This document shows positions 1 through 30,374 of a DNA stretch of 30,374 nt, piece after piece. The translations under genes were made by a program, and so were the position numbers. Source of the stretch: a virus (lineage: Duplodnaviria > Heunggongvirae > Uroviricota > Caudoviricetes). Position 1 is the stretch's first letter, and each line of letters opens with the position of its first letter. The DNA is taken from IMG/VR virus record IMGVR_UViG_3300009788_001732, positions 73,963-104,336 of that record; one strand, written 5' to 3'. The notes under the pieces are model-generated. The model saw only the letters and a list, made by a program, of their open reading frames with translations, was not told the DNA's origin and did no database searches.

Positions 1-39
1 TGACTCTCGCAACTCACTAATGAGTTGGTTGTCAATCAC
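1..39 (-). CDS. Start of a gene running off the left edge (MIDNQLISELRES...)
   Basis: GTG at 39 preceded by GAAAGG; open to the window edge; too short to identify. Confidence 0.35.
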   Translation of the reverse strand, partial: MIDNQLISELRES

Positions 40-145
40 TGGGTGCCTTTCGTGTAAGAGAGACCGGTAGCACGTGTTGGTGTTGAACGGCCAGTTCGTT
101 CAGTTACGTTTTGGCGGCTCGTGATACGTTTACTTGACCGATCTT

Positions 146-589
146 TTATTCTGGAAATTGCTGAGCTTCGTCGACTTCAACAGACGACAATGCTGTGTTG
201 AGTTCAATTTCAGAAGATCGAGTAACATCGTTGTCCGGCATATCAATAGCATCATCGAGCGTCAGATCAACAACATCATCGACCGAGCTTTTTCGCATAC
301 TGAATGGCCCCTCAGGCTGGGGTGTTTCGACTGGCGGGGCAGTATTGGTCGGCGGCTCAGGTTTAACAGTCTCGTCTTCGTAGACATAACCGCGCCCGAC
401 AGGTTTTCCTTGCATATCACAAGGAATGATTCTAATTTCGCATTCTTCAATAGGTGCCGGCAACTTAATCGAAGCTTCGGTAGCACCTGGTTGGACACCA
501 CCATTTCGATTCAGTTTGTCATTTTGGTAAACTTCAATTCGAGTTGGGCAGTCACTTACTGGGATTGGAATTGTGATTCGTTTGGTCAT
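146..589 (-). CDS. Hypothetical protein with beta-rich N-terminus, Pro/Thr linker and acidic tail
   Basis: Same strand as neighbours; GGGAGAAAG upstream of the ATG; PEPPTNTAPPVETPQP linker. Confidence 0.7.
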   Translation of the reverse strand: MTKRITIPIPVSDCPTRIEVYQNDKLNRNGGVQPGATEASIKLPAPIEECEIRIIPCDMQGKPVGRGYVYEDETVKPEPPTNTAPPVETPQPEGPFSMRKSSVDDVVDLTLDDAIDMPDNDVTRSSEIELNTALSSVEVDEAQQFPE

Positions 590-712
590 TAGCTTTCTCC
601 CGATCGCTCGGGCAGCCTCTACAGTCTAGTGAAGATTTCTTCGTGACCTTTGTTATGTCTCCGCGACCATTTGCGGGTTCAGGGCCTCGTTCTGTCAGCG
701 GGTTCTTACGTC

Positions 713-1015
713 TCACTGTTCCTCAGGCTCATCTATATCAGCGTGCCAAAAATCTTCCGGGCATCCTTCTGTTGGCCACGCCAACTTATTCTTTTCGTCT
801 TCAATTGTTGATACCCGTTTAATATGGCAACCGCATGAGTCGCATTCACCGTGTGTGTTGGGTTTATCTTTACTAGGCGTAAAAAATTCACACCTTTGAC
901 AATGATTGTCGAATATCTCAAAGATATAATCATCATCACGGAGGGGTTTGCCTGCGGCTTGCCATCTCCAATAAGCACGCGCGAAGTTCATACCCTTCTT
1001 GATGAAGCTCACCAT
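713..1015 (-). CDS. Cys-rich, probably metal-binding hypothetical protein
   Basis: CQRC, CDSCGC and GCP..FW motifs; packed directly after the upstream ORF. Confidence 0.75.
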   Translation of the reverse strand: MVSFIKKGMNFARAYWRWQAAGKPLRDDDYIFEIFDNHCQRCEFFTPSKDKPNTHGECDSCGCHIKRVSTIEDEKNKLAWPTEGCPEDFWHADIDEPEEQ

Positions 1016-1024
1016 ACTAAATGC

Positions 1025-1372
1025 TTAGAGGATGAGGAAGAGAACGATAATTAACAATAGTTTCAAGATTGGGACAATGTTTTCCAGAATCCAGTTCCAA
1101 ATCGATTCCCAATCAAAGTTAAAGTCAAACAAATCACGAAGCGGCCCGCCGTGAGAACGTCGATACATTCGATGAACACGCCGCCGCCATAATCTGTGTG
1201 CATGAACAAGTTGTGACTGACCCTGTTGATCGTTGTATACCACAGCAGGGCAAGCTACCAATTTATCGTAAACGGACACATCTTGTGCGGGAATGCGACC
1301 GGCTCTCTTCTCCTGTTGATATGCGCGTTCTACAACGTCGTGGAACACTCGGAGATTGTCGCTATTTTGCAT
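1025..1372 (-). CDS. Hypothetical protein with C-terminal amphipathic helix and membrane anchor
   Basis: Ends DWESIWNWILENIVPILKLLLIIVLFLIL; start overlaps the stop of the thioredoxin gene. Confidence 0.75.
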   Translation of the reverse strand: MQNSDNLRVFHDVVERAYQQEKRAGRIPAQDVSVYDKLVACPAVVYNDQQGQSQLVHAHRLWRRRVHRMYRRSHGGPLRDLFDFNFDWESIWNWILENIVPILKLLLIIVLFLIL

Positions 1373-2066
1373 TATGTGTTCCTTGAGTCTTCAGACCCTG
1401 TTGCTCTTGAGTCTTCAGATGTTTGGCGATCTTATTCGCCGAGGTCACACCGACAAACTTGGCCTTAGATTTGCCACCGTCCATAATAACTGTCGTGGGC
1501 ACCGCACGAAGTTTGAATTGTTCCCATACTTGTGGGTACGTGCTTGCTTCAACATAAAAGACGATATATCCGTCTGCTCGAAGTTTATCAACCACCGGAT
1601 ACATACGAGGACAATATTTACAATTCTTCGAGCCGAATACAACAGCATATGAATGTTTACAGTTGTCTGCTTTACACACCTGTGGCGGGCACCGGCAATT
1701 TTCTTGGCCACATTCACAATCATATTGCGTTATAATTTTCGCCCAAACAATCGGCGTCGTTTCTTTTCTTCGAGTTTCGCGATAGCTTCCTTTGATGGTT
1801 GATACTCTTGTTTCGATGTTATTGGGTCCGCTGGTATCTCTCCCGATTGCTCCATATCGTCTTGTACATCGGCCACAGCTTCCATGATTCCCATAAACTC
1901 CTTGAATGTTTTTATCCAATTTATGGTTTTGCCCATCCCGATCTTGATAATCAACCCGCGTAATAGGCGCTTCAGTTGATTCCAAAGTTGCAGCAGACGT
2001 AGTTTGTTCATGGCAGGGGCTCCAAACCATACTTACGCAAACAAGTGCAAGTAATAGGTTTCTCAT
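1362..2066 (-). CDS. Exported thioredoxin-domain protein with Cys-rich middle segment
   Basis: Signal-like MRNLLLALVCVS; thioredoxin pattern VVFGSKNCKYCPRM...FKLRAVPTTVIM (CxxC plus cis-Pro VPT); GGGAG RBS. Confidence 0.85.
   Translation of the reverse strand: MRNLLLALVCVSMVWSPCHEQTTSAATLESTEAPITRVDYQDRDGQNHKLDKNIQGVYGNHGSCGRCTRRYGAIGRDTSGPNNIETRVSTIKGSYRETRRKETTPIVWAKIITQYDCECGQENCRCPPQVCKADNCKHSYAVVFGSKNCKYCPRMYPVVDKLRADGYIVFYVEASTYPQVWEQFKLRAVPTTVIMDGGKSKAKFVGVTSANKIAKHLKTQEQQGLKTQGTHNAK
1730..2011 (-). CDS. Possible 93-aa protein nested in the +1 frame of the thioredoxin gene
   Basis: Own GGAG RBS 8 nt before the ATG; helical N-terminus, acidic middle, basic end KKRRRLFGRKL. Confidence 0.4.
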   Translation of the reverse strand: MNKLRLLQLWNQLKRLLRGLIIKIGMGKTINWIKTFKEFMGIMEAVADVQDDMEQSGEIPADPITSKQEYQPSKEAIAKLEEKKRRRLFGRKL

Positions 2067-2087
2067 TATTAATCTCCCTCGAAAGAT

Positions 2088-3095
2088 TTAGTACAATTCA
2101 TAATTGAGATACTGTTTCGGATAGCCAATATAGTTTGACATCGCAAAACTATCGTCTTGAGACAACATGCCGTCGATAGTGTCAGCGTCAACCCAAAACG
2201 AACCAGCCGGCTGGCCCAGCTTAGTCGGGCCACTAATCCAATTTGGACCCCAACTGTTAATGATAAGGCCGCCTGGACGACCACCTGTGTCATCCATACC
2301 AATCATTAACATACTGTGATACCAAGTGCCCGTCTTCTTTGCGAAACCTTCTGAGTCTCGCTTGGAACGAAAACCATAGTTTGAGCAAATTGAAACTGGA
2401 TACCCATTGTAAATGGCGTCCCGCGCTTCTTTCCACCTAGTAACTAAAGTAATCGTTTTGACCGGATGCTTCTTAGCAAGAGGTTCAAGTTCATCTGGGA
2501 CACCGCCACCCCAGGGAGTGCAGCGATGACATTTGTGTGCCCACTTACGTGATTTTGATCCACTGTAATTAGTGAAGTCGTATTTACCATCGAGGTAGGG
2601 CTGTCTCAAAAGGATGCCATAATCACGGCACCATCTGCCAGCCCAACTTCCATGCATACCGCTGCCTCTCATCTGACCGTTGCCTATTTCTACACGGCCG
2701 CCGGCATAAATAATTTCAGTCGCACACTTGGCTACCCATCGACCTTTGCCATGAGCAATCTGTATTGAGTCCAGAATATCAACTCCCAGACCCCAACTAT
2801 GTGCTACACAATCCCCCGTTGTTTGATCATGCGGAACTAGTTTCCCACCGATAGCTTTTTCAAAGAACTTCCACAGAAGTGCTTTTCTATTGGCCCCTGA
2901 GCCATCTAATTGCTTAGCTGCTTGAGCAAACATTGGTACACGCTGACTGGACTTGAAATTAGCGGTTTCCCGCCGATCTGGTATCCAACCTGCATAAATC
3001 GGTTTTTCTGTAGCCTGCGCCAATAATGTCTTGGGCGTGACTAGTCCTACAATGAGGGGTCCGCTAGCGGCTAAAAAATCCCTTCGACTCAGCAT
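2088..3095 (-). CDS. Tat-exported papain-like cysteine peptidase (C1A-like)
   Basis: Twin-arginine signal MLSRRDFL; catalytic motifs Q..GDC, YHSM, IINSWG. Confidence 0.9.
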   Translation of the reverse strand: MLSRRDFLAASGPLIVGLVTPKTLLAQATEKPIYAGWIPDRRETANFKSSQRVPMFAQAAKQLDGSGANRKALLWKFFEKAIGGKLVPHDQTTGDCVAHSWGLGVDILDSIQIAHGKGRWVAKCATEIIYAGGRVEIGNGQMRGSGMHGSWAGRWCRDYGILLRQPYLDGKYDFTNYSGSKSRKWAHKCHRCTPWGGGVPDELEPLAKKHPVKTITLVTRWKEARDAIYNGYPVSICSNYGFRSKRDSEGFAKKTGTWYHSMLMIGMDDTGGRPGGLIINSWGPNWISGPTKLGQPAGSFWVDADTIDGMLSQDDSFAMSNYIGYPKQYLNYELY

Positions 3096-3110
3096 GGGAA
3101 ATTCCTTTAG

Positions 3111-3851
3111 TTATTTAAGCGTCTCTGCATACTCCCTCAAGCCTTGCGCAACTTCTTTCCAAATTTGAGCATGATCTTTTACGTTGTTCAACTCTCCAAG
3201 TTTCGCCATTGCTTTCAATTCTTGCATTAACGAATCCAAGAAAGGTGTCCAGTTCTCAAGATTGCTGCCCAAGGCATCTCGATTTGACGTAGAAGCTGCC
3301 TGTACTAACTCTGCCGGCGTATTAAATGTATCTTGTTCAATAACGATCGCCACCGATGAAAATGACTGTGCTAACTTAATAGCATCGTCACGTTTATCAG
3401 GAGAATCTACGTCACCCGCCCAGTCTTTGACTTTCTCGACAATGTTTTTACCTGGTTCAGGAGGTGGTCCTGGTGCTTGCGACCCTGTAACTTTAATCTT
3501 GTGGACACCTATATCTGAATCATCATCTAATGCACACGAGATCATGAATGTATAGGTCAGATTCTTATTACCAGTCCCACAAATAATAAGTCTATCGTCA
3601 TTAAAGAATAGCAAAGCAGGGGGTATTGGCTCGACTGCATAATCAAAACCACCCCCCAGGCTTTCTGACAGATCAATGATGATCATGTCGCCTATCTTCA
3701 CTTTATCCGGGGCTCTAATGTTGACTTCAGCCCCACCTTCGCGAGGTGTTCCATCACTATAGACATGATCCTGATGGTTTGTGTTAATGATTATTGCAGC
3801 TAGGCAAATGCCTATTACAATTGTACTCATCCATAGGATGTGACGCTTCAT
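3111..3851 (-). CDS. Exported or membrane-anchored protein with beta-sandwich-like N-domain, Pro linker and helical C-domain
   Basis: N-terminal hydrophobic helix; APGPPPEPG linker; GAGGGAG RBS. Confidence 0.8.
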   Translation of the reverse strand: MKRHILWMSTIVIGICLAAIIINTNHQDHVYSDGTPREGGAEVNIRAPDKVKIGDMIIIDLSESLGGGFDYAVEPIPPALLFFNDDRLIICGTGNKNLTYTFMISCALDDDSDIGVHKIKVTGSQAPGPPPEPGKNIVEKVKDWAGDVDSPDKRDDAIKLAQSFSSVAIVIEQDTFNTPAELVQAASTSNRDALGSNLENWTPFLDSLMQELKAMAKLGELNNVKDHAQIWKEVAQGLREYAETLK

Positions 3852-3870
3852 GTCTAATCTCCCTCAGTGA

Positions 3871-3981
3871 TTATTTCTTAGGCTTTGATTTGCTTTCATT
3901 TTCTGGCTTACGAGTGCGGTCGCCTGGTCTTTCGATAGACTTTTTCATAGACTTTTTAATAGACTTAATGTGTTTTGGCAT
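3871..3981 (-). CDS. 36-aa Lys-rich peptide MPKHIKSIKKSMKKSIERPGDRTRKPENESKSKPKK
   Basis: Read manually; fills the gap in the operon; 12-nt tandem repeat encoding KSIK/KSMK/KSIE. Confidence 0.5.
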   Translation of the reverse strand: MPKHIKSIKKSMKKSIERPGDRTRKPENESKSKPKK

Positions 3982-4043
3982 CGTTATTTCTTTCGCACGT
4001 TTTCAAACGGTCTTTTGTCTTCGGCTCAGATATGTTTAGTGCA

Positions 4044-4391
4044 TCAAAAACATATTGCTGCCGATTGATCTTGTCCGCCCCACCGCTCACTATCTTCCGC
4101 AAAGCAGTTTTCGCACCTTTCTGAATAAAGTGCTTCTACTGGTGCTCCACATCTACAAAACTCGTTTGACCTTGGAAGCAAGCGTTGCTTAAACTTTCGA
4201 TTTTTACGACGTTTGATATTCGGCCGTATTTTATAACTAGGGCGACATGCGACGCCATTAAGTGGTACGCAGGCAAAAGCTTGTTGAAGCCGAGATTGCC
4301 AACATATAGGCGTACTTTTTGAGTTGTGTTTTCTGTTTTGAAGAAAATGATGAAGCGGAGCAACCCGGACGTTATTAGTGTTGTCAGGCAT
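4044..4391 (-). CDS. Basic hypothetical protein with C-terminal Zn-ribbon-like motif
   Basis: CRCG...RCENC; operon position. Confidence 0.55.
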   Translation of the reverse strand: MPDNTNNVRVAPLHHFLQNRKHNSKSTPICWQSRLQQAFACVPLNGVACRPSYKIRPNIKRRKNRKFKQRLLPRSNEFCRCGAPVEALYSERCENCFAEDSERWGGQDQSAAICF

Positions 4392-4398
4392 TCAGAGA

Positions 4399-4596
4399 TT
4401 ACTTAACCGTAACAGATTGCTTGGTGACGAGACGAAGGATGATATTCACGACACCGAGCACAGTCGCCGCGATACCCGCCATTTGTGGATTGTCTTGAAT
4501 GAGTTCACTTCCGCCGATTGCGGTAATAGCACCGGCAGCAGCAGTGACCAAGTTTATCCAAAAGGTCTTCGAGCTTGTAATAGGCTTGCTATTCAT
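4399..4596 (-). CDS. Holin-like two-TM membrane protein
   Basis: MNSKPITSSKTFWINL...VVNIILRLVTK pattern common in small phage membrane proteins; two hydrophobic helices; start chosen from GGGAGA RBS. Confidence 0.7.
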   Translation of the reverse strand: MNSKPITSSKTFWINLVTAAAGAITAIGGSELIQDNPQMAGIAATVLGVVNIILRLVTKQSVTVK

Positions 4597-4646
4597 GTCA
4601 TTCTCCCATGGTGTAGGCAAAAGGTCATCGTAAGGGTCGGCCATGA

Positions 4647-5192
4647 TTATTTCTTTTCCTCGGTATTATCGGCCTTAATGATAATGGACGCGATCGCGTC
4701 ACTCAACTCGCGCAAATCATCTTCCCAACCATCATATTTATCTTCAACCATCAAAGCCACAGCCTGAACAATCTCTTGTCCCCAAATGATAAGTGCTGGT
4801 TTCGCTAGAAGAAGGCCGGAGGCCGTTGCTAAGCGGTGAAGAGAGGCGGTGACTTTTTCCGCCTTCATAATGAGGTCTGTGACAGGACCAGAGTTGACAA
4901 GCATTGAAGCTTCATCTGTCATCAGCTTCGTTCGTGCAGCAATGGTCGCATTGAGAACCATCAAATTTTCTTTGAGAATCTTGATTTCATCAAGTTCGCC
5001 GCCTTCAACCGTAATGCGACGCTGAAACTGTTCGGCGAGATATGTATTCATTTCTTCACGAGCTGCGTTGCTTGCGCCTCCATGTACCGAACAATAGTCA
5101 CTTTTTTCACACGACTCATTCCAGCACTGCCCCCCACAGACTGCCGTCGCGCGGCAACGATCAGGGGCATCCCCGTCCTTGACTCGTCGCAT
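4647..5192 (-). CDS. HGG-motif Zn-finger plus helical protein, putative terminase small subunit
   Basis: C..TAVCGGQC...YCSVHGGAS; helical remainder; first gene of the leftward operon. Confidence 0.55.
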   Translation of the reverse strand: MRRVKDGDAPDRCRATAVCGGQCWNESCEKSDYCSVHGGASNAAREEMNTYLAEQFQRRITVEGGELDEIKILKENLMVLNATIAARTKLMTDEASMLVNSGPVTDLIMKAEKVTASLHRLATASGLLLAKPALIIWGQEIVQAVALMVEDKYDGWEDDLRELSDAIASIIIKADNTEEKK

Positions 5193-5255
5193 GCGATCCC
5201 TATGTCAACAAAATATTTGTCGTATTGACTATAGTATAACCTGAACAGACGTATT

Positions 5256-5471
5256 TTGGCGAAAAATCGTTATAATTGTGCTTTTTGCGAGAAGCTGACC
5301 AATACCGCGTGCCCGATTGGGTCAATTGGTGCCTGTAAGGAGCTGATTGACATCCTAAACCACCCGCCAGAAGACATATTGTCTCGGGCGAGAAAGAATG
5401 GCAACCGAAAATGGCTGTCTGGCAGTAGACGACCGAAAATGGCCGTCGACCCGACATGGTCGAGAATTTGA
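5256..5471 (+). CDS. Small Cys-containing hypothetical protein
   Basis: CAFC...C...C; first ORF of the plus block. Confidence 0.5.
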   Translation: MAKNRYNCAFCEKLTNTACPIGSIGACKELIDILNHPPEDILSRARKNGNRKWLSGSRRPKMAVDPTWSRI

Positions 5472-5496
5472 CATTCTGGCTGCTGTATGGTATGTT
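5468..5496 (+). promoter_or_regulatory. Sigma70-type promoter
   Basis: TTGACA-17 nt-TATGTT with TG extension, 16 nt before the GAGGT/ATG of the next gene. Confidence 0.75.
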
Positions 5497-5511
5497 GAAA
5501 TTGAGGTCATA

Positions 5512-5793
5512 ATGATACGACAATACAGAATCGTAACAAAAACGCCCGATTCCAAAGAGACGATGCTCCAGCCTGGCGTTCACGCTGCACTGTACAACAT
5601 CCCTGAAGTTCGTGACAGTATAGCGTTTCTTGAAACACAGCCCCACGTTGAAATGATTGGTATACGCCTCAATACTCGTTTCTATGGTATCGTTGTCATT
5701 CAAGCACCAGAGTTGCAAGAGCGCCATTTTCAGTTAAGAGATTTCAGTGGATTTGGGCCAGGGCCGGAGAGACACACATATGGTAAAGATTGA
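5512..5793 (+). CDS. Hypothetical protein
   Basis: Start reassigned from the track using the GAGGT RBS and upstream promoter. Confidence 0.65.
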   Translation: MIRQYRIVTKTPDSKETMLQPGVHAALYNIPEVRDSIAFLETQPHVEMIGIRLNTRFYGIVVIQAPELQERHFQLRDFSGFGPGPERHTYGKD

Positions 5794-5980
5794 TTGTACT
5801 GTGTGCAGCAAAGAATTTGATTCAAATGAACTCGATGCGAATGGAGTATGCGAACCTTGCAGTCCTGATGACTCATTTATGTACGGCTTCAGCGATGACG
5901 ATTTCAGAGACACTCCAGATGATGAAATAGACGACTGGGAAGGGGACGACTGGGAGGATGACGAATGGGAAGTGTCCTAA
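5780..5980 (+). CDS. Zn-finger protein with very acidic tail
   Basis: CTVC...CEPC then a D/E/W-rich tail; GGAGA RBS. Confidence 0.7.
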   Translation: MVKIDCTVCSKEFDSNELDANGVCEPCSPDDSFMYGFSDDDFRDTPDDEIDDWEGDDWEDDEWEVS

Positions 5981-6642
5981 AGCCGCGCGATCATATGAAC
6001 CTTGCCAATATGTGCAAGTCAAACTACGCCTTACATAACTGGTGGAGTGACTGGATCATTGAATCGACGGATCACCTTCATAAATTCAGTGTAGAAAACA
6101 TGGCTTTCTATTTTCTGCGAAGCCAGGGCGTTTTGTATCTTACCATTCGTGGATCAGATGACATTTGGGACTGGATGTATAATATTCGTGCCGGTTCACT
6201 TCTTACGAACGGCATTCACCAAGGTACCTACCTCCTCCATAAGAAAATCTGGCCCAAAGTCAGAGAGTTTGTTAATGATAATTGGTGTCCTCATGACTGC
6301 GATCAACTTGTTATAGGTGGTCATAGTATGGGTGGAATGGTCGCACTTACGATTCTCCGTGAGCTTATTGCCGTAGAAAACCGTCCTGTCCGAGCGACGG
6401 CAGTGTTTGGGACACCGTCGCCGTTTAGTCTCTTTCGCGGTAAACACGAAGCAAGCCAAGACTGGACAGCAAATCTGACCCGTTATGTCAACGGAAATGA
6501 CATCGTGCCACGCCTATTGAATTGGCGAGGTAATTACCCTGTCGGCAAGGAAGTTAAGATTGGTAAATCAGCGCGGTGGCGGTTCTTTAAAAGTTTTTCT
6601 GATCATAACATGGCCGAATATGTAAAAAGCATGTCGCGTTGA
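5965..6642 (+). CDS. Class 3 lipase (alpha/beta hydrolase)
   Basis: IRGSDD..DW..N lid region, nucleophile GHSMGG, NDIVP Asp, DHNM His. Confidence 0.9.
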   Translation: MGSVLKPRDHMNLANMCKSNYALHNWWSDWIIESTDHLHKFSVENMAFYFLRSQGVLYLTIRGSDDIWDWMYNIRAGSLLTNGIHQGTYLLHKKIWPKVREFVNDNWCPHDCDQLVIGGHSMGGMVALTILRELIAVENRPVRATAVFGTPSPFSLFRGKHEASQDWTANLTRYVNGNDIVPRLLNWRGNYPVGKEVKIGKSARWRFFKSFSDHNMAEYVKSMSR

Positions 6643-6713
6643 ATTATACAACTCACAAACTACCTTAGTCGCGTAGGGCGGCAGTTTATGTCCTTTGAAT
6701 CGGAGACCACACT

Positions 6714-7316
6714 ATGAAATTCGTCAAGACATTTGTCGCGGCGTTGTTGTTTTCATCGACAGCATTTGGACAACACCTTAACGAAGCAGAAGTTGTATCA
6801 GCTATTGCAGAAAAGTACGAGGCTCAAGTCGAAGTAAAACTGTGGGATAATACCCGCGTTGATCTTCTCAGTGCAACACACGCTTATGAAGTTGATTGGG
6901 CGTACAAATATGCTGAAGGTGTCGGACAAGCCTTGTACTATGGTTGTATTACAGAGCGAAGACCTGGGTTGATCTTGCTCGTCAAAGATTTAATGCAAGA
7001 ACAGCGATTCATCTATCGAGCACGCATTGCGTGCAACAAAGCTGCCGTTGATCTTTATGTAGAGCCTGTTAGACAGGCTGCTATGCAACAGCCCCCTGTT
7101 GATGACAAACCTCTCTACGTATACTTCGTCTATGACCCTGAAGACGACAGGTATTATAGAGCAGGCATGTTGGGTTTGTCAGGTTGGAGTAAGATAACTG
7201 AGGCTGACGTTTGGACTGTCAAAAAGACAGCCGAACGTACTCTCTCAAGTATGTACGGCAGCCGTGCAACTCGTTACGTGATCAAAACATTCATTTTGAT
7301 ACCATCAAACGAATGA
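6714..7316 (+). CDS. Exported protein with PD-(D/E)XK restriction-endonuclease-like motifs
   Basis: Signal peptide ending STAFG; E..L.D.TRVDLL...AYEVD...GQALYY (RVD, EVD, QxxxY). Confidence 0.65.
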   Translation: MKFVKTFVAALLFSSTAFGQHLNEAEVVSAIAEKYEAQVEVKLWDNTRVDLLSATHAYEVDWAYKYAEGVGQALYYGCITERRPGLILLVKDLMQEQRFIYRARIACNKAAVDLYVEPVRQAAMQQPPVDDKPLYVYFVYDPEDDRYYRAGMLGLSGWSKITEADVWTVKKTAERTLSSMYGSRATRYVIKTFILIPSNE

Positions 7317-7606
7317 TTACTGTCCACGATACTAAAAGCCTGTATTCCAAAGTCTTCGAGATCAAACATGGTCTCGAAAAACAAGTCGCTGTGACAGGGA
7401 CCGGTCGCGGTGAGTTCGTGATTATTGAAGGGCTTGCACAGATTCATAAAGCAGTCCATGAAATAGTGAAATTCGATATTGTGGATTCCGTAATTTGTGA
7501 TGATGGTTACTTCATGGTCACCGTTTCCAAACCAAAACGATGGGGAGAGATCGTCGGCGAGGTTCAACGACTTATTATCCGACATGCACCATCATGCGAG
7601 ACTTAA
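7313..7606 (+). CDS. Hypothetical protein, weak resemblance to Nfu/NifU N-terminal scaffold domain
   Basis: ATGA overlap with upstream stop; VDSV...YFMVTVSK...WGEI pattern. Confidence 0.55.
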   Translation: MITVHDTKSLYSKVFEIKHGLEKQVAVTGTGRGEFVIIEGLAQIHKAVHEIVKFDIVDSVICDDGYFMVTVSKPKRWGEIVGEVQRLIIRHAPSCET

Positions 7607-7675
7607 ATCTGGCCTTGGAGATGTGTCGGCGCTGAGGGCATCTGTTCTAACAGATATTGTGGAGTTATTGTTGTT

Positions 7676-8035
7676 ATGAATCAATCGTTAGATGGAGATG
7701 AAAGTGTTTTGAAAGCGTTGCTTAGTAAACAAGATGAGCAGATAGCTCTGCTTAAACTGCTTGTTCAAAAAAAGTATGAACAATCTCAAAGACTGTCTCA
7801 ATGGAAGAATAAGAACCCTGCGTTGGCTAAGCGCTGTCACGCGGCTGCTACAAAAGGCCAGGGACTCTTGGACCAAATGATTGATAAACTTGTGCAAATT
7901 CTTGAAGACACAGATGATGACCTTGATGACTATCAAAAACTGTTCGCAATAAGCGAATTCATAGATACACACGGGTACAAATTTCAACAATTTAGTATGA
8001 TACTTCAGACACTGGGCCAGTTAGGAAAAGCATGA
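7676..8035 (+). CDS. Helical hypothetical protein
   Basis: GGAG RBS; stop overlaps the next start. Confidence 0.75.
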   Translation: MNQSLDGDESVLKALLSKQDEQIALLKLLVQKKYEQSQRLSQWKNKNPALAKRCHAAATKGQGLLDQMIDKLVQILEDTDDDLDDYQKLFAISEFIDTHGYKFQQFSMILQTLGQLGKA

Positions 8036-8748
8036 AACAATTGTTTATGATATTGGCGGCCCTCTCCGTAACTACGCCGACCTTTGCACAGCTTCCAACT
8101 GTTACACAGATGGTGCCCGAGAGTGTCGTTCGCATTTATGTGAATGAAAACAGAGATCAAATACCTGATTCATATGGCTCCGGCGTATTGATTTCACCCA
8201 CACAAATCTTAACCAACTATCACGTTGTTGAAGACCGGCGCAAAGACCGCCGAAATAATAGTCGCGCAGTGCAGGTTCGTTTTGCAGATGGTTCACGCAG
8301 TTATGCAGTCGTTATCTCACAAAATAAACTGTGGGATATAGCTCTTTTAGGAATCCATGCAACTAAACTGACGCCCATTACCATCGGGAACCGTCCAAAG
8401 GCTGGCGACAAGGCGACAATTCAAGGCTTGGGACCTGATTACGAATACAAACAGCAGACGGGCACAGTCAGTGATGCCAAATTTCACCCAGAGTACCACT
8501 CTGACAAAACAGACTATATTGAAATCTTAGAAGTTCGTGCGCGTGGGGGTGACAGCGGTGGGCCGATTACCGACATACATGGAAATCTTGGCGGTCTTCT
8601 GCATGGCGCCAGTGATCAAAGCGAAAAACCTTATACTCAGGGCACAACGATCGATCGTATCCGAAAGGTTTTCGGGTCGAAAATGAAGCCTAGTCGAGTC
8701 GCTGAATCGGACTACACCCTCTACAAAGAAAAGTCAAATGAGAAGTAA
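8032..8748 (+). CDS. Exported trypsin-like serine protease (S1)
   Basis: Signal peptide; GSGVLI, TNYHVV (His), WDIALL (Asp), GGDSGGP (Ser). Confidence 0.92.
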   Translation: MKQLFMILAALSVTTPTFAQLPTVTQMVPESVVRIYVNENRDQIPDSYGSGVLISPTQILTNYHVVEDRRKDRRNNSRAVQVRFADGSRSYAVVISQNKLWDIALLGIHATKLTPITIGNRPKAGDKATIQGLGPDYEYKQQTGTVSDAKFHPEYHSDKTDYIEILEVRARGGDSGGPITDIHGNLGGLLHGASDQSEKPYTQGTTIDRIRKVFGSKMKPSRVAESDYTLYKEKSNEK

Positions 8749-8758
8749 CAGTTAAGAA

Positions 8759-8980
8759 ATGATCCTGTGGATACCTTTCGTCAAACAAAAGCCGGAAGGC
8801 GGACGCCCAATCATCGTATTTTCCGAAGAAATAGGGGTAGTGGAAGCTGTTCTGGAATTTGACGGCTTAAATACGGGCAGTGTCTCGGGCGTATTCACAC
8901 ATTGGGCTGAACGAATCAAAGGTCCACCGGCCTCACAACGCTTTGTAGACCGACTCGTGTCTTGGTTGCCGGGTTTCTGA
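8759..8980 (+). CDS. Small phage protein, DUF551-like pattern
   Basis: WIP....KPE...IIV...FTHW...GPP; TGATG overlap with the next gene. Confidence 0.55.
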   Translation: MILWIPFVKQKPEGGRPIIVFSEEIGVVEAVLEFDGLNTGSVSGVFTHWAERIKGPPASQRFVDRLVSWLPGF

Positions 8981-9168
8981 TGCCGAGATTCACTATCAAC
9001 GTTGAACGTAAAATGGTTGAAACTGTTGAGATTATCGTCGTTGTTGATACTGAAGATCAAGCTTATGATAAAGCACGCAGTATAGCTGATCGCGGCAAGG
9101 GTGTGGTAACTCATCGTGAATGTGACCCTGACGCGACATACATCTTCAGCGTCAAGGAAATTAAATGA
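8980..9168 (+). CDS. Small hypothetical protein
   Basis: Overlapping start/stop at both ends. Confidence 0.7.
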   Translation: MPRFTINVERKMVETVEIIVVVDTEDQAYDKARSIADRGKGVVTHRECDPDATYIFSVKEIK

Positions 9169-9437
9169 TCCTCTACGAAGTCACAGTACAAGTTCAACAA
9201 CTCTGTGTAAAAATACTGTTCAATAATATCCCCACACTGGGACACGTCTGCGACGCAATTTGTCAAATCTTCGCCGACCAACAATGTGTTCAACATGGTA
9301 TGATCGAATTGGTACTCAGTGTTGGCGATAATAGCCGAGACACAAAGTTAGAAATTGGCGACGAAATTCGGTTCACCGACGATACGGGGCCGATTGGTTA
9401 CATGGATTTACAAACAAGGACACTATTCGATGTCTGA
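9165..9437 (+). CDS. Hypothetical protein
   Basis: ATGA overlap, operon packing. Confidence 0.7.
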   Translation: MILYEVTVQVQQLCVKILFNNIPTLGHVCDAICQIFADQQCVQHGMIELVLSVGDNSRDTKLEIGDEIRFTDDTGPIGYMDLQTRTLFDV

Positions 9438-9666
9438 ACCCCGGCTCCCGCAAGTAAAACGAGCATTATTTGATGGAATGTCGGCCGACTTTGGTAAAAG
9501 TGACAAGGTTGAGTCTTGGATTGCAAAACTCGCAAATGAGAATCCTCAAATTATAATCGCTATAGATGCGCTCGGCACGTCAGGCGGCATCCTTGCCGCT
9601 GCATTGGTTTATGCTTTGTTGGATTCGCAAGCCGAGGCCGACGAAATGTATGAAAATTTCAAATGA
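9430..9666 (+). CDS. Hypothetical protein
   Basis: AGGA RBS before ATG 9430; overlaps neighbours. Confidence 0.7.
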   Translation: MSEPRLPQVKRALFDGMSADFGKSDKVESWIAKLANENPQIIIAIDALGTSGGILAAALVYALLDSQAEADEMYENFK

Positions 9667-10007
9667 AACTCATTGAGTTAGCGCAGTCGGACAAGGGTAG
9701 CACTCAGTTGAAGGTCGTGATTGACCAAATCAACTTTGTTTTCAAGCAACCACTGCAACCCACACTCATGGTAAGCATAGCCGGCGCTATGCTGCCATGT
9801 GTCGGCGACTACAACCAAGTGTTAGAAAGCTTGGGCCTAGAAGGCTTCGTTCTTTTGGATACGCCCAACGGCTCGAAGGCTGCGGTCAACCCAAAGCACA
9901 TTCTATTCTTTATGACACCGGAACTGGGGCTGTTCAATTTGATGTTTACCGGCAAAACCGGCTTAGTTGTTAAAGCCACTACGGCCGAGATGGAACAAAT
10001 GTTTTGA
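9663..10007 (+). CDS. Hypothetical protein built of two similar beta-rich halves
   Basis: LIEL...KVVIDQINFV versus FVLL...KAAVNPKHILFF; ATGA overlap. Confidence 0.7.
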   Translation: MKLIELAQSDKGSTQLKVVIDQINFVFKQPLQPTLMVSIAGAMLPCVGDYNQVLESLGLEGFVLLDTPNGSKAAVNPKHILFFMTPELGLFNLMFTGKTGLVVKATTAEMEQMF

Positions 10008-10032
10008 CACTCTAGCTTTCGTGTGATAGACT
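10004..10032 (+). promoter_or_regulatory. Sigma70-type promoter (unit 1)
   Basis: TTGACA-17-TAGACT. Confidence 0.75.
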
Positions 10033-10035
10033 AGA

Positions 10036-10198
10036 ATGTATTAGGTTCCGTAGGGAATCACTTTTTGCCGACCCGCCTGTCTGGCGGACGGTTTCGACAT
10101 TTTAGTTCTCATACGGTAGACTGGAGTGTGCATTATGTATTCGATTCCGTAATGGAATCACTTTTTGCCGTCCCGCCCTTCCTTCGGCGGGGCGGTTT
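10036..10198 (+). repeat. Two copies, 100 bp apart, of a double-hairpin element; candidate sRNA or leader
   Basis: Shared ATGTATT..RTTCCGTA.GGAATCACTTTTTGCCG.CCCGCC...GGCGG..CGGTTT; identical 17-mer at 10054-10070 and 10154-10170. Confidence 0.8.
10094..10122 (+). promoter_or_regulatory. Sigma70-type promoter (unit 2)
   Basis: TCGACA-17-TAGACT. Confidence 0.55.
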
Positions 10199-10214
10199 AT
10201 CCTCTGGAGAAACT

Positions 10215-10451
10215 ATGTACTTCAAAGTTGACAATGGTATACTGGCACCCGCAAAGCGTGGCATCGAGATCGACACCAGCAAGTACAAAGTGCAGATCAA
10301 CAGCAAACATTTTCAGTTGTCAGCCGACGACCAGCATCATAACTTTCTGATCGATTTTGGGATAAGCCAATCCAAGCGGAACACAGTTATCTGTGACAAT
10401 GCTGGTGAAATGCTTCACATTTTAGCTCTCATTAAAATGGCATTTGGCTAA
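10215..10451 (+). CDS. Hypothetical protein
   Basis: GGAG RBS; TAATG coupling to def. Confidence 0.7.
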   Translation: MYFKVDNGILAPAKRGIEIDTSKYKVQINSKHFQLSADDQHHNFLIDFGISQSKRNTVICDNAGEMLHILALIKMAFG

Positions 10452-11014
10452 TGGAAATCCTGAACTATCCGCACCCGATCCTACGGTTCAAGACACGGGA
10501 AGTAAAGAAAGTTGATGAGAACTTTCGTGAGCTTGCTGATGAGATGCTTGCAACTATGCGTGCTGAAAAGGGCAGCGGCTTATCAGCAAACCAAGTCGGA
10601 TTCCCATTTCGCATGCTTGTCGTTGATTACCAGGGCTCGGAATTCTGTTTAGTTAACCCCGTCGTCAAACCATTTGGTAAACCAAAAGCTAAAAAAGAAG
10701 GCTGCTTATCATTTCCGGACGTGTTGATTGAGATCAAACGTTGTACAAAATGTCACTTGATGGCGCATGACTTATATGGAAACTATATTGATCAAAATAT
10801 CAGTGGAGATTTGGCGAGGATTGTCATGCACGAGACGGACCATCTCGATGGCATGTTATTTATTGACAGACTGACAGAGTTGCAGCTAAAGTTTATTTAC
10901 CCACAATTAGCAGTAATGGACCGAGTTTGGAATTCTTCAGAACATAGCTTTCCTGCCGGCGCTTTCAATGAACTTTTGTATGATTACTGCGATGTAGAGC
11001 GCCCCACAACATAA
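10451..11014 (+). CDS. def: Peptide deformylase
   Basis: All three PDF motifs: GSGLSANQVG, EGCLS, HETDHLDG. Confidence 0.95.
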   Translation: MEILNYPHPILRFKTREVKKVDENFRELADEMLATMRAEKGSGLSANQVGFPFRMLVVDYQGSEFCLVNPVVKPFGKPKAKKEGCLSFPDVLIEIKRCTKCHLMAHDLYGNYIDQNISGDLARIVMHETDHLDGMLFIDRLTELQLKFIYPQLAVMDRVWNSSEHSFPAGAFNELLYDYCDVERPTT

Positions 11015-11018
11015 AGGA

Positions 11019-11492
11019 GTGATCATGTTTAGTAACGACCATCCACAACTTCGCATTGCTGGGCCGAACTGTAACTTAGTTCGCAATGATGAGATTGACG
11101 AAGGTACATGGTTTCTGAATCATCCAGACAATACTTTTGAAGAACTTCTCGGCGGAGTTCGCGTCATAATTGACGGGTACCAAATGAAAGCAGTGGATTG
11201 GATCGTCAATCCGCCCGTAGTTAGCACCGACAAAGATAGTCCGTGTTACAAAGCAATTCAAATCCGCGCAGGTCACGAGGGCACAAAATGTCAATGGGGA
11301 CCAGAATACTGTCTGCGTATTGACAACAAGACACCAGCGTTGCTTTACTTGGGTAACAAATCCAGCAGAAACTTAATGTCTTCGATTCGCGTCGGCGGCG
11401 AATACATACTCTTGCCACAAAAAAGAACCCACAATAAATTCGTCTGGTATGTACCGAACATCGTGGATGCGGAAGCATTTGAAAAAGTATAA
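11019..11492 (+). CDS. Hypothetical protein
   Basis: AGGAG RBS; CQWGPEY...LYLGNKSSR motif. Confidence 0.75.
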   Translation: MIMFSNDHPQLRIAGPNCNLVRNDEIDEGTWFLNHPDNTFEELLGGVRVIIDGYQMKAVDWIVNPPVVSTDKDSPCYKAIQIRAGHEGTKCQWGPEYCLRIDNKTPALLYLGNKSSRNLMSSIRVGGEYILLPQKRTHNKFVWYVPNIVDAEAFEKV

Positions 11493-11530
11493 CTTTATGG
11501 TGCCCGTGATTTTCCTAGGAGGCTTAAAAG

Positions 11531-11824
11531 ATGCCACAAGGTATCAAGAATCAAGACACCCGCGTCGCGGAGTTAGAGGCGTGGATCAATGACCTGCACT
11601 CTGGTATGTTCATTAACTGTGTCTACTGCGGTCATCGGCACGGCCGTAGTCGTGAAGAAATACCAGCCGATACCTTGCGACGCCATATATCAATGTGCCC
11701 GAAACACCCAATGTCAAAGTTAATTGACGAAGTGCAAGATGCTATTATAATGATGGACAGTCCGAGTCAGCGTGGTTTGGCGCGGAAGAAACTTCTTGAA
11801 GCAGTTTTAGAAGCGAGGGCATAA
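11531..11824 (+). CDS. Phage C2HC-type Zn-binding protein
   Basis: INCVYCGH...LRRHISMCPKHP. Confidence 0.75.
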   Translation: MPQGIKNQDTRVAELEAWINDLHSGMFINCVYCGHRHGRSREEIPADTLRRHISMCPKHPMSKLIDEVQDAIIMMDSPSQRGLARKKLLEAVLEARA

Positions 11825-12223
11825 ATGCCTGTTGACTGGAATTGCGAAACAACATCACACATTCCACATTGTGACGTCCCTAAAAACCCTACAAGAAAGT
11901 TCCCAGGTATAGGTGAGCCTAGGCGAATTCGTGTGTCTATCTTGCGGTATGAGATTGGTATTCATTATTACGTTTCCGTAGAGGCCGAGAATAATCCGTT
12001 CTGGAATGACTCAGAACAATCGTGGGTCGTTACGAGTGATGACCTAGATGTCCGCGAAGATCACGAGTCAAAAAGGTTCGACAGCTTTAATCGAGCAGTA
12101 AAATGGCTGCACCTTTACTGTGTTAAACACTTCTCGGATCAGAAAATGTACAGAGTTGTTGATAAGTGGGAAGAAGACTTTGATTGGCTTGATCCAGAAA
12201 CGTATCCAGAAGAACTATGGTAA
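11825..12223 (+). CDS. Hypothetical protein
   Basis: Abuts the upstream stop. Confidence 0.7.
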   Translation: MPVDWNCETTSHIPHCDVPKNPTRKFPGIGEPRRIRVSILRYEIGIHYYVSVEAENNPFWNDSEQSWVVTSDDLDVREDHESKRFDSFNRAVKWLHLYCVKHFSDQKMYRVVDKWEEDFDWLDPETYPEELW

Positions 12224-12248
12224 TCCGCAACTGACTTAGGAGATCAAA

Positions 12249-12809
12249 ATGAACGCTACTATTAAACGTTTGATGGAACGCTTCAAACACAACATGCCAT
12301 TAACTTTGGCACAATTTCGTCGATATAGTAAGGACAATCAACGCCGTATCGTCGCGTGTAATGCTTTACGAATGTTGCTTGCAAATAAAATTCAACCCGA
12401 GCATGTCTATGTTGACGTGCCTTTTACTAAAGCAGCAGAGAACACTCAAGCAGCACAATATATCAAGCGAAGGAGCAAAGCTGATTGTGTTGTATGTGCA
12501 TTAGGTGCACTGTTTACCGGGCACGTAATGGCTCTCGACAACCGCACAGTGAAAGCCTTTTCCAATTCAGATAGGCATGACATCATCGGCGCACTATCCG
12601 GCGGGTTTGATGAAGACACACTTATGCTAATCGAGATTTACTATGAGAACTGGGACGATAATAGTTCGTCTCATGACTGGGATGCCGAAACACTTGCTCA
12701 CGCTAAACGTTTTGGCGATGCTGTTATAAACGACTATGTTTCGATGGAAATAATTCTGGAAAACATTATCGAGCACGGCGACTTTTACCCCTATGAAATG
12801 TCCCTTTAG
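12249..12809 (+). CDS. Hypothetical protein
   Basis: AGGAG RBS; CVVCALGALF motif. Confidence 0.75.
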   Translation: MNATIKRLMERFKHNMPLTLAQFRRYSKDNQRRIVACNALRMLLANKIQPEHVYVDVPFTKAAENTQAAQYIKRRSKADCVVCALGALFTGHVMALDNRTVKAFSNSDRHDIIGALSGGFDEDTLMLIEIYYENWDDNSSSHDWDAETLAHAKRFGDAVINDYVSMEIILENIIEHGDFYPYEMSL

Positions 12810-12830
12810 TGAGACAACAAGGAATCTGAT

Positions 12831-13439
12831 ATGCCAGACACACCCTGGCTCGGCTGGCACTTTCTTTCTAAAGACCGCCGCTTGCGAGGCGGCTCACGCG
12901 AGATTGTGAGAGCCGGTAGAACCTTAGACTTCGCCGGCCGCCCAAAGCTTCATGTGCACGGGTTCCATGCCAGTCGACAAGTTATCGACGCACTTATATA
13001 CGCCCCCGGCCCCATTGTCGAGCGAGTCGAACTTGGCGGCACCATTGTAACCGGCACTGGTGTAGCTGTCGCACAAACACGCACCACACTCTGGATGGCT
13101 GATGTGACAAGAATTTTACATGAGTTTACCTCTGATGTTGTAGAAGATTTACTTATCAATGCGCAAGTCAATGACCGTCGTTCCTTAGACTCGATTGACA
13201 TGAAGAGAAAATGGCTCGCCAACGAAGTGACTGACGAGGAATTGCGTGCTGCAAAATGGGCTGCAAAGGATGCTATACAGGACGATGCAAATTATATTGA
13301 ACAGATTGCCGCGTGGACTGCTTCATGGACCTCCGCGTCAGATGCTGCCGCTACCGTCGCACGGCTCACTGTAGGTGACGCTGCACGGGGTACCTATAAT
13401 ACCATGCTCGAAGCGCGTCTTTTTCAACTAGTGCCATAA
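12831..13439 (+). CDS. Conserved-looking phage protein with Ala-rich helical C-terminus
   Basis: GWHF...GFHAS...DALIYAPG..RVELGG...RT.LW.AD pattern recalled from phage proteins. Confidence 0.75.
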   Translation: MPDTPWLGWHFLSKDRRLRGGSREIVRAGRTLDFAGRPKLHVHGFHASRQVIDALIYAPGPIVERVELGGTIVTGTGVAVAQTRTTLWMADVTRILHEFTSDVVEDLLINAQVNDRRSLDSIDMKRKWLANEVTDEELRAAKWAAKDAIQDDANYIEQIAAWTASWTSASDAAATVARLTVGDAARGTYNTMLEARLFQLVP

Positions 13440-13633
13440 TGATTGACTATTCGCAGGTTGAGTTATGTATTCTCGCTCTCGCTAAGTCGAGTGGCGGTGG
13501 TGAAGACATTCATGCTCAGGTTGCCAGCAAGATGTACGATGTTTCGCTCGACGAGGTGACACCCGTTATGCGTCGCCACGCAAAGGATGTCAATTACGGC
13601 GTGATCTATGGGCGGCGTTTTGGGTTCAAATAA
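13439..13633 (+). CDS. 64-aa miniprotein made of DNA polymerase family A motif A and O-helix (motif B)
   Basis: DYSQVEL..LA, then GEDIHAQVASKMYDVSLDEVTPVMRRHAKDVNYGVIYG; TAATG coupling to the upstream gene. Confidence 0.85.
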   Translation: MIDYSQVELCILALAKSSGGGEDIHAQVASKMYDVSLDEVTPVMRRHAKDVNYGVIYGRRFGFK

Positions 13634-13646
13634 AGGGAGCTTTGAT

Positions 13647-13838
13647 ATGAGTACACAAAACGGCAAGGCACTAGTTGCACTGACAGAGCTTGATATGATT
13701 AGCCTTGGGGTACTTAAACTACGTTCCGGATTACTGGGCGTTGATTTGACGGCTGGCGTCGCAAGTGCCCTCGATGATTTACGTTCGTCTCTCGCTAACC
13801 TGCGTCATGAATTAGAAGAGGTAGGCGAGCTAGGCTAA
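13647..13838 (+). CDS. Small helical hypothetical protein
   Basis: GGGAG RBS before ATG 13647. Confidence 0.65.
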   Translation: MSTQNGKALVALTELDMISLGVLKLRSGLLGVDLTAGVASALDDLRSSLANLRHELEEVGELG

Positions 13839-13882
13839 TCTTATGCCAAGGCATAAGAATGTATAAGATTGGCGCGAGAAAA

Positions 13883-13954
13883 TGTCGGGAGATATTCACA
13901 AGTCCCGACAAATAGTAAGCTTTTCTCGGCAGATATTCACAAGTGCCGAGGAAA
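13883..13954 (+). repeat. Twin hairpins with identical 12-nt loop and different stems
   Basis: TGTCGGGA-GATATTCACAAG-TCCCGACA and TTTTCTCGGCA-GATATTCACAAG-TGCCGAGGAAA. Confidence 0.85.
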
Positions 13955-13984
13955 TCTTATCCAAGGCAAACCTGAGAATAAATA

Positions 13985-14227
13985 ATGAGTATGCAGTCAA
14001 TCAAACTCGAACCAAGCAGTCAGGCGGGTGGGAGGTTCTGTCCTAAGAAGCCGGTGGCTCACGTGGTGCCGGACGAGGATCAAAAGAGTTGCTATCTGTG
14101 GATTGGAGACGATGCGGCGGGAGGCGGCTGCTTCGCAACGCTAGAAGGCAACTCATTGCACGCCCTTGCTCTCGAAATTCTGAAATACAGGCCAAGAAAA
14201 CCGTCGCAATCTAAAGCCGCCGTGTAG
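13985..14227 (+). CDS. Hypothetical protein
   Basis: ORF track; strand consistent. Confidence 0.65.
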   Translation: MSMQSIKLEPSSQAGGRFCPKKPVAHVVPDEDQKSCYLWIGDDAAGGGCFATLEGNSLHALALEILKYRPRKPSQSKAAV

Positions 14228-14261
14228 AGTTTCGCTTTGTTCCGTAAGATACTGCAATGAT

Positions 14262-14289
14262 TTGACTTTGTGAATCGGCGCGGTATCCT
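14262..14289 (+). promoter_or_regulatory. Conserved phage promoter, copy A
   Basis: TTGACT-TTGTGAATCGGCGCGG-TATCCT (16-nt spacer). Confidence 0.75.
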
Positions 14290-14320
14290 TTAGTAACAGA
14301 GTAGATTTAAGGCACTTGAT

Positions 14321-14509
14321 ATGAAATGGCTTCGAGTCTTATTTTCCTGGCTTCCGTACCGCACTTGCGGATGGTGTGGTCGATGGTATCGATATGTGGG
14401 AGAAGGCATGAACACTAAGGAGGTTTGTTCATACATCTGCTACAAGCGGGCTGGACGAGCCCTCTTGAAGCAGAGTCTCACTTCCGCTTCTGAGTGTAAT
14501 TCAAGATGA
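14321..14509 (+). CDS. Small Zn-finger protein
   Basis: CGWCG...CSYIC; first gene after promoter A. Confidence 0.65.
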   Translation: MKWLRVLFSWLPYRTCGWCGRWYRYVGEGMNTKEVCSYICYKRAGRALLKQSLTSASECNSR

Positions 14510-14730
14510 GCAGCTATTTCTACAATCTGTTTTATCTGGCCGCTGGGCTAGCATTCGGATACTGGCTAGGAGTTCAGACGGGGTTGTTTCAACGAGCCTT
14601 CGCCTTAGGCCGCAAGCATTCCCGAAAGCGCCACCGAATTCAGCGTGGACAGCTCAGGCAGGCCCGGCTGATACTCAATAGGCGCATCGGCTTGACCGAC
14701 GAAGAAACCAGACGATACACAGGTTTATAG
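14506..14730 (+). CDS. Single-TM protein with Arg-rich tail
   Basis: ATGA overlap; hydrophobic N-terminus. Confidence 0.7.
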   Translation: MSSYFYNLFYLAAGLAFGYWLGVQTGLFQRAFALGRKHSRKRHRIQRGQLRQARLILNRRIGLTDEETRRYTGL

Positions 14731-14741
14731 AGGAGTAAACC

Positions 14742-14945
14742 ATGAGTAACTGCCCTATTAAAGAACAAACCGGCGACGGAGCTATTGTTGGCAGGTGTTG
14801 CTATCACCTACCGGACGGTATAACATGTCCTCGGCACGGAGATGTGTCAGAATACGTGAAACGGTTTGACGCCGGGGCAGGACTGACGCTAGAGAACAGC
14901 ATGCGCCGAGACAGAGGTGAATCACGATTGGAGCCTAAATCATGA
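14742..14945 (+). CDS. Small Cys/His protein
   Basis: AGGAG RBS; C...CC...CPRHG. Confidence 0.7.
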   Translation: MSNCPIKEQTGDGAIVGRCCYHLPDGITCPRHGDVSEYVKRFDAGAGLTLENSMRRDRGESRLEPKS

Positions 14946-15166
14946 CACAGACAAGCGACTCGTTGTCCAGATATCATGCACGAACATTAAAGCTGAAAGA
15001 AAATGGCGACAATCAGTACGACCGCGTAGAGTTTAAGTTGGCACATTGCGTAATTACCGTAGCCATCGGTAATGGAGGAACCCCCGGTGTGTCAATTTGC
15101 AAAATTGATGGCGATAACCTACTGCACGTTCAACCGGAAGCAAGCAACTCCATAACAGTGAGGTAA
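14942..15166 (+). CDS. Hypothetical protein
   Basis: ATGA overlap. Confidence 0.65.
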   Translation: MTQTSDSLSRYHARTLKLKENGDNQYDRVEFKLAHCVITVAIGNGGTPGVSICKIDGDNLLHVQPEASNSITVR

Positions 15167-15168
15167 CC

Positions 15169-15375
15169 ATGACCACGCAACAGACCATCTCGATATCAAT
15201 TATAGGGCTGGCAGTCATAACAATGCTTATTTTCTGTGTTCCCGAGCCATTTTACAGCGTCCCGTTGGGGATTGGACAAGCCTGTGGATTTGTGAGTGGT
15301 TTGTCTCTGGCACGTGTCGTGGGCTGGCAAAATGCGAAAAAGGACAAGCAGAACGCAGCAATATATTCCAATTGA
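15169..15375 (+). CDS. Two-TM small membrane protein
   Basis: GAGGT RBS; two hydrophobic segments. Confidence 0.7.
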   Translation: MTTQQTISISIIGLAVITMLIFCVPEPFYSVPLGIGQACGFVSGLSLARVVGWQNAKKDKQNAAIYSN

Positions 15376-15425
15376 GTAAGTGGATGAAATACATCTTAAA
15401 CAACCACTAGGCAAGGAGATAACCA

Positions 15426-15614
15426 ATGCCAAGCGAAAGAGACAGAGAGCAGGAAAACAACGCGCCGCAAGAAATACCCAACTACCAGGTGTCCTATCAG
15501 GTGTTCAACAAGGTAGTCGAGGAACTGATAAAACTCAACAGCGGCGACAGGCAGCGAGTTATAAGTGCCCTGCAAACATTTTTTGGCCTGCATCATAATC
15601 GAGCCGACTGCTAG
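15426..15614 (+). CDS. Small helical hypothetical protein
   Basis: AGGAG RBS. Confidence 0.65.
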   Translation: MPSERDREQENNAPQEIPNYQVSYQVFNKVVEELIKLNSGDRQRVISALQTFFGLHHNRADC

Positions 15615-15659
15615 CGAATTGTAGTGCGGATTACCTGACTAAATAGATGTGGAGATAGG

Positions 15660-16205
15660 TTGATGGCTCGCACGCGAAAGCCTTGTCCCGGATGTGGGGA
15701 GATATGTCAGTATCGGCCAGCAGCCGAAGTCTGTGGTAGTTGTAAATCGCTGATCAAACAAGGCCGCAAGTGTATCGATGAACAAGTTGCCGCTTGTGAA
15801 AATCAGCGGGTGCTGACAAAATTGCCACATAGTGCTCGGTCCCTACCTTACATTCGTAACTCCACAAATGAACGGCGCGAGTTCCAAAACGCTTTTTATA
15901 CCATAGTATTGGCGGTAAGCGAGCCGGCATCAAATGAAGTGTTACGGCAATTGCCTGAGCCATACAAAACGCCGATGATCGTTGAGAAATGTGATACTGG
16001 CTATCACGGCGGGCGTGAATGCTATATGATCGAACCAACACTGCTCGATGCAATGCAAAACCTATGGTACTCATCCGTGGCGATGGTTGACGGGGCGTAT
16101 AGGCGTGGCGTAGCGTCTGGAGAACAGTTGATTGCTCAACTAGCTGGCGGTGATATAACAATCGCCCAATTTGAGGAGCGATACGAACTATACACGGGAC
16201 CTTAA
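15660..16205 (+). CDS. Hypothetical protein with N-terminal Zn finger
   Basis: CPGCG...CGSC; GGAG RBS. Confidence 0.75.
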   Translation: MMARTRKPCPGCGEICQYRPAAEVCGSCKSLIKQGRKCIDEQVAACENQRVLTKLPHSARSLPYIRNSTNERREFQNAFYTIVLAVSEPASNEVLRQLPEPYKTPMIVEKCDTGYHGGRECYMIEPTLLDAMQNLWYSSVAMVDGAYRRGVASGEQLIAQLAGGDITIAQFEERYELYTGP

Positions 16206-16221
16206 AAACAAAGGATAGACG

Positions 16222-16338
16222 ATGGACTATAAAGATATACGGGAGTTTCGCAAGAATACAAAGGCACATTACCGATACAGACCACAAATGTTCGGAGGGC
16301 TCGGCTTACCCTTCCTGTTTTTGTTGCTATTGTACTGA
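16222..16338 (+). CDS. 38-aa peptide with hydrophobic end, possibly the frameshifted start of a longer membrane protein
   Basis: AAGGA RBS; the -1 frame continues open and hydrophobic to 16406. Confidence 0.4.
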   Translation: MDYKDIREFRKNTKAHYRYRPQMFGGLGLPFLFLLLLY

Positions 16339-16424
16339 ACCTAGCACTACTTGCCGGAGCCATATGGGTTGTCATTCAGGTTTTGCAATATACCGGGGTC
16401 CTCTAAACGCCAAAAAGAAACATA

Positions 16425-17003
16425 ATGCAACTGCTCATTCGAGATAATCAAGACAAGCTGCACGAGGTGAAGTTGCGGGACCCACTGGAATTTTACCGGT
16501 TTCGCCCGAAGCCGAGTAACGTATTGGTGTGGTCGCAAATTCTAGCAACCATGGAAAAGATTTTCGCCGCACAAGCAACATTTTCATCCATGTCTGCGGA
16601 AGCGAGTCGCTGTAAAAACGAATCGATGGCATGTTTGCTAAAAGATGTGGAAACTCTTGCTAAAGAGGCAGCTAATGAATGGCACTATCGACAGGGTATC
16701 ATTCCAGCTACGACACTCGAAGAAATTATTTTCAAGCATTTCAAGCCGTTTATCGAACGCCTAAATGACACACTGTCAACGAAGACATATACCACTGTCA
16801 AAGTTATTGGTGGTGACTTCAAAGTTAAAGAGGGTATAAAGTGGAGTAAGCGGTTGACGGCAGAAGAAATGCTGAAAGTCTCTAACTATCTCGAAGCCAA
16901 GTGGACAGGCATGCCGTACATGCTTTTCTGGCATGGGTATCAAAGCTCATCCGAACCTCAAGATATTTGGGCAGCAATGGAGATGCTAGGGACATTACCT
17001 TAA
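16425..17003 (+). CDS. Hypothetical protein
   Basis: 192-aa ORF; shares IIF.HFKP.I.R with 27091-27477. Confidence 0.7.
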   Translation: MQLLIRDNQDKLHEVKLRDPLEFYRFRPKPSNVLVWSQILATMEKIFAAQATFSSMSAEASRCKNESMACLLKDVETLAKEAANEWHYRQGIIPATTLEEIIFKHFKPFIERLNDTLSTKTYTTVKVIGGDFKVKEGIKWSKRLTAEEMLKVSNYLEAKWTGMPYMLFWHGYQSSSEPQDIWAAMEMLGTLP

Positions 17004-17022
17004 GGTACTTGGAGACCTTGTA

Positions 17023-17583
17023 ATGAAGGTTTATACAACTGGGCAGGTCGCAAAAATCTGTAGAGTAAACGAGCGCGCTGTAAGAAAATGGTTTGACTCG
17101 GGCCGGCTCAAAGGCTACCGCATTCCCGGTTCACAAGATTATCGTATTCCTCGTAACTACCTGATCAAATTTCTAAAAGAACATGGGATGCTTGTAGGCG
17201 AGCTGGAGGATGCGATAATGACCAAGGTCCTGATTGTCGCTCACGATCAGGTAATGATCGAGAATCTGAAGCGCGAACTGGCCGAGTTATTCAAGACCTT
17301 GGTGGTGGATAGTGGCTTTGACGCAGGAATTCAGGTCGGGAGCTTCCGCCCAGATTGCATTGTCGTTGACTTTTCAATCGGTCATACTGAGGCGCTAAGG
17401 ATTTGTCGAAGTTTGCGTCGCAATTCGGAGTTTTCAGAGACCATTATAGTTGCCTTACTTGATTACAATTCGCCTTCTGACTTTGATCGTTGGAGTATCA
17501 ACGTGTTTAGAAAGCCGTTTGATACTGGCGTGTTGGCCGAGCGACTACAGACTCTCGTTGGTGGACCTGGTAAATCTTCATGA
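17023..17583 (+). CDS. Excisionase-type HTH plus receiver-domain regulator, planctomycete family
   Basis: TTGQVAKIC...KWFDSGRLKGYRIPGSQD.RIP..YLIKFLKEHGM; receiver with IVVDF and KPF; GGAG RBS. Confidence 0.9.
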   Translation: MKVYTTGQVAKICRVNERAVRKWFDSGRLKGYRIPGSQDYRIPRNYLIKFLKEHGMLVGELEDAIMTKVLIVAHDQVMIENLKRELAELFKTLVVDSGFDAGIQVGSFRPDCIVVDFSIGHTEALRICRSLRRNSEFSETIIVALLDYNSPSDFDRWSINVFRKPFDTGVLAERLQTLVGGPGKSS

Positions 17584-17592
17584 GAAGACCAA

Positions 17593-17739
17593 ATGGACGA
17601 GCATATTGAACAAATCGTCTCAGCAATCAGAACGCAGATATTCTCTAACACAAGCGTAGAGAAATCAGAAACGAGAGCTGCGTTAATGGAAATCATTTCG
17701 GAAATTCGCAGCCTGCTAGACGCACTTGAAGACTTCTAA
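17593..17739 (+). CDS. 48-aa helical protein
   Basis: Read manually (MDEHIEQIVS...LDALEDF); fills the gap. Confidence 0.6.
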   Translation: MDEHIEQIVSAIRTQIFSNTSVEKSETRAALMEIISEIRSLLDALEDF

Positions 17740-17753
17740 CCCATGAGGAAGTA

Positions 17754-18650
17754 ATGAGCACGCGGAGAGATGAGTTTATCAAAATGTTGGCGGAATACTT
17801 GGCTGGACCTAACCAGGCAGAGATGAGCATTCGTCTGGAGATGGGTCATGAGGACGCTCGGGTGTGGTCTATGCTTCGTGATGCATCTCCATTGTTTGGG
17901 TATCCGTCAGTCGATGATGCAGAGCAACGGCTAAAGAAATTTCTTTTAGAAGAAGCCCAGCCGACGCCAGATAAGTGTGACGTATCATCAGCACAGGAAA
18001 TTAGTCACAAGACTGTGAATGTTGTAGTTTCTCACACGCACATGAGTGACTGGGATATTGCTGCCATGGTTAGTGCAGACCTTGATGAAATATTCAAGAA
18101 GCTGGTGAACTTTCTGGATACTTGCTTTGAGCATTCACTATGTCCTGGCGATGCCGAAGGACTATTGCGACAGTTCCACAATTTACACCATCCATGTGTA
18201 AGAATCGGCGTGACAGTAGATAAAGCCGAGGAAATTCGCAGCGTGAACAAGTTGGTTGAGACCGCCGAAAACCTAAAAAACGAGCTGCTTCATCCCGCGT
18301 CTATTGGTGGCGAAGACACTTACGGTCTCATCGTTGAGCTAGACAACGCTCTCGACGCCATGCAAGCACCAGCAAGCAAGTCTATTCCACCAAAAGCTAC
18401 GAAGCCGAGTAAGTTTGCTCGGGAGTTGACCGAGAGATTGGTTTCTAAACATGAAGATTTTGAAGAATATCTTCATGGTGGCTCAACACCGCACACCGAC
18501 GTGGCTGTTGCTTGCACTATTGATGCCGCTATCTTTGAGTATAACAACAGATTGGTAAAGTTTCTGGATAATTACTTTCATAGTAGACAGCGCCCTGGCA
18601 ATGCCGAATGGTTACTGCAACAGTTCCGCAAACAGGAAAATGAAGGATGA
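17754..18650 (+). CDS. Modular hypothetical protein with internal duplication
   Basis: KLVNFLDTCFEHSLCPGDAEGLLRQF versus RLVKFLDNYFHSRQRPGNAEWLLQQF. Confidence 0.8.
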   Translation: MSTRRDEFIKMLAEYLAGPNQAEMSIRLEMGHEDARVWSMLRDASPLFGYPSVDDAEQRLKKFLLEEAQPTPDKCDVSSAQEISHKTVNVVVSHTHMSDWDIAAMVSADLDEIFKKLVNFLDTCFEHSLCPGDAEGLLRQFHNLHHPCVRIGVTVDKAEEIRSVNKLVETAENLKNELLHPASIGGEDTYGLIVELDNALDAMQAPASKSIPPKATKPSKFARELTERLVSKHEDFEEYLHGGSTPHTDVAVACTIDAAIFEYNNRLVKFLDNYFHSRQRPGNAEWLLQQFRKQENEG

Positions 18651-19066
18651 GTATTTTTCAATACATTAAAACGCCGATCAAACGATTGAAGAAAGCTGGT
18701 GGTCTTCGCCTCTACGGTTCTCAGCAACAGTTTATGGGAGTCGGCGTATCAGTTGGTGTGGCTAACGAAATCTGCCGCGTGATAAACGGTGCTGATGAGT
18801 TAGTGGAGGCGGCGAAATTTGCAATACCGGCACTAGACACGTGTTCTCAGAAAGCGCTTGTGCGATTAGAAAAAGCCATTGCTGCCATACACCTGCCAAA
18901 AAGTAACATGTGGGACGAAGCGGAAGAAAAAGCGGTAGAAAAAGCGTTCGAGAAAGAGAGGGTACTAAAAGCGCCTTTTTGGCAACTATCCCTGCTTGCC
19001 GTGATCATTTACATTGTAGTAGGTTCTGTGACCTGGGCGTTTATTGAGTTTATGCTAATAGACTAA
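18647..19066 (+). CDS. Hypothetical protein with C-terminal TM helix
   Basis: ATGA overlap; hydrophobic end. Confidence 0.75.
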   Translation: MSIFQYIKTPIKRLKKAGGLRLYGSQQQFMGVGVSVGVANEICRVINGADELVEAAKFAIPALDTCSQKALVRLEKAIAAIHLPKSNMWDEAEEKAVEKAFEKERVLKAPFWQLSLLAVIIYIVVGSVTWAFIEFMLID

Positions 19067-19087
19067 CAGATTTTGAAAGGAAAAATA

Positions 19088-19486
19088 ATGAAGACTCTAG
19101 TAGAAACGGCATTGGTAATGCTGGAAGCCGGGCAGAATGTGGACGAAATTGAGAGTAAGCTATGCAAAATAATTCCTCACTGCTTTGATGATTCACAAAC
19201 GTACTCACAAGTGAGAAGCGCAATATCTAATACTTTGACCCTATTTGCATTTATTGAAACGCAGCGAAGTATTTGTGCGTTTCTGAGAGGACTGGGCATG
19301 GTTGCAAGTAAGAGGGATGGAATGCGGCTTCTCAACGAGTTTCACGACCAGGAAGGACGAAGGAAGGATGTTGAAAGCAAAAGTGTACAGAGTGATGAAG
19401 AGGTGATGTACGCGCCCGTGGCTTCTGACCGCGTTCTGGTAAATATGTACTCGCAACGGTCGAATCAGTGGCGGCAGATTCTGTGA
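19088..19486 (+). CDS. Hypothetical protein, last clear gene of the plus block
   Basis: AAGGA RBS before ATG 19088. Confidence 0.7.
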   Translation: MKTLVETALVMLEAGQNVDEIESKLCKIIPHCFDDSQTYSQVRSAISNTLTLFAFIETQRSICAFLRGLGMVASKRDGMRLLNEFHDQEGRRKDVESKSVQSDEEVMYAPVASDRVLVNMYSQRSNQWRQIL

Positions 19487-19666
19487 TGGCCGCTTCTGTA
19501 ATGGCTGCTTTGGCGTGGTTCTTTGATCAGACCCGCCGACCCGCCGCGGAAGATTTCTGACCGCGTCTTAGTAAATTTTAGTTTGATATTTTTTGCCCAT
19601 AATTTTAATCCCTGCAATCAGTTGTAGAGTTTCGGCTTGGAACTTCTGACCGCGTTCTACTAAAGT
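19423..19666. repeat. Three dispersed copies of TTCTGACCGCGT-N6-TAAA
   Basis: Exact 12-mer at 19423, 19555 and 19644. Confidence 0.8.
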
Positions 19667-21100
19667 TCGCGCCCAAAAGTAGTCACTAAAGGGCCTACCA
19701 ATCCCTACAACTCCTCTATTCGTTGCAACCGAGATATCCAACCCACCCGTCACACCCACACCTACCACCCTGTCCAACCCCGCCGGTACACATGAACATA
19801 CGAACAGTACAGTATGTATCACAAACGAACGGTCCCACAATGGGTCTGGTGTACTCAATGTATCTAGCATACTCGAATTATGCGGAAGCGTCCGAAACAT
19901 GGTGGTCGACCGTCCAAATTGGAGCCGTTCAAACAAACACCATCAGCCAGGTGAGACCAGGCAATAGAGAGATTGACTGGATGTACAGAGGTACAGAAGT
20001 ATCGGCGTGGCCCGGGCGCCCGGCGCGGGCCGGCCAATGGTAGTAGTGGGTTTCCCCTAGGTGTAACACCTAAGCGCCAGCGCTGGCGCTCAGCGCTGGG
20101 CCGGCGCTGAACTGGCGCGGCGGCCGCACGGTGGTCGCCCCGCCGCAGCGCCGGGCCTGCGGTGGTCGGCCGAAACCACGCTGAATCGATTCAACTCGAT
20201 TCGGCGTAACATCTTACGCAATCTGCGTAGACAGTACCCCCAATCTGGGTGTATCAATTGTGCAACCACAAAGAGGTGAGGTGTACAAATGTATCGGAGT
20301 GGTGAACAGATGTCAACCACACCGATGGTGGCTACCTCCCCTATCAGAGGGGTAAAATAAGGGTCGATGGAGGGTCAACGCGTAGGGTCAACGCGGCCGA
20401 AAGGGTCGATTATCGGGTAAATAAGGGTCGATGAGGGTTGGATTTACCCCCTAAATGGGGGATTTTGTTACAGAATCGGCTCTTTTTCACCCCCATTAGG
20501 GGTACCTCTTCTGGGTGGGTATAAGGGGAAGTACCTACACTTCTGAAAAGTGTGCCATTTTGACTCACTTTTTACCCCTCTCATAGGGGGTTTTGATAGC
20601 AGATAAAAGTGCAGGTAAAGTGGAATATCACGATTTGGCGGGGTGCGCGCAGTTTTTGTTGAGCGCGGAGGGTCGATGGGCAGTTTAAATTATAGTGTAC
20701 AAGGGTTCATACGCCGATTCATAAGTCTTGCTTCTCATAGGGGTTATGACAAGAGGGTCAATAGAGGGTCAAGTTACTATAAGGGTTGAATTAAGAATGA
20801 CTCTCTTATCAATAATATGTATACGTTTTTAAGTAGTACAATAAAGCAACACGCGCCAATCGGTCCTTTTAGGGCTCTCAGATTCATAACCCCGCCGAGC
20901 GCTAAGACTTACACAAGGACCGATACCGACCCTTGCCCCTTAAACGCCTAGTTTGGCGCACCTATTCAGCCCATATCCGACCCTTTACCCAAACCACGCC
21001 GATACATCGCATCTAAGGCCCGAAGAGCAAACAGCAGTGTTTGAGGTCACCACAGGCTTAGAAAGCCATGAGCGGGCTCACCAGAGCCTCTGATCGTTCA
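19570..21100. other. Repeat-rich non-coding region where both gene blocks converge; origin or terminus/packaging candidate
   Basis: No credible ORF; at least 8 AGGGTC(G/A)A octamers; CCCC-N5/7-GGGG dyads; GC-rich palindromes; local C/G skew switches. Confidence 0.6.
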
Positions 21101-21109
21101 ATTTATTCA

Positions 21110-21149
21110 AATAAAGAAAGCCGTGGCTAGCTGGAACTAGCCACGGCTT
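21110..21149 (-). terminator. Intrinsic terminator
   Basis: 13-bp perfect stem AAGCCGTGGCTAG/CTAGCCACGGCTT, 6-nt loop, followed by TCTTTATTT on the minus strand. Confidence 0.85.
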
Positions 21150-21155
21150 CAAAGT

Positions 21156-21203
21156 GGTTGATTCGGAGAGTACGCCGGCGGTTGATTTGGAGAGTACACC
21201 GGC
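21156..21203. repeat. Two tandem 24-nt repeats
   Basis: GGTTGATTCGGAGAGTACGCCGGC / GGTTGATTTGGAGAGTACACCGGC (22 of 24 identical). Confidence 0.9.
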
Positions 21204-21307
21204 GTGGTGTCACTGTTAGAAAGTGCTAAGATCGGTTCTCCGAATCAAACCCAAATAACGCAAGGACGGAAAGTCCGCCTATTGGCCCTCAGCGTATACC
21301 CAATCAC

Positions 21308-21336
21308 ATTATAGAAGATTGTCGAGCAGTTGTCAA
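21308..21336 (-). promoter_or_regulatory. Perfect sigma70 consensus promoter
   Basis: TTGACA-17-TATAAT on the minus strand. Confidence 0.9.
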
Positions 21337-21477
21337 GAGCCATACTTTCATGAAAGTGCCAATGCTATCAATCTTATGTATGCTTACACCGAGGCATAAG
21401 ATTAAGGCGGCATGGTGCTCGATAACATTTACTCACTGTGCCTCATTGATACCGGTGCCAGGACCACGCCTTAATAA

Positions 21478-21600
21478 TCAGTCCCATAGCACGGGCCTTA
21501 ATGCCCCTATGATAGTCAATCCCATAGCAACAACAATCACGGCAAACACCACACTGACCCAAAAAGGCGCTTTCTTCGATTCTTGCATCGGTTCTCTCAT
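21478..21600 (-). CDS. 40-aa single-TM peptide
   Basis: MREPMQESKKAPFWVSVVFAVIVVAMGLTIIGALRPVLWD, read manually. Confidence 0.55.
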   Translation of the reverse strand: MREPMQESKKAPFWVSVVFAVIVVAMGLTIIGALRPVLWD

Positions 21601-21625
21601 GGTTCACTATAGCATGAGCACAGCT

Positions 21626-21838
21626 TTAGAGCAACTTGCGAACAGACACGCGCATTGCTTTGGCGAAAATTCGCAACATTGATAGCCGAGGATCGTTTGT
21701 TTGGTTCAAAAACTGCCACGCACCCTTTCTTGCCGTTTCACCTTGGTAACCCATTCGCTGCCCTAATTCATCCAAGGTCATTGACGATCGTCTGAAAGTT
21801 GCACGCGCTCGAATCATTGCACGATCGGTCATTGTCAT
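21626..21838 (-). CDS. XRE/Cro-family HTH protein
   Basis: MTLDELGQRMGY...AWQFL...DPRLSML..FAKAM.VSV..LL; AAGGT RBS. Confidence 0.85.
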   Translation of the reverse strand: MTMTDRAMIRARATFRRSSMTLDELGQRMGYQGETARKGAWQFLNQTNDPRLSMLRIFAKAMRVSVRKLL

Positions 21839-21864
21839 TACCTTTCACATCTAATATGAGTAGC

Positions 21865-22212
21865 TTAACGCAGAGTGGCGATATGCGAACTAACAAACGC
21901 GCAGGCAATTTCCTCATAATTCACTTCCGATAATGCATCCTGCAAAAGGTCCGTGTACAGAGTAACTCTACGTTCGTGTGTGTACCGCAGGTCTAAGTCT
22001 GTGAACGTGGCTTCGAGACGATCCGCCAGTATAAAAATTGCACGATACTTTTGGGTGACCGACGTCGGATAGTCTAACGAATCGACTGCCTGAAGGTAGC
22101 ATATCTTAGCTTGTTCTTGCCAGTAAGCATAGAATGACGGGTTACCAGTAAACCAGGTATTAACAGCCCAAGTTGCATGATTCGACCAGCCTTGACACCT
22201 GTCATAGTTCAT
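21865..22212 (-). CDS. Widespread phage protein of the (Y)NGWxNxxTW...EVNxxEIA type
   Basis: GWSNHATWAVNTW and LSEVNYEEIA; start at internal ATG with AGGA RBS. Confidence 0.7.
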   Translation of the reverse strand: MNYDRCQGWSNHATWAVNTWFTGNPSFYAYWQEQAKICYLQAVDSLDYPTSVTQKYRAIFILADRLEATFTDLDLRYTHERRVTLYTDLLQDALSEVNYEEIACAFVSSHIATLR

Positions 22213-22258
22213 ATCAGTTATCCTGATGTTAAACATATGTAGAATGTGAGTCTCTACG

Positions 22259-22633
22259 TCACCTAGGTAATTCTTTGATACGTAATGCGTACCTTCCATT
22301 TGGTCGCTTAATCCATTGGCCTACACGGATCAATGAGCGATCATCGGTTTCAATTTCTACAAAACGCGGGGGCTCGGGGCCGGGAGGACCATCAAAAATA
22401 ATGTTAATAGGCCGAGGCGCCTTTAACGACTTTTGCCCGCACACTTGTCTTTCTAGTTTGAGTTCCAGGTCACGCCCCAGTTGATAAAATGCATCACCGA
22501 TACGACGCGCATGCGTTACATTGTCACAGTAAATCGTAATATCTGAGCCAATCTCTACTTTTGGATCATGTTCTACACTTGCTACAAGGGTTTCGCGGGC
22601 CGCAGTACGAATTACTATTCTGTTGTTTGTCAC
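22259..22633 (-). CDS. Hypothetical protein
   Basis: GTG start after AGGAG; C-terminal INIIFDGPPGPEPPRFVEIE motif. Confidence 0.7.
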   Translation of the reverse strand: MTNNRIVIRTAARETLVASVEHDPKVEIGSDITIYCDNVTHARRIGDAFYQLGRDLELKLERQVCGQKSLKAPRPINIIFDGPPGPEPPRFVEIETDDRSLIRVGQWIKRPNGRYALRIKELPR

Positions 22634-22644
22634 AAATATATCTC

Positions 22645-22929
22645 CTATGAAGTTTCTTCCGATTCTGTGATCAGTTGTAAATCCGCAAATTGGATCAGAG
22701 TTGCCAACAGTCGTGCCCTGATCGCTGCTTCGCAATCCTTGCGACTATCTCGACTACAGGGGTCGCCTCCCCCATTCCAGTTAATACACCACCAGCCCGG
22801 GATACCTACAGATGGCAGAACGTACCGGTATGTAGCGACACTGTATGCAATCCCCTCAGAGACTCGGATCACAGCTCGATACAAGGGCCGTTTGCCGCGC
22901 CGATTCACCTTGATAAATTGAAGTTTCAT
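22645..22929 (-). CDS. Hypothetical protein
   Basis: ATG 4 nt after the tRNA-like element. Confidence 0.6.
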   Translation of the reverse strand: MKLQFIKVNRRGKRPLYRAVIRVSEGIAYSVATYRYVLPSVGIPGWWCINWNGGGDPCSRDSRKDCEAAIRARLLATLIQFADLQLITESEETS

Positions 22930-22932
22930 AAA

Positions 22933-23007
22933 CTCGCCCGGTAGGACTCGAACCTACAACCTGCGGATTAGTAATTACCGCTGCTCTGCCAATTGAGCTA
23001 CGGGCGT
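22933..23007 (-). tRNA. Atypical tRNA-like element, anticodon ACT (nominally Ser), short variable loop, no CCA
   Basis: D arm GCTC-AATTGGCA-GAGC; T arm GTAGG-TTCGAGT-CCTAC; 6-bp acceptor stem with A1:A72 mismatch; loop TT-ACT-AA; 2-nt bulge in the anticodon stem. Confidence 0.8.
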
Positions 23008-23013
23008 GCTACT

Positions 23014-23853
23014 CTAGCTTGTGCGGTAAATATAGAAGGTAACACTACCATCCGTACAATCAACGGTTTCCTCGTTCTCGTTCCCATCGTAACCTGATAG
23101 AAAGTGTCTGCGCCCATCCATTTTAGCATCGCTTTTCCAGGCGTCACGATCGAAATAGTTCGCCATTGCTTCAGGAATCTCCAGGCATTCGTCTATGTAG
23201 TTGTTCAGCGACTCATCCCAAAGATCGTCTGCCTCATCGTCAGTAACAACTAGATACTCGCCATCATCCGCCGCGATAGATTCTCGACGATCCGTAACCG
23301 GGAGATTGTCAAAAGCTTCGCGCAGTGTGTCGCGGTGTGCGATAGCGTGCCCAGAATCATCAGATTTGGTACAAAGAAAATGCAGCGTATTGACCAAATC
23401 GTGCAAGCCGATCTTAGTCAACGGCTCCGTTTCAGGATTATTGCGAATCGTTCGCACCAATTCGTTATAACTAGGGAATAGGTAGCCCGGGTCGCCGAAT
23501 GGTACGCATCGCCTCTTATTGTCCGCTGCGCCTTGCTGGAAAGTTTTCGTTGTCCAACCGGGGGTGCGTGTGTCTGGGTACAGTATCCAAATCCCCGAAT
23601 CGGTTATCATCATCGGCCTTATAGACGGGTCATCATCGATTGCAATTTTTAATGCACGCCGAACCAATGCGACTAGTTGCCGCGCCTTGTCGGGAGATGT
23701 ACCTTGTAACCGCTGGTGCTCGTTAACGATGATCGACGTATCATCATACTTGCTAGCTTCTAGCTCATCCTCATCGCATTCTAGAAACTTGGCCAAGGCT
23801 GCAATACGCGCTTCATCAAGTGTTAATTCTTCGCTTGTCGTTTCTACGTTCAT
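23014..23853 (-). CDS. Acidic protein with ArdA-like C-terminus and central insertion
   Basis: ALAKFL...; EYLVVTDDEAD...IPEAMANYFDRDAWKSD...YDGNENE...YIYR. Confidence 0.6.
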   Translation of the reverse strand: MNVETTSEELTLDEARIAALAKFLECDEDELEASKYDDTSIIVNEHQRLQGTSPDKARQLVALVRRALKIAIDDDPSIRPMMITDSGIWILYPDTRTPGWTTKTFQQGAADNKRRCVPFGDPGYLFPSYNELVRTIRNNPETEPLTKIGLHDLVNTLHFLCTKSDDSGHAIAHRDTLREAFDNLPVTDRRESIAADDGEYLVVTDDEADDLWDESLNNYIDECLEIPEAMANYFDRDAWKSDAKMDGRRHFLSGYDGNENEETVDCTDGSVTFYIYRTS

Positions 23854-23869
23854 GGCTCGTATGTCCCTA

Positions 23870-24292
23870 TTAAATGAAGTGCTCCGAAGCTAGCTCGGCC
23901 TGTACAACGCGCTGATACTTGTTTTCAAACCGTAGTATATGGATACCGCAAAGACTGTCTTGTGTGTCCCATTGCCCACAATCATTGCGACGGGTTTGCA
24001 ACGCACACACCATAGAATCTAAATCTCCATCTTCGCCGAACCGTGCAAGGTATCGCTCGTTTTCGCGGTCATCGCCAAAATCAAAAGAGCCGGCTACGGG
24101 TTCGGAGTCATACTCCCAAACGAATCGCAACCGCCCTGCCATTTCTTCGCGCTCCGCCCTTGCCTCGACTCGCGCTAGGGCAGCCGCGCAGGCTACGCGC
24201 CCGGGTGGTGTGCCATAACCAGCATTATCAAGGAAAAATCGCCACGCTTCACGGTCTATTTTAGTTGGTGCATCTATGGTAGTTGTGCTCAT
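23870..24292 (-). CDS. Conserved-looking phage hypothetical protein
   Basis: FF..AGY...LA..E...SL.GI...YQRVVQAELA; start overlaps the upstream stop. Confidence 0.7.
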   Translation of the reverse strand: MSTTTIDAPTKIDREAWRFFLDNAGYGTPPGRVACAAALARVEARAEREEMAGRLRFVWEYDSEPVAGSFDFGDDRENERYLARFGEDGDLDSMVCALQTRRNDCGQWDTQDSLCGIHILRFENKYQRVVQAELASEHFI

Positions 24293-24399
24293 GATTGGTT
24301 CCCAAATCGACGGCGGAAACGTTTTGCTCGATGCCGTGCGTACCACTCGCGCCGAGCTTTGTTTTTGCTGTATCGTCGTTTTCGTTTTCCGTCTGGCAT
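24289..24399 (-). CDS. 36-aa Arg/Lys-rich peptide
   Basis: MPDGKRKRRYSKNKARREWYARHRAKRFRRRFGNQS; GAGGGG RBS; ATGA overlap; first gene after promoter B. Confidence 0.7.
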   Translation of the reverse strand: MPDGKRKRRYSKNKARREWYARHRAKRFRRRFGNQS

Positions 24400-24417
24400 T
24401 GTTACCCCTCTACTAAA

Positions 24418-24445
24418 AGGATACTACGCCGATTCGCAGAGTCAA
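24418..24445 (-). promoter_or_regulatory. Conserved phage promoter, copy B
   Basis: TTGACT-CTGCGAATCGGCGTAG-TATCCT. Confidence 0.8.
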
Positions 24446-24456
24446 GCCGCCTTTTG

Positions 24457-24828
24457 CTACCAAGGTCGGTTAGCCATTGCGTCGTCAATAGCCCCGTCTA
24501 GATCGTCCACCTCTAGAGCAACGTTAGGCAACTTGTCTGCGTCAGTGCAATGCAAATAAATATCCATATCGTCATCGCAGGGATATTCATATTCTTTGCA
24601 CATTGTGTCAATCTCGTCGTCAGAAATAAGCGGTGTATGCTCGCCATTTAGCTCGACTGTGGTGTAGCAATACCGCAGATCGTAACTCGGGGTAAGCTCA
24701 CAGAGGTGAGTGGTCTCGGATGCATCATAAACGAAAACAGAAAACACACCCTTGATGAATTTTGCGTCCCCATCAGTAATGAGGATGCTATCCCATTGAC
24801 GTTTAACTGCCCGAAATTCATGGCCCAC
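24457..24828 (-). CDS. Acidic hypothetical protein
   Basis: GGGAGA RBS, GTG start; D/E-rich. Confidence 0.7.
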   Translation of the reverse strand: MGHEFRAVKRQWDSILITDGDAKFIKGVFSVFVYDASETTHLCELTPSYDLRYCYTTVELNGEHTPLISDDEIDTMCKEYEYPCDDDMDIYLHCTDADKLPNVALEVDDLDGAIDDAMANRPW

Positions 24829-24840
24829 AACATTCTCCCA

Positions 24841-25163
24841 TTAAGTTTGATAGGACATATGGTCGACAAATGGAACGTCCGCGGAATGCTTTCTGCCCTT
24901 TAGATAATCGCGGAAATACCAGACGAATTTTTCCTGATATACGTTGATACTTGGGGCAAACTGATTGATTCGGTTCTTTGTCGTGACCGTGTGCCAGCCC
25001 CAGAGTCGAGCACAACGCGCCCGTTACGGTGCAACTCGACAACCTCTGTAAAGTGTAACCGCACCCCATAGGAATCCGGCCCAGTTTTGACAAGATAGGT
25101 ATTGTTCGCAAGCTTTCGCTTACGTGAAGTGGTCCACATCTTCTCTGCTTCGGCGAATGTCAT
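24841..25163 (-). pseudogene. Phage gene split by a 1-nt frameshift in a G4 run at 24998-25001
   Basis: Frame 0 gives ...VVLDSG; the -1 frame continues GWHTVTTKNRINQFAPSINVYQEKFVWYF...YQT* and stops just before the next RBS. Confidence 0.7.
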
Positions 25164-25201
25164 AGCGTGCTCCCATTTTGTTTGGGGCGGACTGAATGAG
25201 T

Positions 25202-25291
25202 TTACCAGCGGTAAGCATTCCAGCCAAAGCCGTCCAAGAGAGAATAAACGGCAAGTGCAAGACCAGCAAGGTAAAGAATTCCAAGGACCAT
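25202..25291 (-). CDS. 29-aa membrane peptide MVLGILYLAGLALAVYSLLDGFGWNAYRW
   Basis: GGGAGA RBS; first gene after promoter C. Confidence 0.6.
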   Translation of the reverse strand: MVLGILYLAGLALAVYSLLDGFGWNAYRW

Positions 25292-25340
25292 ATTATTTCT
25301 CCCGTCTAAATGCTACAGCTTAAAGGGTATTGCTTAACTA

Positions 25341-25508
25341 TTAAAGGATACGTCGCCCATTCGCAGAGTCAAATAAAATCCTCAAATATTCCCGCAAGTG
25401 GTCTAGTTCACATTGAATAGCTTGCCTAGCTTGATGCGAACACGCCGCACCGAGACGGTTATTCAGTTTGTCCTGTTTGGAACGAAGTTGTTTGATTAGG
25501 AAAATCAC
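25341..25508 (-). CDS. 55-aa helical protein
   Basis: GTGA overlap with upstream stop; open frame IFLIKQLRSKQDKL... Confidence 0.45.
   Translation of the reverse strand: MIFLIKQLRSKQDKLNNRLGAACSHQARQAIQCELDHLREYLRILFDSANGRRIL
25345..25372 (-). promoter_or_regulatory. Conserved phage promoter, copy C
   Basis: TTGACT-CTGCGAATGGGCGACG-TATCCT. Confidence 0.8.
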
Positions 25509-26182
25509 GCAATGGCCCCGATCGCTTCTTGAATCATATCATCGATACGTTTCTCCGGAACCACCCACATCCACTGACCGCCAGGACAGTGATAAGTCAT
25601 AAGACACGGATATTTGTCAGTAGGGCCATAAGTCTCACGACCTACATCTTCGTATCGTCCGTCCGTATCGTTTTTCTCACGGCGACACTGCCGCAAGACA
25701 TAACACGTACAGTTGACATCATCAAGAATGTCATCAAGAATGCCAGCATCGTGCAAAGTCTGCAATTCCTTAAATGCGCTGATATCAGTTTGTTCCTCAT
25801 ATTCGCCAATATCGAGCTGATAGAGACAAAGCCCAGGACCAGAATAGGCTGCATACTCGCAAGGGTTGTATTCAGGGTCAGAATCAAAAGAACCCTCAAG
25901 TTTGTGGTGAACGTGATCAACAATTTGATCAGACAAATCTGCATGATCATCATAATTGTCGCAACCTTCAAAAGCACTACGTATGTAGTCTTTGGCAGCC
26001 TCCGCCCAATCGGGCGACATGTCCTCAACGATATGAAGGTAATCGTAGGCGTAATCGGAATTTCTGGTATAGTCGTCAACCGACTCAGACACTTTATTCA
26101 GCACTTCTTCTACAATCGCTACATCCGCGTCGTGCCGTTCTTCATTGGTGCCATGAGCATTGCCGCGACAATCGTTAAACAT
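25505..26182 (-). CDS. Highly acidic hypothetical protein
   Basis: GGAG RBS; about 50 D/E versus about 17 K/R by manual count. Confidence 0.8.
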   Translation of the reverse strand: MFNDCRGNAHGTNEERHDADVAIVEEVLNKVSESVDDYTRNSDYAYDYLHIVEDMSPDWAEAAKDYIRSAFEGCDNYDDHADLSDQIVDHVHHKLEGSFDSDPEYNPCEYAAYSGPGLCLYQLDIGEYEEQTDISAFKELQTLHDAGILDDILDDVNCTCYVLRQCRREKNDTDGRYEDVGRETYGPTDKYPCLMTYHCPGGQWMWVVPEKRIDDMIQEAIGAIA

Positions 26183-26215
26183 TGGTTTTGCTCCGTTGTT
26201 AATGTGTCCTAGTCA

Positions 26216-26243
26216 AGTATGGCACACGGTCACACAATGTCAA
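26216..26243 (-). promoter_or_regulatory. Sigma70-like promoter
   Basis: TTGACA-16-CATACT. Confidence 0.6.
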
Positions 26244-26245
26244 AT

Positions 26246-27079
26246 CTAGAGGCGGTGAGTGCCCATATGGTCTTGTGCGTAATCTTTGGCTTCGCCTAGG
26301 GTCTTGAAACATTTGTATATTGTCAAACCGGCGCCTTTATAGATTTGCAGTTTATAAAGCTCCTGCCTATCCATAGTTGAGCATTTGTCAATTTGATAAT
26401 GCCCTGATTCCCAACACGTGGCAGATATTTTAATCCATTCTAGATATTTGGTATCGGCAGACACTAGTTGAGTTTGCTCGTGTTCGCGGAACCCCTCAAT
26501 TAGCCGCGCAATGTATTTCGGGTGTGCTGGTGCCATATCGTGCGTTGCAATCCACTTTGCTAACCGCTCGTCGCGCTGCTCAATTTCTTCGGCAAGAATT
26601 TGGGCAGCATGTTTGCCGTCTGGGCCGCCCTCGGCCAGTATGCGGTAAAGAATCTTACCTATGCAACTCAGCGTATTAGTGTCGGGAGCCCTTGCCTTGT
26701 CGGCATGCTCTGCGATCAATTGTGCGCGGGAAGATTCACAACTTTTACAGATACACGATAACCGGTGACCTTCCCAATTGCGCCTAAAAAGTTGGTCCGC
26801 TGCATCCAACGCCCATTGAGGCGGACCAGTCTCATCCAATGGATATATTCGAGGATGCTCTTCTAAATGCTCACGGAATTTGGTCAATGCTTTGCGGCAA
26901 GTCTCAGCATGATTTTCGGGACCATGTCCCGCATAAAGCAAGCAGCGGTTACTCATCCACACCGCTAGCCGATCGTAAAGGTCATCAAGTGTATGATCGA
27001 TAACGCGCCCTTTAGCTTCGGCTATCTGATTCACTTGGAAAAGGTCTTCTACCAGTTGCATCGCAAGTTTACTTGGCAT
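26246..27079 (-). CDS. Modular hypothetical protein with repeated RLAxW...FREH segment
   Basis: DRLAVW...KFREH and ERLAKW...GFREH. Confidence 0.75.
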   Translation of the reverse strand: MPSKLAMQLVEDLFQVNQIAEAKGRVIDHTLDDLYDRLAVWMSNRCLLYAGHGPENHAETCRKALTKFREHLEEHPRIYPLDETGPPQWALDAADQLFRRNWEGHRLSCICKSCESSRAQLIAEHADKARAPDTNTLSCIGKILYRILAEGGPDGKHAAQILAEEIEQRDERLAKWIATHDMAPAHPKYIARLIEGFREHEQTQLVSADTKYLEWIKISATCWESGHYQIDKCSTMDRQELYKLQIYKGAGLTIYKCFKTLGEAKDYAQDHMGTHRL

Positions 27080-27090
27080 CGGTTGGCCCC

Positions 27091-27477
27091 TTAGAAATAT
27101 GAGTGTGCTAAAACTTCCCGCATGTCGTCGATTGCTGCCAACAAAAAGGTATCTTCAATCGTATTATTACGCGCTACCTCTTCGACGATTGCTGCCTGTC
27201 TTCTTAAATTCGTAAGGTATTCTCCTGTAATACTCAGTTCGGTAAGTGTTTCATTAAGCCGCGCGTGAGTTTCATCGAGCTGTTTACGGGTTTCATCGAG
27301 CAAGTTACGATTGTCAGCTAGCAAGCCGCAAGTTTCGCTAAACCTATCAATGAGCGGCTTGAAGTGAGCAAAAATAATATCACTTAACGGGCGTGTCGAG
27401 CCGTGCCGTCTTAAAGCATGCCAGTCGGAAGAAGCATAGGCGGCTATAACCTGCGCCTCATCTAATAGTCTCGACAT
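27091..27477 (-). CDS. Hypothetical protein with coiled coil
   Basis: GAGGAG RBS; heptad segment. Confidence 0.75.
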   Translation of the reverse strand: MSRLLDEAQVIAAYASSDWHALRRHGSTRPLSDIIFAHFKPLIDRFSETCGLLADNRNLLDETRKQLDETHARLNETLTELSITGEYLTNLRRQAAIVEEVARNNTIEDTFLLAAIDDMREVLAHSYF

Positions 27478-27503
27478 CGTTTCTCCTCTGTCTAAATGAT
27501 AGC

Positions 27504-27797
27504 TTACGCGCGTGCGTTACTCTTTCTGTCTATGCGTTCAATCTCTGCAACAATCAGAGCCGCAGCAATAACAAGTTGGCGACGCCGATTGTGTTTGCGT
27601 CTTTTGTTCCAGCTAGCTTGCCATGGCCAAAGATCACGTATTTTTCGTGTGACAGCATAGTAAGCCGCGGCGTTTGCAAGTTGGCCGCGGCACCATCTAT
27701 CATCCTCTAGGTGAGTATGCTCCTCTACAAATAATTGCCTTATTCGCTCGTCGCCAATTTCTGCGACGACCCTAAATGTCTGCATTGATGGTGTCAT
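27504..27797 (-). CDS. Widespread phage protein of the ER.RQ...GELA.AA...WPW...AAALI.AEIERLDR type
   Basis: ERIRQ...GQLANAAAYY...WPW...IAAALIVAEIERIDR. Confidence 0.8.
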   Translation of the reverse strand: MTPSMQTFRVVAEIGDERIRQLFVEEHTHLEDDRWCRGQLANAAAYYAVTRKIRDLWPWQASWNKRRKHNRRRQLVIAAALIVAEIERIDRKSNARA

Positions 27798-27814
27798 TAC
27801 TGTACCCTTACTGA

Positions 27815-27842
27815 AAGATACTACGCCGATTCGTAAAGTCAA
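27815..27842 (-). promoter_or_regulatory. Conserved phage promoter, copy D
   Basis: TTGACT-TTACGAATCGGCGTAG-TATCTT. Confidence 0.8.
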
Positions 27843-27858
27843 ATAGCCGCCCGGCCCA

Positions 27859-28362
27859 TCAATATTGCCTTAGGGGTGAGCGACGATTATCATGGTACAC
27901 ATACGCTGTATGTATCGTCGAATCTCTGTGTCTTAATTCATAGGTAACATAACCAGCATGCTTATACCTCACAGGAAGAGCCAATACAATCAAACCCTGC
28001 CAACTACCTGAGCGGGTTATACCACACAGAGCACGTTTGTCATCCCTAACGGTTATGTAGGCTATACCAGTATCCGTGAGCCGATGCTGAATATTCTGCA
28101 AAACTCGCACACGTACTTCGTGGTCCTCAATTACGTTAAGCACATAAGTGCATGTAATTGTGTCAAACTTACCGTCCGGCATAATTGGCGCAAAGTGCAG
28201 ATCGTAAGACTCCATGCCATAGTAATCAGCATCAAGACCCTGCCCACAGCCGTAATCAAGCGTTCTTCCTATAATCAAACCATCTGACGCGAGCCGCCTT
28301 ATTGGCCGCGACGGTTCAATCCGAAGAGTCGCTGTTTTGTATGAATTTGATTCAGATGTCAC
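27859..28362 (-). CDS. Class I SAM-dependent methyltransferase
   Basis: LDYGCGQG motif I; FDTITCTYVLNVI; IAYITVR; GTGA overlap start. Confidence 0.85.
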   Translation of the reverse strand: MTSESNSYKTATLRIEPSRPIRRLASDGLIIGRTLDYGCGQGLDADYYGMESYDLHFAPIMPDGKFDTITCTYVLNVIEDHEVRVRVLQNIQHRLTDTGIAYITVRDDKRALCGITRSGSWQGLIVLALPVRYKHAGYVTYELRHRDSTIHTAYVYHDNRRSPLRQY

Positions 28363-28793
28363 AGGAATTCTCCAAAGAGCCAAATTATGGCAGCCCAAAA
28401 CAACAGCGTATAGAATGCTGCTTCTCGAAATGGTAGGTCCAGCCTTAGCGGTTCGGCATTGTCGCCGAATTCAAAACCACTAGCCGCGGCAGCCGTAAAC
28501 GGGTCTAGTCCCGCGGCCATGTGTCCTACCCATAATTCAGTGTCTTCTGTAGTGTTACGCGGTACCTCAATTCCGACAGCCTCAAAAGCGCTAGCCCAAT
28601 CGGCTGGCACATTGTCAACCTTGATCATTTTTTGAATGTCGTTACGACTGACACAGGTTTCATTAACAGACTCAGGGTCCTTACCTGTAAAGGCCACAAA
28701 AATATAATCTTCAAAATCTTGCGGGCTCTCACCGGTTAGCGCAACATAAGCGTCGCCATTTTGGTAAAATTCTGGTTGTCGTTTACGTGCCAT
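28359..28793 (-). CDS. Hypothetical protein with C-terminal TM helix
   Basis: 144-aa ORF; hydrophobic end. Confidence 0.75.
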   Translation of the reverse strand: MARKRQPEFYQNGDAYVALTGESPQDFEDYIFVAFTGKDPESVNETCVSRNDIQKMIKVDNVPADWASAFEAVGIEVPRNTTEDTELWVGHMAAGLDPFTAAAASGFEFGDNAEPLRLDLPFREAAFYTLLFWAAIIWLFGEFL

Positions 28794-28799
28794 GGCGAC

Positions 28800-29138
28800 C
28801 TAGCAAGAATTTTCAACCATAGCAACTAGCTCATTTGCCAACCAACTAGGACCGCTCGTTAGTTCACAGACGGCACTCAGTGCCTTTTCGTCAAGCTTCT
28901 GCATACCTTGACAGCCTGCAAAAGCTTCTAATTCTGCGCGGTTCTTACTCCAAGTGGAGCCGCGCAATTTTGTGACTTTTGCTTGTATTGGATACACCTC
29001 GGCGGCAATGCCGGGATGATCGCTGTTTCGTGTATTACGAATTTCTGGCGATCCGGAATCGTATTCAAATTCAATCCAAACTGATGCGGCGAGATTATCC
29101 GTAAACTCTTCAAGCTGAATGGCGTGTTCAAATGTCAT
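28800..29138 (-). CDS. Hypothetical protein
   Basis: AAGGGA RBS; downstream of promoter 29161-29188. Confidence 0.7.
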   Translation of the reverse strand: MTFEHAIQLEEFTDNLAASVWIEFEYDSGSPEIRNTRNSDHPGIAAEVYPIQAKVTKLRGSTWSKNRAELEAFAGCQGMQKLDEKALSAVCELTSGPSWLANELVAMVENSC

Positions 29139-29160
29139 CGCTAGTTCCCTTTCCATTTAA

Positions 29161-29188
29161 AGCATATCACCTAGTTTGACATTGTCAA
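29161..29188 (-). promoter_or_regulatory. Sigma70-like promoter with palindromic TTGACATTGTCAA
   Basis: TTGACA-16-TATGCT; dyad at 29176-29188. Confidence 0.65.
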
Positions 29189-29364
29189 GCGCCCGGTGAT
29201 TTGATCATAGACCAGTTATAAGGTATACTATCGACGCCGATGCGAAAGGACTAATCGTCATGATCACCGCAAGTGCTGCAAACACATTGATCCATAATCA
29301 TACGAGCACTAAATTACCGGGGAAAATTGGACTTTCATACGAGCACCAAATCCCGCCAAATATT

Positions 29365-29571
29365 TCAAAATTTCCGATGCCAAAGTCCATCTATAAGATT
29401 ATATGATTCTAATAGTTGCATTGATAACCAACCACTACCGGGGGTTACACCAAACTTTGTGTTTGCAGCACTAGAAAGTTGATCCGAAGTAAATGTACCA
29501 CCTTGTTTTGTCAATTGCTCTGCTAGGTTTTCTATGAATTTCATCATTTGGATAACACTTGTCTTTGACAT
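29365..29571 (-). CDS. Small hypothetical protein
   Basis: AGGA RBS before ATG 29571. Confidence 0.5.
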   Translation of the reverse strand: MSKTSVIQMMKFIENLAEQLTKQGGTFTSDQLSSAANTKFGVTPGSGWLSMQLLESYNLIDGLWHRKF

Positions 29572-29785
29572 ATTTTGTCCTGATGTAATGTTGTTCCTAG
29601 TGTGACCAAAGGCTAGTCTTGTGATGTCACGGACACCCAATTATCCATTGCCACAGTGACAGGAGACGCTGGAGCCCCATACAGGATCAGGAAAGCTCAA
29701 ACAGCCTCAGAGGACGTTAAAGCGGTCGAAGTTGAAGTCTGCCAAATCTCGGGCAGCCATAACAGTGGCCTGCGGTAAGGCGTCT

Positions 29786-29914
29786 CTAATAATCGGTCTC
29801 ACCCTTGATCCCGCGGGCGATGCATCTCATCAAGATATGCTGTGCAATCATGAGTAGGAACAGCACAACAGTCGGTACGGTTACTAGTATAGCTAGTGCC
29901 GGCAGTAGATGCAT
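29786..29914 (-). CDS. 42-aa membrane peptide
   Basis: MHLLPALAILVTVPTVVLFLLMIAQHILMRC..., read manually. Confidence 0.45.
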   Translation of the reverse strand: MHLLPALAILVTVPTVVLFLLMIAQHILMRCIARGIKGETDY

Positions 29915-30072
29915 CTGATTGGTCTTACTTCGCTGAGTATCAAATCCAGTTCAAGGTCCGAACGCCCGTAGACCTTCTAAGCGCGCCTCAGCGCTCGAAT
30001 TTGGAGCCAGCGCGACTTTAGAGTCGGTTTTTTAGACCCGCCCCTTTAGGTTTCTGAGAAATAGACCCACCC

Positions 30073-30234
30073 CTAAGGTGCCTGCGTCATAGCATCGTCT
30101 ATCAAGTCGAGTGCCCAATTGATCGTATCGTTGTCATGATCTGGGTCATGCAGTATGTTGTCTCTCAGTTGACTTATCACTTCCTGCAATCCCGTCAGTT
30201 TCTTTTCAACGAGAGCCATCTCTTCGATGTGCAT
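30073..30234 (-). CDS. 53-aa helical acidic protein
   Basis: MHIEEMALVEKKLTGLQEVISQLRD..., read manually. Confidence 0.55.
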   Translation of the reverse strand: MHIEEMALVEKKLTGLQEVISQLRDNILHDPDHDNDTINWALDLIDDAMTQAP

Positions 30235-30252
30235 CTTGCGTGTCTCGCCGAG

Positions 30253-30374
30253 TCAACTGAGCACCTTCGGCAGGTCCCTAGCGGCATAATAACGTAAAGC
30301 TTGCCGCGCAGCTATGTCGCGCGGCTCTTTAGTCACCGCCTCGTACCACTCCAACATTTTCAACTCGTCGGGCA
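30253..30374 (-). CDS. Gene entering from the right edge (...PDELKMLEWYEAVTKEPRDIAARQALRYYAARDLPKVLS)
   Basis: Open frame to the edge, stop at 30253. Confidence 0.5.
   Translation of the reverse strand, partial: PDELKMLEWYEAVTKEPRDIAARQALRYYAARDLPKVLS

Follow-up and report, generated by a model that had tools for sequence, protein, structure and literature searches.

A putative lysis cassette combining a papain-fold cysteine peptidase with a thioredoxin in an uncultured phage probably infecting planctomycetes

Tailed phages such as lambda (S/R/Rz-Rz1) and P22 (13/19/15) carry holin-endolysin(-spanin) cassettes, and in lambdoid phages these lysis genes immediately precede those for the terminase. 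In phage P1, the SAR endolysin Lyz is reportedly activated by a thiol-disulfide isomerisation of its caged catalytic cysteine. Thioredoxin-fold reductases are also paired with C1 proteases, as with GILT and the lysosomal cathepsins or thioredoxin h and the papain-like proteases of plants, and such reductases keep the active-site thiol of the C1 enzyme reduced and open disulfides of its substrates; unlike the phage module described here, these pairs are eukaryotic, are not gene-linked and have no role in lysis, and they offer a functional analogy only. Regulation of the SAR endolysin of phage Mu is treated in PMC9239132.

Phage IMGVR_UViG_3300009788_001732 is uncultured, and judging from sequence its hosts are probably planctomycete bacteria. 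Its genome has 104,336 bp (CheckV completeness of 100%) and includes a DUF1571 gene, which adds to the link with this host group; the window, that is, the whole stretch of DNA that was analysed, covers 30,374 nucleotides. The genes of interest are the following, in window coordinates except for TerL:

4647 to 5192, minus strand: 181-aa protein with a Cys3His zinc ribbon and a coiled coil, first gene in the run
4399 to 4644, minus strand: hol81, 81-aa holin-like membrane protein with two TM segments
4044 to 4391, minus strand: zn115, basic 115-aa protein with a Zn-ribbon at its C-terminus
3111 to 3851, minus strand: exp246, 246-aa membrane-anchored periplasmic Ig/helical protein
2088 to 3095, minus strand: C1 (papain-fold) cysteine peptidase of 335 aa with a Tat signal, the proposed lytic effector
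1362 to 2066, minus strand: exported thioredoxin of 234 aa with a CKYC Trx domain, putative redox partner of the peptidase
1025 to 1372, minus strand: ctm115, 115-aa tail-anchored membrane protein
713 to 1015, minus strand: Cys-rich 100-aa protein (CxxC...CxxCxC) between the module and TerL
146 to 589, minus strand: 147-aa protein with an acidic tail, directly upstream of TerL
72319 to 74001 of the genome, just beyond the window: TerL (GpA_ATPase and GpA_nuclease)

All five genes of the minus-strand operon described in an earlier sequence-only reading were found at their positions; the zn115 reading frame was missing from the gene list of that reading. The gene run from 1025 to 4644 lies directly upstream of TerL, on the same strand as the TerL and portal genes, and it resembles the lambda and P22 cassettes in this late-strand site and in the small membrane proteins that flank a putatively envelope-directed hydrolase. 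It differs from them in its enzyme, which is of the C1 proteinase type rather than a muramidase, transglycosylase, amidase or any peptidoglycan peptidase known so far, in the thioredoxin and the Ig/helical membrane protein that accompany this enzyme, the former as an obligatory partner, and in the lack of a recognisable spanin. As with endolysins of tailed phages, the hydrolase occurs in signal-less (about 32 loci), anchored (Sec/lipobox/TM anchor, about 14) and secreted (Tat-type, about 60) versions, a variety of export modes that, by analogy, may be called endolysin-like; at L089, two small 2-TM ORFs precede the signal-less copy. The likeness to P1 Lyz would lie in an exported enzyme that waits in the periplasm, its catalytic cysteine possibly under redox control, until it is released upon membrane de-energisation, but in Lyz, a lysozyme with a SAR domain, the switch is intramolecular, whereas the peptidase is exported by Tat and its redox step would be carried out by a separate, sometimes fused, thioredoxin. 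Like mycobacteriophage LysB, as portrayed in PMC8309991, the module may provide a lysis enzyme suited to a host-specific non-peptidoglycan layer of the envelope; unlike LysB, an esterase that accompanies a normal endolysin, it belongs to a phage with no detectable normal endolysin.

The peptidase carries an N-terminal SRRDFL twin-arginine motif followed by an AQA cleavage site. Its Q/C/H/N catalytic residues, previously described as intact, proved to be invariant across 44 homologs (Q91, C96, H260 and N280-S-W-G), and inteins were found at all three catalytic motifs (C96, H260 and NSWG), which together suggest that the enzyme is catalytically competent and important. The structure model (pLDDT 90.9) showed a papain fold, with Z 23.4 against xylellain (3OIS) and Z 17.5 against papain, and the Pfam Peptidase_C1 score was 14.3 bits, under the 20.7-bit cut-off. 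The Q-C-H-N set, the NSWG motif and the two-lobed fold are shared with xylellain, cathepsins B/K/L/S and papain, and the N-terminal extension aligns with the pro-regions of C1 peptidases; a classical I29 prodomain was not detected in it. The phage enzyme differs from these proteinases in being 15-19% identical to them and under the Pfam cut-off, in its twin-arginine signal and in being phage-encoded. A papain-like fold with a Cys-His core is also found in the clan CA endolysin domains CHAP (PF05257), NlpC/P60 (PF00877) and C92 YaeF/YiiX (PF05708), yet the peptidase had no sequence match to these families and, unlike them, matches full two-lobed C1 proteinases (Z 17-23). The family is large, with 1,918 clusters at 50% identity, carries no annotation, is 91-96% viral in membership, and had no match among GenBank phages. 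Stand-alone cellular homologs occur outside Planctomycetota, and the ordinary chromosomal contexts of signal-less homologs in Mucilaginibacter and a Balneolaceae MAG count against a lytic role; nearly all genome matches that retain the partner genes are from Planctomycetota.

The sequence-only reading had recognised no muramidase or amidase in the window, and this extends to the entire 104,336-bp genome, in which all ORFs of 70 aa or more were scanned against Pfam without any canonical peptidoglycan hydrolase being found. Twenty carrier virus records, of which 8 (this genome among them) reach 90% completeness or more, were searched in six frames; no match passed the cut-off for any of 11 peptidoglycan-hydrolase families, namely Phage_lysozyme, Amidase_2, SLT, GH19, GH25, GH108, NLPC_P60, CHAP, M15_4, Amidase_3 and M23, where the controls for GH19 and GH108 gave no signal. 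No canonical endolysin family was thus found here or in the 19 other carriers; two sub-threshold M15/M23-like matches lay inside ORFs of about 670 aa in two carriers, and no other lysis candidates were found in the 8 complete genomes. That known hydrolase families are missing does not prove that a hydrolase is absent.

The occupant of the slot in relatives could be read from 25 TerL-related loci in which the sequence upstream extends for 4.5 kb or more. The C1 gene was present in 21 of them, 1.7-5.3 kb upstream of TerL, and the remaining 4 had a signal-less C92-like enzyme within the same range (about 3.7-4.4 kb upstream), whose relatives match Pfam PF05708, a permuted papain-like amidase of the NlpC/P60 superfamily. 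The two genes occurred together in none of the 25 loci and thus have a complementary distribution in the same slot. To our knowledge, an endolysin function has never been proven for the C92 family, which counts against the lysis reading. The C92-type loci retain the thioredoxin and zn115 but lack exp246 and hol81; this absence of hol81, together with its detection in no more than 30 of the 80 viral loci, also speaks against that reading.

The thioredoxin has a signal peptide, a Cys-rich linker and the CKYC domain, with 12 cysteines overall, and at 29.6 bits the product of 1362-2066 scored over the Pfam Thioredoxin cut-off. Of 79 viral loci, 69 have its gene on the downstream side of the peptidase gene; it also follows distant signal-less peptidase homologs (L089, L082). 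About 23 loci encode a short, signal-less and presumably cytoplasmic thioredoxin alongside a Tat-exported peptidase, and in about 10 loci the arrangement of export signals is reversed. Among the partner proteins, exp246 is the most constant: in 63 of the 68 viral loci whose flank is long enough it immediately precedes the peptidase, and in 18 of 23 genome loci it does the same; its AF2 model (pLDDT 89) has a TM helix at the N-terminus, then an Ig/PKD-like sandwich (residues 40-122) with generic Ig/PKD fold matches only, a conserved Pro-rich linker and a 4-helix domain. The hol81 family, conserved in 38 loci, has two weakly hydrophobic Gly/Ala-rich segments (consensus SKTxWxN-TM1-TM2-N(I/V)xLR), and 2 of 29 relatives matched PHROG holin families (phrog_4712 at 2e-5 and phrog_34682 at 0.009), while ctm115, with a basic cytoplasmic N-domain and a C-terminal TM segment, recurs in 65 of the 80 viral loci, usually directly after the thioredoxin gene; the membrane proteins of the module belong to no curated holin family. 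By jackhmmer, zn115 is conserved in 19 loci, with a weak DZR match. The 100-aa Cys-rich and 147-aa acidic-tailed proteins were found in 8 and 10 loci, respectively, close relatives only, and family searches with the former gave no match.

The 181-aa protein sits upstream of both C1-type and C92-type cassettes, with C13, C23, C34 and H37 invariant or nearly so in 24 homologs. An earlier label of terS-like for this gene could not be confirmed, since its matches were all sub-threshold (HGGxSTG at 17.7 bits against a cut-off of 29; phrog_10899, a terS PHROG, at E 0.017) and the profile of 24 homologs matched neither Pfam nor PDB sequences; a small terminase and a late regulator are both conceivable identities.

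The linkage of C1 protease, thioredoxin and holin-like gene had been proposed as a check, and it is conserved across relatives: the module genes keep together in hundreds of phages and prophages, the majority from Planctomycetota. Gene fusions add support, joining peptidase to thioredoxin in Schlesneria (L113) and hol81, as the N-terminal part, to exp246 in Planctomicrobium sp. SH661 (L105/L106) and at L111. Because a single TerL lineage accounts for most carrier loci, part of the synteny reflects common descent and not selection.

Taken together, the missing canonical hydrolase, the position upstream of TerL, the C92 substitution, the linkage and fusions, the export variety, the catalytic conservation and the host link suggest that the module is probably a lysis cassette in which a cysteine protease and a redox partner stand in place of a muramidase or amidase, and the earlier proposal of such a cassette is strengthened by the missing endolysin, the conserved and fused genes and the papain-fold substitute. 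The exported thioredoxin, for which there is no obvious electron source, counts against it.

The peptidase would fold in the cytoplasm, leave by Tat and accumulate in the periplasm, restrained by a short pro-like N-terminal segment (residues ~30-65), by exp246 and/or by oxidation of its catalytic thiol. Late in infection hol81 and ctm115 would make the inner membrane leaky or collapse its potential, whereupon the thioredoxin would supply or keep a reduced catalytic thiol and possibly also reduce envelope disulfide cross-links, and the peptidase would cleave a load-bearing envelope polymer so that the cell bursts. Where one partner is signal-less, the membrane breach would unite the two and act as an AND gate.

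Planctomycetes reportedly possess peptidoglycan. PMC3035269, citing Liesack 1986, bears out the background of the earlier reading in describing the planctomycete envelope as Cys/Pro-rich protein stabilised by disulfides. Peptidoglycan peptides and disulfide-linked wall proteins are equally open as substrates; given lysis, disulfide-linked envelope proteins have slightly better than even chances, peptidoglycan peptide stems or cross-links are a lesser prospect, and any other substrate is improbable. The chemistry proposed earlier, a putative opening of wall disulfides followed by proteolysis, must accommodate the mismatched export signals, the two hydrolases and the cellular homologs outside Planctomycetota.

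A sub-case of lysis opposed to that chemistry, in which the C1-fold peptidase, like the CHAP and NlpC/P60 endolysins with which it shares a clan, cuts peptidoglycan stems or cross-links, the thioredoxin does no more than maintain that enzyme's cysteine in reduced form against the oxidising periplasm and wall disulfides have no part, is in absolute terms unlikely. It is favoured by the peptidoglycan of planctomycetes, said to be present, by the NlpC/P60-superfamily alternative in the slot, and by the widely varying CxxC dipeptide of the thioredoxin across loci, no sign of a tuned substrate reductase. That the thioredoxin accompanies one or the other of two cysteine hydrolases with no relation to each other suits a helper that maintains or activates the catalytic thiol no less well than an agent acting on the wall. 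Against the sub-case, both fold and motifs place the enzyme with true C1 proteinases, we know of no peptidoglycan cutter among xylellain, cathepsins and papain, and a search of 51 long homologs for fusions to peptidoglycan-binding domains found none, all 51 being intein insertions; the lack of such fusions weighs against the lysis reading as a whole, too. Rather improbable is a late non-lytic function, whereby protease and redox helper would trim or destroy host surface or periplasmic proteins, e.g. the phage receptor, blocking superinfection or keeping progeny off debris while unrecognised genes perform lysis; exported proteins encoded on the late strand beside membrane proteins and an Ig/PKD domain that could bind a surface polymer are compatible with it, and a lytic role is itself proposed from sequence, but exclusion genes are usually patchy whereas the module is near-universal in its lineage with inteins at catalytic sites, another hydrolase replaces it position for position, and the 8 complete genomes yielded no other lysis candidate. 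That the peptidase matures an exported phage protein, for example by cutting the exp246 linker between two well-folded domains and freeing the helical one while the thioredoxin folds or reduces the substrate, would suit the very tight exp246-peptidase pairing, but it leaves the substitution in exp246-less loci and the missing endolysin unexplained, could equally be a sub-step of lysis, and is quite improbable. The single TerL lineage of most loci, the PHROG placement of phage thioredoxins under nucleotide metabolism and the position between a putative terS and TerL would allow mere neighbours by descent, with a thioredoxin for nucleotide metabolism, or virion/morphogenesis components, but two independent gene fusions, pairing retained in unrelated contexts (L082, L089, L059, L072, L088) and Tat/Sec signals and membrane anchors, features that cannot be reconciled with virion assembly in the cytoplasm, make this scarcely credible.

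Should the lysis reading be true, the bursting of the host by a protease-thioredoxin module would most likely represent a mode so far undescribed for any phage.

The virus record of 104,336 bp was assessed as complete by CheckV, with the window forming its final 30 kb (73963-104336), and the whole-genome ORF map placed the module on the minus strand directly upstream of the gene for a GpA-type large terminase (TerL, genome 72319-74001), a portal-sized gene and the structural genes. ORF reading showed that all of the genes described in the sequence-only reading as a candidate lysis cassette are present in the window; the gene at 4647-5192, which had been called terS-like, gave no match when its homolog profile was compared with PDB sequences and Pfam, and is a zinc-ribbon/coiled-coil protein. 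The features discussed below are listed here.

Features of the module and its surroundings (window positions unless stated)
1025-1372, minus strand: ctm115, tail-anchored protein of 115 aa
1362-2066, minus strand: thioredoxin, 234 aa
2088-3095, minus strand: C1 peptidase, of the family that is the intein hot-spot
3111-3851, minus strand: exp246, membrane-anchored Ig/helical protein
4044-4391, minus strand: zn115, zinc-ribbon protein
4399-4644, minus strand: hol81, 2-TM candidate holin of 81 aa
5200-5727, minus strand: ORF of 175 aa, rejected as a module gene
5965-6642, plus strand: Lipase_3 gene (class-3 lipase/cutinase-like alpha/beta hydrolase), rejected as a module gene
8032-8748, plus strand: Trypsin_2 trypsin-like serine peptidase (E 2e-17), in the plus-strand block
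10451-11014, plus strand: peptide deformylase (E 6e-42), in the plus-strand block
Genome 607-1449 (L005:610-1449), minus strand, outside the window: DUF1571 signal-peptide protein (E 8e-73)

The host of the phage is very probably a planctomycete, because the genome carries a DUF1571 gene and because the cellular genomes in which relatives of the module were found are nearly all Planctomycetota. The DUF1571 family was described from Rhodopirellula, and the phage gene is probably host-derived. Genes for a trypsin-like peptidase and a peptide deformylase also lie near the module in a relative (L002/L003). The Lipase_3 gene, a divergent neighbour considered as a LysB-like partner, was excluded because its product lacks a signal peptide and because just 1 of 82 related loci shows it linked to the module. 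The ORF at 5200-5727 was also set aside, since it has an odd composition, is kept only in two near-identical relatives and looks non-coding; these approximately 550 bp more probably serve as divergent regulatory DNA separating the late run from the plus-strand genes. A promoter and terminator scan gave no useful excess over the shuffled background.

The central gene of the module encodes a papain-type peptidase of family C1. The oxyanion-hole glutamine and the catalytic cysteine (Q91 and C96), as well as H260 and the N280-S281-W282-G283 motif, are invariant among 44 homologs, and the alignment with cathepsin H spans the NSWG motif. The AF2 model (pLDDT 90.9) shows the two-lobed papain fold and matches xylellain best (VIA Z 23.4, rmsd 3.0 over 241 residues), followed by cathepsins, pro-papain and papain at Z 17.5 to 20.5, the lower value being that of residues 68-322 against papain 1PPN. 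With a Peptidase_C1 (PF00112) score of 14.3 bits the window peptidase falls below the Pfam gathering threshold of 20.7, and we therefore class it in a new, divergent subfamily with the C1 fold and not in the curated PF00112; the distant homolog in L113, a Schlesneria locus, is barely above the cut-off at 21.1 bits. In the model, the alignment with mature papain begins at residue 68, and residues ~30-65 form a short extension that overlays the pro-regions and may inhibit the enzyme. The N-terminus has all the features of a Tat signal (S-R-R-D-F-L, a hydrophobic stretch and an A-Q-A cleavage site), so that Tat export is predicted from the motif, h-region and A-x-A site, and the RRxFL consensus is retained by most homologs. 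The closest peptidase clade also carries an inserted loop with a CxxC (H-K-C-H-R-C-T-P-W, residues ~186-197), absent from more distant homologs, which may bind a metal or serve as a second redox site.

The peptidase family is large: grouping at 50% identity gives 1,918 clusters, of which 932 have E<=1e-30, and its ESM Atlas clusters are 91-96% viral. None of 301 homologs of close length carries a name or Pfam label, and tblastn with the peptidase found no match among GenBank phages, so there is no annotated relative to lean on. The N-terminus of the homologs varies among a Tat signal, a Sec or lipobox signal, a TM anchor rich in Gly/Ala/Ser/Thr, and no signal at all, a spread which resembles that of endolysins and points towards lysis. 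One signal-less copy, in L089, is preceded by two small 2-TM ORFs. The longer homologs were considered as possible fusions to peptidoglycan-binding domains, and all 51 of them (603-1,057 aa) proved instead to contain intein or homing-endonuclease domains, in some cases two inteins with LAGLIDADG endonucleases. The insertions (homologs P0025, P0099, P0105, P0121-P0171, P0184 and P0185) fall at three sites, namely between D95 and the catalytic C96, directly after H260, and directly after N280-S-W-G283. Insertion at all three catalytic motifs marks them as the best-conserved stretches, and the least dispensable ones, in a gene that the phages cannot lose. The insertions also fit export by the Tat route, with folding and splicing completed in the cytoplasm, and to our knowledge inteins have been reported neither from a papain-type peptidase nor from a Tat-exported protein.

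Of the partner proteins, the 234-aa thioredoxin scores 29.6 bits against a Pfam cut-off of 23.5 (PF00085) and has a signal peptide and a Cys-rich linker; its CKYC aligns with the CxxC of 47 homologs, among which the dipeptide between the cysteines is highly variable. The 81-aa hol81, with two Gly/Ala-rich hydrophobic segments and a gene upstream of the enzyme genes, has the size, membrane topology and position of a holin. It has no Pfam or PHROG match of its own, and 2 of 29 relatives match PHROG holin families (E 2e-5 and 0.009), which points towards lysis and makes hol81 a candidate holin. The model of exp246 (246 aa) consists of a TM helix, an Ig/PKD-like sandwich, a Pro-rich linker and a 4-helix domain. 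Considered as a spanin, exp246 has the N-terminal anchor, and its modelled periplasmic part is an Ig domain plus a compact helical domain; no lipobox ORF was seen on reading the cassette ORFs. When exp246 was considered as a chagasin-type (I42) inhibitor of C1 peptidases, fold searches gave only generic Ig/PKD matches, with chagasin not among the top matches, and no match for the helical domain; it has no Pfam match, and the Atlas search gave PKD leads only.

To determine the linkage of these genes, 106 loci were fetched through the peptidase, of which 80 were viral contigs found by collection scan and 24 genome and 2 metagenome contigs were looked up by identity, and these were analyzed by profile searches. 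The exp246 gene lies directly upstream of the peptidase in 63 of the 68 viral loci with enough flank, the thioredoxin directly downstream in 69 of 79, ctm115 is found in 65 of 80 and hol81 in 30 of 80. A single TerL lineage accounts for most of these loci, so synteny by itself is weak evidence. Further pairings occur in unrelated contexts, where distant signal-less peptidase homologs are followed by a thioredoxin (L089, L082) or preceded by an exp246 relative (L059, L072, L055, L088). Two gene fusions were also observed: on the Schlesneria sp. T3-172 chromosome a single 573-aa ORF combines a TM anchor with a C1 domain that passes the Pfam cut-off and ends in a thioredoxin, and Planctomicrobium sp. 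SH661 (two copies) and a Planctomyces MAG encode the Ig/helical protein with the 2-TM domain joined to it. The pairings in unrelated contexts and both fusions therefore indicate that the four proteins work together, and the linkage of protease, thioredoxin and holin-like genes, which the earlier reading had made a check of its proposal, is conserved across related phages.

A classical endolysin elsewhere in the genome would weaken the proposal, and none was recognised. All ORFs of at least 70 aa of the complete genome were compared with Pfam at E<=1e-3 and chosen ORFs at E<=0.5, and six-frame searches for eleven hydrolase families covered 20 carrier records, 8 of which are at least 90% complete (69 to 226 kb). 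No peptidoglycan-hydrolase family (lysozyme, amidase, SLT, CHAP, NlpC/P60, M15, M23) was found above cut-off in either set, in searches whose GH19 and GH108 controls gave no signal. A 'C39-like' ORF of 163 aa (genome 16145-16636) was rejected as a hidden endolysin since it has no Pfam match even at E 0.5 and none to NLPC_P60 or CHAP. Sub-threshold matches to Peptidase_M15_4 (17.9 bits, L116, G011:25877-25969) and M23 (14.5 bits, L117, G004:117112-117273) both lie inside ~670-aa ORFs of carriers with signal-less peptidases, and may be tail-associated wall-degrading domains.

The TerL relatives, fetched independently (the best 80 of 444 contigs), provided 25 loci with at least 4.5 kb upstream of TerL. 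The C1 gene is present in 21 of them and absent from 4, one of which lies in a 98%-complete 101-kb record without any C1 match. These 4 loci and two cut loci carry a signal-less protein of ~190-205 aa (240 aa as called in one locus), encoded ~3.7-4.4 kb upstream of TerL, which is within the range of the C1 gene. A direct match of this replacement enzyme to Pfam C92 failed, and the C92 link rests on its homologs (E 1e-13 to 1e-33), which carry PF05708 and one of which is named 'Permuted papain-like amidase enzyme, YaeF/YiiX, C92 family'. The C92-type loci keep the zinc-ribbon gene, zn115 and the thioredoxin; in place of hol81, exp246 and ctm115 they have a lipoprotein and a second protein, which bears a signal peptide and a C-terminal TM. 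Among the TerL relatives the two cassettes are mutually exclusive, with no locus found to hold both enzymes.

Alternative cassette in TerL relatives (L140, L158, L160, L163, L179)
~3.7-4.4 kb upstream of TerL: C92-like enzyme; lipobox lipoprotein, ~190-217 aa; signal peptide/C-terminal TM protein, ~225-263 aa; thioredoxin

Taken from its sequence and setting, the module is on balance probably a lysis module, and the peptidase is proposed from context to act like an endolysin. The evidence for this comprises the lack of a recognised hydrolase, the position, the complementary distribution, the export modes and the holin link. In lambdoid phages the lysis genes lie just ahead of the terminase gene, and by analogy the position of the module ahead of TerL points towards lysis. 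Against the lysis reading stand the stand-alone signal-less homologs in cells, namely in Mucilaginibacter (L096, L099) and a Balneolaceae MAG (L093), which have no partner genes and lie in ordinary chromosomal neighbourhoods. Novosphingobium (L102) has a possible signal-less homolog, also with no partner genes, at a locus masked in the ORF map by a longer opposite-strand ORF. Also against lysis, no cell-wall-binding fusion was found among the peptidase homologs, and the C92 family has no proven endolysin role. A literature search returned no report of Tat-exported or papain-type phage lysis enzymes, nor of planctomycete phage lysis.

As to how such a module would work, a crude classifier showed that the thioredoxin is exported in the window phage and ~23 loci, ~23 other loci combine a Tat-type peptidase with a signal-less thioredoxin of 86-107 aa, and ~10 loci have a signal-less peptidase with an exported thioredoxin. 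If the two enzymes must meet, as the fusion implies, mismatched export signals would allow this only after breach of the inner membrane, and the arrangement would fit an AND gate at lysis: many phages would keep one enzyme on the opposite side of the inner membrane from its partner until a holin-type breach starts lysis. The thioredoxin would then reduce the caged catalytic thiol of the C1 protease and the disulfide cross-links of a Cys/Pro-rich protein wall, which the protease would dismantle. That the thioredoxin is kept with either of two cysteine hydrolases, and that its CxxC dipeptide varies, favours a role on the catalytic thiol. The idea of wall-disulfide reduction also has a real basis, because a passage of PMC3035269, citing Liesack 1986, describes the SDS-resistant planctomycete envelope as Cys/Pro-rich protein stabilised by disulfide bonds. 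The full reductase-plus-protease wall mechanism of the sequence-only reading is rather doubtful, and that planctomycete phages lyse their hosts by a two-enzyme, redox-gated system without a peptidoglycan hydrolase is held here only tentatively, at clearly less than even confidence. A lysis module whose peptidase cuts peptidoglycan is less probable still.

If the two-enzyme system is true, phage lysis need not use a peptidoglycan hydrolase. Proteases paired with a redox protein would then form a new class of lytic effector and could newly supply enzymes that attack envelopes walled by protein or stabilised by disulfides. A large (~1,900 clusters), almost purely viral and unannotated family would receive a name, as would its four partner families, and the family would stand out as an intein host of an unusual kind, interrupted at each of the three catalytic motifs. 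The hypothesis is testable through the prophage copies in cultured Planctomicrobium sp. SH661, Schlesneria sp. T3-172 and Kolteria novifilia Pan216. For the planctomycetes themselves, which of the two is cut by the phage enzyme would provide a handle on the old dispute of whether disulfide-linked protein or peptidoglycan is the load-bearer, and the load-bearing layer, at least at lysis, would be protein, not murein.

Follow-up and report, generated by a model that had tools for sequence, protein, structure and literature searches.

In lambdoid phages, a nut site is made up of boxA and of the boxB hairpin, which is bound by N (GUAA is a GNRA sequence), and in heteroimmune phages the copies of the site are alike within one phage while the orthologous site differs with compensation. 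At the AlpA-controlled alpB promoter of P. aeruginosa, the intrinsic terminator tB lies immediately in front of the first ORF and begins 54 nt downstream of the transcription start (PMC7969949). The locus described here lies in a window of 30,374 nucleotides (the whole stretch analysed, which forms the final 30 kb of an IMG/VR virus record of 104,336 bp with a rating of complete), and carries at 10004-10200 two tandem units about 100 bp apart, each with a promoter, a 7-nt block, a first hairpin (hairpin 1), a linker, a second hairpin (hairpin 2) and TTT. To judge from the two genomes compared, the duplicated unit is a real, constrained and previously undescribed small RNA element of a known kind, whose most likely role is to produce short RNAs and to restrict read-through into the operon that follows.

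Structure and genomic setting of the tandem units

The two units occupy a 208-bp gap between a 114-aa ORF (ORF114) upstream and a 78-aa ORF (ORF78) downstream, and their neighbours are all on the same strand (Table 1). Tandem promoter and double-hairpin units had been described at 10004-10198 in an earlier note made from the window, and all of their elements were found again in the sequence; the position given for them, upstream of a hypothetical gene and def, was also correct (ORF78, 10215-10451; def, 10451-11014). The locus is tightly packed: the TGA stop of ORF114 overlaps the -35 box of promoter 1 (P1), the T-run of hairpin 2 of unit 1 adjoins the -35 box of promoter 2 (P2), and the end of unit 2 is followed after 9 nt by the ribosome site of ORF78, the gene that comes directly after hairpin 2 of unit 2. 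The promoter and terminator assignments in Table 1 follow general bacterial rules, which are assumed to apply in the host.

Table 1. Features of the two units and of the adjacent genes, with positions in the window (L003 is the related metagenome contig treated below).
Feature	Position	Strand	Details
ORF114 (114 aa), no assigned function	9663..10007	+	77% identical orthologue in L003
Promoter 1, TTGACA-17-TAGACT, TG before -10	10004..10032	+	promoter scan, 10/12 matches
7-nt 5' block, unit 1	10036..10042	+	same sequence as unit 2 copy
Hairpin 1, unit 1	10044..10059	+	6 bp including one G:U, loop GUAG, -6.3 kcal/mol
U-rich linker, unit 1	10060..10066	+	identical to unit 2 linker
Hairpin 2, unit 1	10067..10092 (with TTT to 10095)	+	interrupted 9-bp GC stem, -14.2 kcal/mol
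Promoter 2, TCGACA-17-TAGACT	10094..10122	+	promoter scan, 9/12 matches
7-nt 5' block, unit 2	10135..10141	+	same sequence as unit 1 copy
Hairpin 1, unit 2	10143..10159	+	6 bp, loop GUAAU, -5.9 kcal/mol
U-rich linker, unit 2	10160..10166	+	identical to unit 1 linker
Hairpin 2, unit 2	10167..10197 (with TTT to 10199)	+	11 bp, 9 G:C, -23.1 kcal/mol
Ribosome site GGAG (10206-10209) and ORF78 (78 aa, ATG 10215)	10206..10451	+
def, peptide deformylase	10451..11014	+	Pfam Pep_deformylase, E 6e-42

From the position of its -10 box, the RNA of unit 1 would start at about 10038-10040, within the 7-nt block, and that of unit 2 is predicted to start at about 10130. The -10 box and the terminator stem are 34 nt apart in unit 1 and 44 nt apart in unit 2. 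Against shuffled sequences, unit 1 had a fold z-score of -2.7 and unit 2 had scores of -5.0 to -5.6, and hairpin 2 of unit 1 would be a weak terminator. In an alignment, the transcribed parts of the units were 86% identical, the identical runs being the 7-nt block, hairpin 1, the linker and the start of hairpin 2. A repeat finder recovered two direct-repeat families with a spacing of 99-100 bp; the unit pair was not reported by Tandem Repeats Finder because there are just two copies, with indels between them.

The stop codon of ORF78 overlaps the start of def (TAATG), and this overlap is retained in L003, which suggests that the two genes are translationally coupled. ORF78 gave no Pfam or PHROG match and no match to a toxin family. 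Its structure model showed seven strands and a C-terminal helix (pLDDT 55) and provided only a weak PH-like lead; at this pLDDT and with no significant fold match, the idea that ORF78 is a recognisable RNA-binding or toxin protein was rejected. In the public gene call, ORF78 is 99 aa long (10152-10451) and its ATG falls within hairpin 1; since L003 carries an in-frame stop within this extension, the conserved version of ORF78 is the one of 78 aa that begins at 10215. Logan and ENA contigs also encode ORF78 or its 72%-identical homologue.

Within the genome, the units stand alone. Their 17-nt core occurs twice in the window (0.12 occurrences expected; 0 of 100 shuffles reached two) and no further copy was found across the 104-kb genome, and a dispersed repeat family was rejected because there is a single locus. 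One look-alike hairpin is located at genome position 49178, inside a gene of 1176 aa and on the opposite strand. About six strong GC-rich hairpins followed by T-runs were obtained when the whole 104-kb genome was scanned, hairpin 2 of unit 2 being among them. Only three units leading from promoter to terminator within 160 nt or less were present in the 104 kb, namely the two described here and a candidate ncRNA of 190 nt (window 21120-21336, minus strand), in which a consensus promoter (TTGACA-17-TATAAT) is followed 160 nt on by a 12-bp GC hairpin and a T-run; no special complementarity between this candidate and the two units was detected.

A single-unit relative and the constraint on hairpins and blocks

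Relatives were sought by exact and degenerate DNA patterns (the core; linker plus terminator; end of ORF114 plus -35 box) in viral and metagenome contigs. These scans gave only one chance match, inside a coding region, and the 24-nt core of the unit had no exact match in 241 million metagenome records. Among GenBank phages, no relative was found by blastn or tblastn. Protein-anchored scans, for which ORF78, ORF114, def and alignments were used against viral, genome and metagenome contigs, led to a single relative, the metagenome contig L003, via the ORF78 alignment. L003 and the window are collinear, with nucleotide identities of 82-85%, and at four-fold degenerate sites 76% of the nucleotides agree. 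Two stretches of the window are missing from L003 and, judging from this alignment, are insertion/deletion cassettes of the accessory region: 8982-9165, and 11824-12730 with a 132-aa ORF and the greater part of a 186-aa ORF.

L003 has a single unit at the same position, followed by the same ribosome site. The earlier note had looked to structure-conserving homologues, and L003 is one of them, with the promoter, both hairpins and their order retained. Its promoter is near consensus (TTGACA-17-TG-extended TATACT), and all three copies have retained the promoter hexamers with a spacing of 17 nt. Its hairpin 1 has 5 bp and the loop UGUAA and is followed by a U-rich linker, and its hairpin 2 (10-bp GC stem, then six T) is by its sequence a canonical, textbook terminator. 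The stretch from the terminator to the ribosome site is nearly invariant between the window phage and L003. The promoter spacer matches L003 at 12/17 and 11/17 positions, which is close to the 76% of the four-fold degenerate sites and thus gives no sign of additional constraint.

The promoter of L003 aligns equally well to P1 and P2, and its leader and terminator align to unit 2. The extra 100 bp in the window are therefore ascribed to a tandem duplication of the whole promoter-to-terminator module, with its junction in the T-runs found ahead of the -35 box and behind the terminator. P1 and P2 agree at 26/37 positions and each agrees with L003 at 29/37; as the two are slightly less alike than either is to L003, the duplication does not appear to be recent. 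It is also possible that one copy was lost in L003.

Hairpin 1 is kept in L003 through a double compensatory change, U:A to G:C (three copies in two genomes), and the next pair forms a series of A:U, G:U and G:C over the three copies, its G:U in unit 1 being A:U in unit 2. This bears out, and extends to a second genome, the statement of the earlier note that the loops vary while pairing is kept (G:U versus A:U). All three loops contain GUA (GUAG, GUAAU, UGUAA) and two of the three contain GUAA. The sole phage tRNA, a tRNA-Val with the anticodon UAC (window 22932-23008, minus strand), reads GUA, which is shared by the three loops and the 5' block, and this match to the anticodon is probably a coincidence.

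A hairpin of this kind could also be a DNA palindrome, namely an operator for a dimeric repressor just past each promoter, and an inverted repeat is indeed found at about +5 to +30 of each promoter, its copies being alike within the genome and differing between genomes like the operators of heteroimmune phages. However, copy 1 is imperfect as DNA and pairs as RNA (through G:U), the half-site spacing differs by 1 bp (1 nt of loop length), and the distance to the -10 box differs by 9 bp between the copies. Because of these three features, hairpin 1 fits an RNA hairpin better than a DNA operator as far as its sequence can tell, and we consider a repressor operator very improbable.

Between unit 1 and unit 2, the hexamers, stems, 5' block and linker are identical at 58 of 62 positions, whereas the spacer, the segment after the -10 box and the terminator loop are identical at only 12 of 25 (Fisher p = 6e-6), and this difference makes both window copies look constrained and functional. 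In comparison with L003, however, only 27 of the 46 columns of the leader core are identical, which is within the lowest 1% of 35-nt windows over the 9.3-kb alignment. A core that is invariant within the genome but changes fast between genomes points to a sequence-specific partner, not the same one in both phages, although gene conversion between the paralogues would yield the same picture. A more specific proposal would be that hairpin 1, the 5' block and the linker form a lineage-specific site that co-evolves with a factor binding RNA, either an N-like antiterminator or a factor of the host titrated by the short RNAs, which we put forward as a rather unlikely case. If true, it would explain why this site does not vary between the paralogues and yet is highly diverged between phages that are otherwise 83% identical, and it would amount to a nut-like system in a phage lineage and a host group in which none is known.

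Proposed read-through into the ORF78-def operon and alternative roles of the units

In the reading that we prefer, to which we would give about an even chance, the units are short transcription units and at the same time a termination gate for the ORF78-def operon, with hairpin 1 as a probable factor-binding site. Each unit would be self-contained and transcribed by the host RNA polymerase from a sigma-70-type promoter, and the resulting short RNA (about 56 nt for unit 1, about 70 nt for unit 2) would consist of a small hairpin at the 5' end, a U-rich single-stranded segment and a GC-rich terminator hairpin; we infer both the transcript ends and the efficiency of termination, and the latter may be weak in the window units because their U-tracts have only 3 U. 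A promoter scan detected no promoter in the 18 nt from the terminator to the start codon of ORF78, so that ORF78, def and the later genes would need read-through of hairpin 2 by transcription from upstream, from P1 or from P2. The short RNA would be the default product and the operon would be expressed by read-through. The window phage would possess two such gates in series, derived from the tandem duplication of one module between two T-runs.

The earlier note had named paired sRNAs or attenuators, and this is still the right pair of options, except that an attenuator or riboswitch made of RNA only found no antiterminator fold to rest on. When each leader was folded up to the terminator loop, hairpin 1 formed alone and no antiterminator fold appeared in any copy, and among the three leaders no stable pairing of the 5' arm of the terminator with upstream sequence was shared; the riboswitch or classical attenuator was rejected on these grounds, and an RNA-only switch is unlikely because there is no alternative fold in any copy. 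The lack of a switch fold can be read from the folded leaders, just as the elements, their order and their conservation can be read from the alignment of the two genomes. That the units match no recognised riboswitch, as the note had said, agrees with an Rfam 15 search, in which the region of the units gave no match at the gathering score; permissive Rfam scans gave only chance-level matches driven by the terminator (best 19.2 bits versus a cut-off of 37 in the window and 23.5 versus 102 in L003). The tiny ORFs that the note had seen at the start of each unit (MY*, MYSIP*) are present in the window and are not conserved, the block of L003 being without an ATG, and a leader peptide (ribosome-mediated attenuation) was rejected since neither ORF has a counterpart in L003.

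As no competing RNA fold undoes the terminator, read-through would be either a constitutive leak or set by a factor in trans. We hold it likelier that a trans factor recognising hairpin 1 and its flanks sets the read-through; this candidate factor, the existence of which we infer from the compensatory changes and the invariant flanks, might act on read-through or might use the short RNA. In the complete 104-kb record, the families Q, Antiterm and AlpA (PF06530, PF03589, PF05930) gave no match at E <= 1. The search for an N-like protein listed seven frames that contain Arg-rich stretches, none of which could be connected with the site. At 14506-14730 of the window (plus strand), in a region of few long ORFs, there is a 74-aa frame that includes an arginine-rich stretch. 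Outside the window, at genome 15894-16028 (minus strand), a 214-aa frame showed a weak, sub-threshold match to Sigma70_r2 (15.6 bits versus a cut-off of 24) and could on this basis be a phage sigma-like factor.

The result of the Q, Antiterm and AlpA family searches, in which no regulator was found in the genome, would also agree with a passive insulator, in which hairpin 2 ends the upstream operon and damps the strong promoters while hairpin 1 stabilises the 5' end and no specific partner is involved, and attenuating cassettes of promoter and stem-loop are common in phage accessory regions (e.g., PeSL; PMC2839356). A terminator placed after a promoter is, however, poor insulator design, and without a sequence-specific partner the invariance of linker and 5' block next to neighbours of about 50% identity would be unexpected, unless it is due to gene conversion. 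An insulator of this type therefore appears improbable to us.

The same RNAs would be made if the units were two paralogous genes for trans-acting small RNAs (base-pairing or protein-sequestering) with host or phage targets, the read-through into ORF78-def being incidental, and this reading overlaps with the termination gate rather than excluding it. The layout fits small RNAs (strong promoter, 5' hairpin, U-rich single strand before the terminator hairpin, short product), the single-stranded blocks are invariant in both paralogues while spacer and loops have drifted, and tandem paralogues with read-through are known (PrrF1/PrrF2/PrrH; PMC2851614). Against it, the same blocks are diverged in L003 (the 27 of 46 columns and lowest 1% of 35-nt windows given above), searches of the phage genome, of its translation-start regions and of the other candidate ncRNA yielded no complementary site, the window tails have 3 U (six in L003) versus 7 or more for the Hfq-type (PMC5558911), and there is no hfq in the genome. 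We regard trans-acting small RNAs as less likely than the gate but as its strong rival.

With its promoter, RNA, terminator and small ORF in this order, the locus is reminiscent of type III toxin-antitoxin loci, and the minus strand of 10138-10169 has a sub-threshold likeness to the Rfam family CRISPR-DR63 (18.3 bits versus 37), so that an RNA decoy could be imagined, either a mimic of a CRISPR repeat or anti-repeat or an RNA antitoxin for ORF78. The CRISPR-DR63 match, however, has E = 1.4 and is on the strand without promoter or terminator, the 24-nt core is without an exact match in the 241 million metagenome records, ORF78 matches no toxin family, and L003 has a single unit and not a repeat array. 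We give hardly any credence to a decoy.

If the termination gate is correct, expression of an accessory operon with peptide deformylase and several ORFans would, in this poorly known phage lineage, require read-through of a terminator close to its promoter, and the conserved small hairpin would be a concrete handle for finding the factor. The locus is also a clean natural example of a whole promoter-to-terminator module that was duplicated in tandem with both copies kept under constraint. The layout itself is common in phages, and its value here is that of a handle and not of a principle.

Comparison with known systems

Type III toxin-antitoxin loci (ToxIN-like), in which short direct RNA repeats form an array behind one promoter and precede a terminator and a toxin gene of a known family, differ from the locus in that each repeat here has its own promoter and terminator and L003 has only one unit. 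The PeSL cassettes of T4-type phages (PMC2839356) are similar in combining a strong sigma-70-like promoter with a terminating stem-loop between small accessory genes and in having a copy number that varies between close relatives. They are, however, dispersed in about 50 copies per genome, with a stem-loop that mostly overlaps or precedes the promoter (PMC2839356), whereas here there is one locus, both hairpins are in the transcribed leader and a second hairpin is conserved.

The genes prrF1 and prrF2, with PrrH (PMC2851614), resemble the two units as near-identical short RNA genes arranged head to tail and about 95-100 nt apart, each with its own promoter and Rho-independent terminator, the first terminator being read through. 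The predicted RNAs of the present locus are only half as long, a Fur box is absent, L003 has not kept the seed-like segments, and the second terminator leads directly into a protein operon.

The Q and AlpA systems (lambda PR'-tR' with its 6S RNA; alpB) share with the locus a strong sigma-70 promoter, an intrinsic terminator about 35-55 nt past the start and immediately in front of the first ORF of a long operon, and a short RNA as the default product. They differ in that they work without an RNA hairpin, whereas compensatory change has preserved a small one here, and in that late or lysis genes lie behind the gate there but accessory genes (def and ORFans) here; furthermore, the gate is here duplicated in series, and the genome has no gene of the Q, Antiterm or AlpA families.

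With respect to the lambdoid nut site, no boxA-like stretch is common to the three copies and the flanks differ between the window and L003, one of the loops (GUAG) is not GNRA, hairpin 1 is only 7-11 nt before the terminator, and the sites are in tandem and not in divergent operons. Reminiscent of boxB are the hairpin of 5-6 bp with a loop of 4-5 nt, which is here located between an early-type promoter and a terminator, and the pattern of its variation, the copies being alike within the window phage while the orthologue in L003 differs with compensation.

Follow-up and report, generated by a model that had tools for sequence, protein, structure and literature searches.

In bacterial Pol I, one face of the O-helix bears R702, K706, F710 and Y714 and meets the incoming dNTP. 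Sensors of phage family A polymerases have been described only recently. Avs19 senses the core domain of these enzymes independently of their catalytic Asp; its complex resisted modelling (bioRxiv 10.64898/2026.01.04.697583). aRES binds T7 polymerase according to an editorial (PMC13728456), a statement that the aRES preprint does not contain. Two phage protein families, PHROG 38792 (62 positions, unknown function) and PHROG 6982 (269 positions), are unnamed or labelled 'DNA polymerase', and no functional test of their proteins was found in the literature.

The mini-PolA gene

The window, i.e. the whole stretch of 30,374 nucleotides analysed here, forms the terminal part of a phage genome of 104,336 bp that is rated complete (IMG/VR record IMGVR_UViG_3300009788_001732, positions 73,963 to 104,336). 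It carries a 64-aa gene, termed mini-PolA, with the following features:

13439..13633, + strand: mini-PolA gene, 64 aa, comprising motif A helix, short Gly linker, helix N, fingertip loop and O-helix
13445..13468, + strand: motif A segment, residues 3-10 (Bst alignment; optional among relatives)
13505..13609, + strand: conserved family core, residues 23-57, comprising helix N, fingertip loop and O-helix (alignments, column counts)
13437..13441, + strand: TAATG stop/start overlap of a 202-aa ORF and mini-PolA (read from the sequence)

The ORF, which the earlier note had described as a stand-alone PolA fingers protein, was confirmed as such by PF00476 (56.7 bits against a cut-off of 34.3 bits, E 2.5e-15) and by Bst Pol I in the PDB (E 2e-9), whose chain residues 357-419 align with residues 3-58. 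With Bst numbering obtained by arithmetic from the chain residues (offset 296), D3 corresponds to D653, E8 to E658, D23 to D680, H25 to H682, R45 to R702, K49 to K706, Y53 to F710 and Y57 to Y714. D3, in the DYSQ motif, is thus the catalytic Asp and E8 the steric-gate residue, and the Arg, Lys, Phe/Tyr and Tyr of O-helix motif B are all present (R45, K49, Y53 and Y57). The dNTP-contacting D, R, K and Y residues are retained in this alignment, as claimed, with one correction for motif A: the conserved Arg of its 'ELR' is replaced by Cys. The strand before motif A is trimmed to two residues. From the motif A Asp to the Asp of DIH there are 20 residues, compared with 27 in Bst; a deletion between the two motifs was therefore borne out at a net 7 residues, not as the loss of the whole 13-residue stretch.

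PF00476 is matched at profile positions 157-220 of 381 only, and this coverage, together with the flanking frames, shows that motif C, the palm sheet and the thumb are absent, as had been stated for motif C and the remaining palm. A full-length Pol I HMM run on six frames of the window, with stops read through, matched only the mini-PolA ORF (E 7e-24; next best E 5.9) and found no PolA debris in the flanks. mini-PolA is non-catalytic and cannot polymerise, and it is not an active family A DNA polymerase. The identical protein occurs in other assemblies of the same phage, with DNA 99.96-99.97% identical, so it is not an assembly error. No Shine-Dalgarno is visible in the sequence before mini-PolA, and the TAATG coupling to the stop of the 202-aa ORF was read as described earlier; translation is probably coupled.

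A family of stand-alone N/O-hairpin proteins

Single-sequence searches with mini-PolA returned no relatives of similar size. The family was found via short matches in a profile-free search, some of which were complete small ORFs inside phage-like gene arrays, followed by iterated profiles that gave 242 matches of 28-153 aa. About 21 short matches of the iterated search, and most short matches of the profile-free search, were left out as ordinary Pol I fragments, judged by eye. The final set, including added loci and cultured phages, held 105 sequences of 46-152 aa, 84 of them non-redundant at 80% core identity. The ESM Atlas independently offered clusters, predominantly viral and 58-196 members in size, of proteins of 58-90 aa, which were taken as leads only; its shape search gave only TM <0.45.

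The core common to the relatives consists of helix N, the fingertip loop and the O-helix, and in mini-PolA its residues are D23, H25, A29, V40-T41-P42, R45, K49, Y53 and Y57; mini-PolA is a short complete ORF with the D-x-H...A...VTP...R...K...Y core that ends soon after motif B. Half of the relatives likewise end at most 15 residues past the motif B Tyr. Motif A precedes the core in 34 of 103 relatives, where its distance to the DxH Asp is mostly 17-21 residues compared with 27 in Pol I, so that the deletion of mini-PolA recurs and the same-length homologues that the earlier note had sought were found. Two thirds of the members have no upstream motif A, and neither the motif A start nor the Gly linker belongs to the family core; what is conserved as a unit is the hairpin of helix N and the O-helix.

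Other relatives carry the motifs in different places. A PNLQNIP-like motif follows the core in 13 relatives (six with TGRxS), though it lies upstream in PolA, and motif A follows the core in two relatives and in the phiKMV-type protein. Some relatives have the core in tandem or bear zinc ribbons, one zinc ribbon being of the primase CHC2 type; P0157-P0159 have two or three tandem hairpin copies. The different motif orders allow for several origins of the family, whose core spans only 35 residues. A pattern scan of bacterial genomes gave at least 120 matches, all in full-length ORFs among the matches listed, among which Gly711 was not universal in Pol I.

No description of an N/O-hairpin protein family was found in the literature, and the accessible part of the phiCbK paper does not discuss such a gene. 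PpY1 gp15 is an equivalent gene and is not among the genes deleted in the PpY1 deletion study. In databases the members are labelled hypothetical, DNA polymerase or DNA-binding protein. These mini-proteins form a real, selected, PolA-derived and undescribed family, whose function we infer. Among individual loci, the mini gene P0139 and the gene after it each have upstream a near-identical cassette of CTTGTATTATTGA plus a ribosome-binding site (L012 1005-1060 and 1305-1365), and in two related large contigs (L124 6143-8201 and L127 6673-8201) the mini gene comes after a gene for a class II tRNA synthetase and has an ArdC-like gene nearby.

Residue conservation and predicted structure

In the 84 cores, D680 is conserved in 100%, A686 in 98%, K706 in 96%, Y714 in 95%, H682 in 79% (Tyr in 17%), N709 in 64% and G711 in 20%, figures that are inflated because the profile and shared words came from PolA-like seeds and the Arg and Lys columns were used as anchors. 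Seven cultured members found by tblastn without the word filter kept D, K and Y in 7/7, R in 6/7, H in 5/7 and G711 in 0/7.

AlphaFold2 with 74 alignment rows predicted mini-PolA with pLDDT 86.5 and helices at residues 5-20, 24-33 and 42-57. The predicted hairpin superposes on PolA models with an rmsd of about 1 Å over 35-39 residues, and with the motif A helix included the rmsd rises to about 10 Å over 60-65 residues. The motif A helix is thus placed unlike in the enzyme, and a rebuilt dNTP pocket is not supported. Homodimer prediction scored 0.02, a value that speaks neither for nor against a dimer.

These results bear on whether the His/Arg/Lys/Tyr face acts as a sponge for a triphosphate or pyrophosphate ligand, possibly a chain-terminating or signalling nucleotide from a host defence, thereby shielding the phage PolA. 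The residues retained are the ones through which Pol I contacts dNTP and pyrophosphate, and the Klenow-dNTP/PPi structure 1KFD was among the fold matches. A sponge function is common among small early proteins of phages (PMC12393519). Such a role is nevertheless unlikely. The metal-binding motif A is not upstream of the core in two thirds of the members, and its Asp is Glu in the PPWS2 member; the H682 equivalent is Tyr in 17%, the closest orthologue among them; the motif A helix is not modelled as in PolA; and a lone hairpin would offer a shallow site.

Purifying selection

P0169 is the orthologue of mini-PolA in the related phage contig L123, which shares many genes at 55-80% identity with the mini-PolA phage and holds the gene at a different position. 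Over 60 codons the two orthologues gave pN 0.24 and pS 0.72 (Fisher p 4e-8), equal to a dN/dS of about 0.13 with dS near saturation, inside the 0.08-0.54 range of 11 neighbouring orthologue pairs. Other lineages gave 0.09 (P0184/P0189), 0.11-0.27 (Saclayviruses) and 0.30 (P0160/P0161), and the test was not significant for two very close pairs. It was thus shown that mini-PolA is a stand-alone phage protein under purifying selection, made from the N-helix/O-helix hairpin of a polymerase like bacterial Pol I, and that it belongs to a large family.

A neutral relic of a captured or decayed polA is accordingly very improbable. Many short PolA matches in databases are assembly fragments, and no relative of the exact mini-PolA protein exceeds 90% identity, both of which count for a relic; the pN and pS against P0169, the low dN/dS in three other lineages, the presence in unrelated phages of intact ORFs whose starts are coupled or have a ribosome-binding site of their own, and flanks without PolA debris all speak against it, and the substitution pattern refutes it. 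The earlier view of a selected mini-domain rather than decay is upheld by the same-size homologues, the dN/dS and the clean flanks; lack of similar-sized homologues, neutral evolution and decayed PolA in the flanks, which had been named as evidence to the contrary, were none of them observed.

Gene neighbourhood and the resident polymerase

mini-PolA lies downstream of a peptide deformylase gene in a cluster of small genes, with these further features:

12831..13439, + strand: 202-aa ORF upstream of mini-PolA, phrog_18326, weak Imm5-like match
11724..11751, + strand: near-consensus sigma-70 promoter, 11/12, heading the small-gene run 11825-13838 that includes mini-PolA
10451-11014, + strand: peptide deformylase gene, same small-gene cluster
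8032-8748, + strand: trypsin-like peptidase gene, same small-gene cluster
5965-6642, + strand: class 3 lipase gene, same small-gene cluster

The sigma-70-like promoter suggests that the run may be expressed early by the host polymerase. The 202-aa ORF is not a fixed partner, because P0169 has other neighbours.

Several further observations concern the genome. A 279-aa ORF (window 23014-23853, − strand), situated in the accessory region to which mini-PolA belongs, has a weak ArdA antirestriction match (E 1.8e-4, below the Pfam cut-off) and may be a second counter-defence gene. A pair of HTH_17/response-regulator-like paralogues (window 17023-17583, + strand; genome 2909-3802, − strand) and a DUF1571 homologue (genome 607-1449) suggest what is presumably a Planctomycete host. 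The first and last 9 bases of the genome are identical and the related phage L123 has genes continuing across the junction, suggesting a circularly permuted assembly.

The phage encodes its own PolA of 917 aa (genome 17597-20350, − strand), 67 kb from mini-PolA and with motifs A, B and C intact. The O-helix of this PolA is divergent, and the enzyme contains CxxC-rich insertions, one of them directly ahead of helix N; no relatives of it were found in a scan of viral contigs. mini-PolA gives no match to it and resembles bacterial Pol I more closely, with a median core identity of 57%. It is accordingly neither part of a split enzyme nor a copy of the resident gene. That mini-PolA is one piece of a split polymerase, as the earlier note had considered, would agree with its boundaries at motif edges. 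The only other PF00476 matches of the genome fall in the one intact 917-aa ORF, and PolA is likewise intact in other complete carriers; with no complementary pieces in the complete genome, the split enzyme is refuted and its probability is close to nil. Relic and split enzyme together take up a very small share.

Carriers and co-occurrence with PolA

Among the cultured carriers are Pectobacterium phages PPWS2 and CX5, Acinetobacter Saclayviruses and Friunaviruses, Ralstonia phage RP13, Vibrio phage KarBoss (as a fusion) and the phiKMV-type phages (ORF12). PPWS2 gp05, of 60 aa, has the same layout and TAATG coupling as mini-PolA. The mini gene is located in the left-end early region of T7-like carriers, with positions of 1.96 kb for PPWS2 gp05, 3.5 kb for Friunavirus APK89_07 and 5.8 kb for phiKMV-type ORF12. 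RP13 (L188 2941-3141) has two copies, one at 3.3 kb and the other at 168 kb, which apparently belong to a terminal repeat, and there the gene adjoins exonuclease III and ligase genes.

A full-length PolA separate from the mini gene was present in 16/16 complete or cultured carriers checked, from about 13 lineages, and also in two partial carrier genomes. It was absent from three incomplete carrier records (79%, 28% and 26% complete), and neither PolB nor DnaE was found in two incomplete carriers without PolA. As background, any DNA polymerase is encoded by 563 of 1,514 phage groups at genus level and by 'more than half' of the genomes >40 kb (PMC11348598). At a background of 0.5, a generous assumption that is not size-matched, PolA in 13/13 lineages has a probability of about 1e-4. 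Of the roles put forward in the earlier note, decoy, dominant-negative and nucleotide binder are candidates, and this co-occurrence favours a role tied to the phage PolA. The mini gene lies at most 3 kb from polA in only two of 15 carriers.

One such role is that of a modulator of DNA replication or repair, in which the hairpin would serve as an inhibitor or accessory factor by binding either the ends of primer-template DNA or a polymerase, be it host Pol I or the PolA of the phage. The motifs added in relatives are the primer-contacting ones in PolA, and the same co-occurrence, the Pol I-like sequence of mini-PolA, the zinc-ribbon fusions including the primase CHC2 type, and the two carriers with the gene beside polA count for it. 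We regard it as rather unlikely, with the gene usually distant from replication genes (67 kb here) and shifted in position between related phages, and with the phiKMV-type 'DNA-binding protein' label being an annotation behind which no experiment was found in the literature.

A proposed decoy for polymerase sensors

The proposal that we tentatively prefer, while giving it somewhat less than an even chance, is that mini-PolA counters host defence as a decoy for sensors that recognise family A polymerases, Avs19 being one of them. mini-PolA would be made early and fold as an N-helix/O-helix hairpin displaying the conserved family A active-site face (His, Arg, Lys, Phe/Tyr and Tyr, here with motif A too); it would bind an Avs19-type sensor, possibly aRES, without switching it on, and so titrate the sensor away from the real PolA of the phage. 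That mini-proteins of this kind make up a widespread class of decoys, presenting shuffled active-site motifs of the protected enzyme in a non-activating form to bacterial family A polymerase receptors, is put forward with a little more reserve, and this reading would have the class hidden in well-studied phages (phiKMV-likes, Friunaviruses) under the labels 'hypothetical', 'DNA polymerase' and 'DNA-binding'.

The sensing of family A polymerases by Avs19 means that a target for a decoy exists. PolA in all complete carriers checked, the position of the mini genes among small early genes, and the retention of the dNTP-facing residues beside lower values for N709 and G711 were counted for the decoy, and the occurrence of motif A, PNLQNIP and TGRxS either before or after the core fits surface mimicry better than a folded enzyme fragment. 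Circumstantially, mini-PolA is a small gene of an early or accessory region, and its phage encodes a polymerase of the kind that is sensed. On the other side, Borvo senses phage polymerases and its escape mutations lie in the proofreading cleft, not in the fingers. The main difficulty is that mini-PolA looks like bacterial Pol I and gives no match to the divergent PolA of its own phage, which sits uneasily with a decoy of the latter; speculatively, a competitor that is host-like and does not activate the sensor would explain it. A PolA fragment could also trigger an Avs19-type sensor rather than block it. The probability that remains beside the decoy, modulator, sponge, relic and split enzyme goes to something else.

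Should the decoy proposal be true, a bacterial pattern-recognition receptor would be countered by a fragment decoy, of which no case was found in the literature, and natural 50-70-aa PolA mimics would point to the surface recognised by Avs19. Even without it, the proteins are a conserved, mis-annotated family in phages of Pseudomonas, Acinetobacter, Pectobacterium, Ralstonia and Vibrio, and since carrier phages can be grown and engineered, the function of the mini-proteins is directly testable.

Comparison with known systems

Avs19, aRES and Borvo are triggered by phage family A polymerases and would exert the selective pressure that a PolA decoy answers. No inhibitor made from a PolA fragment was found described in the literature; the inhibitors known so far, aRad1 among them, act by blocking the active site of the effector and have an unrelated fold. 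The divPolA1/2 genes likewise represent a second PolA-derived gene beside the regular polymerase, but they are divergent polymerases, proposed to be active, unlike the 50-150-aa fragments considered here (PMC11348598).

PHROG 38792 matches the hairpin of mini-PolA and its relatives. PHROG 6982 matches the hairpin as well, and its size and N-terminal hairpin fit the phiKMV-type 'DNA-binding protein'; this ORF12 has the hairpin at its start, a motif A-like segment downstream and about 230 extra residues compared with mini-PolA. The likeness to bacterial Pol I (Klenow, Bst and Taq; PF00476, TIGR00593) is clear homology, comprising helices N and O with motifs A and B and a hairpin that agrees to about 1 Å. 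In contrast to Pol I, mini-PolA has 64 aa and a 7-residue deletion, is devoid of motif C, palm sheet, thumb and exonuclease, and belongs to relatives in which motif A is optional and the motifs are reordered. The analysis contributes the size of the family, the shuffling of its motifs, the signs of selection from four lineages, its joint occurrence with PolA and the cultured carriers.

Follow-up and report, generated by a model that had tools for sequence, protein, structure and literature searches.

Twin hairpins with the same 12-nt loop on different stems in a tailed phage: a possible two-site RNA signal

The translational operator of E. coli thrS contains two mimics of the anticodon arm, which are bound by dimeric ThrRS; the boxB hairpins of lambdoid nut sites, through which N exerts antitermination, have a 5-nt loop on a 5-bp stem and occur once per early operon, far apart and together with boxA. 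The targets of the ANTAR proteins EutV, NasR and AmiR are two small neighbouring hairpins with conserved loop residues, bound by a protein dimer (PMC3369931, PMC8934654). The tailed-phage genome analysed here carries, in an intergenic spacer, two hairpins, H1 and H2 (Table 1), that close on the same loop. Our preferred reading of this pair, which we hold only tentatively, is a plus-strand RNA element on which a dimeric or two-site partner would find the same loop twice, and which would thereby influence the orphan gene downstream.

As a precedent for such two-loop logic, the ANTAR dual-hairpin target (PMC3369931) seems the nearest working analogue, though the phage hairpins are not a member of that class. 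In both, differing stems carry the same conserved loop residues and one hairpin competes with an alternative structure; but ANTAR targets have hexaloops with conserved A1 and G4 and a second hairpin that overlaps an intrinsic terminator, whereas the phage loops are of 12 nt and no terminator is present. Membership was rejected on loop size, the missing terminator, the lack of a U-tract after H2 and the lack of an Rfam match. Among 20 neighbouring proteins scanned against Pfam none has an ANTAR domain; the receiver-domain protein encoded at 17023-17583 carries an HTH_17 domain, not ANTAR.

The thrS operator would share with the proposed element twin stem-loops placed before a gene, the showing of one loop twice to a homodimer, and control of translation, and the UUCACAA of the phage loop (13895-13901 and 13936-13942) fits the anticodon-loop pattern Y-U-NNN-R-N, with CAC (Val) as anticodon. 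Such a match is expected by chance, and the thrS loops are of 7 nt and lie beside the ribosome-binding site of the regulator's own gene, unlike the 12-nt phage loops, which precede an 80-aa orphan. The phage does encode a tRNA-Val(UAC) at 22932-23008 on the minus strand; its likeness to the CAC pattern of the loop is probably coincidence. With boxB the shared features would be a hairpin with a conserved loop in a phage early transcript, two copies per genome and recognition by a protein of the phage, but here the copies are 41 nt apart with 12-nt loops, and neither a boxA-like element nor an N-like gene was identified. The original prediction had offered both a two-site binding signal and an antitermination signal: the identical loops and pair-preserving stems leave the former as the reading that appears to fit best, while antitermination has no terminator here to act on.

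The window, by which we mean the whole stretch of 30,374 nt that was analysed, comprises bases 73963-104336 of a 104,336-bp IMG/VR virus record (IMGVR_UViG_3300009788_001732) rated complete, with a GC content of 46.5%; portal, major head, helicase and primase genes mark the genome as that of a tailed phage. The HTH_17-plus-receiver gene at 17023-17583 encodes a protein with about 70% identity to one that occurs in hundreds of genomes of Planctomycetota (Pirellulales, Thermoguttaceae, Lacipirellulaceae), and this match supports a planctomycete host; it likewise supports a view of the phage protein as a captured host regulator. The twin hairpins sit inside a block of small, mostly unannotated genes, all of those around them on the plus strand, and most adjacent genes of this stretch abut; the spacer that holds the pair is 146 nt long. 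Both genes that flank it encode orphans, without homologues in sets of 5.8 billion and 1.84 billion proteins, the 63-aa protein matching only itself among the 1.84 billion representatives; the coding score of the 80-aa frame is weak, yet the highest of six. A PolA mini-protein gene (13439-13633) lies upstream of the 63-aa gene, which places the spacer one gene downstream of it, not two as had been supposed. Identical copies of the proteins of 12831-13439, 13647-13838 and 13985-14227 are encoded on two or three other public contigs (Logan, ENA; longest 35,050 bp), which means that other assemblies contain near-identical strains of the phage.

Table 1. Features of the twin-hairpin spacer and its borders (positions in the window)
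Feature	Position	Strand	Description
Upstream gene, 63 aa, orphan	13647-13838	+	strong ribosome-binding site AAGGGAG; top coding score among six frames
Hairpin T0, 8 bp	13839-13858	+	UCUUAUGC, loop CAAG, GCAUAAGA; directly 3' of the 63-aa stop codon; no U-tract
AUAAGA, candidate 5' strand of long-range helix P1	13863-13868	+	pairs with UCUUAU 13955-13960, enclosing H1 and H2
GAGAAAA	13876-13882	+	alternative partner for the H2 5' arm (UUUUCUC 13921-13927); used by the minimum-energy fold
Hairpin H1	13883-13910	+	arms TGTCGGGA / TCCCGACA, loop GATATTCACAAG; 8 Watson-Crick pairs
Hairpin H2	13921-13954	+	arms TTTTCTCGGCA / TGCCGAGGAAA, loop GATATTCACAAG; 11 pairs, sole wobble T13924:G13951
UCUUAU-CCAAGGCA	13955-13968	+	second copy of the T0 5' half; 3' strand of candidate P1; includes TATCCA 13958-13963
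Downstream gene, 80 aa (78 aa if ATG 13991 is the start), orphan	13985-14227	+	weak ribosome-binding site GAG
Promoter-like site TTGACT-N16-TATCCT	14262-14289	+	begins the next gene block, after the 80-aa gene

The stems of 8 and 11 bp (one G:U), 41 nt apart and with the same loop, had been described in the original prediction, and their coordinates and pairing were verified, as was the presence of TTATCCAAG at 13957. As RNA the loop reads GAUAUUCACAAG, at 13891-13902 in H1 and 13932-13943 in H2, with an A-U closing pair in each; the 41 nt is the distance between the two loop starts. A repeat search reports the shared part of H1 and H2 as a 24-nt direct repeat, TCGG[G/C]AGATATTCACAAGT[C/G]CCGA, with 92% identity. 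Perfect 7-bp stems with a loop of 8-16 nt occur about 70 times in the genome by chance, so that a single hairpin of this kind is unremarkable and the signal is the pair; the exact 12-mer loop occurs at two places only in the 104-kb genome, H1 and H2, and the genome scan that had been suggested likewise returned the stem-loop-stem motif just twice.

H1 folds as RNA with -12.8 kcal/mol and a pair probability of about 1.0. Against shuffled controls the z-scores are -4.2 (H1) and -4.4 (H2) for RNA, -4.1 and -4.0 respectively for DNA; the whole spacer reaches z = -5.1, and the next 300 nt show no unusual degree of structure (z = +0.9). T0, immediately upstream, folds with -10.3 kcal/mol (z = -4.4, pair probability 0.9), and a terminator scan made no call on it. 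H2 has -16.0 kcal/mol as plus-strand RNA versus -11.6 as minus strand, an advantage of 4.4 kcal/mol that is owed to its G:U pair; as DNA, both strands are equivalent in hairpin stability. The G:U pair, the resulting plus-strand advantage and the plus-strand neighbours together lead us to read the pair as an RNA element of the sense transcript.

Over the eight aligned stem pairs H1 and H2 differ at five positions, with no broken pair and no change in the loop. Two pairs are altered on both sides, each a swap of G:C for C:G (G13884:C13909 in H1 to C13925:G13950 in H2, and G13889:C13904 to C13930:G13945), and one on one side with pairing kept (T13883:A13910 to T13924:G13951, that is U:A to U:G). 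Five substitutions placed at random over the 28 aligned nt all hit the stem and leave every pair intact with P = 1.6e-4, a figure that assumes independent substitutions; with substitutions confined to the stem, P = 3.7e-3. H2 is lengthened by four more pairs whose sequence has no counterpart beside H1, and outside the core the two 41-nt units are, by our count, no more alike than chance, around a central 14 nt that is identical. Flanks so dissimilar show that this is not a plain recent tandem duplication.

That the stems differ at paired positions while pairing is kept, as the original prediction claimed, is thus borne out; its further step, that compensatory change is the signature of recognition, is too strong for two copies, since template switching can make such changes in one step (PMC8794818). 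Template switching during replication of quasi-palindromes can use one arm to rewrite the other, so that stems are extended and multi-base compensatory changes and perfect stems come from one event (PMC8794818), leaving, much as here, inverted repeats with 'compensatory' differences that need no selection for each pair. Under this mechanism the independent events fall to about two arm substitutions, with one conversion event besides, and by our calculation the loop would then stay untouched with P ~0.15, which is not significant. The history may accordingly be that of a generic intergenic hairpin that was copied and has no reader of its loop: it would protect or process mRNA 3' ends, or have no role, its arms kept paired by template switching and its loop identical because the copy is young. 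We think this possible, if doubtful, and nearly as likely as a two-loop RNA docking signal. Other short local duplications of hairpin-bearing regulatory DNA exist in the genome with their stems kept (for example at 10004-10198), three consecutive hairpins after a stop codon suit generic mRNA stabilisers, and neither homologue nor partner was found. An identical 14-nt centre between a linker and flanks that are alike only at chance level is, though, odd for a young tandem copy; template switching should yield perfect complements, not G:T at 13924:13951; and 12 nt makes a large loop for a hairpin whose role is purely protective. Template switching is, besides, a mutational mechanism and not a function, and it accounts neither for the G:U pair nor for a 14-nt centre that is unchanged between flanks with no relation to each other. 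These two features and the H2 stem extension, which is unrelated sequence, argue against a purely neutral history.

Relatives of the element were sought at several levels. Its DNA has no homologue in the GenBank phage collection; IMG/VR has no match for the hairpin with fixed stem ends, nor for the twin-loop pattern with free stems, and the latter was not found in GTDB contigs taken at one genome per species. Eight JGI/ENA matches to the twin-loop pattern were all discarded, being tandem or coding repeats of no relation to it. In IMG/VR the 14-mer core with S-N flanks has 99 matches, some with 6-9 flanking pairs, and every one checked is a single copy inside a long ORF, so we regard these as chance or coding context. 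A host origin of the motif was likewise dismissed: the 14-mer has 4 occurrences in 301 Pirellulales genomes, none of them in a hairpin, and is not enriched, and near-matches beside the host HTH-receiver gene are the start codons of that gene itself. A related capsid gene turned up at twelve loci, and the five of these records that were fetched and searched (13.8-79 kb) contain nothing that matches 11500-16500 at the DNA level, no homologues of the two flanking proteins, and no other twin hairpin with a shared loop except tandem-repeat arrays. A covariance model built from H1 and H2, the search that the original prediction called for, scores 48.9 bits on H1 and 48.2 bits on H2 and brought up no counterpart in the rest of the genome, in the capsid relatives (best match E = 0.09, in coding sequence) or in loci with the PolA mini-protein, the element being absent from all three of these. 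Rfam gave no match at E up to 10 on either strand of 13600-14300.

In the two-loop reading that we prefer, the spacer would act in cis on the plus-strand transcript between the two orphan genes. A promoter and terminator scan called no site in the spacer, which fits read-through transcription from upstream. Together the two stem-loops would dock, at two sites, a dimeric or two-domain RNA-binding factor encoded by phage or host; a complementary RNA as the partner is less likely. Its binding would hold H2 in place against the competing pairing of the H2 5' arm with GAGAAAA, and the partner might thereby set translation or stability of the 80-aa message. In the fold ensemble H2 has 0.68 and the alternative pairing of its arm 0.32, and in the alternative fold the weak ribosome-binding region of the 80-aa gene becomes base-paired to loop 2 and the H2 3' arm; alternative folds of this kind often arise by chance. 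Counting against a two-loop docking signal are its two copies only and the lack of any homologue in the searches, and no candidate for the RNA-binding partner was identified. The complementarity of the loop to the downstream leader ranks 94 of 418 (shuffle P = 0.08, not significant), and roles as an anti-ribosome-binding site or antisense seed were set aside for want of significance; the likeness of the reverse-complemented loop to the spacer box of the promoter at 14262 is limited to that one promoter. Addition of the long-range helix P1 moves the energy from -38.1 to -39.4 kcal/mol, with pair probabilities of 0.3-0.39, and it could, in this model of the fold, close H1 and H2 into a Y-shaped domain.

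Should the loops have a specific reader, loop and reader would make up a new recognition pair, RNA-protein or RNA-RNA, among phages of Planctomycetota, a phylum in which gene regulation and phage biology are almost unexplored. It is rather unlikely, in our estimate, that the pair is the earliest known example of a dual-loop RNA recognition element, so far uncatalogued, of planctomycete phages, in which a dimeric regulator from phage or host would read the two GAUAUUCACAAG copies and switch an early orphan gene, and which would be one instance of a wider phage design that shows the same loop twice on different stems. The element is a single candidate for which no relatives were found, and it is chiefly of use as a defined 72-nt bait in pull-down or reporter work, if phage or host can one day be grown.

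The same repeat could instead be read as duplex DNA. A regulator might occupy the 24-bp repeat twice, about four helical turns apart, and control the 80-aa gene, the downstream site lying over a weak promoter made up of the loop-2 TTCACA (13936-13941) as -35, N16, and TATCCA (13958-13963). This combination matches the phage TTGACT-N16-TATCCT family at 9/12 with the same spacer, and the 41-bp spacing puts the two sites on the same helix face; other direct-repeat pairs at 37-38 nt spacing exist in non-coding DNA of this genome, and the 80-aa gene is a lone orphan followed by a fresh promoter. Yet a 9/12 match somewhere in a 146-nt spacer has P ~0.06 by our calculation, the -10 candidate is without the near-invariant final T, and no promoter was called there by the scan. 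Recognition by a dimer bound to inverted arms predicts conserved arms around a free centre, the reverse of what is observed; the half-site centres, about 18 bp apart, are off-phase, and duplex recognition gives no reason for the two arms of one site to change in step. A conserved centre with co-varying arms points to intrastrand pairing, not to a duplex operator read by a dimer, and we consider a pair of duplex sites distinctly unlikely.

Less probable again is a small RNA of about 125 nt (13839-13962), derived from the 3' UTR or independently transcribed, in which T0 and the Y-shaped domain would form the body and the two loops redundant seeds against host or phage mRNA. Small RNAs with repeated identical loop motifs are known (LhrC, RsaE, CsrB-type), the spacer is compactly structured, and the candidate helix P1 encloses both hairpins. 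Neither a promoter nor a U-tract terminator was called, however; complementarity to the phage genome does not go beyond chance, the top sites being a 10-mer within the body of a gene and an 11-mer on the non-coding strand, and the 14-mer shows no enrichment among the 301 genomes of the host order.

The original prediction had also raised a DnaA-related or cruciform element of replication, and this did not hold up. Such a signal in single-stranded or extruded DNA might comprise DnaA boxes, a primase or single-strand initiation signal, an HUH nuclease site or a cruciform. The loop does contain ATATTCACA, one mismatch from TTWTNCACA, with TTATCCAAG following, the DNA hairpins are stable on both strands, and GATATT and CTTG are reminiscent of rolling-circle nick sites. 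But the mismatch of ATATTCACA falls at position 1 of this already relaxed consensus and TTATCCAAG has two; TTWTNCACA itself has 13 matches, scattered over the genome, and TTATCCACA with at most one mismatch or indel is frequent (61 sites listed). With 40% GC (genome 46.5%) the spacer is not AT-rich and does not rank with the lowest windows, the skew minimum is at 5209 in the window with no turning point near the spacer, and helicase and primase genes are 50-60 kb away. A 12-nt loop would be poor for cruciform extrusion, and the G:T pair weakens the DNA stem. A DnaA-box cluster or origin was rejected on consensus, GC, skew and gene distance, and we rate a replication signal of any of these kinds as very improbable.

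Other element classes were also discarded. An intrinsic (Rho-independent) terminator would have a GC-rich stem, a loop of 3-8 nt, not 12, and a plus-strand U-tract, which is missing, and the scan made no such call; canonical terminators are found elsewhere in the phage, at 20447, 20576 and 21117. Repeats of a type III toxin-antitoxin system or a CRISPR mini-array, which would call for near-identical whole units in tandem beside a toxin or cas gene or for spacers of at least about 30 nt, were rejected because only 24-28 of the 41 nt are repeated, with a 13-nt gap, and the downstream protein is the 80-aa orphan. Nor is this a peptide repeat: the two loops are read in different frames of a 54-aa open frame (13882-14046) that starts at the base of H1, crosses both hairpins and overlaps the 80-aa gene, and whose coding score does not exceed the score for the 80-aa frame.

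Several further repeats were seen. The spacer has a second direct repeat, CTTATGCCAAGGCA at 13840-13853, in the 5' half of T0, and CTTAT-CCAAGGCA at 13956-13968, just past H2. A 9-bp inverted repeat at 21370-21403, AATCTTATG...CATAAGATT, is built of ATCTTAT/ATAAGAT words that are found three times in the twin-hairpin spacer as well. The region 10004-10198 consists of two tandem units about 100 bp apart, each with a promoter-like site and two hairpins, and the stem of the first hairpin is kept through a G:U versus A:U difference, making this another local duplication of a structured regulatory unit. Two direct-repeat pairs, 29298-29314/29335-29351 and 21474-21491/21512-21529, have spacings of 37-38 nt, near the 41 nt of the twin hairpins, with no hairpin in either; the former lies in apparently non-coding DNA near a promoter-like site.

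What the first reader, a model, noticed from the sequence alone, without database searches (positions are those of the whole stretch)
21110..21336. Strongly promoted ncRNA of about 190 nt with a two-position pairing switch
Seen: the only perfect TTGACA-17-TATAAT in the elements I examined fires leftward into a stretch with no RBS-led ORF, ending at a 13-bp terminator. In the transcript, GGUUUGAUUCGGAGA (21251-21237) is complementary to both tandem 24-nt repeats (UCUCCAAAUCAACC and UCUCCGAAUCAACC), so it can pair with either copy and leave the other free. A small GGAC-UUUCC-GUCC hairpin lies near the 5' end. Inference: an abundant regulatory RNA such as a protein sponge, antitoxin-like repeat RNA, anti-defence decoy or replication-control RNA for the adjacent putative origin. 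I recognise no Rfam family.
Basis: partly seen in the sequence, partly recalled or inferred. Interest (0 to 1): 0.75.

Follow-up and report, generated by a model that had tools for sequence, protein, structure and literature searches.

The report
Phage small RNA, anti-ribosome-site loop
An uncultured phage of planctomycete bacteria carries what looks like a strongly expressed gene for a 190-base non-coding RNA, whose exposed loop matches ribosome-binding sites and may damp translation; it is not a two-way switch, and no relative, transcript or target was found.

Summary
The anatomy is real. The promoter is the only perfect sigma-70 match in this 104-kb planctomycete-type phage, the terminator is its third strongest, and the 24-nt repeat is its only tandem repeat of period 15-40.

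The 'two-position switch' is not supported. The anti-repeat pairs with repeat 2 in 2000/2000 sampled folds; the repeat-1 state is 7 kcal/mol worse and appears only during transcription. The mature fold leaves repeat 1 (UACUCUCCAAAUCAAC) open in a 16-nt loop. Its UCUCC core is complementary to GGAGA, the phage's most enriched ribosome-binding motif (23-fold). The anti-repeat is itself an RBS look-alike (GGAGA-ACCG-AUC).

Best reading (0.4): an accessory, Hfq-independent base-pairing sRNA with an anti-Shine-Dalgarno loop, working like LhrC, cuckoo or c4 RNAs but belonging to none.

A syntenic relative keeps the neighbouring origin-like array but lacks the RNA, arguing against replication control. 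No homologue, transcript or specific target was found, so there is no covariation support. The scan has reported anti-SD-loop sRNAs in other phages (e1-5441443, e1-5385541, e1-5412347); this sequence is new.

The parts
21308..21336 (-). Perfect sigma-70 promoter TTGACA-17-TATAAT
   Evidence: only 12/12 site in the genome
21344..21357 (.). 14-bp perfect palindrome ACTTTCATGAAAGT just upstream of the -35 box; possible operator, untested
   Evidence: not found beside homologues of the nearby HTH gene
21110..21301 (-). Predicted RNA of about 190 nt (start inferred 7 nt after the -10 box)
21253..21301 (-). 5' stem domain, including the weak GGAC-UUUCC-GUCC hairpin (21276-21264)
   Evidence: outer stem p 0.7-0.99, inner hairpin p 0.38-0.50
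21237..21251 (-). Anti-repeat GGUUUGAUUCGGAGA; ends in the phage's dominant RBS motif GGAGA; locked by repeat 2
   Evidence: opening the SD costs 11.5 kcal/mol
21209..21226 (-). Small side hairpin CACU-UUCUAAC-AGUG at the three-way junction
   Evidence: p about 0.9
21172..21205 (-). Display hairpin: 9-bp GC-rich stem, 16-nt loop UACUCUCCAAAUCAAC (21196-21181) with the anti-SD core UCUCC
   Evidence: loop 91-100% unpaired; opening costs 0.08 kcal/mol
21180..21203 (-). Repeat 1 (exposed copy; one mismatch to the anti-repeat)
21156..21179 (-). Repeat 2 (paired copy; perfect 12-bp arm)
21149..21232 (-). Cryptic 27-codon frame from AUC, 4 nt after GGAGA, with its stop at the terminator base; RBS locked in the mature fold, probably not translated
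21110..21150 (-). Intrinsic terminator, 13-15 bp stem plus U tract, one-directional
21478..21838 (-). Context: XRE-type HTH gene (21626-21838) and a 36-40-aa hydrophobic peptide gene (21478-21600), in the same variable slot as the RNA

Best explanation
It is a stand-alone, accessory small-RNA gene of a planctomycete phage. Host sigma-70 polymerase makes an RNA of about 190 nt from the phage's best-consensus promoter to a strong terminator (inferred from the signals). During synthesis an internal RBS look-alike is caught first by repeat 1 and then permanently by repeat 2 (computed). The mature RNA is a stable three-way junction that holds repeat 1 open in a 16-nt loop (computed). The loop's UCUCC core seeds on GGAGA Shine-Dalgarno regions of host or phage mRNAs, extends into U-rich upstream bases, and blocks ribosome loading without Hfq (inferred; no target shown). 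The tandem duplication supplies one copy to close the structure and a spare copy to display; because the unit holds the near-palindrome GCCGGY, the duplication also builds the display stem.
For: Unique perfect promoter, third-strongest terminator and unique tandem repeat in 104 kb. Body fold z -3.4. Repeat 1 is fully unpaired in a loop, and the one mismatch sharpens this: making it identical to repeat 2 moves 15% of folds to repeat 1. GGAGA is the top 5-mer before phage start codons, 23-fold enriched, 21 of 143 genes. The host-class 16S tail is GAUCACCUCCUUUCU, so the loop would compete for the same sites. Hfq was found in 0 of 5 Planctomycetia genomes, which fits a structured loop-seeded RNA. 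C/U-rich loops are the target-recognition device of LhrC (PMC4132741) and resemble the anti-SD loops of cuckoo RNAs (PMC4615179). The gene lies in a variable slot absent from a 70-80% identical relative.
Against: No homologue was found, so there is no covariation. No specific target: the loop pairs with phage start regions no better than shuffled loops, best genome-wide duplexes are within shuffle range, and no recurring host gene carries the complement in Planctomycetia or Pirellulales. There is only one exposed motif, UCUCC is a 5-mer, and the display stem is an automatic by-product of the duplication. The true host is unknown.
Confidence: 0.4

Rival explanations
1. Protein-binding decoy RNA: the folded RNA or its loop titrates a host defence or regulatory protein (antitoxin mimic, solitary CRISPR-repeat mimic, CsrA-type sponge).
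For: Strong promoter with a compact stable fold; accessory slot near an ArdA-like gene (weak PF07275 hit) and an HTH whose host homologues often precede restriction genes; Planctomycetia carry 5-11 CsrA paralogues per genome; no RNA target found.
Against: Only 2 GGA motifs, both in stems. The repeat never occurs multi-copy, as a CRISPR repeat would, in 185,579 species genomes. The unit is 24 nt, not the 36-nt ToxI pseudoknot (PMC3475682). No reverse transcriptase, TROVE or Nop partner in the phage.
Confidence: 0.2
2. Locked mini-mRNA or dual-function RNA: GGAGA-ACCG-AUC starts a 27-codon peptide, and the two repeats are sequential anti-SD locks inside the ORF, as in type I toxin mRNAs.
For: SD plus 4-nt spacer matches real phage starts such as GGAGA-AACG-ATG at 27486. 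The stop falls at the terminator base and the repeat is 8 codons. One of the two copy differences is synonymous in this frame, neither is in the GTG frame. The SD is about half open until repeat 1 is made. Sequential SD sequestration is known for aapA3 (PMC6733600).
Against: AUC is a very weak start. Opening the ribosome footprint costs 18 kcal/mol in the mature RNA. The locks lie inside the ORF, so 3' trimming cannot unlock it. The peptide is polar, not toxin-like, and has no homologue in 50,697 phage records.
Confidence: 0.13
3. Non-functional or DNA-level feature: an orphan promoter of a decayed gene in front of the early operon's terminator, with a recent slippage duplication, or three protein-binding sites in DNA.
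For: Singleton, absent from the close relative. The body folds about equally on both strands (-50.2 vs -50.7) and 6% of GC-matched windows fold as well. The terminator also closes the upstream leftward operon.
Against: An unused promoter should not stay the only 12/12 site in the genome. The 12-bp inverted repeat, the unique tandem repeat, the promoter and the terminator all fall within 230 nt.
Confidence: 0.17
4. Replication-control or primer RNA for the adjacent origin-like AGGGTCRA array.
For: The transcript points towards the array at 20303-20962.
Against: Relative L167 keeps the array at 73% identity with no such promoter, RNA or strong terminator. A strong terminator separates the RNA from the array. 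No complementarity above shuffles.
Confidence: 0.05
5. True bistable switch or attenuator.
For: The anti-repeat can pair with either copy; the repeat-1 state dominates at transcript lengths 120-138.
Against: 7 kcal/mol gap and 2000/2000 samples for repeat 2; the terminator forms in both states; no gene follows on that strand.
Confidence: 0.05

Closest known systems
LhrC sRNAs of Listeria monocytogenes (PMC4132741)
   Same: Redundant C/U-rich motif in loops or single strands; pairs with the G-rich sequence upstream of a start codon; stem opening extends the duplex.
   Different: LhrC has three UCCC sites and five gene copies in a bacterium. Here there is one exposed UCUCC, a second copy locked by an internal RBS look-alike, a single phage gene, and no Rfam match.
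Cuckoo / alpha-r14 / RSs0680 family (PMC4615179)
   Same: Anti-SD-like motif shown in a hairpin loop; repeated module.
   Different: Cuckoo RNAs have 2-4 adjacent hairpins, each with CCUCCUCCC, in Alphaproteobacteria. Here the motif differs, the fold is a three-way junction, and only one loop carries the motif.
c4 antisense RNA of phages P1/P7 (as summarised in PMC12197685)
   Same: Phage-encoded structured RNA whose loops pair around a ribosome-binding site.
   Different: c4 has a defined target in its own genome (ant mRNA). No such complement exists in this genome, and Rfam C4 did not match.
aapA3 type I toxin mRNA of Helicobacter pylori (PMC6733600)
   Same: An SD caught by successive anti-SD sequences during transcription, ending in a stable inert fold.
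   Different: No AUG, no hydrophobic toxin, no antisense antitoxin, and no 3' lock that could be trimmed.
Pseudo-ToxI of phage PhiTE (PMC3475682)
   Same: Short tandem repeat in a phage intergenic region that could expand by slippage.
   Different: ToxI units are 36-nt pseudoknots similar to a host antitoxin. Here the units are 24 nt, base-paired to an internal anti-repeat, with no host antitoxin match.

Membership tests
Any Rfam family | Match to a covariance model at gathering score | tested here: not met
Cuckoo/alpha-r14 | CCUCCUCCC in the loops of 2-4 adjacent hairpins | tested here: not met
   Loop is UACUCUCCAAAUCAAC, one display hairpin
LhrC | Three UCCC sites; Rfam/sequence similarity; multicopy | tested here: not met
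Anti-SD base-pairing sRNAs (mode of action) | Unpaired C/U-rich motif complementary to the SD in use | tested here: met
Anti-SD base-pairing sRNAs (mode of action) | Own promoter and intrinsic terminator, no AUG-led ORF | tested here: met
Anti-SD base-pairing sRNAs (mode of action) | A specific mRNA target with extended complementarity | tested here: inconclusive
   None above chance in the phage or in sampled Planctomycetia; real host unknown
Anti-SD base-pairing sRNAs (mode of action) | Transcript detected and repression shown | not testable with these tools
   No RNA holder listed
Anti-SD base-pairing sRNAs (mode of action) | Conserved structure with covariation | tested here: inconclusive
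   No homologue to align
CsrB/RsmZ-type sponges | Many GGA motifs in loops (own knowledge) | tested here: not met
   2 GGA, both in stems
Type III antitoxin or mimic (ToxI) | Repeats of about 36 nt that fold as pseudoknots | tested here: not met
   24-nt units
Type III antitoxin or mimic (ToxI) | Cognate ToxN in phage or host group | tested here: inconclusive
   Not found in phage or 201 Pirellulales; no positive control rang
Solitary CRISPR-repeat RNA (Racr) | Identity to a CRISPR array repeat | tested here: not met
   63 single-copy, chance-level matches in GTDB, none arrayed; exact 17-mer only
Retron msr-msd, Y RNA, TIGR array | Partner gene (RT, TROVE, Nop domain) in the genome | tested here: not met
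tRNA/tmRNA or tRNA-derived | Cloverleaf or tag frame; similarity to a tRNA | tested here: not met
   ARAGORN finds none here; alignments to the four phage tRNAs score at shuffle level
Type I toxin-antitoxin antitoxin | Extended complementarity to a small hydrophobic gene's mRNA | tested here: not met
   Same strand as the upstream peptide gene; only broken, patchy duplexes
Riboswitch/attenuator | Alternative fold controls a terminator or RBS of a downstream gene | tested here: not met
   Terminator forms in both folds; no downstream gene

The most novel reading that the evidence does not exclude
The RNA is a translation-sensing device. If a ribosome loads on GGAGA-ACCG-AUC in the roughly 50-nt window before repeat 1 is made, the lock never forms and both anti-SD repeats stay free. 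Free ribosome supply would then set how much anti-SD activity a phage sRNA has. It would be the first described small RNA of a planctomycete phage, in a host class with 5-11 CsrA paralogues and no detectable Hfq.
Probability: 0.07. Interest if true: 0.75.

Novelty: new variant of a known kind. Interest (0 to 1): 0.33.

Why it matters
Almost nothing is known about RNA regulation in planctomycetes or their phages; my paper search found no study of such an RNA. If the reading holds, a phage uses its best-consensus promoter on an RNA that competes with the 16S tail for GGAGA sites, with an internal RBS look-alike as part of the scaffold. It is cheap to test, because the sigma-70 signals should work in laboratory hosts. 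Its weight is limited: it is a singleton, absent from the closest relative, and anti-SD loop sRNAs are a known kind that this scan has already noted in other phages.

Tried and rejected
Homologue searches, all empty: blastn of phages and plasmids; repeat pattern in IMG/VR (16), GTDB (36: 63 single hits, about 139 expected by my uniform estimate) and metagenomes (58: 25 chance hits, checked in 59); anti-repeat/repeat pattern (37: 5 unrelated loci, checked in 39); 30 terminase/capsid relatives by DNA (31, 32) and by a one-sequence covariance model; 141 Pirellulales genomes (106; no positive control among them); flanking-protein and array-pattern scans of viral contigs; distant relatives of a flanking protein gave only short contigs. 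Expression: no RNA holder listed, which is no evidence either way; the one DNA run may be the source sample. Rejected ideas: pairing to the 16S 5' end (only 9 nt shared, duplexes at shuffle level); tRNA-Glu-like 5' domain; a second structured RNA at 21340-21485 (z +1.5) or 20960-21110 (z -0.7); antisense to the upstream peptide or HTH mRNA; the 28-codon GTG ORF (no SD; both repeat differences change residues); the palindrome as this HTH's operator (not beside homologues). Correction: my notebook said 2 of 3 repeat differences are synonymous in the AUC frame. The third lies outside the repeat, so it is 1 of 2.

Full report
Setting. The window is the last 30 kb of a 104,336-nt linear virus record. 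ORFs that look like terminase, capsid and tail genes mark it as a tailed phage (my reading, not profile hits). The one run that holds it is a subsurface metagenome, possibly the source sample. A captured response regulator is 70% identical to a Pirellulaceae gene, so the host is probably a member of the Planctomycetia. The finding lies at the end of the leftward block of small genes, before about 1.6 kb of non-coding DNA that holds an oriented AGGGTCRA array.

Observation. TTGACA-17-TATAAT at 21336-21308 is the only 12/12 site in the genome. The terminator at 21150-21117 has 13 perfect pairs, 15 with G:U, and a U tract on the minus strand only. It is the third strongest in the genome; the two stronger ones follow the putative capsid gene and a putative tail gene. 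The 24-nt repeat is the only tandem repeat of period 15-40 in the genome, and a 12-bp perfect arm occurs in only 3 of 1390 windows. The 192-nt transcript folds at z -6.0, and at -3.4 without the terminator. Six percent of GC-matched windows fold as well as the body, so the fold alone is modest evidence; the clustering of signals is the strong part. Rfam has nothing. Other assemblies carry the identical sequence, so it is not an assembly error, but they may come from the same site.

The switch. Constrained folding puts the repeat-1 state 7 kcal/mol above the repeat-2 state, and 2000 of 2000 sampled structures use repeat 2. The terminator forms in both. Folding of growing prefixes gives a one-way path: a weak local hairpin with the SD about half open (66-114 nt), repeat 1 (120-138 nt), then repeat 2 from 144 nt. 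These are equilibrium folds of prefixes, not kinetics. In the final fold repeat 1 sits in a 16-nt loop on a 9-bp stem, 91-100% unpaired. If repeat 1 were identical to repeat 2 it would take 15% of folds, so the single A:C mismatch sharpens the display. The stem arises from the near-palindrome GCCGGY in each unit, so the duplication creates it automatically; this weakens it as evidence of selection.

What the repeat is. GGAGA is the most enriched 5-mer before this phage's start codons (23-fold, 21 of 143 genes, spacers mostly 4-9 nt). The host-class 16S tail is GAUCACCUCCUUUCU. The exposed UCUCC is therefore an anti-SD for the sites in use. The anti-repeat ends in GGAGA-ACCG-AUC, which resembles real starts (GGAGA-AACG-ATG at 27486; GAGAGA-ACCG-ATG in the upstream peptide gene). 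From that AUC a 27-codon frame runs to a stop at the terminator base. Its SD costs 11.5 kcal/mol to open and the ribosome footprint 18, and the peptide has no match in phage records. I read it as an RBS look-alike used as scaffold, and keep a locked mini-mRNA as a rival.

Targets. None was found. Genome-wide duplexes are within shuffle range. Phage start regions pair better than random DNA (-6.8 vs -5.4 kcal/mol) but no better than shuffled loops. The 13-nt complement occurs in 74 of 301 Planctomycetia genomes, about uniform chance, with no recurring RBS among 30 inspected loci. With an ATG added, 30 Pirellulales loci gave no two homologous genes. A host-specific target remains open because the host is unknown.

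Relatives. A 10.5-kb JGI contig (L167) is syntenic and 70-80% identical on both sides. It keeps the AGGGTCRA array at 73% but replaces about 21040-21877 with other small genes and a tRNA, with no perfect promoter, repeat or strong terminator. The RNA is thus accessory and not needed for the array. It shares the slot with an XRE HTH whose host homologues precede restriction-modification genes in three of five contexts, and a unique 36-aa hydrophobic peptide. All homologue searches were empty.

Rivals. CsrA sponge: hosts have 5-11 CsrA paralogues and no Hfq hit, but the RNA has two GGA motifs, both in stems. ToxI mimic: units are 24 nt against 36 (PMC3475682), and no ToxN was found, without a positive control. 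CRISPR-repeat mimic: the repeat is never arrayed. Retron, Y RNA, TIGR: no partner gene. tRNA-like and anti-16S ideas scored at shuffle level.

Comparison. It works most like LhrC (PMC4132741), cuckoo RNAs (PMC4615179) and c4 of P1/P7 (PMC12197685), and its folding path recalls aapA3 (PMC6733600). It fails the membership features of each. The scan's own notes list anti-SD-loop sRNAs in other phages; those are unchecked AI notes, not support. No look-alike sequence is noted in another genome.

Verdict. Shown in the sequence: promoter, terminator, repeats, complementarity, RBS enrichment, absence from the relative. Computed: the one-way fold and the exposed loop. Inferred: transcription, the anti-SD function and Hfq independence. 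It is probably a real sRNA gene (my estimate about 0.8); the anti-SD mechanism stands at 0.4. New variant of a known kind; interest 0.33.

Noticed in passing
window 20303-20962; L167 9699-10353: The AGGGTCRA / CCCCT-hairpin array is conserved at 73% identity in the relative while the neighbouring genes are swapped, so this non-coding block is under selection (origin, terminus or packaging site; not resolved).
   Followed up: partly
window 21344-21357: Perfect 14-bp palindrome just upstream of the -35 box; its left half GCACTTTC recurs inside the RNA at 21226. Possible operator; not found beside homologues of the neighbouring HTH.
   Followed up: partly
window 21626-21838: XRE HTH, 60-70% identical to small regulators that directly precede MT-A70/BglII, N6-methylase or GmrSD genes in three of five contexts: possibly a captured restriction-system controller.
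   Followed up: partly
L167 9494-9504: The 44-aa hydrophobic gene that fills the same slot in the relative carries GTTGATTTGGA at codons 6-10, an exact 11-nt complement to the exposed loop. I estimate p about 0.03 before correcting for many looks; probably chance.
   Followed up: no
window 22932-23008; L167 9351-9420: The odd tRNA-like gene (ARAGORN: Val-TAC) is 83% identical to a canonical-looking tRNA with anticodon TCT in the relative, which lies at a shifted position.
   Followed up: no
G031, G064, G114, G127, G141 (Planctomycetia genomes): Each genome has 5-11 CsrA paralogues and no Hfq hit; their sponge RNAs would be worth looking for.
   Followed up: no
window 23014-23853: 279-aa acidic protein with a weak ArdA antirestriction hit (E 2e-4), 74% conserved in the relative.
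   Followed up: no
window 21357-21478: Three interleaved imperfect inverted repeats between the peptide gene and the promoter; folding is no better than shuffles (z +1.5).
   Followed up: yes
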